DNA of 63,963 nucleotides, counting the filler, from Lenisia limosa (taxonomy: Eukaryota > Protista > Breviatea), in NCBI GenBank assembly GCA_001655205.1. It is 15 parts of 15 records of this genome, joined end to end, with 100 filler letters (N's around TTAATTAATTAA, not from the genome) between each part and the next. Parts side by side here need not be neighbours in the genome. Positions count along the whole stretch, not along the records: positions 19,424 to 24,483 come from LPNZ01005152.1; 14 more parts are not named here. One strand, 5' to 3'. Position numbers and translations under genes: made by a program. Positions 1 through 63,963 of the stretch are shown here, piece by piece (positions within the stretch are counted from its first letter, which is position 1; each line of letters starts with the position of its first letter). The notes beneath the pieces were generated by a model. It made no database searches, was not told where the DNA came from, and worked only from the letters and a program-made list of their open reading frames with translations.

Positions 1-81
1 TTACCTGTCCTTTATGTATTACAAAGCCGAATCATATTTAGGATAGAATACATGCTATAATATGACACATGAGAATATATT

Positions 82-160
82 CAGTGACGGGGATAAGTCT
101 TGACCGATTTTCATTGAGAATTCACAGAGCAAATCCGCCAAGACTTATCCTGGTATAAAG
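82..160. mobile_element. Tc1/mariner-type MITE (~78 bp, family B), degenerate copy
   Basis: CAGTGAC.GGGATAAGTCTTGACCGATTT...AAATC.G.CAAGACTTATCCTGG inverted arms. Other copies: 1601-1677, 13771-13848, 43406-43478, 54423-54500, 55808-55872. Confidence 0.75.
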
Positions 161-360
161 TACACCTCCTATACGTTGTACAATCTTCTCTTTTGGTGTT
201 GGAACATGGCTTGCTGCGAGAGCAAAGGGGCTCTTCTTTCGTTTTGCCTCATCTGAGGGGATGGCTGAGGGAGTAAAACGAAGGACATTTCGATGAAGAA
301 TATTCCCGGTCACTGTATAGTTATAAAAATGAATCGGAATCCCCTCCGTGAGTTAATTAT

Positions 361-475
361 CAGAGCTCTTTCCAATTAATTTATTGGGCCAATTAATTTA
401 TGGTTAATTATTTTTTTCATTCTTTTTATTGAGGACCTTAATTGGCAATTGAAAAAATATTTGGAAAGAGCTCTA
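361..475. mobile_element. hAT-type MITE (115 bp, single copy seen)
   Basis: TIR CAGAGCTCTTTCCAA / TTGGAAAGAGCTCTA, flanked by an exact 8-bp direct repeat TTAATTAT (353-360 and 476-483). Confidence 0.8.
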
Positions 476-546
476 TTAATTATATACAGCTTCTTGTGTG
501 ACTAAAACAGCTATATACCAAGTGTGTGTCGGGGGGGGGGTGCAAG

Positions 547-1293
547 TTAGTAAGAGAATAAACCCTGCAAACTCTTAGGTTTAANNNNNNNNNNNNNNNN
601 NNNNNNNNNNNNNNNNNNNNNNNNNNNNNNNNNNNNNNNNTTAACCACGGTAGAGATCTTCGGATTCTGTATGGACGGGAAGGCGGAATGATCGGACTGA
701 CAAGACGGGTCGGGCTTACTAAATTTTGGTACCGTGGGCAACGCCGCGGATTTGCTTTTGAGCGAGGGATGGACTTTGAAAATTCCAGTTCCGGCCGCTC
801 GGTCCTGTAACGGTCCCGTGACGGATGAGCTTCGAGGGGTGTTTTGCATCCCGGGAAGTTGATGGAAATATGGCTCAGCTTTCGTTACTTCCTTGGAGGA
901 TAGGGATGGGGTTTTCTTGTCACCTTCCATTTTAGGAGCGTTCTTCTTCCCACCCTCCATTTTAGGAGCATACTTCTCACCTTCCTTTTTAGAAACGTCC
1001 TGAACAACTGGTTTCCAGTCAGCATTCGTTCTTATCTTGCCCTCAAAACCGCTATTATCTCTGATCGTTTGACGAATATGGCTGTCTGCTGCCTTCGCAG
1101 GCGTTACCTGTGGTCTCTGTTGGCTCTCTCTCCATATCTCATCTGGAGGTTTCACGCCGAATGTCGGCGCTGGAATCGGGCCTCGAGAAGCCAGCTGATT
1201 AGTCGGCACTTGTGGGAACCCCATCTGCATTGGTATATAGGGAGGGACATACTCCCCCATTGCCATTGGGGATGGAAACTGTGGTGGCGGCAC
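547..1293 (-). CDS. Pro/Gln/Lys-rich, probably disordered protein; large exon, partial
   Basis: 248-aa ORF with a 30-nt internal repeat (APKMEG x2, 921-980). The frame across the N gap at 585-640 is unverified. Confidence 0.6.
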   Translation of the reverse strand: MPPPQFPSPMAMGEYVPPYIPMQMGFPQVPTNQLASRGPIPAPTFGVKPPDEIWRESQQRPQVTPAKAADSHIRQTIRDNSGFEGKIRTNADWKPVVQDVSKKEGEKYAPKMEGGKKNAPKMEGDKKTPSLSSKEVTKAEPYFHQLPGMQNTPRSSSVTGPLQDRAAGTGIFKVHPSLKSKSAALPTVPKFSKPDPSCQSDHSAFPSIQNPKISTVVXXXXXXXXXXXXXXXXXXXXKPKSLQGLFSY

Positions 1294-1376
1294 GAAACGA
1301 TTTGGTTGAATGTGAGAGGGCTGGAGGTGGTGGAAGTTAAAAATGAAAAACTAAAACAAAAAAAAAAAGTCAGCGA

Positions 1377-1468
1377 TAAGGCTTCACTTCGGTTCGAAAA
1401 AGGACAAGATAAATCTTTGAAAACCACCGATATTTTTTCGGTAGTTTTCAACCCGAAGTGAAGCACTA
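1377..1468. mobile_element. hAT MITE family A copy
   Basis: TAAGGCTTCACTTCGG...CCGAAGTGAAGCACTA; flanks GTCAGCGA / GTCAGTGT (6/8). Confidence 0.8.
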
Positions 1469-1600
1469 GTCAGTGTCCATAGAGAGGAGGTCATTTTTTT
1501 CAGGGGGAAATACGGAAAGAAGGTCTGACCTCATTTCATTGTCATATCAGAAATGATAAATGATACATGATGATATACTATATCGATACATTCTATATTA

Positions 1601-1677
1601 TAGTGAACAGGATAGTCTTGACCTATTTTCCGGGGGAAATCATATATTAAATCGGTCAAGGCTTATCCTGGTCACTA
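1601..1677. mobile_element. Tc1/mariner-type MITE family B copy
   Basis: TA-TAGTGAACAGGATAG...CTTATCCTGGTCACTA-TA; both termini show the same C-to-T change relative to CAGTG/CACTG. Confidence 0.75.
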
Positions 1678-2542
1678 TACATATCGATATGCGGCCGTTC
1701 TGTTTTTTTTTCAATAAATTCTGATTTTCTCAATTAATTCCGTTATTCTTCTCTTTTTTTTTAAACGACATTCACTCTTTTAGACAAACGCCTAAAATAG
1801 GTACATACTGTGTTTATTTCGCCAAATTAGAAGTAAAATGATCTTGACTTTGGTTATCCTTCATTTTCGGGGTGATTTGTTTTCTACTTTTTTTCAAAAG
1901 TTGTGGTTTCAAATTCTTGTCAAAGTTAAATATTTAGGGATACATAGAGCTCTAAATAAGAAGCCCAGATTTTAAACTTTGAATCCCTTTTGAAGCATAT
2001 CTGTTGATTAATCGGAATTCTAAGGAAATATACTTGATATAATCACAAAAAATACTCTGATTCGAAAGATAAGCAAGAAAAAAACCGGAATTAGCGAAAG
2101 AACCAGAATTTTGAGCGGCCGCATATGAACTAAAAAAACTATATTTGTTTTGCAGTAAGGTCTCTATTGAAACTAGGATCATATTATATGAGCCGTAAAG
2201 AGTACTGGTACCCGTGTATTTTAATAATTCAAGAAATTAATTACATTATCGAAATTAAATGGTCTGAAATGGCTTTTTCCTTAATATGTCCCCCAAATTT
2301 TGAGATTTTTTATATTTTCATAATTAATTGCACGGAGTTCAATGTTAAAGGTTATTATTCCCAATAATATTATCGCCTCCCTAAGCCCACAATACCCCCA
2401 CCCCCACATACACATTACACACACACACAGACAGACACACACNNNNNNNNNNNNNNNNNNNNNNNNNNNNNNNNNNNNNNNNNNNNTTAATTAATTAANN
2501 NNNNNNNNNNNNNNNNNNNNNNNNNNNNNNNNNNNNNNNNNN

Positions 2543-5500
2543 ACCTCCCAGCGCACCCTGGTGTCCAGAGAGGAGGTAGCAAGAACCGAGGGCAGTGCGG
2601 CCGCGGCTGCTGACTTCTCGCTGCTTGAAGAGACATTGCGCAATGAAACCCGTGCCGCCAAGGCCGAACTGAGGCAGAGAGAAGCAGTGGGGCTATGGGC
2701 GGCGGGGGGAATACTGAAGATGATATTTCTCCTTGTTATTTTGAGTATTAATGGAACCTGACATTTTAGAAACACGCAGAGGATTTGGTCGAAGCAGATA
2801 ACCAGCATCGCGCGAACCTGAAGGATGCCATAGGTGGGCAGGGTAGATTGAATTCAATCTTGTTAAATTGCAAAACATAATTTGTAAATACGCCAAAGCC
2901 AGTATATAGTGTTTATGTCAAAGTGTTATCAATTCAACACTGAGTTCCTTTAGCCAAACTGAGGGAGGAAAATGAAGTCGAAATTGAGATTGCTAAAGCT
3001 GAGGTGGGTGAAGGGTCATCAAATGGTTTACCCGGACGGTCTTTTGAATTTTCTCAGTTCTTCCCCTGGGAAGATTTCAATTGGTTTACTCATCAGGGCC
3101 TCCAGCAAACAATGAGAGCCACTAATGCACACGAGGATGCTATTACACTGGTGGAGGTTGGAGGAAAGGGTCCATGAAGACCTGAATTTGCACCTCTGCT
3201 CATCATTGCTTATTTGTAACTTCGTTGTTCTAAACTAACCTACCCTTCCCCCAGACCGAATATAACACGCGATTGGCGCGTAAGGAGGAGGCACATCAGG
3301 CTGTCCTAGTCGACAACGACCGTCTTGTCACTAAACTGAAAACGGGTATGTTGACATATAGTTGTAATTGAAATTTCGATTGTTTCATGTATTTGTCTGT
3401 AGAAGTGAGTATTGTTGGGGCCTTGTCTGATTATTTTGACTCATTTTTGAGAAAAGAAAATACACTAAATATAATCTAGGGATACAAAATAATACATAGA
3501 GATACCAAAAATAAAACGAAATTACAAGTGCATCTGCTCCGCAACACTTTACTAACCCCCAGCCCCAACACACTATACTCGAGGGGGTAGTGGGCTATTT
3601 CTGCTTAACTTCATAGAGGTCAGTCGACTGGAAGACATCGTATGCACAGCTAAGATCCAGGCGACATCGTCTTTCCTACAGCTGCCTATTGAGGCTCAAA
3701 GCGTTCTCACATCCACGCCGCATGGATATAATGGTTGGTAGTATGGCTATAATGCGCGAATGAAGGGTATAATAATATTTTATGGGTGTTTTTTGGCAAT
3801 TAGTGTTGGATGTTTTGTCGTCTCTAATGCTGGATGCAATACCTACATATATTTGTGGGAATTATGTATAGGGGATATGGAAAACAAGAAGCCGACAACT
3901 AACACTTCCAGCTGATGAGCCGGGCCCCGAACAGAAAAATATGGGCGCGAGCTACATCACATTGAAAGCAGGTATGTCATCTCTTCTTTCCTTTTTCGTG
4001 GATATATTTTTTGGAGAATGAGCTTTTGACACTCAACGGGCTTTTGAAAAGATAAATTCTTGACACGCACTGATGTTTCAGCCTCTCTGGTTGGCGCTGG
4101 TCTCTCTGAATCTCTCCTGACCTCTGGCCTGAAACCTCCTCTCAATAAAAGTTCGTTTGGACATAGTTTGAAAGTTTCGTTTTAGTTCTCTTCTATCCAT
4201 GTTCCTTGACCTCTTGGGCCCAACCAATAGTGTTATTTCTTTACTCCCTCCTTCCCCAGTTTCGACCATGAAAGATAAAATGCGCAAGTCCAATGCGCTT
4301 CACAGCCAAAGTGTAATGCAGGCCAAGGATAGAGAACTAACTGCAAATATGGCCCATAAATTGAGAATTGTAGGATGGCTAAAGTGCTATCGGCTTCCCC
4401 AACATTTTCTTTTTGGCAGTGTATTTTGTAGTTGAGTCGTTTTTATGCCTTCAGGCTGTTGCCGAGTCTGAGGACCTAAAGTCCCAGCTGACCCAGGCCA
4501 GACTTCTGAAAACTCAGGCTGAACAGGACAGGACTGCTTGTAGGTTGAACAATACTCTTGATATACTAAGTGCTGTTTGTAGTTTTCTTGAATCCTGCCT
4601 TTCTCCTACAATTTCCTCATTTCAAGCCGAAAGTTTTTTTAACCATGCAGCTGCCGAGGCTCTTCTAGAAGCCCAGCAGAAGTGTGCAGAGGCAGAAACA
4701 AAACTGAAACGTTCAGAGTCCACTCGTGAGGAACTAGCAGCACAGGTTGGGATCAGTTACACCCCCCCCCNNNNNNNNNNNNNNNNNNNNNNNNNNNNNN
4801 NNNNNNNNNNNNNNNNNNNNNNNNNNNNNNNNNNNNNNNNNNNNNNNNTTGATTGTTGACTTATCCTCCTCTCGCAGCTTTCTGAGGCAATGAAGGACTT
4901 TGAGCTCTCATCGGAGTCATTACGCCGTGCTAAGCGTGAATTGTGCCGTTTGAAAAGTCTTGCAGCAAGACATGTGGCGCCGCCTCCAGTGGCACAGAGT
5001 ATTGATGATGCTAAGGTTGGCGGTGATGCAAGGTATAATGTGATTGCTAAGCTGACCCCACTGTCCACTGTTTATTACATTAAATTGTTTAGGAATCCGA
5101 TCTTTGGTCTGAGCTTGTGGCGGCACGGAAAGCACGAGACTTCGCACTTCTGAGTTCCTCCGAAGCCGCAGTAGACCTTCGGGCAATAACGGCAGCAGCC
5201 ACGGCTACTGAGGCGGATCTAAGTAGGGGGGGGGGGGGNNNNNNNNNNNNNNNNNNNNNNNNNNNNNNNNNNNNNNNNNNNNNNNNNNNNNNNNNNNNNN
5301 NNNNNNNNNNNNNNNNNNNNNNNATTGACCATTTTGTAGAGTTGGCTCTGGAAGAAGCTGAACTGAGTCGTGTGCAAGCCGAAGCAATGAAAGATGACGC
5401 ACAGAAGCAGCAGCAACAGGCTGAAGTGAGTGGTCTAGAGTGGCGTTTTTTGGAGAATTACAGTATGTTTTGCACACCAGCTAACAATTTGCTGTATCCA

Positions 5501-6308
5501 TAAGAACATAACTGTGAACAGATACATGTACATGTACAACTGTTTCCTTCTGAATCGACAATACCACTATTCTTTGGCTAACGCCGGGGTGCGCCCATAA
5601 CTCATCATTTCAGGAGTCTACCCAAAAGGCGGGTCAGGAGATTACAAAACTTCACAGAGTCTTTACTCAGGTTTGGAGCTGTTTCATATCATATCAAATG
5701 CAGGTGATGTACCTCCTTTTCAAAAACAACTCAATAACAGTTTATTATTTAACTGGAAAGTTAATTTCACCAAACCATGCACCTTTGTTTTCCTCTTTAT
5801 TGCCATGCAAACCTGAATAGGGCACCTTTTTTGGAGAATCAGAATATGTTTCCATAGTTATACCTATCATTGCATAATAAAGCTGTTGACAGCAACATTG
5901 GCCTAATCGCAACCCCCTCCAGCTGGAGGCAGCTTTGAATGAGTCCCAGCAACGAGAAAAAACAGCCTTGGAACAGGCGGCTGAGGCCGAGNNNNNNNNN
6001 NNNNNNNNNNNNNNNNNNNNNNNNNNNNNNNNNNNNNNNNNNNNNNNNNNNNNNNNNNNNNNNNNNNNNNNNNNNNNNNNNNNATGGCTGGGATGATGAT
6101 TCAGCCTTAACAGATTGTATGAGCTCACACGAATAATCTACAAACTATGCATATATTATAGCATTGATATTGTACTCATTACGTTCCTAATTTTTTACCT
6201 ATTGCGCTTAACTCTTACACCTCAGGCGTTGCACAACTCTCTCCACGAGGCCCGGATGGGGGTTGAGCAAGCGCAGCAGCAGATGGCTAAGGCCGAAATG
6301 GACAAAAG
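2543..6308 (+). CDS. Large coiled-coil protein, multi-exon, partial at both ends
   Basis: More than 12 short GT-AG-bounded exons with heptad-like composition, e.g. KHAEDLVEADNQHRANLKDAI, AKLREENEVEIEIAKAE, AVAESEDLKSQLTQARLLK, ALHNSLHEARMGVEQAQQQMAKAEMDK. Confidence 0.75.
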
Positions 6309-7257
6309 GTGGGAGCCTTGGTTCACAATTCAATATCGAATTGGTTTTACTATACTATAATATTTATATATGTATAGTCAAAGCTCCGGACATCATTCAA
6401 AATTCCCGGACACATCAAAACTCNNNNNNNNNNNNNNNNNNNNNNNNNNNNNNNNNNNNNNNNNNNNTTAATTAATTAANNNNNNNNNNNNNNNNNNNNN
6501 NNNNNNNNNNNNNNNNNNNNNNNCGTCAGGGGTCCACTATTTTGATGCTCTGTAGATTTGCGCCAAACCCATCTTCTCTAAATAAGTCTATTTGAACAAT
6601 TTATTTGTTGTTTAACGCATGCGCTCCCAAAAAACAATAAAAAATGATTGTCAATAAAAATAGATATCAATATCTCCAAATAGAGTAGTTTTGGTAGAGA
6701 AGTTCAAAGTCACACCGCCACAATTGAAAACACGAAAACCGGGAAATGTTTGTGATATTTAAGTAATTTTCGACTTTTCGACTGAGTCAGGACTTTTTTT
6801 CACTTTTTTCATGTGCGAATTTCTGGGTGGACAAAATTCGCCAACGTGGTGAACATACTTTGGGGAGTGACCCCCCCCCCNNNNNNNNNNNNNNNNNNNN
6901 NNNNNNNNNNNNNNNNNNNNNNNNNNNNNNNNNNNNNNNNNNNNNNNNNNNNNNNNNNNNNNNNNNNNNNNNNNNNNNNNNNNNNNNNNNNNNNNNNNNN
7001 NNTATAAAAAAAATAGATTCGGACCTGTACAAAACACATCAAAAGCGCGATTGTTAGATTCGCATATTGAAGCTTATAGATCACATGGTACACTCTATTA
7101 TACATTCCTCCTTGTTTGAATCTAATTCTAAAATAGATATTACTGAATGCTCCATCTCATCTTGAACAATAAATATTTGCAGCCAATATTAAGAAAAAGG
7201 TTGTGAAACAGAAGAGAAAAGTAAAAATACAACAAACACAAAAATAAAAACAATCTT

Positions 7258-9121
7258 CTAGACGAAGCTAGGTGGTCTTTGCTTCTCCAACTCGGAAACC
7301 GTCTGAAAGATGAGACAAACGCAAAATCAAGAAAAACAAAGAGATATCAGCAAATGTCAAAAAATATAAAAAGTAGGATATTTTTTAGAATTCAATTAAA
7401 TCAGCAAAGAAATCCCCCATTGGTTGCATCCAGATTCGTACCCTTCTTAAACGATCATTTTCTGCCTCTAGTGTACAGATCCGCTCTTCGCGACCTAAAA
7501 AAAGGTGGAAAAAAAAGGTGAAATAAAATTAAGTTTGGCTTCGATGTATAGCAGTGAGGAATAAAAAAATAAGCTTTTATCTGGCCGAAGCCATCCACAC
7601 CATCACGCTTATAAGATATTGAATTTATAATATTAATTCACCAAACATTTGCCTTACAACTCTGTACACAGCTTTTTGCGTACCTCCCAGCATACCACAA
7701 ATAAGAATAATTATCGTGTTTGACCTCAGTACATTTAACCTCTTTACCCCCTCACACCCCTTCCTAATATACCCATAAATCCACGTCTCCCAACCAATCC
7801 CATTTACCTTACCCCGTTCCAAGATGCACATAGTATATTATACCAATATGAAATATCATATTGGTACATGAGATGATATATGATATGTCCTAGTATACAT
7901 AATACCTGTTCATACATATAGCATATCATATGTAGAAATGAGTGCAAATAAGGAAGAATACCGAAGCCAGAGNNNNNNNNNNNNNNNNNNNNNNNNNNNN
8001 NNNNNNNNNNNNNNNNNNNNNNNNNNNNNNNNNNNNNNNNNNNNNNNNNNNNNNNNNNNNNNNNNNNNNNNNNNNNNNNNNNNNNNNCTATCGGCAAATT
8101 CATCCCTATGTTGGTGATGCTCTGTCAAATGGACTTTGAGCGAAATTATCAAATATAATCAATTATTGTCTGCATTTACAGAGGCATTATTATCCAACAT
8201 TATGTGGTTTCTCAAAAACACCAAAACTCAAAAATATCGATATTTCAGTGAATCCCCAGCTCTTCTTCCCACAACCCACTTTAGCGACTCGACCGCTTTG
8301 AGGTACTCAGACGAGACCACTGTAGAGACTTCGGGACTATTTGTGAAAATGAGAAAACAGAATAGAAGCAAAACCCCCAAAAAACACAATAATATATATC
8401 ATAGGATAGGAGTATAGTTCTCGCGCAATTGAAAAAATGTCCTTAATTTCTCATTTCCACGTTAGTATGATGTATTGGTTTTCTCATTCAAGAACGTGAA
8501 AGCAGTGATATACCTTGTTTTCAGAGGCGGGGGTTCGTGAAGAGAGTGCAAGGACGAGTGTGGGGAGTTCTAAATGATTACTCTAGTTCACATAAAAACT
8601 TCTGTTGATATGTTAGTAATACAGAGGAGGTGCGCAGAAAGCTATGTGCATGGAGTACTTGGGAGCCACGGAAACCAATGAAACCCCATAAACAGCTTAC
8701 ATTAGGATGAGGGTGGGGGAGAGGGGCGGGAGAGGGNNNNNNNNNNNNNNNNNNNNNNNNNNNNNNNNNNNNNNNNNNNNNNNNNNNNNNNNNNNNNNNN
8801 NNNNNNNNNNNNNNNNNNNNNNNNNNNNNNNNNNNNNNNNNNNNNNNNNNNNNNNNNNNNNNNNNNNNNNNNNNNNNNNNNNNNNNNNNNNNNNNNNNNN
8901 NNNNNNNNNNNNNNNNNNNNNNNNNNNNNNNNNNNNNNNNNNNNNNNNNNNNNNNNNNNNNNNCCTAATTACATTTACGAGACTGCGATGTTAACGGTTT
9001 TGGAGATTTGCCAAATAGGGGAGAGTGCGGGAATATTCATGAGAACATTATAAGAAGTTTACGATGCAGACTTAGTTGGACCATATTGGTTAGAAATGCG
9101 GGTTCGTACCTCTTCAGTTGG
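7258..9121 (-). CDS. 3' part of a coiled-coil protein, multi-exon
   Basis: Minus-strand exons REERICTLEAENDRLR and terminal TVSELEKQRPPSFV* with canonical splice sites; upstream exon PEVSTVVSSEYLKAVESLK. Confidence 0.5.
7549..7710 (+). repeat. Unclassified interspersed repeat family C (~170 bp core)
   Basis: TAGCAATGAGAAATAAAAA..AAGGTTGTATCTGGCCGAAGC.GTCCACACCATCACGCTTATAAG. Full or partial copies near 12405-12465, 13100-13166, 19128-19170, 39345-39480, 39960-40000, 46540-46572, 53430-53598 (reverse) and 60355-60505. Confidence 0.85.
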
Positions 9122-9221
9122 NNNNNNNNNNNNNNNNNNNNNNNNNNNNNNNNNNNNNNNNNNNNTTAATTAATTAANNNNNNNNNNNNNNNNNNNNNNN
9201 NNNNNNNNNNNNNNNNNNNNN

Positions 9222-12200
9222 TCCAAAGTCACCCTCTGCAGTGATCTGAAAACGTCAGAAATATAAGGGACCCAGCAAGTGGTAGCTTTCTGTACATATT
9301 TACACTCATCTCCTACCACTACTACCACAACCACATACACATGTGACTTTTTTTAATTGAAAGTATTAGATGCTATAGACCTGAACCAATACTAACAGAT
9401 TCAAAGGAAGACCAACAATCCAATAATTCGCACAAATTCCACATTACAAGGAGTTCCTTCAACATTCAGCCACCGTGTAAGAAACACTGGACTGAGGAAT
9501 CTCCCCCCCCCCTAAACACATAGGGCTTCACTTCGGTTCGAAAACCTGCAAATTTTCGATAGTTTTCAAAGATTTATCGAAAAATTCAGTCTTTTATTTC
9601 GTACCGAAATGAAGCCCGAACTCCGCCCCCCGAACTGAGTAGGAAACATTTGACTGAAAAGCGGTAATCACGAGCCGGTCAAATACGGCCACNNNNNNNN
9701 NNNNNNNNNNNNNNNNNNNNNNNNNNNNNNNNNNNNNNNNNNNNNNNNNNNNNNNNNNNNNNNNNNNNNNNNNNNNNNNNNNNNNNNNNNNNNNNNNNNN
9801 NNNNNNNNNNNNNNNNNNNNNNNNNNNNNNNNNNNNNNNNNNNNNNNNNNNNTCTAGATATCTATATTTTACCCTTCTTTTTCGGCCTGAAGTGAAGCCC
9901 TAATAACATTCTGGCACATTCAGACCCGCCGCCCCCACTTGTGTATTTTTATTTCCTTTCATCTTTAGCCAATTCATGAAGGCGTCTTAGATGATTTGTT
10001 GTTAAATTATACAGTATCCCTTGGATGTTTTAGGAGCACCAGAGTAGCATTGGCAATTAACTAAACGCTATTCGCTCACACATGAATTTTAAGGTGTTTT
10101 ACTATATTTTACACTCAGTCCATGGGCCTGATTGTGAGATCCACACAATTCTTCAGGAAATGCATGTTAACATTTTTTTTTTAATAATGTGTTTTTTTGT
10201 CTAATAAATAGTATAAATCCAACACCCACCATGGTCTGGAACCACATTGAGGGTAACGGCCACGTTGGGAGAGGCGGTGTACGCAACATCGGAATTGAAC
10301 GTCTATGAAGTTAAAGATGTCTGCATTGTATATGATTCTATGTAGTCAGCAATAAATATATGAAATAAAGATAGTTCTCCATGTGACTTAAGGTGAACGT
10401 CTAAAAAGTTACCTATTATGTATATGATAGAGTAGACCTCCCCCCTCCCATCCACCCACAACAAACATAATTATATTAACCCTCCCCCACGAAAACGTAA
10501 AGTGCAGGCAAAGCGTGGCCGGAAACTATGGAATCAAAAGGGGCGTTGAGGAAGGTCGCGTCGGTTGTTCTTGGGATGTTGGAAAAGATAGGCGAATGGC
10601 GGTAATTCATGAGTAAAATACCGTTTTTGAATCAATTGACAAAAGAAACAAAACCCTTGAGATAACACAAAGAATCAAACAGTTATGGGGTAAAACGAAG
10701 GAAATTGCAATGAAGAACGTTAACAAAATAAACAAAGTAAAGCTAGGGGGGAAACCATTAAATTGTATCCCAAAATCACCGGAATATACTACAGTATCCC
10801 AAATCACCGAAATATACTAAAGTATCAAGTATCCCAACATTTCCTTAAATATACTAAAACAACACATGATGCCGAACCTTTCAATTGGGATTGAGGCAAC
10901 TCCCATCCATGTTTTCAGTATAATCTACAGTTATGAGTAATTGTCTTTGTGTATTTTTAAAAGTAAAATCTACATTTTTTGTATTTCTTTTTTAATTATT
11001 ATCAATAGTACAAACTAATTATCAGTCAGGCTTCACCATCACGCTTCTATTTACTATATACCTAAAGAATAAACAGTATATATTGTCGCCATTTGAGATT
11101 TTAATTAAAGCCCACACTATTGGTATGGCTTACTCCTAGGGCTTCACTTCAGTTCGAAAAATCCCGTATAAATACGTATAAATATTGATAGTTTTCGAGG
11201 ATTCATCGAGAAATGAAATGCAGTCTGTTTTTTCGAAGCGAGGTGAAGCTACCCCCCCCCCCAGACTCTAATATCGAGAGTATCACTTCCAGGTACGAGA
11301 ATAGGGCTATTCTCGAAATTGCAGACAATCTGGCCCTCTTCCAGAGACACGTCGATGATTTCCTCCGTGGATTGGCACTGGTAGGCGCGGTGGGGGCAGA
11401 AGGTACCCTGAAGTATTAAATCAAAAATTTGAAATATGGAGTAAAATGAAAAAAAATTTGAAACAAAAAAAGGTTCAAAATTAAAAAGAGAGGACAAAAT
11501 TAAAACGAGAGGTACAGGTAGGCACGATGGGGGTGGCGGAGTAATCAAAAATTTGAAATATAAATAAGTCCAAAGGGTTTATGGGGGCGGGGGGTAGAAG
11601 AGAAAACGGTATGAAACAAAAACAAAACAGAAACAGANNNNNNNNNNNNNNNNNNNNNNNNNNNNNNNNNNNNNNNNNNNNNNNNNNNNNNNNNNNNNNN
11701 NNNNNNNNNNNNNNNNNNNNNNNNNNNNNNNNNNNNNNNNNNNNNNNNNNNNNNNNNNNNNNNNNNNNNNNNNNNNNNNNNNNNNNNNNNNNNNNNNNNN
11801 NNNNNNNNNNNNNNNNNNNNNNNNNNNNNNNNNNNNNNNNNNNNNNNNNNNNNNTTCTGTAGGGCTTCCCTACGTTAAGAAAAAGACTGTCAAAGTATTG
11901 ATATTTCTTGAGGATTTATCGAGAAATTCAGTCTTTTTTTGGGACCGTAGGGAAGCCCTAGAAATTTCTTTGGTATCCCTGATCCTCCTCCTGCTGAATG
12001 AGCCCCCCCCCCCCCNNNNNNNNNNNNNNNNNNNNNNNNNNNNNNNNNNNNNNNNNNNNNNNNNNNNNNNNNNNNNNNNNNNNNNNNNNNNNNNNNNNNN
12101 NNNNNNNNNNNNNNNNNNNNNNNNNNNNNGGAATTGGGAGAGATGCCACGAATAGCCATATTGTCCACCCCACGTATAACGCGAGGTGGGCCCTCAGCAC

Positions 12201-12230
12201 CGCCGTCCGGTGTCATTGTGTACTGGATTG
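9222..12230 (-). CDS. Uncharacterised multi-exon protein, partial
   Basis: Minus-strand exons MTPDGGAEGPPRVIRGVDNMAIRGISPNS, GTFCPHRAYQCQSTEEIIDVSLEEGQIVCNFENSPILVPGSDTLDIR, TFNSDVAYTASPNVAVTLNVVPDH. Confidence 0.55.
9521..9619. mobile_element. hAT MITE family A copy
   Basis: TAGGGCTTCACTTCGGTTCG...CGTACCGAAATGAAGCCC; no TSD recognisable. A partial right arm also ends at 9902. Confidence 0.8.
11137..11251. mobile_element. hAT MITE family A copy
   Basis: Same TIRs and core; short internal duplication (AAATA.CGTAT). Confidence 0.75.
11860..11960. mobile_element. hAT MITE, subfamily A2
   Basis: TAGGGCTTCCCTACG...GGGACCGTAGGGAAGCCCTA with the shared TTTATCGAGAAATTCAGTC core. Confidence 0.8.
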
Positions 12231-12596
12231 AACCTAATTATGGGTTATTAAATGTGTCATTTATCAATAAGTCATCGTGTACTTTAGCTTGGATTGTGGA
12301 TGATTAATTGTGTCATTTATCGATACCGTCAATTAGTCCCTGTATGTTGGATTATTCCTGGATTAATTGGAGGTATCGATTGAATTAATCGTGTCAAATA
12401 CAAAAACAAGGTTGTATCTGGCTAAAGCCGTCCACACCATCACGCTTATAAGGGTATTGAATTATNNNNNNNNNNNNNNNNNNNNNNNNNNNNNNNNNNN
12501 NNNNNNNNNTTAATTAATTAANNNNNNNNNNNNNNNNNNNNNNNNNNNNNNNNNNNNNNNNNNNNAAGCCTATATGCGGAGGGAAAGGGGGGCTGT

Positions 12597-12715
12597 AACG
12601 AAAGTTTTATTTCAGAGGCCTCCTCCCCTCTCGCATAACATATTTATTCCTATATGCTGGAGGAATAAATATGTTATGCGAGAGGGGAGGAGGCCTCTGA
12701 AATAAAACTTTCGTT
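12597..12715. repeat. Perfect inverted repeat: 55-bp arms, 9-nt loop
   Basis: 12597-12651 is the exact reverse complement of 12661-12715; loop ATATGCTGG. Confidence 0.95.
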
Positions 12716-12809
12716 TGGGAAGAACGACAATCATTATCATCTCTGATGCCTGGAGTCCTATTAATAACCAAAAATCCAGGCTTACCTAACACGCACTTCC
12801 GCAGAATCT

Positions 12810-13085
12810 GAATCGTACTCCTGGGGGGTGGTGAGATATAATATCTGAATCGTACTCCTGGGGGGNNNNNNNNNNNNNNNNNNNNNNNNNNNNNNNNNNN
12901 NNNNNNNNNNNNNNNNNNNNNNNNNNNNNNNNNNNNNNNNNNNNNNNNNNNNNNNNNNNNNNNNNNNNNNNNNNNNNNNNNNNNNNNNNNNNNNNNNNNN
13001 NNNNNNNNNNNNNNNNNNNNNNNNTATCGTACCCCTGGGGGGTGGTGAGATATAATATCGTACTCCTGGGGTGGTGAGATATAAT
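12810..13085. repeat. Minisatellite of ~30-33 bp, partly masked
   Basis: Units of ATCGTACTCCTGGGGGGTGGTGAGATATAAT on both sides of the N gap 12866-13024. Confidence 0.8.
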
Positions 13086-13384
13086 ATTCTAGATAAAAAA
13101 TATAAAAAGGTTGTATCTGGCCTAAGCTGTCCACACCATCCAGCTTATAAGAGATATTGGATTATAATTTAATTTGAATTAACACACTGCCTTGGGAAAA
13201 TTAGAAAATTGATGAAACAAAACAAAACCCAAAATCAAGTCTGCTAGCTTAACATTTGCGAAACAAACGAGGATTGAAAACAGAAAAAAAAAAAAAAAAA
13301 AAAANNNNNNNNNNNNNNNNNNNNNNNNNNNNNNNNNNNNNNNNNNNNNNNNNNNNNNNNNNNNNNNNNNNNNNNNNNNNNNNC

Positions 13385-14780
13385 CACCCTATTATGATGA
13401 CTTTGTAGATGAAATTCGTCTCCTGATGATTCTGGGGGAGAAGATGACGGAGCTGGGGGGGATATACCCGAGGTTCCCGGAGTTGAGGACTGGCGATCAT
13501 ATTGGCCGGAAAAAGACGCGCCGGGCTGGGATGGCTTTTCTACCGGGGGGCTGGGTGAGAGTTCTGCGTTTGGCGTTATTTGCGTGGCATTGGGGGAAGG
13601 GACGGGCGATGGGTTAGACATTGCGGGCTCAGAGGGGGTACCCGGGTGCTCTGGGTGGGCTTCTGACATTTCAGAGTCGTTTGTTCCTGTTTTGTAAGAC
13701 ATCATATAGAATCCTTAGTTAACACCGACAGCAAGAAGTACTAAGACAGATACTGAACTAACTTTAGTTAAAGAGACCGGGATAACTCGTGACCTATTTC
13801 CCTTGTGAATTCACACGGCAAATCGGTCAAGACTTATCCTGGTCACTGTATTTTGTATCATATACACTCAATATGTTGACCCATATCCACCAGTGATATG
13901 ATCATATGACCGACTTTCAAGACGAAATGATGAACGAAGATAACACGAGGGTTCATCCCGAGTGTATCAGAGTATCATATCCCATTACTCAGTCTATACA
14001 GCAACACAACATCGCATTATTCAGTCTATGCAGTATCACCATATCTAGGGCTTCACGTCAGTTCGAAAAAGATCGGAAAAATATCGATAGTTTTCGAGGA
14101 TTTATCAAAATATTTAGTCTTATTTGGAACTGAAGTGAAGCCCCAACCACATCCCATTACTCAGTCTATGAGGCAACACCACATCCCATTACTCAGTCTA
14201 TGCAGCATTACCACACCACATCCCATTACTCCTATGCAGCAACAACAGAACAAAAAATATTCCCACAAAAAAACGCATAAACAGGATGGGAAGAGAGGTG
14301 AATGGAGAGAAGGCCAGCGGAGACGACCAATAACCAAGCCCACGCTGAAACGATCCGCTTAATACGCCGCTTGAGGCATCATTGTCAACAAGAAGCTGGG
14401 TCCCACGGGTTCCCTGTTTAGCCTGCTAAGGTGATCCAAGAGGAAGTCGAAGCAATGCTGTTATTCAAGGGATCTGAGGGAGGGCTATGGGACGTTGGCC
14501 GATTCCTACGTTAATGAAGGTCAGAACGGGACCTTATACGGCATACCTTAACCTAGCAGAGCGATGAGCACGATATGTATCAAACTAAAATGGCGAATAT
14601 CTTTGGGACTGATACTGGCTGACTATGGGATACGGTTTGTTAAGCGTAGTTCGTCATAAAGAGGCATGTTTCTCAATCATCAGAACACTTATAAAGAGAT
14701 ATAATGGCGGGGGGACAGAATTAAGTTGTCCCCTTCCTCCACTTCCTCTTTGTCGACCGACCTTGCCACGGAAAATATTA
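13385..14780 (-). CDS. Uncharacterised protein with a Pro/Ser-rich exon, partial
   Basis: Long minus-strand exon GTNDSEMSEAHPEHPGTPSEPAMSNPSPVPSP... (13385-13690) plus short upstream candidate exons. Confidence 0.5.
14046..14145. mobile_element. hAT MITE family A copy nested in a family D tandem
   Basis: Flanks ACCATATC / ACCACATC (7/8). It sits inside repeats of ATCCCATTACTCAGTCTATG. Confidence 0.85.
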
Positions 14781-15177
14781 TTCTATTATACAGCAAATAT
14801 ATTAATATATTACAGTTCCTCCGTTCCTCCACAAACACGAACTGTCCCTCCCCTGCAAGTCCCCCGTCCCCCTCCTCCACAGCTCCACATCCAGAGAGAA
14901 TATTGGTCGTTATCCGCAGAAGGAGGAGAGGTATACAGTTTCTTTANNNNNNNNNNNNNNNNNNNNNNNNNNNNNNNNNNNNNNNNNNNNNNNNNNNNNN
15001 NNNNNNNNNNNNNNNNNNNNNNNNNNNNNNNNNNNNNNNNNNNNNNNNNNNNNNNNNNNNNNNNNNNNNNNNNNNNCTTCAATGACAGCTCCAATCAATT
15101 AATAAAAAACCGAAAAACTAAATCAAACACAAAGAAACAAGACACGAACAAGAAGATACCAGAACACAAAGAAGGCA

Positions 15178-15497
15178 TTAGAGCTTCTTGACGATCTGAA
15201 TGATATCCTCGTCCTGGAGCACGTGATCCTTTCCCACTCGCTGGGGGTTGTGTTTGACGCTTGTTCCCCACACCATGGCACTAAAGGAAGTCAGAAACCG
15301 GAATGACAACATGGAGAGAAGAAAGAATAAAAGCATGGGGGTGGGGTGAAGAAATGAAATAATCTTTCAAATACAAGAGTGGTTTATCCCTCGCACTATT
15401 TAAACTCGTCAATCATAGTCTTATGCAGCTGCTGGCAGAAGCTCTCCACAGTTTTGCTTCCTCCTCTCAGCACAACAGGTGCTGAGTAATCCGGAAC
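15178..15497 (-). CDS. DRG1: Developmentally regulated GTP-binding protein 1, last two exons (TGS domain)
   Basis: [34 protein letters not shown] / [33 protein letters not shown]. This matches the DRG1-type SVKHNPQ.VGKDH motif. Exons 15497-15397 and 15280-15178. Confidence 0.92.
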
Positions 15498-16030
15498 CTG
15501 AAGGAAATTTGGATGAATAATGGCGTAAAGGTAAATGTAAATATGCAATATTTATGAACAAAACAAAACCCAGAAACGAACCAATCCCCCTTTTTAATAC
15601 TTATCCCCTTTCTATTTACACATAACAATTTGAGAAACACACTAGGGTTAATTAAAAACAACAAAACAAACAATACCCAGGCCAATCGCTTCTGCATTTA
15701 TGAAACAAAAAACACTGTTCAAACACACAAAGGTTGAAAAAAGAAAGCCCACACACAAAGGTTGAAAAAAGAAAGCCCACACNNNNNNNNNNNNNNNNNN
15801 NNNNNNNNNNNNNNNNNNNNNNNNNNTTAATTAATTAANNNNNNNNNNNNNNNNNNNNNNNNNNNNNNNNNNNNNNNNNNNNTTTTCCTGTCCCTCTCTG
15901 TATGTTTATTTAAATAGTATCATATGATATCATATATTATACTATGTAATGTTACACACCACCTCCGACATTACAAAAAGGTTACTCATAAAGTCCTTGA
16001 CAACCACAAACGTTACTAAAAACTTAGATC

Positions 16031-17214
16031 CGGAGCAATGTCGAAGGCAGAATGCAGCTGCAACCAGGGCTTTGAACAGGCCAGCGCGGAGTGTGTTGAG
16101 TGTCCAGAAGGCGGATACTGTGCTGGCGGGTCAAGCCCTTCTGTTGCTGAAGAGGGTTTTTATTCCCAGGAGGTGGGCAAACCTTCCTTTAATGGCAGTC
16201 CTTCCTTTTATAGCAGTCATAACCTTCCTTTTATGGTAACTTGACCTCCAGAACGGCACGTATGTTTCCTGTCCCTATGGCGGCGCATGCATGAGGGGTG
16301 GCGGATGCTATGACGGATATCACGGCTTCGTATGCGGCGACTGTGAGGACGGCTTCTACCGATTACGCGAAACCTGCATTGCATGCGCGTCGTGGGGCAA
16401 GTTGCTGCTTCCACTCATGGCGGTCATGGCTGCCCTTCTCGTTATGGTAAGTTGCCATTTTAGGCAAGTTTGGTTGACTATCAGGTTATTTTCGCCTTGT
16501 CAGTACGACCAACCGTTTCTTCAAGATGGGCTAGTCTCAGAATTCTGGTTTCCTTCTTGCAGGTTTGTTGCTGTTTTTCTAGAATTATTTTATGGTGTTA
16601 TTGTAACTCCTCTCCAAATCTTCTTTCCTATATGGCATATCCATTAATTTCCTTTCCTTATACGGCGTTACATCTAACCGGACAGGCGTCCGCGTTGTAT
16701 GCGGAGTTCGAGGTTTCCTGGCCGACCGAGGTCAAATCCGTCCTGGATGTATTCGCCATCATGAACTTCAATTTCCAAGTGGGGGGGNNNNNNNNNNNNN
16801 NNNNNNNNNNNNNNNNNNNNNNNNNNNNNNNNNNNNNNNNNNNNNNNNNNNNNNNNNNNNNNNNNNNNNNNNNNNNNNNNNNNNNNNNNNNNNNNNNNNN
16901 NNNNNNNNNNNNNNNNNNNNNNNNNNNNNNNNNNNNNNNNNNNNNNNTCTGTGGGGGATGTGAACTTGCAGGCTTTGGCCAATGAGCAATTATCAGTAAC
17001 AATACAACCTTCTTTTATCCTGTTTTCTTTCTGAAGATATAAACTTTTTATTTGGTGTTGTACTATTTCTGAAATTAAATTGTTGCTAACAATCTTCTTT
17101 CTGGATCGGAGTGAAGCCTTAGTCATAGCTGACAATCACCAGGTATCATCGCCCGAATGCTCATTGGACCGCCAACTTGGCTACAGCTCTATTCTGCTCT
17201 TTGCGGTATGCTGG
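16031..17214 (+). CDS. Cys-rich ectodomain, multi-pass membrane protein, partial
   Basis: Exons ECSCNQGFEQASAECVECPEGGYCAGG, CPYGGACMRGGGCYDGYHGFVCGDCEDGFYRLRETCIAC + TM, LRILVSFLQ, EFEVSWPTEVKSVLDVFAIMNFNFQ, SSPECSL. Confidence 0.8.
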
Positions 17215-18599
17215 GNNNNNNNNNNNNNNNNNNNNNNNNNNNNNNNNNNNNNNNNNNNNTTAATTAATTAANNNNNNNNNNNNNNNNNNNNNNNNNNNNN
17301 NNNNNNNNNNNNNNNGCATCTAGTCCTCTCTCTAATCATCATTGTATTTTTTGTATTGTTTCGTTTCTCTTTTCTTCTTTGATAGAAAAACGTTTTTCTA
17401 TACTTGCAAAAATACGCAAGCAGCAGGAGTGGCACTCTTGCACATGCACCCATCACATTGTACGTTTTCGTCTTTGTAGCCATGTTCCTTTTGGGATTCA
17501 CATTTATGTGCTTCCTTTTACCCAATGGTGCTTATTCGCACCTCCCCCCCCCCCTCCTCNNNNNNNNNNNNNNNNNNNNNNNNNNNNNNNNNNNNNNNNN
17601 NNNNNNNNNNNNNNNNNNNNNNNNNNNNNNNNNNNNNNNNNNNNNNNNNNNNNNNNNNNNNNNNNNNNNNNNNNNNNNNNNNNNNNNNNGGCAAGCAGCG
17701 AATTGGCTACTCGCAAATGCACCCACCACATTGTGCGATTTCGTCTTTGCACTTGCCATGTTCCTTTTCGGATTCACATTTATGTGTTTCCTTTTACCCA
17801 ATGGTGCTTATTAGCACCCCCCCCCCTGGTGACGCCATCCTTCCCTAGCTCTAATCATTGAATTTTTTGTATCCCTAAACTTTACCCCTCATACCTTCAC
17901 CTATTCGATTAACAACAATTAAATATCATCCCTATTACATTATTATGTGGGTGAAACCCGTAAAACGGTTTGCACTCCAAGTGCCCAGATCACTCAGCGC
18001 CACCACAGAAGAGATCACCATCATCCTCCTCACCATTCCCATCACCGTACCCTAGACCACGCCGCCTCCGACCCCGGACACCCGACTTCGACTTTGACAT
18101 CGCCAGGGGGGTCATCTAGGATGTCCGTCGTTCCTGGCATACCTCACCTCCCACCGCCTCACTAACCACCTTTGTCTTCCAGCCTCACCCATAACCACCC
18201 TACCGACTTTACCTTTTCTTTCCCTCATACCTCCACCTATTCGATTTATAACAATTGAATACCATCCCTATTACATTATTATGTGAAAGGTGAAACCCAT
18301 AAAACGGTTTGCACTCTAAATGCCCAGATCACCCGCCGCGTCACCACAGAAGTGATCACCATCCCGCCGCCTCGCTCTAGTCTGTTTACCCACTGCCCAT
18401 CACCGCCGCTCTCCTACGTATCGTTTTTATCTTTGTTTTACTGAATGTTTTTTTCGATAACTACATTTTTTGTCTTATCAATTCACCGCTATACCCCTGG
18501 TACAGCCCGGTATCGTGTAGAGACGACCCAATCACCCCATTATTGGCCCAAACCGGACACAAAACGGCCCTTTTGGTAATGGGATCTACCTCTTCTTAG

Positions 18600-19017
18600 A
18601 ATTTGCGATTTTCTGTGGACTGTTTCTTTGTGTAGTCAACAACTGGATCTCTATGATCCTAGTTTCAATAGAGTCTTTACTGCAAAAAAGCGACATATAA
18701 ACTATACCCTCTCCCCCTCTTCACATCATTGCCCCCCCCTTACGGTTCTCGGTAATGATCTCCACGCCAAAGTTGTCGGCCTTATCATGGACAAAACGCG
18801 AAAAGTGACCCAATGCTTGCAGAATCTTTCAAGTGAAGAGTAGTAAGAAAACAATTTCGGATCAGAAATGAAGGTTTGAGAAGGTAAACGCGAGGGAATT
18901 GCTTTAAAAGAGAACCAACCTGTACTGGAGGGTGGTCATGGAAGGCGGTTGAGAGGTCTTTGAACCGCATTACGATGACACAGCAGTTGTTCTTCGGCGA
19001 GAGCAGCGTTTTACCCT
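18600..19017 (-). CDS. 3' exons of an unidentified protein
   Basis: Exons GKTLLSPKNNCCVIVMRFKDLSTAFHDHPPVQ and ILQALGHFSRFVHDKADNFGVEIITEN with GT-AG boundaries. Confidence 0.5.
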
Positions 19018-19423
19018 GGGAGGGGGAGGGTCATTTTTGTAGAATTGTTGAGTCTGCGTATTTAAGACTTGTAATGTTTCTATATATCGATATGTTATAT
19101 ATGATATGTTAGTTCATTATTTTAAAATATAGCAATGAGAAATAAAAAAAATAAGGTTGTATCTGGCCGATTTTTAGTCAGATCAGGTCTTTGACCGGAG
19201 AAAAAACAAAACGGTGGGTTATGTATGAAATATATATATATAGATATACTATATCGATATAGTATACTATATGATATTATATTATATTATATGTTATAAT
19301 ATTGCTCAATATTACGACATACTNNNNNNNNNNNNNNNNNNNNNNNNNNNNNNNNNNNNNNNNNNNNTTAATTAATTAANNNNNNNNNNNNNNNNNNNNN
19401 NNNNNNNNNNNNNNNNNNNNNNN

Positions 19424-19545
19424 AGTGAGGTAGTTACTCTTTAGTTGCTAACTCTAGGGAACAAAGAAGCCACTTAAAACGGCTTATATGGAATCAACTT
19501 ATGCAAAATTAAAGGCTTGTGCAACGGTTACCGGTGTTGGCTACA
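19424..19545 (-). other. attC-like site E (R'' half; remainder uncertain or truncated)
   Basis: Minus strand TGTAGCCAAC-ACCG; the same AAC-ACCG spacer start as sites A and B. Confidence 0.55.
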
Positions 19546-19599
19546 GTATTTCTAATTCAACAAATTCAAGTAAATTTTATTAATTCATTTAAAAACACT

Positions 19600-19607
19600 T
19601 ATTTTTG
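19600..19607 (+). promoter_or_regulatory. Candidate Bacteroidota sigma70 -7 element (TAnnTTTG)
   Basis: TATTTTTG 21 nt upstream of the ATG at 19629. No clear -33 TTTG seen. Confidence 0.4.
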
Positions 19608-19628
19608 ACTTCGTCGAATTTAAGTTAT

Positions 19629-20149
19629 ATGAAAAAAATCATTCTATTATTAGTAATTATATTATTTGTTTCATGTTCAAGCGATGATTCAAATGGTGAT
19701 TCGTCTCAACATTATGTGAAATTTCAAGATTTATTTGATACATATTGGTTTTACGATGACATAGTATATACTCTTGAGGATGATAGTGTTATTGTAGTAG
19801 AGCGTGAAACTTGCGAATCTGAATCATGGTTTCATATTGGGACAGGAGCACTTTCTGGTGTATATTCTTTTATGGATGATGGAAATGGAGGATGTGAGCC
19901 ATTTGGTGGGACAAGTTTTGTATTTGCTTTCTATGACCAAGATAATGGTTTTTTTGAGGTTCATTTTAATGATTTTATTAATGATACTNNNNNNNNNNNN
20001 NNNNNNNNNNNNNNNNNNNNNNNNNNNNNNNNNNNNNNNNNNNNNNNNNNNNNNTCGCTGATGGAATGCTTTGGGATGAGACAGATCCTGATGAAATATA
20101 TTTGGGCCAGAACGTTATTAGAAAACAGTTTTTCTTTAGAAGGAGATAA
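19629..20149 (+). CDS. Bacteroidota lipoprotein, hypothetical
   Basis: MKKIILLLVIILFVSC|SSDDS lipobox. There is an N gap at 19989-20054; the acidic frame after it (ADGMLWDETDPDEIYLGQ...RRR*) is the more plausible continuation, giving a stop at 20147-20149. Confidence 0.75.
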
Positions 20150-20212
20150 TCTCAGTTCAAAACCTCATATTATCTATAACTGAATCAGTTCATTTTTTTT
20201 TATTTTATTGTA

Positions 20213-20404
20213 GCCCAACGTGTTTGTATATGGCTCGTAGCGTGTAAATTAGCGATAACTATTCGGTTAAGCACGAGCCGAATTTTTTAATTTTCTTATT
20301 ACCTTTTTTTCAATGAGCCAAATTAAAAAATTTGGCGGACTTGCAAATATGCCTTAACTTCGATTAATCAACTTACTAGCTATGAGCTATATACGGTGTT
20401 GAGC
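20213..20404 (-). other. attC-like site A (192 bp)
   Basis: R'' GCTCAAC (fits RYYYAAC) and R' GTTGGGC (fits GTTRRRY). Inner arms GTATATAGCTCATAGC / GCTACGAGCCATATAC pair at 14/16. Confidence 0.75.
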
Positions 20405-20408
20405 AACG

Positions 20409-22934
20409 TTATTTTTTAATTATTTTTCTTGTAACTTGAACGTTGTTGGGATAATTCATTTTTATCAAATAAATTCCTGGTGCCAAGAATTCTAAATTTA
20501 TATTATTTTCTTGATAATCGCTTTTTGAGAATATTTTTTTTCCATCGATGGTATAGATTTCGAAGCTCAAACTGTTTTGTTCTGTTGTGCTGCTCCAATT
20601 CAAGGTATTTGAAAATGGCACCGGATAAAAGGTGAAACCATCCGTATTAGTTTCTTGTTCTACGATTGCTAAAGTTGAGCTATTTAATAAATAATCTATA
20701 CCTCTTTTATCCCAATAACTGGTTACTATATCAGGTTTATTATCATTATTAAGATCTTCTAAAATTATATCTCTATCTAAACTATAATAACCTCGGTTGT
20801 CAACATAAACTTTTGATTGAAAACTAGTGCCATCATTTAAATAATAAAAAATAGTATCTTCTAAATTTTGTCCCGGATGTGAAGAGGATGCACAAATTAA
20901 ATCTTTATAACCGTTATTGTCAATGTCCGTAAAAGTTACTGCTGATACTGTTGTTCCTGAATTATCAATATAACTATTATTCCCAATAAGACTTCCTTGA
21001 TTATTTTTAATTAGTATAGTAACAAAATAGGAAGCCTGATTATCATAACGATCATTATATAGTATTATATCCCCAAAATTATCATTGTCAATATCTTCAA
21101 CATGTATTTTCTTATCTCTATAGGGTACAGTATTCCCGTTACTAGTGGCATCTTCAAATGTAAAATTTGCAGAGCCATCATTTCTCATTATTTTAATGGT
21201 AGAAACAGTACTTGAACTTAAAATGACATCGATATCTCCGTCATTATCAACATCGTTTTGGTCCATGTCAAAAATTCTGTAATATTGTGGTCCTACTGAT
21301 CCAATGTGTAATGGAATGTCAATAATTTGTAAAGCACCAAATGTATTGTTATTTAACCTCTTAATGAAACCTATATGATGTTCAATACTACTAGTAGGAA
21401 TAGAAACCAAAACATCTTTTAAATTATCTCCATCAAAATCAGCATATATAGGATTTCTAAATGACGATGTTGGCGAATATTGAAATGTTTGATCTGTAAA
21501 TGTCTCGTCATTATTATTGGTTAAAATTGAAATATAGTTATAACTAAAGCCTATAATATCTTTGTATCCATCATTATTTATGTCTTCAATTATAATATCG
21601 ATAAAGTTCTGGTAAGTTGTGTTGTTGTTTGATGAAATAATCTTATAAGAACTGAATTCTGTACCATAATTTTCAAACCAAATGATGTCGTTACAGGCAA
21701 CAATAATGTCATTTTTATTGTCGTTGTTTAAATCCGCAATTTTAATCTTATTAGGATTACCATAATAATGATTAATAATGATTTCTTGAAAAACTGTACC
21801 ATTTCCTTCATTTTTAAACAACGATAATTTTCGCTCAATTGAGGATGGATTAGAACTAGATATTATATCTTTGAGACCATCATTATCAATATCCTCAATC
21901 GAAAAAGATTTTGAATTATATAGCGTATTAGAAATAAGATTTGAGCTACTAAAATTTCCATTTCCAAGATTTCTGTACCAGCTCAAGTTGTCATTTGTCC
22001 AAAAGGAAACTATGATATCGTCTTTTCCATCATTATCAATATCCTTAACATCTACTTGATAAGGGTCTTGTATAGAGTTATCTATAATAATGGGATTATC
22101 GTTATCAAAAGAGTTGCCGTTTTGATTCAAGATATATCTAACATTATCTGCGCTATAGTTATTTGCAGTTACAATATCTAAATATCCATCTTCATTGGCA
22201 TCAATGAAATCTAAAGCCGAACCACTATCTGAAGAACCAGTTATATATTCTCTGTTACCGAAAGTATTATTTCCCAAATTTTTTGCCCAATATATTGAAC
22301 CATCAGAATGGCTTGATATGATATCACTTAAACCATCGTTGTCTAAATCAACAGATTTTACTTGTCTTGTATAATAATTACCATCGTATATTGTTAACGG
22401 ATTTTGAAATGTGCCATCATTATTGTTTTCTAAAAGAATTACAGTATCAGTTTGACCTCCTGTTAATAAGTCGATATCTCCATCGTTATCAATATCTATT
22501 GTTTCTATGGATGATGCTCCATTTATAGAGTTTGCAATTAATATTTCAGTCGAAAAATTTCCGCTTCCTAAATTTTCAAACCAAAATATTTTGTCTTCTA
22601 CAGAATCATTTATTACTATTAAATCTAAAAGTCCATCATTGTTCAAATCTGCTGTGGTAATATATTTAGGAATGTCAATTTGGTTTAGAGATATAAAATT
22701 GCTTTGAAAATGCCTAAAGTCACCATTAACGTTTTTATACCACATGATTTTATCATCGTAAGTAGTAATAATTAGGTCTTTCCAGTTGTCATTATCTAAA
22801 TCTGCGATTGCTATGGAATTTATGTCAGATGGATTGTGAATATCATCAATTAGCGTTGTTCTATCTTGGAAACTAATTTGGGAAAAAGTTAAAAAATGAG
22901 AAACTATCAGTAAAAGTGTAATTTTAATTTTCAT
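20409..22934 (-). CDS. T9SS type A sorting domain protein with FG-GAP/VCBS repeats
   Basis: Signal peptide; 14 DxDxDGxxD-type motifs, consistent with two 7-bladed propellers; C-terminal FYPVPFSN...IYTIDGK...LAPGIYLIK...KIIKK CTD signature. Confidence 0.92.
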   Translation of the reverse strand: MKIKITLLLIVSHFLTFSQISFQDRTTLIDDIHNPSDINSIAIADLDNDNWKDLIITTYDDKIMWYKNVNGDFRHFQSNFISLNQIDIPKYITTADLNNDGLLDLIVINDSVEDKIFWFENLGSGNFSTEILIANSINGASSIETIDIDNDGDIDLLTGGQTDTVILLENNNDGTFQNPLTIYDGNYYTRQVKSVDLDNDGLSDIISSHSDGSIYWAKNLGNNTFGNREYITGSSDSGSALDFIDANEDGYLDIVTANNYSADNVRYILNQNGNSFDNDNPIIIDNSIQDPYQVDVKDIDNDGKDDIIVSFWTNDNLSWYRNLGNGNFSSSNLISNTLYNSKSFSIEDIDNDGLKDIISSSNPSSIERKLSLFKNEGNGTVFQEIIINHYYGNPNKIKIADLNNDNKNDIIVACNDIIWFENYGTEFSSYKIISSNNNTTYQNFIDIIIEDINNDGYKDIIGFSYNYISILTNNNDETFTDQTFQYSPTSSFRNPIYADFDGDNLKDVLVSIPTSSIEHHIGFIKRLNNNTFGALQIIDIPLHIGSVGPQYYRIFDMDQNDVDNDGDIDVILSSSTVSTIKIMRNDGSANFTFEDATSNGNTVPYRDKKIHVEDIDNDNFGDIILYNDRYDNQASYFVTILIKNNQGSLIGNNSYIDNSGTTVSAVTFTDIDNNGYKDLICASSSHPGQNLEDTIFYYLNDGTSFQSKVYVDNRGYYSLDRDIILEDLNNDNKPDIVTSYWDKRGIDYLLNSSTLAIVEQETNTDGFTFYPVPFSNTLNWSSTTEQNSLSFEIYTIDGKKIFSKSDYQENNINLEFLAPGIYLIKMNYPNNVQVTRKIIKK

Positions 22935-22953
22935 ATTTTTTTGGTTTAATGTT

Positions 22954-23085
22954 GTACAACGTGTTTGTGTATGATTTCGTTGCGTGTTTCAGCAACTAAA
23001 TTAGCAAATACAAACCGAATAGAAAATCCGCGAGGATTTTCGTAAGTAGGCAAGTACTAGCAATGAATTATACACGGTGTTACCC
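22954..23085 (-). other. attC-like site B (132 bp)
   Basis: R'' GGGTAAC-ACCGTGTATAATTCATTGC ... GCAACGAAATCATACAC-AAACAC-GTTGTAC R'; central GAAAATCC-N4-GGATTTTC stem. Confidence 0.75.
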
Positions 23086-23092
23086 AACGTTT

Positions 23093-23614
23093 TTAATTCC
23101 AATAATTTATTAAATCATCAATTTCAAAGTTGCTTTCTGGAATGTAAATATTATCCCAATATAAGGTTCCGTTGATTTTCACAAAAACTCTGTAATAGCC
23201 AGAAGATAAGTTCTCTAAATTTAGCACTATATTTGTTGAGTTCAAGTCAATAGCTTCTATTTCGGCATTCAATTCGATTTCAGATTCAGCGTACAAGTCC
23301 GAGTTTAAAATTGTACTAAAGTCCGTTTGTTGATATATTTTTTCTGCATTAGCACTAGTAATCCAGACATCAGAAATATTTTCAGGTGCTGATAAACTTA
23401 ATGCTCCAGCAGGTGGGTTTGGATAAGCAATAAATTGATTATTGGTAAGAACATTTGGGTTACCTAATTTTATAGGTGCAGAAAATTCCGAGTTTCTTAT
23501 ATTAATTCCAGTTACTAATTCAATATTAGTTTCAGATGTAGAATTGTTGTTTTCATCGTCGTTGCTACAGCTAATCAATATTAAAAGAGCTAAAATAATT
23601 GTCATTCTTTTCAT
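23093..23614 (-). CDS. Bacteroidota lipoprotein with CTD-like Ig motifs
   Basis: MKRMTIILALLILISC|SNDD lipobox; AYPNPP...LNLENLSSGYYRVFVK. It is a separate gene from the upstream ORF. Confidence 0.85.
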   Translation of the reverse strand: MKRMTIILALLILISCSNDDENNNSTSETNIELVTGINIRNSEFSAPIKLGNPNVLTNNQFIAYPNPPAGALSLSAPENISDVWITSANAEKIYQQTDFSTILNSDLYAESEIELNAEIEAIDLNSTNIVLNLENLSSGYYRVFVKINGTLYWDNIYIPESNFEIDDLINYWN

Positions 23615-23630
23615 TCGTATTTTTTTTAAT

Positions 23631-23740
23631 GTTGGGTAACGGTCTCGGCTATGANNNNNNNNNNNNNNNNNNNNNNNNNNNNNNNNNNNNNNNNNNNNNN
23701 NNNNNNNNNNNNNNNNNNNNNNNNNNNNNNNNNNNNNNNN
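23631..23740 (-). other. attC-like site C (R' half visible, remainder in N gap)
   Basis: Minus strand TCATAGCCGAGACC-GTTACCCAAC, 16 nt before the ATG at 23614. Confidence 0.6.
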
Positions 23741-24421
23741 TGATTCCATTTCGTGTAATTTTTCGGGCAGTGTTTCTCTTAATTCTTTGGACACTTTCGA
23801 CATTTCATCAGAGTAATGTTTAAAATATTCCGCTGAAATTTGTCCGCTTTCTATTCTTGCTTTACTGTATCCAAATTCCCAACCTTTATCCCAATATTCT
23901 TTAAACAGTTCATCAATGAATTCACAAAACTTTACAGAAAAAAACAGTTTATTGGGAATGTAATAGTTCTTAAAATCATCAATTGCTTTATTAACTCTCG
24001 TAGTTCTTTCTTGACTTTCTTTTTCAGCATCTTCGATAATCGGTTGAAGTGTAGCTGTCCAATTCATCATTGCAGAATGTAACTCTTGAAGTTTTCTATA
24101 TAATTCAAGAATTACTTTAGCTCTTTCTTGATGTAAGTAACCGTACTCAATTTGATGATTAATATTGTTTTTAGCCAATTCAGATTTAATTGGTTCAATT
24201 TTCAAGGCAAGCTCTTCATTCAGTTTGCTTTTGTAAGACTCAAGTTTCTCGTTAAAATCTTTTTTTACCTTTTCTTCTAATTCCGTTAGTTGTTCTCTTG
24301 TCGAAAGTTTGGCAACTTCATTTCCCAAAGATTTAAGCCAAGACTTGTAAAAAATGAAGTAAGAGGCAATTAAAAATAGTGCAACTTTTATTAATAATTC
24401 AATCCAATTTATTTCGTTCAT
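23741..24421 (-). CDS. Hypothetical bacterial protein: N-terminal TM helix, coiled coil and helical domain; stop lies in the gap
   Basis: MNEINWIELLIKVALFLIASYFIFYKSWL followed by a Lys/Glu-rich segment; open to the N gap at 23740. Confidence 0.8.
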
Positions 24422-24438
24422 TCGTTGTCGTATTTAAT

Positions 24439-24484
24439 TGTGCCTAACTCGTTATATAATAACAAATATAATCTTTTAAGGGAN
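24439..24484 (-). other. attC-like site D (R' half, truncated by contig end)
   Basis: Minus strand TATATAACGA-GTTAGGC (canonical GTTRRRY), 20 nt before the ATG at 24421. Confidence 0.6.
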
Positions 24485-24584
24485 NNNNNNNNNNNNNNNN
24501 NNNNNNNNNNNNNNNNNNNNNNNNNNNTTAATTAATTAANNNNNNNNNNNNNNNNNNNNNNNNNNNNNNNNNNNNNNNNNNNNC

Positions 24585-25150
24585 TTGCGTCAACAGCATG
24601 TAGGATTGACTAAGAAGCTGGGAGGGGGGGGGGGAGTAAAATTGGAAAATTTATACAAACAACAAAAAGAGCCCAAATCAACTCTGTTGCTCTGACAACA
24701 CGAAATTGGAAAATACACACACAAAAAAAAGCAGCCCCAAAACTGTTGGGAACGAATATACAAGGGAATACTCAGTACCCACCTCGAAAAGAGCAGTCAC
24801 CATGGCCGGCCCGTCTACAGTGCCAACTTCGTCTTGGTGCGCCTCTCCCACTACACCAATTGCTGGGGTGTTAGGCTGAGGGGATCTCACTTAGATATCC
24901 ATATAAACATATAATATCATATGTATGCATATACATTCGAATCACACAAATACACAAAAAAAGAGATATTCTCACTCATATATAATATCATTTTATGATA
25001 TAACCAAAAACTACCCCTCCAACCACGAACAGCCACTTCGAGGCCGGCGGCGTTGGAGGCGGCAAGTTTCTTCATGTCGGCAAGGAAGGTGCCCCATTCG
25101 CAGTTGTGGGTTTGGACTGCAAGTTCTCCCAAGAGAAGCTGGAAAATGGG
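24585..25150 (-). CDS. Internal exons of an unidentified protein
   Basis: LLLGELAVQTHNCEWGTFLADMKKLAASNAAGLEVAVR and PNTPAIGVVGEAHQDEVGTVDGPAMVTALFE, each ending at a GT donor. Confidence 0.55.
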
Positions 25151-26392
25151 GAAAATTGAAACAAAAAAGCCAAAAATCAACTAGTATGTTAAAAGGGGGT
25201 AATTTTGAGGTACTGCGAGTTATAAAAACAAACAAAAAAGGTTCCATTTTCCGGACCGTAGGAAAGTCATATATGGTGCGCATAGTTTTGGTTTGACTGC
25301 ACTACTACATTTACTTTTGCTGTCATTCTGTGACTGAATTACCCCATCATGCGTACCGCGGTTTTGGTAATGAGGAAAAACGGGTCCGTGGGTAGACACC
25401 CCTAAAGCGTAATCTCAAAATGTCTTCCATGAAAAACATCAATGCTAGAAAAAAAAAACTGAGAAGGGCTGGATATCTGAACAGGGAATTTAGCAATATC
25501 AGAGAAGAGAATTGAAAAACATCAGAGAAGGGAGCTGGTCAAATAACTTGGAAGGGAACTGGAATTTTGGATGTTTTTTTTTTTTTTTGTACTGCGGGAT
25601 ACGGAACTATTGNNNNNNNNNNNNNNNNNNNNNNNNNNNNNNNNNNNNNNNNNNNNNNNNNNNNNNNNNNNNNNNNNNNNNNNTTCGGTTCTTTACAAAT
25701 TCATCCCCCCCCCACCCCCTTCCAACTTGCCCCATCATAATCAAAAGGAGGTAGAAATTTGTTTTGTGCCTGGTCTAAGTAAAGACCGGTCTCAGGAAGA
25801 TGGTTGGCCACTTTACACACTCCCCTCACTGAAGCCAACTGAAGCGATTTTGCCAAGATATTAGCCTGAGACTCAGGACGGAGCGAAACCCATCTAAATT
25901 TTCAAGATAATTGACAGATTACTGAGTGTTGATGTAGAAATGATGAAGGTGAAGGAAGCGCTCTTGTAAACTATGCGGAAACTACAGCCCCGACTTTCTT
26001 ATTTCATATCATGGTATTACAAAATAGTAGGAAAGCCCTTGAAAACATGGACACCACAGTAAATACATGGATAATTTAACAACAGCAGCCCTTCAGAGAA
26101 CATCCTTTGACTTAGTAGTAGTATTTACACTTGCTATATAAACCATTATTTCGACCACCTAGTAAAGGAGAGAATCGATAATTCTTTTCAAAAATAAAGC
26201 TCAAGTGAAATTATAACAAAGATAGTTACACCCCCTCCCCATGTTTATTTGGTGGCGTAACAGTTAGAGAGTAAGGGCTCTTCCAGGTTTTTNNNNNNNN
26301 NNNNNNNNNNNNNNNNNNNNNNNNNNNNNNNNNNNNTTAATTAATTAANNNNNNNNNNNNNNNNNNNNNNNNNNNNNNNNNNNNNNNNNNNN

Positions 26393-26672
26393 ATGCATCC
26401 TTTCTTATCAATATCACCATGCATCCTTTCTTATCAATATCACCATACATCCCCTCTTATCAATATCACCATGCATCCTTTCTTATCAATATCACCATAC
26501 ATCCTTTCTTATCAATATCACCATACATCCTTTCTTATCAATATCACCATGCATCCTTTCTTATCAATATCACCATGCATCCTTTCTTATCAATGTCACC
26601 ATGCATCCTTTCTTATCAATGTCACCATGCATCCTTTCTTATCAATGTCACCATGCATCCCCTCTTATCAAT
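26393..26672. repeat. 26-bp minisatellite, ~10.5 units
   Basis: Head-to-tail ATGCATCCTTTCTTATCAAT(A/G)TCACC with no spacers. Confidence 0.95.
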
Positions 26673-26738
26673 GTTGTCTTCCTCCCCTTCTTACCCTAGC
26701 CCCTTCTTATCCTAGCCCCCTCTCTTATTAATACCCCA

Positions 26739-29700
26739 GTGTCCACGGCCACGTCTCGAGTTGCTGAACTGGAGAACTCCCTGGCCCTTTCCAAAATAGA
26801 GGCGACAGGCATCAAGGAGCAGGTAGGGCTTGTCACTTTTTGGGGTTTTGTGGTATAGTCTTGACTAGGGCTTTACTTTGGAACGAAAAAGACCTGTAAA
26901 TTATCGATAGTTTTCGAGGATTTATCGAGAAATTCAGTCTTTTTTCGAACCGAAGTGAAGCCCAAGTGATAACACTTTATATCGCCGTCCTTTAAGTACG
27001 CTGGAGTGATGTGATGCGGAACTCCAGAAGTGACTGGCATGGGCATTGTTTGTTTTGTTGTTATCAACCCTCTTTTGTGTTGATTTGGGCTCTTTTTNNN
27101 NNNNNNNNNNNNNNNNNNNNNNNNNNNNNNNNNNNNNNNNNNNNNNNNNNNNNNNNNNNNNNNNNNNNNNNNNNNNNNNNNNNNNNNNNNNNNNNNNNNN
27201 NNNNNAAAAGAGCTTGAAACCTCCAACAAAAAACTCAAGGCCAAGTTGCTTGCTGTGGGTGTGGAAAAGTAAAGCGCATTCCTTCATGATGTTGATCTCT
27301 TTTTTTATCTTAGGCCTGTGTCTTTCTGTCCTCACTTTCAACACACAAGATTGATGACCCCCCCCCCATACAGGCTGAAACCACCAACGCAGAACTGGAG
27401 GCCTGTGTTTCTGAGACTTTGATGGAACGAGACGAGCTTGAACAAGAACTGAGCAAGGTGGGACTCAACTTAAGCGTAGTTAGAACCAAGCTAATACCCT
27501 TACTAAGTCCATACGCCCAATAGCCATTAGAGACAAACCAATACCCCTTACCGACCAGTTTCGTCGGAAGCAACGCTCGCGAGCCTCGTTCTCACCCGTG
27601 CGATCTGTTACCCCTGTTTCCCACGCCGAGCCCCCTGGAGCGGACATGGAACAGATTGCTGAAGAGGTTCGGGGTGGGGGTGGGTCAATGGATATTAATA
27701 ATGGTTTTTGTTCATTTTTTTTTTTTTCATCAATTAATTTTTTTTTTTTTTNNNNNNNNNNNNNNNNNNNNNNNNNNNNNNNNNNNNNNNNNNNNNNNNN
27801 NNNNNNNNNNNNNNNNNNNNNNNNNNNNNNNNNNNNNNNNNNNNNNNAGTGCTGTGCCAGGTATGAATTCGCTATTCTAATTTAATAATTAATATGATAT
27901 TACATATGTTGCTTTTTTTTCTGTGGAGGAGCAAGATACTCAGACCTTTACAGAACCAACATACCCCTTCATGAAGTTATTGTGTGCGGATTTGACGCCC
28001 CTAGAACGACTGCGGAGTAGTAGTGCCCACACGCCGTCACGAGAGCCGCATCAGGTCGGTTGCCCTGTGCTATGAATGCTGTTGGTAGTAGCACTGCTAT
28101 TTTAAGAACATATAGTTGTGTCCTTTGCTGATCTGCAAGTCAAATGTTAAATCACTCACCTCTTCAGGCCCGACCACATAGCGCTTGGTCATCACCAGCA
28201 CAAAGCCCCCAGCCATCAATGCAGCAAACTGCATCAATGAACACTCTTTCCCCTCATCAGCCCATTAGACAGGTGGGAATGTTTTTTTTGTTTTTTATAG
28301 GGGAAGGGGAGTGTGTGTTGAGGCTTAATTGTCCGGCGTTCTATCCCCTTCTCTAAATAGTCACACTATAGAACCCTGGAGTGTCCCCGCGCCCCGGGCA
28401 GACACCAGTCCCCCACCATCCATCAACAAAACGTAAGCACTGTCTTTTTCACGCGTATGATTCTGGAATATTTTCCAGTAACATATTCCAAGAACCCTCA
28501 GACCCGGAACTACTACTTAGTATTGATATATCAGCTAAATAAATGTTGTGCAGTACATTTTACTTACCTTATTCTAACCACTCACCACAGAATGCAACCA
28601 GCCCCCTCATGACAGTCACTTGACACCCGCTCAGTCATCACCGCACCTTGGAAGCCCTCCTCCAAAGTTGGCGAACTGGAATAACTATTCTCACGATGCT
28701 CTTGTAGTATCTTAACGGCCTCTTCCTCCAACTGCTTTTACCTTATGTTGTAGGGATGATGGAATGGAACGCGCCACCACTGCTGCTGTTCTTTCGCCGC
28801 CTACCCAAGTTAACCAAAACCTTGGTCCACAACTCCATCCAAATAGCCCGCAGAATGCCCCCGTGTTCAACCAACAGCCGCTAGTACGCTTAATTTGAAC
28901 AGTGCTCATATTTTCTCTCAGTAATTCACCACTTGTACTCATCCCATATTCGCTCTACTTATCCATCAATGGCACTTCTTGGTTGTCTTCATATTGTTAT
29001 TCGCCCCAACACTTCGATAATTTTCCTAGACCATCCCCCCCCCCCCCNNNNNNNNNNNNNNNNNNNNNNNNNNNNNNNNNNNNNNNNNNNNNNNNNNNNN
29101 NNNNNNNNNNNNNNNNNNNNNNNNNNNNNNNNNAGTTCAGGGCTCGTCTCATAGGCACTAGTCCGCAAAAAGCCCCTCCACCTGCCTTTGTTCCTCAACA
29201 ACCCCAGCCACACCTTCCCCTACAACAATTTCATCAACAAATGGTGTGTAATGATCTATAATAATTCTGTATTATTCAAAGAATTTTTCAAAACTCCAAA
29301 TATATCAACCAGAAAAATGTGGCACTTCATGGAGTCTTATTTCTTAGTTCCCCCATATCACAAATGCATACTAACCTTTAGGCCCACAACCCACAACATC
29401 CAATTGCCTCGCCTATGTTACCGCCGTCGTCTCAACCGGCAACCCCCGTATACTCCCCAATGTCTAGACAGCATGTTGACCAAGGTGGGAACATGTCCAT
29501 ACTTTTGTACACTGGATATGAACGGAATGTGCAAGAGCATTTTTTTGTTTTATTATGATCATTTATTCATATTTGACCCTCCCAGATTTGGCAAGCTTGA
29601 CAGCCCAGCTACTAGGAGGGCCGCCCCAGAGAAAACAGTACCAGAGTATGCTGAGATCATAAGCAATATCGGGTTAATACTGCATTCACTTCTGGATTGT

Positions 29701-30059
29701 TCATCAAATCAACGGTTTTTCTCCATTACATCCATTCAACACTGGCTAGCTTAGGCCAGATAAAACCTTTTATTCTCCCATTTCTATATTCTATAGTTGT
29801 TTAACTACCAAGACCGCACCGTCGTTGCAGGTCCCCATGCAACCCTTGTTAAACCGCATGTCCCAACACCGTCTCCAACACAGCGTGGTCGGCAGGAGCC
29901 TGCAAAAGGTGCGACCTTGATTTTACGTTGAAAATATTTGATACGAGCTCTTTGTATTGTGTTGCTTTTCTATCTCCCACTTATCTTTCGTAGCCCCTGC
30001 GTCTAAACCCTCCTTCCGCCGCAAGAATACCCCTCGCAGTACCCGCCCTACGCCCTAGA
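26739..30059 (+). CDS. Coiled-coil then Pro/Gln-rich protein, 3' portion, multi-exon
   Basis: Exons VSTATSRVAELENSLALSKIEATGIKEQ, AETTNAELEACVSETLMERDELEQELSK, several Pro/Gln-rich exons, and terminal ASKPSFRRKNTPRSTRPTP*. Confidence 0.65.
26866..26965. mobile_element. hAT MITE family A copy
   Basis: TIRs and core conserved; flanks GTCTTGAC / GTGATAAC (5/8). Confidence 0.85.
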
Positions 30060-30489
30060 TAGTTTTTTTAGTATTTAATTACATGAGAGATGTTGCCTGT
30101 TCTTCTGGCAAAGAATACCATTTTTAAATGAGTTAAGAGGACGGGCATTAGAAACAAAGTCTGGCATTATTTTATGATTACAAATCCGACATTGGCACAT
30201 TTACTGTCTGGAAAACCAAACAAATAGCTGTGTTTCAGCCAGTCTTCCCCATTCAGTAAAAATGAATTTTCAAGATAAGGCAAAGAGTTAATTGATCATC
30301 AAAATTAAAACAACAATAAAATAAGAATTCCCCCGGACCTATAAAATACGAAAGAAACAATTACAAGATACAACAAAAACAAAAGAACATTAGAACCAAG
30401 GAACAAGTTGTCCTAAGTTCAAAATAGCCTCCTAAATTTCAAAAATATATGTAAGTAGTTGATCCAGTAGTTATGTCACATAGTATCAT

Positions 30490-33400
30490 ATTATTCATAG
30501 AATAAAGGAAATATAATGGGCGTGAGAGGTTTATCTAACTGGGTGATGGGTGCGGGAGAAGCTTGGATACTGGGATCAGCATCAGCGGAGGCGCATATAT
30601 AGGTACGTATATATTCCTCCGACTGATATAAAAAAAAATACAAGTAATACATTAGAAGACTAAAACAATAAATCAAACATATACAAAGTGGAACAAAAGA
30701 GAGTTGTAGAGCTCACTAAAAGCGTAAGTCATGCATGTAATCCGCTTGAACCTGAACTTAAACCACGGTTCCAAGAACCTGAGATACATGTCCATGATCT
30801 ACACATACCTCAGTAGTGTTGACCTGGTCGAACACGTAGTCAAGATTTTGGTCGGGGTAGAGGGACTTCCAGTCCTCAAGATGCTAAAGAGTGAATCAAA
30901 AACGAAAAAAAAAAACGGGAAACAGGAAAAAAAAAAAAAAAAAAAANNNNNNNNNNNNNNNNNNNNNNNNNNNNNNNNNNNNNNNNNNNNNNNNNNNNNN
31001 NNNNNNNNNNNNNNNNNNNNNNNNNNNTCGAACGATCGTTGATGAACCTTGATCATGCCTGTATCACTAGGGAAAGACATGGGATTGACAAAAAGCCGAA
31101 TAGCCGTGTGAGCCGATAAGATGCCGTCCCCAGTCAGCACTGGAGATGCCCTCAACAGAGAAACAGTCTCGCGCAACCCCAGAATCTACATGGTTGTAAG
31201 TCGCCTTCTCTGAAAAAATATCCAGAAAGAAAACCAGCCAAACGTGGATAGTCTGTTATATAGAATTTGTGGCTTCCTCTTCCCCTCAAACAAGAACTAG
31301 TCGTAAGAAGGCCGTTTCGCTCATCATTGAACATTGGGCATGTACCGCAATACGTGTGAGAATCTATACATATCATCATACGTTCTCACAGTAAGGCAGG
31401 AAGTATCGGAGCGGTTCATCTCATATTCGCTACAATGAAAAAAGACAAATAAACATGTTCTTAAAAGTCTTCTTTACCTCGCAGATAAGGCTGTCACTGA
31501 GACTGATGGTTGGGGGAATCACCTTGTCATCCCACGCCAATGTACCGTCCCCAGGAATCTGAGGTGTAAATGGCCTGTTCTCACAGAGCGATTGATATTA
31601 ACCTTCATTGTTGGTATCCAGAGCATAGTCTTAGTCCACAGGCACTCTCCCTACCAAATGCTGGGGTATCAAATGCCTGCCCGATTCGCCGAGAAACTCC
31701 AGATAGCTTCGGTACAGCTTAGTCTCTGACCACCTGCAGGTCAAGAGAGCTATAAAACAAAAACACAATTTCTTGAAGGACGTGATGTTATGGTCAGAAA
31801 CGATCCAGAAGTGGTGAACAAAGGAAAAATAACATAAACATCATGCTGCTGAAGAAGAACTAAAACTCAAATCATTCGAGAATTTGCTTACCAGAATGGG
31901 GGGTAAACAGACAGGTGGATGTGTTCGTACATCTACAAAACATTAGGTCTTCAGTTTAAAAGCTCAAAATAACACGATTTAAAACATACTTACCTCTGGA
32001 GGCAAATGCGTTTGCTCCACAGCAATTTCAGTGAAATGGGGTAGGGAAATCATATCCATGTGGGCGTAGACAGAGATACAATTTTCTATCACTGAAGTGG
32101 TTATTTCAAAGCGGGGGGAGGGGGAATGGTCTAACCAGACAAATACTTCATATTTCCAAATATGACGTCAAAGAAAGCGTGTTGAAGTATTGTCACCGTC
32201 AAAGTTGAAGAAGCACACCTCGTTGTTTGAAGTACATTCGGTGCATGGACTGCAGCAAGCCGTGGAAAGAACGGTGGTCCCCAAACTTGACTGCTAGTCG
32301 AGACATAATGCGGAAGGCCATGGTAGGGGACTAGACCGTCAAATACGGCTTCTGTTTGGGCTTCACTTCGGTTCGAAAAAAGATTGAATTTATCGATAAA
32401 TCCTCCAAAACTATCGATATTTTACCGGTCTTTTTTGAACCGAAGTGAAGCCAATAATTTAGGTAAAAAGAACCACAGAAAACCAACTGACGAGAACTCC
32501 AAAAAAAAACAATGAACTTCAGAGACTACTCAAAAACGTGATCCCTCAAATTCTTAACGTTCATGACCCTCTGGATAGCCTACCTGTTGTGAAAAGAGGG
32601 CAACACATAAGAAACGAAGCGTCTGCAACGAGCAAGCTTCGGCAAGAGGGGCCTATATTGAATTAGTTACTCATATGGGGAACGTTCGCTTGTGGTGGTC
32701 CTATTCGGATACAAAACTAAGAGTATTAATAAACACTACATGTGTGCTTACCAGATCTTCGGTGATATGGGCAAGATTAGAGACCAGAGATGGGCGAAGA
32801 GACTGAAATAATCAGGTGCATGAAGAGTGGTCAAGTGATTTTTGGGACCAATCTGAAGACTTACTCAAATTACTCATTTATATAAACAAAACCCAAAGCA
32901 ACAAGTGCATTTGAAAGGAAAACATGGTTACGATAAAATGCATGTAGAATCTCAACACCCACATCAGTTTCATTGTTTTGGGCAATGTAAGTTCCAGTTA
33001 AGATTGAACTAAATAATGAGATGATGAACAACAGATAAGGAAATAGTAAAAAGTGACAATAGTGTGCAACCAATGCCTAAGATTTTTCAATAACGCAATA
33101 AATAGGGCTCTTTACGGTCCGAAAAAAACTGGTTAAATATCGAGAATTTATCGAAAAATTCTGTCTTTTTGGGACAGTAGGGAGCCCTAGCAATAGATAG
33201 TTGAACCTACATGAAACGCTCCTCAACCCGTCGCCTCTTAATGTCGGAGAGGGGCATGTACTGGAGAGCAAGAACCAAACTGTAGCAGTCCTAGTCGAGT
33301 TAAAACTTCATCGAATCCCCCAATGCAAAAACCAGAGTAGAATAAATTCCACGATCGTATTATTCGTGCCGGGCGGAGTAGCAGCCCCCCCCCCCCCNNN

Positions 33401-35860
33401 NNNNNNNNNNNNNNNNNNNNNNNNNNNNNNNNNNNNNNNNNNNNNNNNNNNNNNNNNNNTGCAAACAGTGTTATTAAAGAGCCAGATTCCATAACGGGCG
33501 TCTCTCAACTGCATGGTCATTGACATGGACAATTTGGTGGTGATTTCCCATCACACTGAATATTCCGTGTTACATCTATCCCCTTCCTCCAAACCTTCGC
33601 GTCTTCATTTGTGATCATTGTCTAAAAATATCATTAAAATAAACTTCATTCAACAATTTGCGTAGTATCATATGTACATTCATAGAAAAAATATGATGGT
33701 ATTATAAGTGGGAAAATTTCCCAAAAAATTTGACTAAAGAAGAAAAATATAATAAAATATATAATGCAAATGCTTTAATTTAATCAAATCATGGAAAATA
33801 TACATGTTCTTACATCCTACACCCTTGCATACTTCATAACACTTCTGTGTGGTCATTGCACCAGAGAGGAAGTAGAACATCAAATAAGGTAGAAGATGTT
33901 GTGGCGTCTCAAGAACGGCTTCGAAGCCTTGCTTGTATCGTGCAGCCTGGTCAAATGAGATTATTCGTTTGGCAATAATATCATCTTGTTGTGGACAAGA
34001 AATGTTTCAAACAGCCGCCCACAACACCACGGTTATATAGACTACAAAAACAGAACAGCAATGTGATAAGTTAAGCTACACTAATCATAATCAGGTTTCT
34101 GAGAGACCTATAGACACATTGGACAAAAACAAGATGGTCATTGAGCCCCCTCCCCCAAACCTTGAGCATGATAGTTTCGATCGCAAGGGTTTGGAGTGTC
34201 GGAGGGCCGGACCCATGTGTTGGAAGCTGAAACAACAATAAACTGGGGAAAGGAAGGAACTTAGGAATGAATGCCGGTTTCAATGCATTTTACTATTTAC
34301 CTCCTTCCCACATGGGCAATCCCCTTGAACTTCTCCACGATCTCAGACATGGGAGTGTTATTGGAAGAGGTCAGGCTGGCGACCTCAATGAAGAGTAACA
34401 GGGCTAGGGCAAAGGCAGTTGTGGGGTGCTTCACAAAGTTGAGGTACTGAGGAGGTTATGTTTGTTTTTAATGCATCTTTTTTTGAAAAAAAAAAAAAGG
34501 AAAATATACAGATAAAAAAAAACCTCCTATTCATATAATCCATTCATACATTTTGTTGGCTAAAGAGGAAGTCTCCGATAATGGGGTTGATATTGGATGG
34601 CTTTGACGCGGTAATGAAGTCGGAAAACAACTTGGAAACAGGAATGGATGGCCTGCTGGTGTGATAGGGTTGATTGAGCGAAATAATAATATCATATTAA
34701 ACATCAATACAGTGTATATAATTTTCCAAATAAATAAATATGGTTCTATCAATAAATAGCCCAAAAACAGAACTCCCGTACTTGCTTGGGCCATACATAT
34801 CAGGAGACATCGACATAGACAGTCCGGAACGTGATGAAAAGGGTGAAGAAGAACTGGGATGTGAGCAAAAAAGCACCAAATACTGTTGTCTACAATCAAT
34901 ACCCTCCATTGAACCGACTTTGTAAAGTGCGAGTAAGGTGAAGGGGCGACCCGAGCACGTGGTGGCATCTGTGGCTATCAAGGGGTTATGTAGGATAGTA
35001 TACCAGCATAAGAGCACTCAATAATAACCCATTCAAACCGCTGCGACGACACTGTATGTTGCTTGGTCGCCAAGACTTAAACAGTCAATTTCGGACGCCA
35101 GCGACATGGCTGTCTTGACTCTGCTTTGCAGGGCTGCCAGGCAACCTGACTGGTGCGGGGTGAGGTGAGGTGAGGAATGGAATGCATGGAATTGGACCAT
35201 TTATAATCAAATTGCGATGTTTGATCTCAAACAAGTGCGGGCAAATAGTGGCAAATAGCTAGAATAGCAACATAACACCCCATACCGCAATTCCCTTTTG
35301 AGCTTCATCACTATTGAGAACAGCGTAGTAGTACGAACAAATGGGCGAAAGCATGTTGGCGCTTATCTGAGAAATAAGCTACTTTCTCAAACTTTCTCGG
35401 GAATAAATGATTCATTAAATAAGTCCCTTGGAGCGAGAAATCCATATTCTTTGTCACGAAAGGCACCCACGGATGTCAAAACGGAGGAAGGGGTGAAAGA
35501 CGTGTGGCTTTGAAGATTGAGGACTTGAATGGGGCTGTGGTTGTGAGTATATTGTCTAAGTATTTTATGATATACTGTGTGTTTGTACACAATGACACGG
35601 ATACTTCAAAATCAAATAGGATTGAGAGGACACTCTGATATTTATTAGCCAAAACACAAATCAAGAAAACAAATTGTTTTGCTGGAAAAACGTTGCAATA
35701 GAGAAAGCAGATAAAACCACCTTTCACAGCCCTACTCCCATCACCCACTTCAAAGAGCAATAAGGGGCGAAGAAGGCAAGGTGATCCAAGGTGAAGGCGG
35801 TGCGGGAGTATGAGAAAGGATCGATCAGCAGCTCTAATCCGAAGTCTGGACGGCCAGGTT
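30490..35860 (-). CDS. Large unidentified multi-exon protein (roughly 20 exons), partial
   Basis: Many minus-strand GT-AG exons, e.g. HLEDWKSLYPDQNLDYVFDQVNTTE, WSETKLYRSYLEFLGESGRHLIPQHL, TYIAQNNETDVGVEILHAFYRNHVFL, PQLVKHPTTAFALALLLFIEVASL. Not assembled end to end. Confidence 0.55.
32356..32454. mobile_element. hAT MITE family A copy
   Basis: TTGGGCTTCACTTCGGTTCG...CCGAAGTGAAGCCAA; near-consensus core. Confidence 0.85.
33103..33189. mobile_element. hAT MITE subfamily A2 copy
   Basis: Flanks GCAATAAA / GCAATAGA (7/8). Confidence 0.85.
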
Positions 35861-36339
35861 GCTGGGGGAGGGGTGAATACTATTTTGGTGTAGGGAGGGG
35901 GNNNNNNNNNNNNNNNNNNNNNNNNNNNNNNNNNNNNNNNNNNNNTTAATTAATTAANNNNNNNNNNNNNNNNNNNNNNNNNNNNNNNNNNNNNNNNNNN
36001 NGCATCATGACCTATCACTTGGGCTTCACTTCGGTTCGAAAAAGACCGTCTAAGTCACTTCTCAGCGCTCATACACTTTACCCCGTCTCACCCCTCAGGA
36101 TGGCCAGAGCGCTGCAATCGTCGGTGAAACTCTCGACAGTAGGCGGAGGGCCTATCTTTGATTCGTGCCTTGTTTTGATGCTTTCGATTTTTCTTTCTTA
36201 TTAGAACTTCACTCTGGTCTGAAAAAGACCGGAAAAAAATTGAAAAAGATAAAAAAAATTGAAAAGGATAGAAAAAGACCGGGAAAGACCTTTTATTGTA
36301 TCGTGGACTAATTAATCATGAGACTCTGCTCACTTTCTT

Positions 36340-37370
36340 AGGCATGATGAAGGGCAAACGCTACAACGAAGACCGCCTTGTTATTGACCTCATCTGCACC
36401 CTCTACTCGGCCTGCTATGAACTGTGTGCTGCGTTTTGAGACGTTATTACAAAATAAACCATCAACAACACAATTTCTGAGAGCAAAATACTGTCAACAG
36501 GAAACAGAAACATATTAATTCCCGTTGTTGTCAGCAGTTTCTGACCCTTGTTTTAGTGGCCAAGACACAATTGAGCTGATCAAGAAATACATTCAAATCC
36601 CCTTCTTCAAGGTCAGTGTTGACCACTGTCTTACAATATTCATCATCGAAATTGTCCAATTTTACCCCCCCCCCCCCNNNNNNNNNNNNNNNNNNNNNNN
36701 NNNNNNNNNNNNNNNNNNNNNNNNNNNNNNNNNNNNNNNNNNNNNNNNNNNNNNNNNNNNNNNNNNNNNNNNNNNNNNNNNNNNNNNNNNNNNNNNNNNN
36801 NNNNNNNNNNNNNNNNNNNNNNNNNNNNNNNNNNNNNNNNNAGAGTTTGGGAGCAACAGAAGATCGAGACTGAGTTCGGCGTGTTTGTGGGGTCTGGTGG
36901 AATTACCTATACTTAGGGCCTCCCTACGGTCCGAAAAAGACCTTTGAAATATCGATTTATCGAGGATTTATAGAGAGATTCGGTCTTTTTTGAGACCGTA
37001 TGGAAGCCCTACGTACATGTTTACTACAACTTCCNNNNNNNNNNNNNNNNNNNNNNNNNNNNNNNNNNNNNNNNNNNNNNNNNNNNNNNNNNNNNNNNNN
37101 NNNNNNNNNNNNNNNNNNNNNNNNNNNNNNNNNNNNNNNNNNNNNNNNNNNNNNNNNNNNNNNNNNNNNNNNNNNNNNNNNNNNNNNNNNNNNNNNNNNN
37201 NNNNNNNNNNNNNNNNNNTAATATTTTACCTGTCCTCCGCCCTTTTTCACCCTCCACCAGGATCCTCTTCGCCTTCTACTCCATGGACCTTACGACCGAA
37301 GACCCCCTCCTCCTCTTCAGGAAGGAGGGATTATCTGATCTCAAGAACAAGGCTATGGAACAGGTTCGTG
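36340..37370 (+). CDS. Internal exons of a helical unidentified protein
   Basis: GMMKGKRYNEDRLVIDLICTLYSACYEL, VSDPCFSGQDTIELIKKYIQIPFFK, ILFAFYSMDLTTEDPLLLFRKEGLSDLKNKAMEQ. Confidence 0.6.
36914..37011. mobile_element. hAT MITE subfamily A2 copy
   Basis: TAGGGCCTCCCTACGGTCCG...GAGACCGTATGGAAGCCCTA. Further partial family A copies lie at 36019-36050, 38959-39023 and 39662-39751. Confidence 0.8.
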
Positions 37371-39039
37371 AAGATTTTGGAAGCATTGTGTGATATAAAT
37401 TTTTGTTATTCGCATTTCAAATAGGATTTTGCACTAAAAGATTTAACCCCGTTTTCTATCTTTATGCCTTAAATTTCCTTCTTTTAGCCCCAGTTTACCT
37501 CTTTATTGTGTTATTTTCAAACTCGTGTTGTTTGCGCAAATATTCTTCATCAAACTATTAATTCAAAAACAGTATTTTACTCTCCCCCCCCCCCCCCCNN
37601 NNNNNNNNNNNNNNNNNNNNNNNNNNNNNNNNNNNNNNNNNNNNNNNNNNNNNNNNNNNNNNNNNNNNNNNNNNNNNNNNNNNNNNNNNNNNNNNNNNNN
37701 NNGAATCCGACGGCTCTGACTCCGACTAAACGGTTCGGGGGAGGGGGAGTAAACGGTTGATATTTTGAGATTGTGGTGTTAGTATGGGTGTAGGAGGAAG
37801 GGGTTGAGTTCAAACATGGGCGTCACTTAGATGTTCGTCCCAATTTCCATTTCCTCTCCTCCTTCTCACCTCAGCAGATTATGGCAACATGGGACGAAGT
37901 NNNNNNNNNNNNNNNNNNNNNNNNNNNNNNNNNNNNNNNNNNNNTTAATTAATTAANNNNNNNNNNNNNNNNNNNNNNNNNNNNNNNNNNNNNNNNNNNN
38001 GTTGATTCTGGGCTTTTTTTATTATTTTTTCATAAATTTTCAAATTTTAACCCCCCCCCCCAGATTGTTTCCCAGATGCGTGTTGTCTCAGCTTTCCGTC
38101 GCATCCATCGTGCTGATGAGTCTTTCTACGACTCGTGTTAGTTCCCCCTTGTACAATAAATACATCATACATAGTAGTTCATTCGGTGGTTCTCTTCTTC
38201 TTCACTTGATCAACCTAATACTCATGCAGAGGGCTCCGTGCAATTATTGGGGAAATAATTTCAAAATTTGAAGTGGGTCATATTGTAACGAGAAATTGAT
38301 ACCACACGTTATTTTCTAAATATTTGCACTAAGCCCTGCTTCAGCACAACAAACATTTGTGTCATTCTTTCTCCGGAGAGAAGCACCCCCAGTAACATGA
38401 GTGACAATGGGCAAAAGACAGAAAAACTTTCAAGGCGAAATGATGAACGAAGATAACATTACATCCCTTCAACCTTATTTTCCATTTCTCATTGCAACAT
38501 ATCATATTATTTAAGACGTCCTTATATCACATAATCCAGAGTAACAGATTTACTATGACATCTTCAACTCAAGGGGTCCGTTTCAGCTTGAAGCTGCTGC
38601 ACTCTTGGCAGTTGGAGGATTCAGTGCGGTGATATGTAGTCAAAAACACTTGGAAACTCGCTGCTGCTAAGGTCGAGTAAAAACAGATGACCATCACGAA
38701 TCCAATCTGAAACTCCGAACAAGTTTTTAAAAAAAAACTTGTTCGGAGTTTCAGATTGGGGGGGGGGGGGTTNNNNNNNNNNNNNNNNNNNNNNNNNNNN
38801 NNNNNNNNNNNNNNNNNNNNNNNNNNNNNNNNNNNNNNNNNNNNNNNNNNNNNNNNNNNNNNNNNNNNNNNNNNNNNNNNNNNNNNNNNNNNNNNNNNNN
38901 NNNNNNNNNNNNNNNNNNNNNNNNNNNNNNNNNNNNNNNNNNNNNNNNNNNNNNNNNNGTATCGATAATGTTCGAAGATTTATTTAGAAATTCAGTCTTT
39001 ATTCGAACCGAAGTGAAGTCCAAGTAGTCATACCTTTTC

Positions 39040-41373
39040 ACAACACAGAAAACAGACAAGCTGTCCCAAGACGAACTACGCTCAGGCGCGCCATCGACAT
39101 AAACCGTTTCCCGCAGATCATCAATATCACTGTTGATTTCCTTGACAATAAGGATGGATACGACGCAAAAAAAAAGAAATCACTGTTGTATGTTGTTTTT
39201 TTGTTTGACCCTCTTACTGCCCATTTTCTCGAGAAGAGAGTAAACTCAACTAACCTTTATTGAAAGGCCAAGGTAATCACACAACGTTATCACAGGCAAT
39301 GTCTCCCTAAAAAATTACATCATATATATAATATACTATATCGATATAGCATGAGAAAAAAAAAACAAGTGTGTATCTGGCCGAAGCCACGCTGATCATA
39401 CATACTATCTAGAGATGAGAACTAAAAATATGTTGCATCTGGCTAATAATTACAACTTTGTGCACACAGCTTTCTGCGTAGTACGTAATACTTATTTTGT
39501 GCCATAGAACGATCTTATTTTATCATTGTACCATCGCCACCCGCCAACCCTCGATCTTGATGGATAATTACGGCGAAATTTGTCGGAGTTAATAGCTGGG
39601 CTAAAGCCTCAAAGAAGTCTGGGTAGTCTGAAATGTTAATGGGGTGAAGGTATATATATATCTTCACTTCGGTTCGAAAAAACAAATTTGTCAATAAATC
39701 CTCGAAAACTATCGATAAAAAAATTTGGTCCTTTTCAGATCAGAGTGAAACACAATGTAGGTTGCAAAATGTTAACAATGTCAAATAAGACTTATTCTCT
39801 AAAAGAAAATTTCTGGCATCAAACCACCCAACAAACATGTCGAGTCGAAAGTACAATCAGCAGCAACAACAACATCGAAGGTCTCCGTTGTTTGTGTGCA
39901 GCCCCACGTGAGCTCCGAACTCTGAATGGAATGCGTTATTTAACTATACTGTAAAATATACTATAGAGATGAGAACTGAAAAAAGGTTGTATCTGGCGGA
40001 AAACGTAATTAAGAATATCAATGCTGTAGCTAGATATAAAATTAATGTTAGGCCAATATTTGAAATTTGTCGACTGTAGTCATGTTAAAAAAATTTTTCT
40101 TAGAAATGAGAACATGGTATAACACTATCACGCTTTTTGGATCATGGTATAACAGTCCAACAAATCAGCTGTTTGATGTGCCCCAATACCTTGAGGTTGT
40201 CAAAGTGGAACTGAGAGAAGTACTGATAGACACTGGCCATGCTTGCGGCTCGGTCTGTTGCCAGCACCTCGGCTGCCCCCAGATGGACGGAGAGAATGGA
40301 TGGTAGTGCGGTTCCACAGCCAAGCTGAATAATTAGGGCTTCACTTCGGTTCGAAAAATGACTGAATTTCTCGATAAATTCTCGAAAACTATCGATATTT
40401 TAACGGTCTTTCTCGAAACGAAGTGAGGCCCTATGAATAATAAAGAATATGAGCAGTCAAAATTAAAAATACAAAATAATCGGATTGAATCGGTTTTAGT
40501 GCCTGTAGCAAAATTGTAGTGGGTGGGATATTAAGATAATAACAGTAGCAGACGGGGTGGGAGCAAACCTCAATCACTCTTTTGTTCTGAATCAGCTGGC
40601 GATTTTGATATAATAGAGCTGCTAAGGCGAGGGACGATGGCCAAATGTGACTCGAGTAGTCAGTACCACAGGTCTGGGCTGTAAGATACTTTGGACTTCA
40701 CTTCGGTTCGAAAAAGACCAGATTTATCAAGAAATTAAGTCAGTTTTCAACAGAAGTAAAGCCCTAGTTGTGGTTTTTGACCCGCGCAGACAAAACCAAA
40801 ACCGCAAACAAAAGGGGGTAAGTTACAGCGAAAAATCCGCGAAATAGTTTTACGCGACATGTCAGATATTATCGTTTTCCCCAAAAGCATAAAGTTAATT
40901 CTGTGTTCTTCTGAACAAGAAAAGCGTTTTTGAAGGCTTGAAGGTTCAACAATATAACACTATAAGAACATGACCCCAAAGCTACTCAAAGAGTTTGAAC
41001 ACGCCCCCTCCCCAGCCAGCACTCTCAAGTTTATCCGTTGATAATGGAAAATTTAACAGGAGATCTTTTCTACAATCCTTGAATAAACAAACATGATACA
41101 TGGCCAGACGATCGTATCACAAGTGGATGTGAAACATGTCCCCCCCCCCCCATATTCTAAAATTAACTTTATTCACTTCAATATAAACTGTAACAAAAAA
41201 ATATTAATTATAGCTGTCAAACTGAAAAGAATGAGACATAGTATTCCGATTTTCCTGCCAGGGCAGTTGAAACAATTCTTGGTAACCCTTTGGCCTACCA
41301 TAGAAAGAGAGAACTCAATATCTTCAATCGCTTCATCATTGAGAAAGGTGACAGTGGCTGACGTTGTTGTCAT
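39040..41373 (-). CDS. Class I SAM-dependent protein methyltransferase, family 16 (METTL23/METTL21-like)
   Basis: Spliced motifs SHIWPSSLALAALLYQNRQLIQNKRVIE|LGCGTALPSILSVHLGAAEVLATD ... ELTWG...FDVVVAADCTF ... DFFEALAQLL. The 3' end is uncertain. Confidence 0.85.
40334..40433. mobile_element. hAT MITE family A, reference copy (100 bp)
   Basis: Exact 8-bp TSD TGAATAAT on both sides. An internally deleted copy lies at 40691-40766. Confidence 0.92.
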
Positions 41374-42243
41374 AAGGGGGGGGGTAGGAGTAGGGGGTCT
41401 TTTGCGTGTACTATCGTTTATACTGGTGTATACTGGGTGTATATTTCGTGTATAGGTGTATATGCTGTGTATATGCCTAAACTTATTAGTGAGGGCGGGG
41501 GATTCATTGGATTCTGTTATTTTAGTAAAAAAACTCGTAATTTTAACTAGGTCAACTTGCCATAGGGTATAACCCAGGTAACCTTTTATTTACTGAGGAG
41601 GTGACAACAGAGAGCTGGAAAAATAAATCCTGGGGAGTACAGGGAAGGTAAGTGTTTTGTTTTCTTCTCAACCAAACACCCAACTAATACAATAAGTTTA
41701 GGGTGGGCTATTGGGATTGGCATGTTGTCGGTTTGGTACTCTGTTTCAATAGAGTATTGCGGAGATGTGATAGAAAAATGACGGAATGATCAAAATTTTC
41801 AGGTTCATATTGTGGGAAGGCTTGGTTATTACAAAAACTGAGTTGATTAAATTAATTCAATGTAATGTCAAAATGGGATGAATTTACAACTGGGAGGTGA
41901 AGCACAAGGCCAAAGAAAGAGTCGGGTGAACCCCTCACTGTTGAGGAACGAATAGCAACAACTGAGCCTCGATTCTAAGAGATATCCACTATTTTCAGGA
42001 ATCCCCTCCCCCCGTCTCTCTCCACATGTACAGTTGACCCTCCCCAGACGACAGTTAACACATACAGGAGAAATCCAGTCAGGTAGAATTTACCTCCAGT
42101 GTGAAGGTAAACTTAATTCTCAAACGCACAGCAATCCCAGGAGGGGTAACAAGAACCTTTTAAAACTGTCAATTATAAACCTACATTTTACTATACACGC
42201 GGGGAAACCATAATAATAATATACACCTTGGCACTGGTCCAGA

Positions 42244-42360
42244 TTAGGCCTTAACAAGCGCCTCTTGAATAGCGGCGCAGCAGGCAAGCAGCTGGATGGC
42301 CTCGGAGCCGCCATCAGCAAGCCGACGGTCCGCTTCGGCGAGGGCTTTCGACGTCAAACA
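42244..42360 (-). CDS. RFC4: Replication factor C small subunit (RFC4/yeast Rfc2-like), last exon
   Basis: CLTSKALAEADRRLADGGSEAIQLLACCAAIQEALVKA* resembles the LAEvDkcLaDGadEhLQL C-terminus; 117 nt, AG acceptor. Confidence 0.7.
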   Translation of the reverse strand, partial: CLTSKALAEADRRLADGGSEAIQLLACCAAIQEALVKA

Positions 42361-42616
42361 CTGTGAGGGTAAGATATTATTTTCACCATTTCCATCTTTG
42401 TCGTATTTCCTGATATTCAAATTCATACTCTGTTTTCTATCTTTTGATAGAGATGTGAAATTCCGCGGGCGAGGGACATGAGGACAAAGAGGACGGAGAA
42501 GGTAGGGGGGGGGGGGNNNNNNNNNNNNNNNNNNNNNNNNNNNNNNNNNNNNNNNNNNNNTTAATTAATTAANNNNNNNNNNNNNNNNNNNNNNNNNNNN
42601 NNNNNNNNNNNNNNNN

Positions 42617-44912
42617 GAAAAGGGGGGCGGGGGGATACAAGTAGATCATATATTAGGTGACTCAAAGTGTCTGAGAAAAGATTACTACTCACATTCGTAA
42701 AGATCTTCAGATTCGTGGTTCACTAAGAAAGCAAAAACGTCAAGCTGAAGTGTGTGAATAACAGCAATTAGGAAAATTATTGTCAAAGAACATGACACAT
42801 ATACCCATACACTAAAGTATATTATCATTTTCATATCATATCGTTATAGTATAGTATATCATGTTTTAATCAAAAGTATAGTCTCCACAAAAAAATTCAA
42901 TAATATACAAGCGTGGCAAACCTGGAATGGTTCCGAGCCAGATAAGGATGAAACCGAAAAGGTGTCTCCAGCAGCAAGGGGAACAACCTGGGGGGGTCAA
43001 GTCAAGGGATGTTTAAGTCATGTAACGCAGCTAATACTCAAATTCTGAAATAGTATTTTGTGAACGTGACAATTACTTTCAATCCGGAAGATACCAAGAT
43101 GTACATACGATTTCGCCTGAAATGACAAGGTTCTCAGTGTGGTCAGAGATTTCCCCAAGAACAAGNNNNNNNNNNNNNNNNNNNNNNNNNNNNNNNNNNN
43201 NNNNNNNNNNNNNNNNNNNNNNNNNNNNNNNNNNNNNNNNNNNNNNNNNNNNNNNNNNNNNNNNNNNNNNNNNNNNNNNNNNNNNNNNNNNNNNNNNNNN
43301 NNNNNNNNNNNNNNNNNNNNNNNNNNNNNNNNTGAGTTGATTTCAGAAAGTATCTACTAGTATATTATGTATGATATTATATCTGGATACATATAATTGT
43401 TCATACAGGGACCAGGATAAGTCCTATTTTCCTTGAGAAATCACATTGCAAATCGGTCAAGACTTATCCTGGTCACTGTCATATCTGTTCAAGATATTCA
43501 AAAACCTAAGCTCAGAAAGCATGTCTTCGAATACTATAAACAATGTTCGCCAATAGTCAAGCCCTGCCCAACGTATAGTCCAGGACAATAGAGGCGCCGA
43601 TGAGGTAGTTGCCGGCTTCGGCCACTGTGAACAGTCCCGAGGACTCGGTAAAGCCGGATTGGAGGAACTGCCCGAATCTAGAGGATAGGTAAAAGTTCGG
43701 AAGGGGTAGGGATTTCATATTTTCCACAACATAATGTATCAGAATGGTGCTTCTAGTGAATCATTGAATTATCACTTTAAAAGGATTTTGACCCTACCAT
43801 TTATTTCTCTTGTTAAAAAAACATCCATCCACTACCCCCCGGTCACCTGTTCGCAGCAAAGCTGGAGTGAACAACACGAGAACCGTCAGGAACTGTCGAG
43901 GTGGCGCCGCCGGAAAAGTAGGGCTGTGTTTCTGCAAGGATGATAGGTAGGGCTTCACTTCGGTTCGAAAAAAGACTGAAATGCTCGATAAATCCTCGAA
44001 AACTATCGATATTTTACCGGCCTTTTTCGAACCGAAGTAAAGCCCTAATGATAGGTTTGAAAAATACATAGAGTACACTAAATCATGTAATATTTGATAT
44101 CCCTCCAACCTTGCTGAGAGACTGTAGTCCAGAGTCCATTGTCACACACCAACATGCCCTTTTCTGACTTGCTACAGGCGGTGATGGTTCAAACGTATCA
44201 GTTGTGTGTTTATCAATTACAATAGGTTTGACACGGTTAACTAAACAGATACGCGAGGGATGAATGATGAGCGTTATGAACTTGAAACTCTAATCAAATG
44301 AAGCGAATAAGAGATGTAATGAATAAGGTAAACTGTGCAATTAAATTATTGTTTGCAATTTACTATTATTTTGGAAACTTTCAAAAAAGTGAATAACACA
44401 AACTATAAATTAATCGCACTAATTTACTTCCCCCAGAGTACTCAAAAAGTTAGAGGTCAATTGGACCAACAGAAGGCCTAAAACAGGCCAGGTACGGAAG
44501 CAAACCTGATCTGTCCGTTGTTTACTTCGGTGCATTTGGATACTGTTGATGATGTCACTACAACTTCCTGAAAAGTCAGAATCAACGCATTTTTTGTCAG
44601 TGCTTTGTATCAACATCAACTGATATATTATACCTCTTTTTGATGAAGTCAATTAAATTTTATCATGTTATCTGAAAAAAAAATACAAGTTACACAATAA
44701 TCCATCCTTATCTTGCCCTATCCACACGTCTATGCCGATGTCACCACGCCCAACTTTTGTGGAAAGAGTATCAACAGAGATTGAAGGGTGGTGCAGCGTC
44801 TGGTCAACGGAGACCTGGATTCCCGTACAAATGCACCTGTTGTTAAGATATAATTAATGAAATAGAAGGGGGGGACCCACGCGAAGGCAAGGAAGAAGAA
44901 GAGAGGAGTCAT
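42617..44912 (-). CDS. Secreted C1q-like domain protein, paralog 1 (3' truncated)
   Basis: Exon-for-exon homology with 45307-49844; starts MTPLFFFLAFA|CICTGIQVSVDQTLHHPS. Confidence 0.8.
43948..44047. mobile_element. hAT MITE family A copy
   Basis: Exact 8-bp TSD ATGATAGG. Confidence 0.92.
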
Positions 44913-45306
44913 TGCGCCGGAAAACCCTACGCTTCTATTATTTACAGAGTATTTTGACAACTCTATAATTATTACTGATTTTTATTATACACTGGATACG
45001 ATACTGCACTTTACCGGGGCGCCCCGGGTCTCATGAAATGAGAGGACCAATTTTCCAAGAATATACCCGCCGGCGTTGAGGGAAACTGCACTGAGAACTG
45101 AGACACTGATGATACGGAAATATAAAAGCCAAATTCCCAAATAATTCTGGAAAAAAAAAACTGCAATGCAAACTTTTCAAAGCACAACAGAAGTCCAATT
45201 GCCCAATAAGCATTTTATCATTTATATCAATATATCAGAGTCCTTCTCCGACAACAACATATAAGAGCTACATATATATATAATACGATAAACATTGACA
45301 TTGAGG

Positions 45307-48300
45307 CTACTGGAAGCCAGAGCGGATTTTGACGATAGAAGTCCTTAGTCTGCGGTCCTTTATCCACTCCCCGTCAGTAACGACGACGTACTGGATTGTG
45401 AGCCACTTTAACCTATGTCGTATATTATGTATATCGATGTCCTAATCAAATGCAATGAAACTTGAAACAGTCAAAAAAAAAAAAAAAACATATTTCCAGT
45501 ACAAAATAATCCAAGGCTATACCTCAATTGTGGTTCCTTGTTCGAAGTAGAATGGCAAAATAGTTCCTAGCATGTGAGATGANNNNNNNNNNNNNNNNNN
45601 NNNNNNNNNNNNNNNNNNNNNNNAGTTCAGTGACCCTCCCCCTACTCCCCTCCCCTCTCCCTCCCTCGGGACCTGCAATAATAGTTTTTTGAGACCAAGG
45701 TGAAAGAATCGATTCAAGACTGAAACGAAGCCAAATCTCTCATACCAATAAGAAGAAAAATTGCAAAAATTAATATTAATGAGTTAATAAGGATGGAATC
45801 TTGCTGACCTGAATCTTCAGTAATGCCCGTATTTTTCCGAGCCTCAAGAGTGAGAATCTTAGTGGTCTTGTCAGGCAATGTTACGTGCACTGAAAAGCTG
45901 TTTTGTCTACATCTTAAGCGAGGTGTTCAATAATTCACAAAAGAGCTGGAAAATACATTGTGCCCTGGTATCTCTTTCTCTGAATAAATACGGCCAAGAG
46001 AAGCTCCAAAAGCAACAACCCGAACATACTCCAGTCTTGGACAACCCGAACATACCCCAGTCTTGGATAGGCGGTAAACGATGACAGAAGGTAGATGCCT
46101 AAGACATCAACGGGAGAGCAGAAATTATATTTCAAAGTGCAAGAAAATTTGTACCCTTTAATTGTGATTACCAGATTCTGAGATAGAAATGCGTCCATCA
46201 CGCATGAAGAGGCCCATCTTGCCCGGGAAAGTACTGAAATTGTGAGGTAAACTTATTTCTGGGAGTTAAAAGAGAAATGATAGAGGAAATCTCGGGCTTC
46301 ACTTCGGTTCACTGAATATATCGATAAATCCTAGAAAACTATCGATAATTTACCGTATTTTTCAAACCGAAGTGAAGCCCCAAGGATATCCCACTTTTCA
46401 CTTCATAAAAGATACGACCCACTCACTCAGAAGGTGAAGATGCATTAAAGTAGGAAGTCTTTGTATCTTCTGCCGTCTCCAATAATGAACCTCCATAATC
46501 ACCTAAAAAGATCAGCTACCCAGATGAACAAACGACGTAGAAATGAGAAATAAAAAGAGACTATCTGGCCAAAGATATCACATCAAGTTTATTAGGGAAA
46601 TTTATTTTCGGATAGTATCAATTCACCAATCATTAGCCTTACTGCTTCATCCACATAGCCTTCAAACTTTGGGTCTCAAAGTTGAGCCTCAAGAAAGCTG
46701 CCTTTTGTGGATTGTTTTGAAATCCTTCAGCGAAGTAACGTTGGATAGAAATAGTGTCGTTTGTATGAAGTCGAAGCAGACATGTTGTTGCTATATTGGT
46801 TAAAAGGCTGAATGTATTCTCCCTTATTTAACACACATACAGAGTGTATTCTTACTACACCGACCAAATCAGAAGAGCAAATTAAGCTTACTGTCAATAT
46901 GTTCTGTCGTGCCATAGTTATCATGGATCTCAAAGGGCTAAAACAAATAAGATATCTGCGTGATGAAAGATGATGCTAAACTGCTCAGACATGTGACTAA
47001 AATATGTCAAATCTGCCCTCTTACTTTTTCTCCATTGATAACCAGACGGACAAGGTTCCGTCCCGTTCTATGAAATAAGTGATAATACCATGGACGTGAA
47101 GGCAATGGGTTCATATTTATATGCTCATCAATGTTATGGGTTAACTCCTGCATCTACCTTGATCATTAAAGAATATAAGAAACTGTATCGTCCTCGATTA
47201 GAACTAATGTTGAACGAGAAAGTTATAAAAACTGAATTAGTATGGGCCATGGTTTATCATAGATTTTTGGATTGTAAATAACACGATTTATGAAAGGCAA
47301 ACCTGGGGCCTCCGACCGAAACAAGGTACACGGCAGTTTCGGGCACAACAAACACCATATCACTACCAATACCGAAGCTGCCGGAAATGGTGGTGCTGAA
47401 GAGTCAGGGTGATGTCAGTAACAATCCAAATATATTTGAGCATCCTTGTATTTCCAAAAGGTCCAGTTGAATATCGAAATGTATAGAAAAATTGAGTCTT
47501 GTATTTGTTGAAGTGAAGGGACACAAAATTTTCATTATTACGATTAAGGCTTCACTTTGGTCGAAAAAAGAGTGAATTTCTCGATAAATCCTCGAAAACT
47601 ATTGATAGTTTGCCTATCTTTTCCGAACCGAAGTGAAGCCTTAATCACGATCCACTTACCCAGGATAGTTCTCAAAAGGCAGGGCGTTTAAGCCAAGGCC
47701 ATCAACTTCGAACCGGATTTGACCAAAACCGCGAACGGCTGGGGGTGGGACGTAAAAATTGAGAATATCTATTAAATATTATGTTTGCGAAACGTTTGAC
47801 ACACACAAGAGTTGAAAATAACAATACAAAGCAAGCAAAGGCCAGTAGCTTCTGCAGNNNNNNNNNNNNNNNNNNNNNNNNNNNNNNNNNNNNNNNNNNN
47901 NNNNNNNNNNNNNNNNNNTATGGCATTTATTTTTTGGAACCCTTGTCAAATACAATAATGAGTACAAAAAAGAGGTATTATGTAATTGGACTGAAAGAAT
48001 GAAACGCTTACATTCCACAAGGTCTTCAGACTCACGGTTAATCAAAAACGCGACTACTTCAACCTAATGGGTATATGAATCACATCGGTTGTATCCCTAT
48101 TACACTATTCATATTATTCATATTGTATTTTATTCATACTAGTATTTATTTTTTGTTATCATAAATTGGTTTGTATTAACAAATATATATATTATATATA
48201 TATGATATATATATATTATAAAAAAACAAACGGTATTTTGATAAATATCAGACCTGGAATGGTTCCGAGCCAGATAATGATGAAACTGCGAAGGTGTCAC

Positions 48301-49844
48301 CTGCAGCAAGGGGAACAACCTGGTGTCAAATAGATGAAAAAAAAAAACCCCAAGATAGTCACATTATAAATTGAAGAAAGGAAACACACGAAAAGCAGTA
48401 ACTTACGATTTCGCCTGAAATGACAAGGTTCTCAGTGTGGTCAGAGATTTCCCCAAGAACAAGNNNNNNNNNNNNNNNNNNNNNNNNNNNNNNNNNNNNN
48501 NNNNNNNNNNNNNNNNNNNNNNNNNNNNNNNNNNNNNNNNNNNNNNNNNNNNNNNNNNNNNNNNNNNNNNNNNNNNNNNNNNNNNNNNNNNNNNNNNNNN
48601 NNNNNNNNNNNACGAAGAATATTAGCATTGTACGTGGTATTCAAAACCCCCAACTCTTCACAGAATAAAAAATGTTCCAGAGTCAAGCCCTTCCCAACGT
48701 ATAGTCGAGGACAATGGAGGCGCCGATGAGGTAGTTACCCGCTTCGGTCACTGTGAACAGTCCCAAGGCTTCGGAAAAACCGGATCGGAGGAACTGTCCA
48801 TATCTACTGGGTGAGTGCTTTTGATTGGAGGGAAGAATATAAAGGATAAACTTGTGGATTTCACGAAGATCTTTATTAGCTTTATTCAGGTACCAAAAAA
48901 AAAAACCAATGTGTTTTAAACGGTCACACCATTCACCTGTTCTCAGCAAAGCTGGAGTGGACGACGCGAGAACCGTCGGGAACTGTAGAGGTGGCGCCGC
49001 CGGAGAAGTAGGGCTGTGTTTCTGCAAGGATGTCAGTGAAAATAAGACAAGGATAGCATTGCAGGGTTGAATGGGAAAGTTCTACTTAGGGCTTCACTTC
49101 GGTTCGAAAAATACCTGAAATATCTATAGTTTTCGAGGATTTATCGAGAAATTCAGTCATTTTTTGAACCGAAGTGAAGTCCTAGTTCTTCTCTTTTGAG
49201 AGCAGTACAAGCCAGCTATCAGCTACTTGGTTCAACAGTCTCAATATCACCCCCTACCTTGCTGTGAGATTGGGGACCAGAGACCATTGTCACACACCAA
49301 CATGCCCTTCGCAGACTTGCTACAGGAGATGAAATGTTGGTAAACAACGACATGAATTAGATCACCCTCCATCTATCACACAATATGACAGAAATGAAAC
49401 CTGGCCAACGCTATCTGTCATATGATACATAATGTTATTGACGATAACACAAAATTTACCAAAGACAAAATACTTCCACGAATTCAATCAATCATTTACA
49501 CAGCCTGATAAACACAACACTGCAAACCTGATTTGCCCATCGTTCAATGTTGAACACTCGGTCAGAGAAGAAGAAGTGGTGAAAACAATTTCTTCCACAG
49601 ATGATGTCTTAAAAATCAAAAATATGTGTGATGATTAGTGCATGGTAAGGATAAGAGATCCATCATTGAGATGTTGTCCACTCCCAACCTTTGCTGAAAG
49701 TGAATCAGTGATAATAGAGGGGTGGTGCAGCGTCTGGTCAACAGAGACCTGGATTCCCATGCAAATACACCTGTTAAAGATAATTAAACCGAAAGAGGAT
49801 GGGAAGACCTACGCGAAGGCAAGGAAGAAAAAGATACGCGTCAT
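45307..49844 (-). CDS. Secreted protein with three tandem C1q/TNF-like beta-sandwich domains, paralog 2 (apparently complete)
   Basis: Signal peptide, a C...DGQI...LVCDNGLW module, then three repeats of the F-x-x-x-x-x-G-x-Y-L-x-x and L-x-x-G/N-D-x-I/F patterns: GLFTVTEAGNYLIGASI/VVPLAAGDTFAV, FVVPETAVYLVS/LLRLHTNDTISI, ISISESGIYLLS/PFYFEQGTTIEY. Stop at 45307-45309. Confidence 0.7.
46292..46382. mobile_element. hAT MITE family A copy
   Basis: Flanks AGGAAATC / AGGATATC (7/8). Confidence 0.85.
47545..47643. mobile_element. hAT MITE family A copy
   Basis: Ends TAAGGC...GCCTTA; flanks ATTACGAT / ATCACGAT (7/8). Confidence 0.88.
49087..49184. mobile_element. hAT MITE family A copy
   Basis: Flanks GTTCTACT / GTTCTTCT (7/8). 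Confidence 0.88.
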
Positions 49845-50334
49845 TGCGACTGTTTATAAGGTTCTGGAGCTCGTCTTATCAGCGTTCTTTGCGTCTTTTT
49901 TCCCTCTCTTTTCGTTACACTACTTCTTCACTTTCTCTTCTTTCACTTCTTTCTCTTGTTTTCATGTTTACTATCCACATTTGTTACATTAGTTACATTA
50001 AATGATATGACATTTCCTTTTTGAGACTTGTCAGGAGGCCCTCCACGAAACACCCTGCGCTTTTGTTGCTTTTCTCATGTGAAAACAATGTGCCATGAAG
50101 TCATGTTAATGTCAATCGGATGGTGTTCTCACCAGTTACAATTTATTTACCATGAGCATGATTCATATATCATATTTTTTTTTTTATATATAAATATAAA
50201 AATATCTATCTATAGCTGATAATATATACATATGATATATCTCTATCTCCATCAAGTAATCGTTCATTTCAACACCGTCTCTCTTGTTAGTGCTAAATGT
50301 TATTCAAATACTGAAATATAATAAGAAAAAAATA

Positions 50335-51912
50335 TTAGTTAAACAGGGGGTCTTCCTGGGAGGCGAGAGAGGGCTTAGCTCTCTTCAAGCTACAAAAGAA
50401 GGCTGTGACAACGCCGCCACTCACCGTCAAGACCATAATTACAAGGCCTGTTGTATGAACAATTGTTGATAAGTGATAATTATGAAAAGAAGTGATAGTT
50501 TATTGCTTACCAACAAAAGGAACAGATGCACTCTTTTGCTTCTTCTACATTGGTGAATGGGGTAACTGAGATACAAAGTAATTTTATTTTTATAAACCAC
50601 CATTTCATACCTTCTCAGCTCCAATGGTAAATGTTTCCGTGAGGCGGTAATTGACTTTTCCTGAATGATGAGACAAAATACACATGTAGTTTGAATTGTC
50701 ACATGTTGAAATGTAACAGGTGAATATAGATTCTTTGATGCAAAAGATTTTGAAATTAGTTCCACAAACCGTCCTCATCTATACTGAGTCGATCTGGTGA
50801 ACGCCAGTCCACACTGACACGATGCATTTGCATTCCGACAATCTAGATACTAAGTCCCCCGTTATTTTGAGCAAAAAATCTCGGTTACTGTTTGTCCTAA
50901 AGCTTACGTCAAAGTACTTTTTGGACTGTCTAAAGTTGCCTTCGCTACAATGTCATGTTACATTTCTCAAATGATGTGGTGATCAGTTTGATAGATCATT
51001 TTGATAAAACAAAAATTGCAGTCATTGTATGACCGAATGATATCCTCTTATTGCCCACTTGAAGAAGTCTCCGGAGTTATCTTCACACTTGGCGGTAATA
51101 ATCAGCTCAGTACCTGGGGGTTAAGAGTAATCAATTGCGTTTTAATTGCGATCTGAATTTGCATTGCTCACCTTTAGCGACATTGTCGATGACTGTGGTG
51201 CAGTGAAGCCCGCCGCTATGAACTGGTACAAAATCTGCAGAAATAAACTAACGTTTGACCTTTAGGTTACACAGAAACGACTTTCTCTATCATTATTGTG
51301 AATAATATGGACAGAAACTAGTACAAGTAACTTAATTGCCAAAGTCTCAACAACCATCAGAGGAGCCAAGGGTGCGGCCGACAACAGATATGGTACATGT
51401 TTCAAATGAACGACTGCAATAGCCTGAGGCCTGAAATGTGAGTTGTCAACCCTAAGTTCTTGTTGAACCTGTTCCTTCTTATTATAAAATGTTGTTAAAA
51501 TTATCAGAGAATCTCATTCGTCACCATCATACTCTCATCCAAACTGAGACGTGGTTAACATTCTCCAAGTCTACCGGCGCATCGTCACTGGGGGGATCTT
51601 CAACTTCGATCGGTGCTTCAAGATCATTGAATGAAGAGTGATGTATTTGAAAGGTCAGCTGATATGGTGCGATCAAGGGCATTTTCAATTTGCAAAACAA
51701 TAATTCTCCACCAACAATCATGGTCAATTGTGTCATCCATAGGGTCTGGGATGGGAATATCAACATCAATAATCTGAATGGTTAATCTAATCTCTGAAAC
51801 ATCAAGATATATATGGGCTTCCTGTGAACTTAGGCAATTCCCAAAAGTATACTTGGGCGAGTGAGAAGAAGAACACAAGGGAGAGCAACAAGACGACAAT
51901 CTTGGACATCAT
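50335..51912 (-). CDS. Type I membrane protein of unknown function, multi-exon
   Basis: Signal peptide MMSKIVVLLLSLVFFFSLAQ; internal exons; terminal TM exon LVIMVLTVSGGVVTAFFCSLKRAK...QEDPLFN*. Some splice phases are unresolved. Confidence 0.6.
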
Positions 51913-52498
51913 TGTAGTGGGCGTATCAAAAGGAGGGTAAGGAGAGTTTCGAGATTTGGGGTAATTTTACTATTAAAAACAAGCTTATTCTCTGTAAATG
52001 CAACACCAAACCAAGAGACAACGAATTTGGTGTACTATAAAGGTTTCACCAAAAAGGCAAGTTCTATCTAAGTGGCGTTAGTCAAGATTTTTACCATTCA
52101 CTAACCACATAGGGTTACACTTCCACAAAAAGTCCCAAATTTTCAAGCGGTTAAAAGGACATTCCTTCAGCAACCCTGACAAATTCATGATAAATGCACG
52201 AAATTTCTGTTACCAAATTACATCCTGTGTAAAGATGGCAACAAATTGGCAACAAACCAATAAACTTATCAGCTTGAGACAATTAGACCATTAAACCATT
52301 AAACCATAGACCAATATTGCAATAGAATTAGAATTGATAAACAAGTAAAAGTAGAACTACAACCTTCACCAGATCAGAATGATCAAGCTAAAGGAGATAA
52401 ACAAAGTAAGAAATTTTCTCTCTTATTAATACACGCTGACACACGCTTAATAAAATTAAAACCGATTACTTTGCGAGAGAAGAAGGAGGAGCTCTAGA

Positions 52499-55400
52499 AT
52501 GGCCGCTTTACTTGCTTCAGCTTTTCCCTGTGAGGCAACAGCTCTTCTCGCCTTAAAGTACTCAAGTATTCCCACACATGAAATTAAAAACGATGATGAA
52601 GCCTTCTGTTGGGGTAAGCTCCCACCCCCCTCCTTTTTCAAACTTACTCTTTTAGGCTTGTTGATCAAGACATCACGTTCCTTCAGCTATGTCATTCAAG
52701 TAAGCGAACTTCCATTGTCTATAAAAGTTTAATAAGTTAGGCTGTAAAGCTGGTTGAAATGACCCTGTAGATTCTTCCTGAGCGTATCAAGCTGTCAATG
52801 GCAGTGTTTTACGTTGTGCTGCGGGGCCTTGACGCGATCGAAGATGACCCCGCTGTGTTGCCAAAGTTTGCTTAGTATTCCTAGGGGACATGTTAAAGTA
52901 TATACAGGTTTGCATTTCGCGTATTTTTTTTTATTATTTTTTTTTGCTTGGATTCTTTTTTTGGTTTTGTGTTCATAGCAAAATACGAAGAACATGGCTA
53001 ACGAGACAGACAAAAGACGGCTCTTCTGAGGCGCTTCTTTATGAACCTTGGTAATGAAGACTTCCACCTTACGTCATGTTAGAGGGTTGCTTTAAGTGTG
53101 ATATCTATATTATTTTCTACACTCTTTTTTTTTTGTTAATTTTACCACCTGTTTCCATTTATTTCTTGTTCACTAGTACCACTTTCCTCTTTTTGATACC
53201 TCTTTCTATTTTTTTTTCTTTTCTTTTCCTTGCCTCTTGTTACCTTATAACATTCCAGTCGGTGAAACTGCCAATGAAGTTGAACTTCTGACACATTTCC
53301 ATCGGATCAATAAGATCTTCAACACGCTACCTCCTGAAGACAGGGAAACTATCACTGTAAGCTCCCAGCAAGACGGCGCTTTGGCGCAATGGTCAAATGT
53401 CTCAACAATCCTCACTCTTAGTGTCTATTTTGTAAAGCTTTGTGCACATAGTTGTAAGGCAAATGATTGGGTGAAATAGTAATTCAATATCTCATATAAG
53501 CGTGATGGTGTACGGCTTCGGTCAGATACAATTTTGTTTTTTATTTCTCATTGCTAAAAGGTTGGCCAGATAATTATTTTTTATTTCTCATTGCTATATA
53601 TCAGATATATCATAATATCTACAGTATTTTGTAGCAGATGTTGATATACCTTATGTCGCACCTTTTTTGTATTTTCTCAACTATATATTTTTTTGGAATT
53701 TAATGACACGGCACAGGATATCACGGAAATAATGGGTGGAGGCATGGCCAAGTTCATTGAAGAGCCGGAAGAAACTCGTCTTGCTACCATCACACAATGG
53801 AACGATTACTGCTACTATGTTGCCGGAGTGGTGAGCATTTGTCCGTTCCTCTTGTTTTTAAGCATCCATTATTTATTCTGCTTCCACAGCCTGCCCTAAT
53901 GTTTAAGGTTGGAGAAGGCATTACTGAGCTGTTCCTCCATTCCAGTCTTGAGGGTGAGGATTTGACGCTTATCAAACACCAAGGTTTGCCATTTCGGGGG
54001 TCCGTTTTTAGACCTTTACTGAATTGTGTGAAAAGTTAAAGACGTGTGGATGGAATAAAACAAGCAATCCGTCCCTTATTTCTGAGTCGATTCTCTTCGC
54101 TCTTGTTTGCCAAAAAGAGCGAAGAGAATCGACTCAGAAATAAGGGACGGATTGATTGTTTTATTCCATTCACACACCTTTAACTTTTCACACATTTCAA
54201 TGTTCAGCCACTACAATGGGAGCTGTCCTACAAAAGACCAACATCATACGGGACATCAACGAAGACGTTCTCGATAACAGGCATTTTTGGCCGTCAGATA
54301 TCGTCGAATCATACGTCAACAAGGTTTGAGTGGAATTTATCACCCCATGTTCAGCAGATTGAAAGTGGGTCTTGATGATATTAATTTGACATAATATAAC
54401 TGATAAATGTGTGGGAAATATACAGTGACCGGGATAAGTCTTGACCGATTTTCCTTGGGAAATCACATAGCAAATCGGTCAAGACTTATCCTGATCACGT
54501 ATACCAACTGTCGACTTCTTGTTTTTGTATCTTCTGGCTGATCAAAACAGTACAACGATTTGATAGACCCAATACATGAAGCTGAAGCTTTGAAGTGCCT
54601 CAACCACCTCATCACAAACGCATTTAGAGACCTTGCTGTATGCTGTATTGTGATGTGAACAGTATTACGTTCTTTCAATTGAAGGCGTTTTCTCAACATT
54701 TTAATCTCTTAATAATAGGTAACAACAACACTATTGTTCCACATCAGCAAGTTTTTACTTCTAGGGAGCCCTTGAGTACCTGTCTTGCATATCCAATTCT
54801 GACAACTTCCGATTTTGTGCCATCCCCCAGGTAAATAGGGCCTCTGTCGATTAATCATTTTTGATAACATTAAAAGGGATACACAGTAACACATATTTGG
54901 ACAATTGTAACATAAACTCTTTTATATTTGAGTGTTTTATCCAAGACCTCTTACATTCAAATCGCAACCTCCCATCAGCAACACCCCCTACCCTCTGGAG
55001 TGATGGGATGCGGTGTTGCAGAAGCGACTAGCCTGGGCTTTGTTTTGTTGTTATCAGCCCTTGTGTGTTTTCAACCAACAGAGTTTATTTTGGGTTTTTG
55101 TTTCATAAATTTTCCAATTTTACCCCCCCCCCGTCTAGGCAATGGCAGTATCGACTCTCTCCCTCTGCTACAACAACCCGGAAGTACTCAAGAAGTGGGG
55201 TGGTTGGTGTCACTAGTAGGGCTTCCCGAAAAGAACGAATCTCTCGAAAATTTTCGATAAATATCGATATTTTACCAGTCTTTTTCGGACCACAGGGAAG
55301 CCCTAGCCACTAGAGTTGGACGAGAGGATATAACTCACTTTTTTTTTTGAGAATCTATACAAAAAAAAAATACAGAGTGAGCGTTAATAATTAGCAAGGT

Positions 55401-56360
55401 TGTGATGGTTTCCTCAAAGCTTTGTAGTGCTTTGATAGAATCATTACAGTTGTTTCAATGTCACCAACTTTCTTTTATAGGGGTTCTCGACAATTCTTTC
55501 TCCAACTGATGCAATAGCTCCAGGTTTACTATCTAGAAATGTGAAGATCCGAAAAGGCAAGGCCGCCGTAATCATCCATAACATGAGAACGTACAACGAC
55601 TTCATCACGGTGGGCACATGCGTCTCATTGCGTAGATAAACTACTCTTGATTATATTGCTTACATGAAAATGAATGATACAGAGGGATAACACAATATAA
55701 ATCCCATACGCCTTTTCGCTCCAGATGCCTCTAATAAATCCCTGATTAGCATTGTTTTTAATTCAATATTTTTCAGTGGATCCAATCAGCAGATCTTATA
55801 TCATATACAGTGACAGATAAGTCTTGCCCTGGGAAATCATATCAAATCGGTGAAGACTGATTAGGGTCACTGTATACATTTCTTTAACAATCTCTCCTCT
55901 CCCCACGTTCCCGCACTCACTCCCTCTCACCACCCGTCCCCAGTTTGTCCACGACGAGTTGGAGGAGCTGAAGGTAAGAGTGCCTGAAAGTGATCCGAAT
56001 GCCATGGAGCTGATGGCCTTGATTGACAGTATCTTGGCTACTACTGAGCGCCACGTTATCGAGAGTGGGGGGGGGGGCATGAAATTTATACGATACGTAT
56101 TCCTCGATAGTGGCTTTGGCCAGAAGATCCCTTCGCAACTCGGGGATTATGAGGACAAATGGGTGGTAGCACCTCGTCATAGTTCGAATTTATGCTCGCC
56201 GTGATATTACTCTTTGTACATCATTCATTCGTCTGAGTCGAAATTGATCTCCCCATCGGGATATAACAGTTCAGAAGAGGCGTCATGGTGGTGGACACCC
56301 GTTGTGCTGACGTCATGTGTGGGTGCGGCAGCGGTGTACGCCTATTCAAAGTGGAGATGA
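52499..56360 (+). CDS. FDFT1: Squalene synthase (farnesyl-diphosphate farnesyltransferase), 13-14 exons
   Basis: Phase-consistent exons 52499-52613, 52656-52699, 52771-52865, 53010-53077, 53259-53356, 53717-53830, 53908-53983, 54208-54323, 54551-54637, 54765-54830, 55139-55194, 55537-55609 and 55944 onward. They give TSRSF, YVVLRGLDAIEDD, YCYYVAGVVG, LQKTNIIRD..ED, FCAIPQ.MA and VKIRKG, plus a C-terminal TM anchor. The last splice junction is uncertain. Confidence 0.95.
54025..54194. repeat. Long intronic inverted repeat (~80-bp arms, 10-nt loop)
   Basis: The inner 40 bp (CAATCCGTCC...TTCGCTCTT) are perfectly paired and the outer 40 bp nearly so. It fills 170 of 224 nt of squalene synthase intron 7. 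Confidence 0.95.
54423..54500. mobile_element. Tc1/mariner-type MITE family B, near-consensus copy
   Basis: TA-CAGTGACCGGGATAAGTCTTGACCGATTT...AAATCGGTCAAGACTTATCCTGATCAC; CAGTG terminus next to TA. Confidence 0.85.
54995..55132 (+). repeat. Unclassified C-tailed interspersed repeat family D (~140 bp)
   Basis: GGAGTGATGGGATGCGGTG...CAACAGAGTT.ATTTGGG.TTTT.GTTTCATAAATTTTCCAATTTTAC(C)n. Copies or fragments at 13975-14260(-), 24620-24740(-), 27001-27097, 36650-36677, 38001-38061, 56926-56970(-), 57285-57420(-), 63204-63239 and 63792-63960. Confidence 0.85.
55217..55305. mobile_element. hAT MITE subfamily A2 copy
   Basis: Flanks GTCACTAG / GCCACTAG (7/8). Further copies at 57007-57076 (deleted) and 58476-58561 (cut by contig end). 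Confidence 0.85.
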
Positions 56361-56759
56361 TCCAAGAATATTAATATGTTGTTGTAGAGTAGTTTAGAAT
56401 TTCGTTTTTTTTATCTGTTGTAAAATATGCACCATGTTTCCCCCTTGTACTGAGCTGAACGAAACATTAAATAAATATGAACATAGACCTAATAATCCAA
56501 ATCGCTCCACTCATCAGGAACGGGGTGTGCTGTAGCCTAAGAGGGTGAGTGGTTGGGGTGAGTCTGAGTGATGAAGAGCTTCACTTTAGATTGAGAGTTC
56601 ATGTCTATGATGGGGAGGGAAACAAAAGCGTATTTGACTTTATGTTATCACATTTACATCTAACAGGTTGTAGTAAATGAAGAGATATTTACAGCGAAAA
56701 AATGATATGATATAATAAACATAATAAAAGTAATAGATCACCCACATCACATCACCCCA

Positions 56760-58420
56760 TCCCCCCACAATATCACAATCCGAGGACTGACGACTGATCT
56801 CATTGGCGTTGTTTTCCCTCTTCTGCAGGGAAACGATAGCAAGTGAGTGGGCAGAAACGAAGAACGCCAGAAGTCCGACTATCCCCGCGGTCAGAGCTTT
56901 GGCTGCAGACACCAATGTCTTGACTGGGGGGTGGGGGTGAAAATAATCTATTTTATGAAACAAAAATCACAATGTCAAAAAGATTCATATGTATGGAGGT
57001 TAAAAGTAGGGCTTCTTCTCGATAAATCCTTGAAAACTATCGATACTATATTGGTCTTTTTCGAACTAAAGTGAATTACTTGTTATAGGGGTGCTAGACG
57101 TTTTTGACAAGGGGGAGGGTTGGACTAAAGGTGGCGGTGGTTATAGATGATGTTGAATCGTCATCTCATGTATACATGCATATACTGTATATCTGAAAAG
57201 TCTTGGTGCATACTGTCAGTTTTGGCTTGGGACGCCTTTCTCTTCACATCAGACACAGTGTCGGAGAGAGACACCACCAATGCTTTGGGAGAGTCAAGTG
57301 GAAAATTTATGAAACAAAAAAGCCCAAATCAATTCTGTTGGCTAACAACAAAACAAACAAAGCTTGACGGGGGTGGAACATTTATGAAAATTTATGAAAC
57401 ATCCCCATCAACTCTTTTTTGAAAAACATTTNNNNNNNNNNNNNNNNNNNNNNNNNNNNNNNNNNNNNNNNNNNNNNNNNNNNNNNNNNNNNNNNNNNNN
57501 NNNNNNNNNNNNNNNNNNNNNNNNNNNNNNNNNNNNCTCCAGCGTACCATGGGGATCGGGAAGGGTTCGACTTTCCTCTTCAGAGAGCTCACTGATTTGC
57601 GCGTATAGAGCCTATAGCAATAAAAGGAAGGTTTATTTGCAGTTAAGTCTATATTGAAACTAGATTCCAAGATGCGGCGGTTGACCCCATAATATATCAT
57701 AATATATCATAATATAGCTACATAGCTGACCCCTCACCCCCACCTCTTCAAGATTGCGCTTAGTGCACATTTCCACCAGCGGTGCCGCATCGGAAAGAAA
57801 CATTCGGACGGCACGGATGTCGGAAGCGGAAGCGGAAGAGCCGTCGGCTTGCGTTGGCATGGCGGCTCGGAGTGAGTTCTGGTCTTTTTCAATGGCTTCA
57901 ATTCTGATGGAGTAAACATGAAAAATGGATGAACCAAAACAATTGAGAACCTTGTCTACCCCCTCCCCCACTTGTTCTCAATACTTTCCACATCAGAGCG
58001 CTGCTGTCGAAGGAGAATGCCAAGTTCATTGATAATCTAAGCAGTCACGAAGATAACATGGGATCTAGGCTGGCAAAATATGCATCTATCAACCATCATG
58101 TTTATAGAGCCAAAGCAGGCATCTCTTTATCAAATTGAATTCGTGCTTGCTTCTGAAGGTTCTCAACATATGGAGCATTTTAATTACAAGGAACAGTGGA
58201 AATTTGTCAAAAATTTAAATCGTTTTTTAATAATAGTAAAAAAAACGCTTACATTGGCGACTTCTGGCGAGACCGTTTGTTCACTTGCTTTGGGTATAGC
58301 TGGAGGGTCAGTATTATGTAAACCATTCACAAATGGCAGTAGAGCCCCTTACATTTGGAGATTTCTCTAGCCTTTTTCTTGGTGTTTTCCTCCGACAGCT
58401 CTTGAACCTGCGGAATTAGA
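56760..58420 (-). CDS. Helical-repeat (possibly HEAT-like) protein, 3' portion
   Basis: Exons VQELSEENTKKKAREISK, IINELGILLRQQRSD, ALVVSLSDTVSDVKRKASQAKTD and VKTLVSAAKALTAGIVGLL. Confidence 0.5.
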
Positions 58421-58667
58421 ACAAAGCAATTCTCAAGGATAGTGACTATTGACTTTGCTTGTTTTGTAACATGATTAGGGCTTCCCTACGGTCCCACAGA
58501 TGACTGAATTTCTCGATAAATCCTCGATAAATATCGATATTTGACCGGTCTTTTTCGGACCNNNNNNNNNNNNNNNNNNNNNNNNNNNNNNNNNNNNNNN
58601 NNNNNTTAATTAATTAANNNNNNNNNNNNNNNNNNNNNNNNNNNNNNNNNNNNNNNNNNNNATTTTT

Positions 58668-59544
58668 TAAAAAGTGGACACGGTCATGTCCCTGGACACG
58701 GTCATGTCCCCCCACCTATATTAATAATACAAGATCTTTTACTATGCTAAATCCAACTAAAATGGTTTTTGAAAGAGAAAAAAACGGCAAAAAGAGAAAA
58801 GTTGCTTCACGGTGGCGCGCAGTTTCCAAATTTCAACTTACCCAAATGACATCCTTTTCTTTATCTCCACGCTGTGTTAGTAGGTTTTCTACTATATTGT
58901 ATTTATATTATGACAGGGAAATACAAAANNNNNNNNNNNNNNNNNNNNNNNNNNNNNNNNNNNNNNNNNNNNNNNNNNNNNNNNNNNNNNNNNNNNNNNN
59001 NNNNNNNNNNNNNNNNCCCTTTTTTTTTTGTCTTCCCCTTTTTTTTTGTTCACATCATAGTTATGTACGTAAAAATAACGGATGATGACTTTAAAGAAGA
59101 TTTTTGGAAGTTTAGAGGCCTCAAAAATTAATGACACCATTTTGGAATTAATGACACTTTAGGACCGTGAGCATATCCTGTACGCAAGAAAAACCGTCAC
59201 ATACCGTAACGAATAGGCAATGGGGGGAGTTACAATAAGATAATTCAATTTCGGAGGGTTACAACTTCTTGTTCCGTAAAAAGCCCTCACATCCGAGAAA
59301 GTTTAGCCCCTGTTCTCAATTTGTTTAAGTCAATAATTGCTGAAACTTTATATTCTGGTAGTTCAAGATGATATCTATTCAAAGGCAATTTGTCCGAGGG
59401 GGGTTAACTTTCAACTTAGACTATTGGAAAAGGGTCTTTCAAAATAAAAAATCCGACAAAAAGGCAACCCGGACCGCAGGCCAGAATTGTCTAAAAAGTG
59501 GGCACGGTTATGTCCCTGGACACGGTCATGTCCCCCCACCTATA
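58668..59544. repeat. Pair of 53-bp direct repeats (58668-58720 and 59492-59544)
   Basis: Two mismatches. Each contains two GGACA-CGGTCA-TGTCC mini-palindromes and ends in CCCCCCACCTATA. Confidence 0.9.
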
Positions 59545-59569
59545 CTGGAACGCTATGAGGCAACAGTTC

Positions 59570-60930
59570 TCACCGGGGGTAAAGGGCACCGTCAGGGCAC
59601 GGCTTACAGTCCATGCCACCAATGGGGCCGTAGTAACCCACAACATAGCGGCATCTACATGGTCATTAAACTGAAGATAATGTAGGGTGTGGAAATGCAG
59701 CTGGTTTGTTGATCCATAAACCATAACGAGTGAGCCAACCTGTCTTGAGAAATGGCACTAACGTCGTCGTAAGTAGACGACAGCGCGGGACAGGGTGTGC
59801 AGAAAGACGACCCGTTGTTGGGTGCCAAGGTCGCAGGCATAACACTCGGTCAGGCCTAGAAAATGACGCAACTAAGAGGGCTTACCCGTGGAGTTAGTGA
59901 AGTAGCCCATTGGACAGTCAAGACATTTGGTTTGACCCAGGGCCTCAGCAGGAGCGTACTGGCCGCCGGGGTAAGCTTGGCAGGCCGCGAGTTGTTGGGG
60001 CTCATCAAAATACTGGTGGGTCAAGACAAGGACCGACGTTACTGCTGGTTTATGACATTAAACATCCCAAGAACGCTCACCGAACCTCCCGGACAGTGCT
60101 CGGGCCACTCATTGTTGCCAACTCCTGTCCAGGCACACACAGCGGCTGCGCATACTCCTTGGAGACCAGCAGGTCATCGAAGCCTTGGATGGTTACGACG
60201 AGTAGCATCGGCCGCGTGACGGCGTTGTCACGTTGTACATGCCGACTCCACCGTAGGTCTGGAACACCTACATCATGTCATTATCGGCAACTAGCATCCT
60301 TAATGTCATTGTGAAACTGAAGGATTCTCACATATCATCGTCCTATCATATATATAGCAATGAGAAATACAACAGTATCTGACCGAAGCTGTCCACACCA
60401 TCACGCAGAAGAGATATTGGATTATAGTATAATAATAATTCACCCGATCATTTGCCTTATAACTCTGGCACATAGCTTTCTGCCTGTCTCCCCAGCGTAC
60501 CATATAGCCAGCGAATTGTACCAAAGCTGCGCCATCTGAATCGTCAAACTCCATCTCAAATCTAGAGGTAAGAAGAAGCGTGCGACGACTTACCGATGAT
60601 CTACGTCATCATAAACGTTGTCAAACTGGTCTCTAGCGAAGATGTTGAAGTGTTTCGACCCCTGTCCGACCTAAATAGTTACCACCGAAAGAGGAACAAG
60701 AGAAACTCACAATTGCGTTTTCCAAAGCGCTTGTAAAAGACTTGTCACTTGGAACACTTGAGAAGATGGTGACGTTGAATGGAGAGTTAGCAATGGCCTC
60801 CAAAGGCCTTATAGCAAATCTTGATAAGTCAGTACATGCAGAGTTTGTCCAAGAGAAGGCAGTACATGCAGAGTTTGTACAAAGAAGTCGGTCAGCCCAC
60901 AGACCGTGGATGCCCTCGTCACGAAGGTAT
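59570..60930 (-). pseudogene. Filamin-type Ig repeat plus Cys-rich (CxxC) repeat gene fragment, apparently degenerate
   Basis: IANSPFNVTI, FNIFARDQFDN and G.YNVT.TP filamin motifs, then CLDCPMGYF, CYACDLG and CKPCPDG. There is a frameshift near 59820 and three Cys-to-Tyr changes at expected CxxC positions. Confidence 0.6.
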
Positions 60931-61200
60931 GCAACTTATTGCTACTTTTGTAAAAACAAGATATTGAAAGCAAACACTTCTACGATGATGCGGGAGGCGT
61001 TGTAGCAGTGCCCGCGGTTCTGAGAAGCCAGTGATCCCTGGTTGGTTGGTAATTTCCTCGTGAACGGTACATATGATATACAGTGTACTATTTAATATAT
61101 GTAATATTATATGTATTGAAAATTTTTGGTATTTTGACACAAATCCATGATAATGTCCATCTTGTTAGGTCATCAAAAGCAATAGACCTTCACCTCCCCA

Positions 61201-61760
61201 GGGCTACGAGTTTGTCCCTCTGGCGGATGACTGCATTCTACGGCCCGTCGACCCGAGTCTGACTTTCGCTTTTGGCCTAACCTCACCGTCGGACAGTACT
61301 TTGATCTACGACGGAACTTATGTCATTAAGTACACCCCGACTGTGACTGGTGTCTCCGTTCAAGTCAAGGAGTTTACTTACGAATCTCTGACCGACATTG
61401 CCTCAAACATTCATCTTCACATGCTCAGTGGATTGGTATCTGACCTTCCACCCATCATTTTGGTATATGAGTTTGGTGATGGCAAGGAGCGAATTATCTC
61501 TCTTTCCCAGGTCTGCTGAATGGGCGTATGAGAGCTTTTATTGAATAAATATACAATTATCATCAAGTACATATAATATATACAGTAAATATATGAGATC
61601 ATATCATATGTATTATAATTATAAGTTCTTGTTTTGGTATGCTTTTCATCATGGCAATTGATAGTTCTTTCATAGGTCTGCGGAGAAATCGAGCTTGCTT
61701 GTCATGAGGTCAGGCTTCCAATCATCACCTCCGCTTCTGACGGGTGAGTTCCAGTTAAGT
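61201..61760 (+). CDS. Filamin-type Ig repeat exon(s), gene fragment
   Basis: RPVDPSLTFAFG...YDGTYVIKYTPTVTG after an AG acceptor at 61200. Confidence 0.55.
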
Positions 61761-62955
61761 TGTTTCATTGAGAAGACAGTTTCGTATTAATTGGTTCAGT
61801 GACGCCTCATCCCTTGCGTTCCAGCACTCCACGATGAAGCCGATGACAACAGCAATCCAGCGAGATCTCGGCCTCTCTCCCCAATATCATCTTATCGCCT
61901 TCAAGGCAGAGCCCCCATTCCGATTCCAAGTCTGAATACGACAAAATATCCTCTCATCTTTAAATATTCAGGATTTACACCACTCATGCCTCAAGTTTCA
62001 CACCCGAACAGTCGGTATTGACGCTTTACTGGTTGGTTATTACATCAAAGTATCGGCTGTTGTAGTTTGATATTCATTGTTATAGTTTGGTAAAGTTTGG
62101 TTGATTCGGGACATCCTGGTACCTTTCCTCAACAAGGTCGAGTATCACTTCATCAGGCTTAGCCAATCTGACTTGATCTCTGCTGCCAACCAGTGAGCTT
62201 TGATGGAGTGCTTTCTGTTTTGTTGTTACAATGTCACATTAAATTAATAAAATTGTTTTGTAGGAAGTGATTTTGATTTCACAGATTGAAANNNNNNNNN
62301 NNNNNNNNNNNNNNNNNNNNNNNNNNNNNNNNNNNTTAATTAATTAANNNNNNNNNNNNNNNNNNNNNNNNNNNNNNNNNNNNNNNNNNNNACTCAGCGG
62401 AGGGGGCGGGGTAATAGTATCAGTTTGTCTTTAAAGCAGATTGCGGTTGGAGAACCTGGCTCGGTCAAAGAACCGTAAACGAGCAAAACTTGCGTGATTT
62501 TTATTTAGTGTATTAAAAGTTATATTTTTTGAGATAAGAGAACAACAATTATGATTTTTAGTTAAATTTTCGTAAAAAGTAGTAAAAATATGACGTCACC
62601 GTAAGTTTATGTTCGGATATGATCCGTGACAATTCTCTCCNNNNNNNNNNNNNNNNNNNNNNNNNNNNNNNNNNNNNNNNNNNNNNNNNNNNNNNNNNNN
62701 NNNNNNNNNNNNNNNNNNNNNNNNNNNNNNNNNNNNNNNNNNNNNNNNNNNNNNNNNNNNNNNNNNNNNNNNNNNNNNNNNNNNNNNNNNNNNNNNNNNN
62801 NNNNNNNNNNNNNNNNNNNNNNNNNNNNNNNNNNNNNNNNNNNNNNNNNNNNNNNNNNNNNNNNNNNNNNNNNNNNNTTTTTTTAAAAAAAAAACCAATA
62901 TAATATGAAATATTTCGCTTTTCGACAAAGTAATTTCGTATTTTTGACATTCCAG

Positions 62956-63030
62956 GAGACAACTGGGTAGTCGAGTGCAAGGGTGACTGGGACCGTGGGG
63001 AGAACATCGCCCTCAAGCACGTTGATACTG
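62956..63030 (+). CDS. MIR-domain exon (SDF2-like; protein O-mannosyltransferase not excluded)
   Basis: GDNWVVECKGDWDRGENIALKHVDTG with AG/GT boundaries. Confidence 0.7.
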
Positions 63031-63963
63031 GTGGGGGGGTCTGAGGCATCGCCTTCAAGCACGTTGATACTGGTGGGGTGGTCTGAGACACATGTATGTT
63101 TCTCAGATATTTAACCAACAGTGCTGATTTTGAGGGGGGGTTTTTGTATTATTTTTCATCGAATGATCCTCAGTTTAACCCCTCCATCTCCCCCTTCCCC
63201 CCCGAGTGATGGGATGTGGTGCTGCGACTGGCCCGGGCTNNNNNNNNNNNNNNNNNNNNNNNNNNNNNNNNNNNNNNNNNNNNNNNNNNNNNNNNNNNNN
63301 NNNNNNNNNNNNNNNNNNNNNNNNNNNNNNNNNNNNNNNNNNNNNNNNNNNNNNNNNNNNNNNNNNNNNNNNNNNNNNNNNNNNNNNNNNNNNNNNNNNN
63401 NNNNNNNNNNNNNNNNNNNNNNNNNNNNNNNNNNNNNNNNNNNNNNNNNNNNNNNNNNNNNNNNNNNNNNNNNNNNNNNNNNNNNNNNNNNNNNNGTTGT
63501 TGTTGACGACAACAATGTTAGGTGTCTAAATTAATTAAAAGGAAAAACAAATACAAAAAATACACATTCTGTACTACAACTACCTAATAATACGAAAACA
63601 AAATTTGCTCCCGTTGACTTCGTCGGAAACACAACTTTCAGCTTCCGAAGGCTTCCGGCATTTTTGTTTTGTTTTCACATCAACCTAATAATTCCAAAAT
63701 GAAGAACATTGGTACTACAACAATAAAAAGGAATACTGTAAATATTATTTATATTATATAGTAAAATATATTTATTACCCTCCAATCGCCCGAGTGATGG
63801 GATGCGGTGCTGCAGTGTTTTGTTGTTTCAACCCTCGTGTTACTTACCAACAGAGATGATTTTGGGCTTTTTTTGTTTAACAAATTTTCCGTCCTCACCC
63901 CCTGCCCCAAACAGAGTTTATTTTGGCGTGTTTTTGTTGTTTTCATACCCCCCCCCCCCCTCG

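Follow-up and report, generated by a model that had tools for sequence, protein, structure and literature searches.

Within the genome assembly of the breviate protist Lenisia limosa (GCA_001655205.1) lies a piece of Flavobacteriia-type DNA in which unrelated genes alternate with copies of a palindromic site, and the question it raises is what kind of element arranges genes in this way. The piece (positions 19,424 to 24,483, from LPNZ01005152.1) is one of 15 parts of a window of 63,963 nucleotides, filler included, and positions given here count along that window. The integrase IntI, with its I2 helix, is generally taken as what defines an integron, and Flavobacteriia are believed to have practically no integrons. 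Here we report that the piece very probably comes from the interior of a chromosomal cassette array, part of a Flavobacteriaceae system for site-specific recombination that is integron-like. An earlier note had proposed an integron-like array in Bacteroidota, possibly served by a tyrosine recombinase off the contig; the term "integron-like" holds, whereas "integron" in the strict, IntI-based sense does not, the enzyme concerned being XerA-like. The open literature, to which our search extended, yielded no description of such a system.

Four unrelated ORFs and co-oriented AAC/GTT sites are present as the earlier note had described them, every described feature being found in the sequence (Table 1). 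The sites are imperfect palindromes of approximately 125-190 nt bounded by AAC and GTT. The ATG codons of ORF2, ORF3 and ORF4 lie 19-20 nt past the GTT 7-mer box, and the 7-mer AAC box lies 7 nt past the stop codon of ORF3 and 4 nt past that of ORF2, in agreement with the 4-7 nt already noted ahead of R''. Pfam matches in the ORF2 product are to FG-GAP_3 (E 4e-78) and Por_Secre_tail (E 7e-9); the ORF3 product has a weak match to the T9SS tail, while the ORF4 product has a membrane helix at its N-terminus and gave zero matches in a Pfam search. ORF1 is the sole gene of the piece that opposes the direction of the array, and it appears to have its own putative promoter and terminator.

Table 1. 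Features of the piece, with positions along the window. Site S0, the -7 box and the terminator-like hairpin were read from the sequence.
Feature	Position	Strand	Description
Site S0	19439..19545	-	Divergent, short; closes the reverse-oriented ORF1 cassette
ORF1 -7 box	19600-19607		Putative; Bacteroidetes-type, TAnnTTTG
ORF1	19629..20149	+	Lipoprotein gene; 171 aa with gap closed
ORF1 terminator-like hairpin and T-run	~20174-20203		Putative
Site A	20206..20411	-	Long attC-like variant, ~184 nt from AAC to GTT
Site A boxes	GTT 20219-20217; AAC 20400-20398	-	
ORF2	22934..20409	-	841 aa; FG-GAP repeats and T9SS C-terminal sorting domain
ORF2 cassette	22960 to 20220		2741 nt; from the GTT of site B (22960) to the base preceding the GTT of site A (20219-20217)
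Site B	22947..23092	-	Standard attC-like site, 124 nt
Site B boxes	GTT 22960-22958; AAC 23081-23079	-	
ORF3	23614..23093	-	173 aa; small secreted protein, signal-peptide-like N-terminus
Site C	23627..23740	-	GTT end only (23640-23638) in sequenced letters; remainder in assembly gap
ORF4	24421 to gap (23741..24421)	-	227 aa visible here; 246 aa in contig L001
Site D	24436..24483	-	Partial: final 48 nt of a 205-nt site (L001 7262-7466)
Site D GTT	24448-24446	-	

A metagenome contig from ENA (L001; 12,952 bp) is colinear with the piece and 100% identical to it over all three sequenced blocks, and it closes both assembly gaps. The gap at 19989-20054 is written as 66 N and is truly 61 nt long, a wrong length that accounts for an apparent frameshift in ORF1, which is intact. 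The gap at 23655-23740, written as 86 N, is truly 174 nt long and contains the 3' end of ORF4 and most of site C. In L001, which itself terminates within the array, the array grows to 10 cassettes and 11 sites, with nine of the 10 ORFs co-oriented. Searched with a covariance model of the site, site B scored 151 bits (E 2.2e-36), the complete site C of L001 (8219-8363) 125 bits (E 8e-30) and the longer site A 67.4 bits (E 5.7e-15). The model gave no match to S0 at E<=1, and the support for S0 therefore lies at its AAC end, where the box at 19536-19545 complements the box past the GTT of site A, one indel excepted.

The unit from which the array is built can be read from short boxes at the edges of the sites. 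When positions +1 to +7 past the GTT of one site (i-1) are compared with the 7 nt preceding the AAC of the next site (i), complementarity reaches 88-92% (63% at +7), as against only 31-58% for the same comparison within a single site; in round figures, the contrast is ~90% against ~32%. Out of 8 positions the two boxes of one cassette match at 6.0 on average, and randomly paired boxes at 2.6 (Mann-Whitney p 5e-72). A model in which the N7 boxes pair within their own site was rejected, with ~40% of cells pairing. Because cassette-own boxes are complementary and same-site boxes are not, a gene together with its site forms the unit that is cut at GTT, and this complementarity bears out the cassette architecture that had been proposed. 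Within the piece, the initial 10 nt of the 680-nt ORF3 cassette (GTTACCCAAC) are the exact reverse complement of its final 10 nt (GTTGGGTAAC), the boxes of the ORF4 cassette (GTTAGGCACA and TGTGCCTAAC) are exact complements, and direct repeats recur at intervals of 2741 and 680 nt, which are the lengths of the ORF2 and ORF3 cassettes.

The crossover is located at GTT. A cassette usually comprises a single ORF without a promoter and, after it, an attC-like site of ~124 nt (sometimes ~185-190 nt). In the mechanism that we propose, the invariant CGTT would be the point of cutting and joining. A circle excised there would carry a site with its outer 10 or more bp perfectly paired, and each site in the array would be a hybrid of two adjacent cassettes. 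The metagenome runs, examined as contigs, showed neither a circular cassette nor a direct excision joint.

Each site is made up of an AAC...GTT outer box, an asymmetric unpaired spacer (2 vs 5 nt), a 16-bp inner stem with fixed mismatches and a variable tip. The earlier note had described the two complete sites of the piece as imperfect hairpins, and site A by itself does give a single long hairpin of this kind (-26.4 kcal/mol, z -2.6). For site B single-sequence minimum-energy folding of both strands gave no end-to-end hairpin, and its stem was established instead by covariation over 120 sites, in which the 13 pairs of the L stem are 96.5% paired and 10 of them show compensatory changes. An alternative local fold taken from the minimum-energy structures was rejected, being 58-66% paired with few compensatory changes in the same 120 sites. 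In most sites the stem arms are equal in length and A·C mismatches stand where bulges might be expected, a bulged G occurring in just 16 of 120; the sites thus appear to have mismatches in place of conserved extrahelical bases. These fixed A·C mismatches, present in 115-118 of the 120 sites, make the bottom strand the better folder; it is the more stable strand in 98% of 303 sites. By analogy with integrons, the folded bottom strand would be the substrate of recombination.

The site is widespread in Flavobacteriaceae, with ~420 copies at 111 genome loci. At least 30 genera are represented, and the copies of any one locus share a single orientation without exception; CP025118.1 (Lacinutrix sp. 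Bg11-31) is an example of a complete genome bearing these arrays, with a platform around 174.8-195.9 kb. These loci come from a 17-mer scan over 596 Gb, for which ~140 chance occurrences are expected by our own arithmetic; ~10 matches in non-Bacteroidota genomes were dropped for want of a full site, nine of the 120 genome loci having none. Among 245 cassettes the longest ORF is co-oriented with the array in 97%, and the median cassette of 863 nt has 23 nt from GTT to ATG and 12 nt from stop codon to AAC. In four metagenomes the read depth over site B is 845-1680 as against 6-26 on adjacent genes, or 50-250 times higher, and this depth, together with one region, 30 kb long or more, that bears an array, suggests that a genome may possibly hold dozens or more cassettes. 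The 124-nt repeats break Flavobacteriaceae assemblies, many of the loci being short contigs with a site at their end; the covariance model from the present analysis could annotate them.

Neither the contig of the piece nor L001 contains a recombinase, an attI or the end of the array, and the piece is tied to the platform described here through homology of its sites only; its array may be attached to a platform or may be an orphan of CALIN type. At 12 related loci, seven ascertained by site and five by protein, a conserved tyrosine recombinase of ~375 aa lies immediately upstream of the cassettes and is co-oriented with them. Within ~50-90 nt past the recombinase stop codon, each of these 12 loci has a small attI-like inverted repeat ending in GTT (nine parsed by regular expression; L076, L104 and L105 read by eye), and in eight of the nine parsed loci the first cassette is closed by an exact 10-mer complement of the GTT+N7 of attI. 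The five protein-ascertained loci have 4-9 covariance-model matches downstream on the same strand, the sole upstream match being weak and partial (L124, E 0.019). Upstream of the recombinase a conserved zinc-ribbon protein of ~123 aa is divergently encoded, and the cassettes near the platform include toxin-antitoxin-like and defence-like genes. Recombinase, attI and array are thus linked, as the earlier note had anticipated in looking for a tyrosine recombinase adjoining such arrays. The ~375-aa enzyme would catalyse the cassette reaction, and read-through from the platform would drive expression of the cassettes. For many arrays the 8-kb block takes in 3-6 kb of flanking sequence on the upstream side and contains no recombinase; orphan or interrupted arrays may be among them.

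The content of the arrays varies one cassette at a time. Two Maribacter loci (L127 and L128) have identical recombinase and upstream genes and diverge exactly past the GTT of attI, and where cassettes are common to different genera the homology stops at the cassette borders. A contig from one metagenome (X1) carries a 1112-nt insertion exactly at 20217-20220, the GTT of site A (AACG), and in two metagenomes (X1 and X2) depth is 0 on the ORF3 cassette with the ORF2 cassette present. Cassettes therefore differ both between strains and between samples, and the sites recur between variable ORFs at ~110 Flavobacteriaceae loci, as would be expected from the earlier reading. The tests proposed in the earlier note, where run, were all favourable to its integron-like interpretation.

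The recombinase has the invariant active-site residues R240, K265, H329, R332, H355 and Y364. Two of three proteins pass the cutoff of 220 bits for NF040815, which is XerA-like (241.5, 229.7 and 218 bits), whereas scores for TIGR02249 (195-211 bits in two separate stretches; cutoff 265) and NF011946 (129-148 bits; cutoff 435) fall below threshold. Foldseek ranks 5hxy first, and PDB entry 4a8e matches the recombinase at E 1e-44. When aligned with VchIntIA (2a3v), 22 recombinase residues stand opposite 64 IntI residues between aligned blocks; 64 aa lie between the catalytic K265 and H329, and the structure model has no extra element in that stretch. The enzyme lacks the IntI-specific I2 alpha-helix domain, which lies around patch III. 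Three near-identical recombinases (P0048, P0052 and P0063) are all named Maribacter aquivivus, possibly from one genome or from several assemblies, and one species may hold several near-identical versions.

At its N-terminus the recombinase has an extra conserved domain of ~110 aa. Pfam returned nothing for these 110 residues, and Foldseek against PDB gave weak matches only, at E 0.1-0.5 (XPB DRD, HARP and eIF1-like folds). In the AlphaFold DB the domain matched a HARP-domain protein at E 1.4e-3, as well as the N-termini of other recombinases. We regard the likeness of the modelled domain to HARP and XPB as a lead only. The I2 helix is regarded, in one published account (PMC7790495), as the innovation that permits single-strand attC recombination, and since the present recombinase is without it, single-strand recombination is not assured.

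Taken together, the system resembles sedentary chromosomal integrons, such as the Vibrio cholerae superintegron with its VCR attC sites and VchIntIA, in having, behind a recombinase gene and its attI, a long run of compact, co-oriented cassettes that mostly lack promoters and whose attC sites are highly similar within a lineage. The likeness extends to the AAC/GTT core boxes with crossover at GTT and hybrid array sites, to the imperfect hairpin with its unpaired spacer and strand asymmetry, to the occasional reverse-oriented cassette with its own promoter, and to cassette genes that are of unknown function, toxin-antitoxin-like or defence-like. Unlike those integrons, the Flavobacteriaceae system has a recombinase that lacks the I2 helix, falls below the TIGR02249 and NF011946 cutoffs while matching NF040815 instead, carries an extra N-terminal domain and is co-oriented with the cassettes, whereas the integron integrase is divergent. 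Its outer box is N7+AAC with N7 almost free, as opposed to RYYYAAC, fixed mismatches appear to replace the conserved extrahelical bases, and a conserved zinc-ribbon gene lies upstream in the platform.

These differences bear on whether the array might nevertheless be canonical (a CALIN or a sedentary chromosomal integron), with a true IntI elsewhere in the genome and the Xer-like enzyme incidental. The architecture and the GTT/AAC boxes do fit classical attC logic, and the partial TIGR02249 score of 195-211 bits is substantial. However, an IntI-type protein is absent from 123 array loci, and the other tyrosine recombinases near arrays (L072 and L011) are generic, at 33-52 bits for TIGR02249. 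The attI behind the Xer-like gene, moreover, pairs through GTT+N7 with the end of the first cassette in eight of nine loci. Integrons have been reported absent from Flavobacteriia, surveys by IntegronFinder containing neither a CALIN nor a complete integron there (PMC9024848). We consider a canonical array very unlikely. The idea that the sites are non-mobile intergenic repeats (REP/BIME-like elements, MITEs, terminators or structured RNAs, for instance Flavo-1, a recurrent structured motif reported chiefly in Flavobacteria) would suit their high copy number, intergenic position, hairpins and location just past stop codons. Yet an Rfam scan of both strands of the piece at E<=10 gave three chance-level matches only and none to Flavo-1, the family that the earlier note had singled out for checking, and the sites match no Rfam family at that threshold. 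Their orientation is uniform within arrays, and indel polymorphism falls exactly at GTT. The N7 complementarity between the two boxes of a cassette and the attI beside the recombinase refute this idea in our judgement, and we give it a negligible probability; strict co-orientation, complementarity spanning a gene, and a recombinase with attI at the array head likewise do not accord with membership of REP/BIME or MITE families.

The recombinase itself invites a different comparison. XerA acts on chromosome dimers, which it resolves at one dif site, and archaeal and bacterial XerA-type proteins (4a8e, 5hxy, NF040815) are the best matches to the Flavobacteriaceae enzyme in sequence and structure, with equal length, the same catalytic core and no insertion; unlike XerA, the Flavobacteriaceae recombinase has a ~110-aa N-terminal extension and heads cassette arrays beside an attI. 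Discrete gene modules bounded by Xer-family sites occur as pdif modules on Acinetobacter plasmids and as IMEX, pdif sites being 28-bp XerC/XerD duplexes in alternating orientation with no dedicated platform. A Xer-type dimer might in the same way recombine double-stranded DNA on the palindromic arms, the hairpin being a by-product, and the Xer-like character of the enzyme, its missing I2 helix and an attI that is a short inverted repeat, possibly a conventional two-arm core site, would agree with this. On the other side, the stem covaries between sites of the same genomes (GC, AU or CG at one position), which is expected of base pairing and not of half-sites read by a protein, and the arms are separated by 90-150 nt. 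In 98% of sites the fixed A·C mismatches tip the balance towards one strand, and the cassette-specific N7 boxes are complementary, not conserved. Unlike pdif and IMEX sites, moreover, the present sites are of hairpin type, ~124 nt long and all co-oriented, and are served by a dedicated recombinase and attI. Recombination of this double-stranded kind therefore seems to us improbable.

A bolder reading, to which we give slightly better than even odds, is an integron lineage of Flavobacteriaceae's own, spread over at least 30 genera and missed by IntegronFinder and by IntI HMMs, in which a recombinase of Xer/XerA grade without I2 would recognise folded attC sites in an alternative way. The recombinase would have evolved from, or stayed at, the Xer/XerA grade, and the fixed mismatches would be read by its novel N-terminal domain, which resembles HARP and the damage-recognition domain of XPB, perhaps with assistance from the zinc-ribbon partner. 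If a separate lineage of this kind is real, single-strand cassette recombination either arose twice or predates the IntI-specific domain.

Flavobacteriaceae are among the main polysaccharide-degrading families of the ocean. A functional analogue of integrons in this family would change the known range of cassette-based gene capture and open a large hidden pool of cassettes, which in the present piece encode T9SS-secreted repeat proteins and lipoproteins. It would also offer a natural experiment, in which a Xer-type enzyme handles folded DNA without the IntI insertion, and would thus bear on published work on the evolutionary origin of integron integrases.

The piece at 19424-24483 comes from the interior of an integron-like cassette array. 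Repeats of families D3 and D8 separate its four ORFs; read on the minus strand, an AAC-ending box opens each repeat a few bases past the upstream stop codon, and a GTT-starting box closes it about 20 nt ahead of the next ATG. The box-to-stop and box-to-start spacings claimed in the earlier note proved correct. We place the contig in Bacteroidota because ORF2 carries a type-IX-secretion C-terminal sorting domain; ORF4 has no Pfam match. L001 (ENA metagenome contig, 12,952 bp) encodes the exact ORF2 protein and matches all three sequenced blocks of the piece at 100% identity, in the same order and on one strand. With the gaps closed from this contig, ORF1 is an intact gene of 171 aa, its apparent frameshift being due to the wrong length of the first gap, and the second gap is seen to contain the end of ORF4 (246 aa in full) and most of site C. 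That gap sits within a site, consistent with repeats breaking short-read assemblies; short contigs terminating in a site were also frequent among the fetched loci. The array in L001 is longer (11 sites and 10 cassettes, nine co-oriented), and the contig of the piece has neither an array end nor a platform, the recombinase gene and attI-like site that head an array.

Features of the window array and of related loci (L001, metagenome contig; L127 and L128, Maribacter; L129, Croceitalea; other L numbers, further fetched loci)
Feature	Location	Strand	Remarks
ORF1	window 19629..20149	+	lipoprotein
ORF2	window 22934..20409	-	841 aa, FG-GAP repeats and type-IX-secretion C-terminal sorting domain
ORF3	window 23614..23093	-	173 aa, secreted; weak match to type-IX-secretion tail
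ORF4	window 24421 into second gap	-	N-terminal membrane helix
First gap	window 19989-20054		66 N in scaffold, true length 61 nt by L001 alignment
Second gap	window 23655-23740		86 N in scaffold, true length 174 nt by L001 alignment
Site A (longer class)	window 20206-20411
Longer-class sites	L127:13813-14022, 15548-15758, 16248-16457, 18130-18339
Complementary boxes around ORF4	L001		GTTAGGCACA / TGTGCCTAAC
Complementary boxes around ORF3	L001		GTTACCCAAC / GTTGGGTAAC
Zinc-ribbon gene	L127:9562-9930	-
Zinc-ribbon gene	L124:9566-9934	-
Zinc-ribbon gene	L129:9562-9936	-
Zinc-ribbon gene	L119:687-1052	-
Zinc-ribbon gene	L099
CTnDOT-type integrase	L124:6691-7932; L129:7935-9173; L125; L130
IS insertions	L129:15966-16934 and 18678-20984
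First-cassette proteins	L126:11150-13664, L128:12596-15736, L129:11198-12343		AAA_21+DUF4435; Gp49+HTH_3; HTH_3 with DUF2326 and MC8; DUF3800

A 17-nt motif taken from sites A and B, scanned against contigs of one genome per species (chance expectation about 140 occurrences in 596 Gb), identified at least 120 loci, nearly all in Flavobacteriaceae and spanning at least 30 named genera; a few matches in other phyla lacked a full site and were discarded. Iterated nhmmer profiles of both arms gave, among the matches listed, 429 sites (420 in 111 genome loci), co-oriented throughout every locus, with two or more in 90 loci and four or more in 52. The AAC-to-GTT length was 121-127 nt in 303 of the 329 complete sites among these matches, and site A belongs to a minor class of about 185-190 nt. 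This longer class (about 185-210 nt) shares one Maribacter array with the standard 124-nt class, and the inner stem of its Maribacter members differs in sequence and is still self-complementary. In Lacinutrix mariniflava NZ_LIQG01000020.1, two blocks of sites (32-40 kb and 56-64 kb) lie 24 kb apart on one contig, so the region that bears arrays may span 30 kb or more; no site was detected in the first ~5 kb of the second block.

When 120 standard sites (99 loci) were aligned, the consensus ran from a 7-nt outer box (N7) and AAC through a short spacer, a 16-nt left arm, a variable central part that includes a small apical hairpin, the right arm and a longer spacer to GTT and a second N7. RNAalifold predicted a long-range stem of 13 pairs, 96.5% paired, with compensatory changes at 10 of the 13 (GC 65, AU 41 and CG 9 at one position); a competing local fold from single-sequence folding was not conserved across sites and was ruled out. 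On the gene-sense strand three A·C mismatches are fixed in 115-118 of the 120 sites and become T·G wobbles on the complement. Folded with DNA parameters, the bottom strand has the lower energy in 98% of 303 sites (-17.8 vs -15.0 kcal/mol). The covarying stem and the strand asymmetry together indicate that structure is what the site conserves, and in asymmetric form, which is the hallmark of attC, although the fixed mismatches here differ from the conserved bulged bases of integron attC sites. A covariance model built from the alignment scored site B at 151 bits, site C (in L001) at 125 and site A at 67. Adjoining the right arm on its loop side (alignment columns 106-115; for example window ~22990-23005, minus strand), most sites keep a motif resembling TTAGGTGCTTAA that is conserved by sequence rather than by pairing, and for that reason it could be a protein-binding site.

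The boxes locate the crossover. In L001 the bases 3' of every GTT match, as reverse complement, those 5' of the next site's AAC, and the pairing boxes stand at opposite ends of the same gene. Integrons recombine at the GTT, so that every site in an array is a hybrid and the fully paired outer box is restored only in the excised circle; complementarity between a cassette's own boxes is thus a prediction of integron biology. Such boxes were 88-92% complementary at positions +1 to +6 and 63% at +7, and boxes of the same site 31-35% at +2 to +6 (Mann-Whitney p = 5e-72 between the two kinds of pair); mean matches of 8 were 6.0 for cassette-own and 2.6 for random pairs. Same-site N7 boxes are paired in just ~40% of cells in the alignment, in line with the expectation for hybrid sites.

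Polymorphism follows cassette borders. Two Maribacter assemblies encode an identical recombinase, and their upstream genes match in size, Pfam family and order; the sequences diverge exactly 3' of the attI GTT, and the downstream genes are wholly different. Five cassettes recur in more than one species or genus (91-100% identity), with homology ending at the cassette borders in all five. Winogradskyella ursingii (L008, oriented 2904-3807) and Psychroflexus aestuariivivens (L116, oriented 1560-2463) share a 904-nt cassette at 100% identity, and only ~75% in the preceding site, a pattern indicating either a very recent transfer or cross-contaminated assemblies. When part of the window array (20055-23654) was compared with contigs of four metagenomes, depth was 845-1680 over site B and 6-26 over flanking genes; the ORF3 cassette had zero depth in two samples that do contain the ORF2 cassette, and one contig had 1112 additional nt at precisely AACG 20217-20220, where the cassette strand reads the site A GTT. 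No circular cassettes were seen among these contigs.

Clustering the ORFs that flank arrays yielded one recurrent family, a ~375-aa protein with Phage_int_SAM_4 and Phage_integrase domains. In seven loci its gene precedes the first site and points the same way as the cassettes; for many arrays the fetched 8-kb blocks contained no recombinase. Directly 3' of the recombinase stop codon stand a short inverted repeat and a GTT. In eight of the nine parsable loci an exact 10-mer complementary to this GTT and its N7 closes the first cassette, 416-1625 nt further downstream, and we therefore identify the repeat and GTT as an attI. Platform and array are linked: in all five further loci fetched through the recombinase protein alone, small ORFs follow downstream in the same direction, accompanied by 4-9 covariance-model matches on the same strand, the sole upstream match being weak and partial (L124, E 0.019). 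Near-identical recombinases on three contigs named Maribacter aquivivus (P0048, P0052 and P0063) hint that a genome may carry several platforms.

Every platform locus whose sequence covers the upstream flank has, about 70 nt ahead of the recombinase gene and divergent from it, a gene for a ~123-aa protein whose N-terminus forms a CxxC...CxxC zinc ribbon (48-64% identity between genera; only weak Pfam matches, to YacG and treble-clef families). This protein is a candidate for an accessory or regulatory role. Two genera also have a CTnDOT-type integrase (412-413 aa; Arm-DNA-bind_5, Phage_int_SAM_5 and Phage_integrase domains) 1-3 kb upstream of the platform, so the platform may neighbour, or be the target of, another mobile element. 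The Croceitalea array is interrupted by the transposase gene of an IS110-family element and by a gene pair of IS21 type (rve and IstB). The first cassettes past platforms encode defence-like or toxin-antitoxin-like proteins, in parallel with reports on Vibrio chromosomal integrons.

Recombinases from Cellulophaga, Maribacter, Arenibacter, Croceitalea, Lacinutrix and Psychroserpens share 73-97% identity. All six catalytic residues are invariant, and the protein is annotated as XerD or "site-specific tyrosine recombinase/integron integrase". Its best NCBIfam model is the XerA-like NF040815 (218-241 bits, cutoff 220); it falls below the integron-integrase cutoff of TIGR02249 (195-211 bits against 265, matched in two pieces) and that of NF011946 (129-148 against 435). 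Alignment to VchIntIA (2a3v) is interrupted at the IntI-specific domain, where 22 query residues face 64 of IntI. The AlphaFold model has a Xer-like body and an additional N-terminal beta-beta-alpha-beta-beta-alpha domain, whose weak predicted likeness to XPB damage-recognition and HARP folds and to the N-termini of other recombinases is a lead only.

We infer that this Xer-like protein would catalyse cassette recombination, with the folded bottom strand as its substrate, and that expression of the cassettes would start on the platform side. The chief alternative is Xer-style recombination of duplex DNA, whose sole support is an enzyme lacking the I2 helix; a study of integron integrases (PMC7790495) describes that helix as the step that took them from double- to single-strand substrates. 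A duplex substrate fits poorly with the covariation of the stem, with its strand asymmetry, and with N7 boxes that are complementary yet unconserved.

IntegronFinder 2.0 recorded nothing in Bacteroidetes beyond In0 elements and a single complete integron, that of Salinibacter (PMC9024848); reviews count Bacteroidota among integron-bearing phyla and leave Flavobacteriaceae unmentioned. Our search of the open full-text literature found no description of the flavobacterial cassette system, and IntI is defined by its additional domain. We therefore judge the system to be functionally an integron that lies outside the IntI family.
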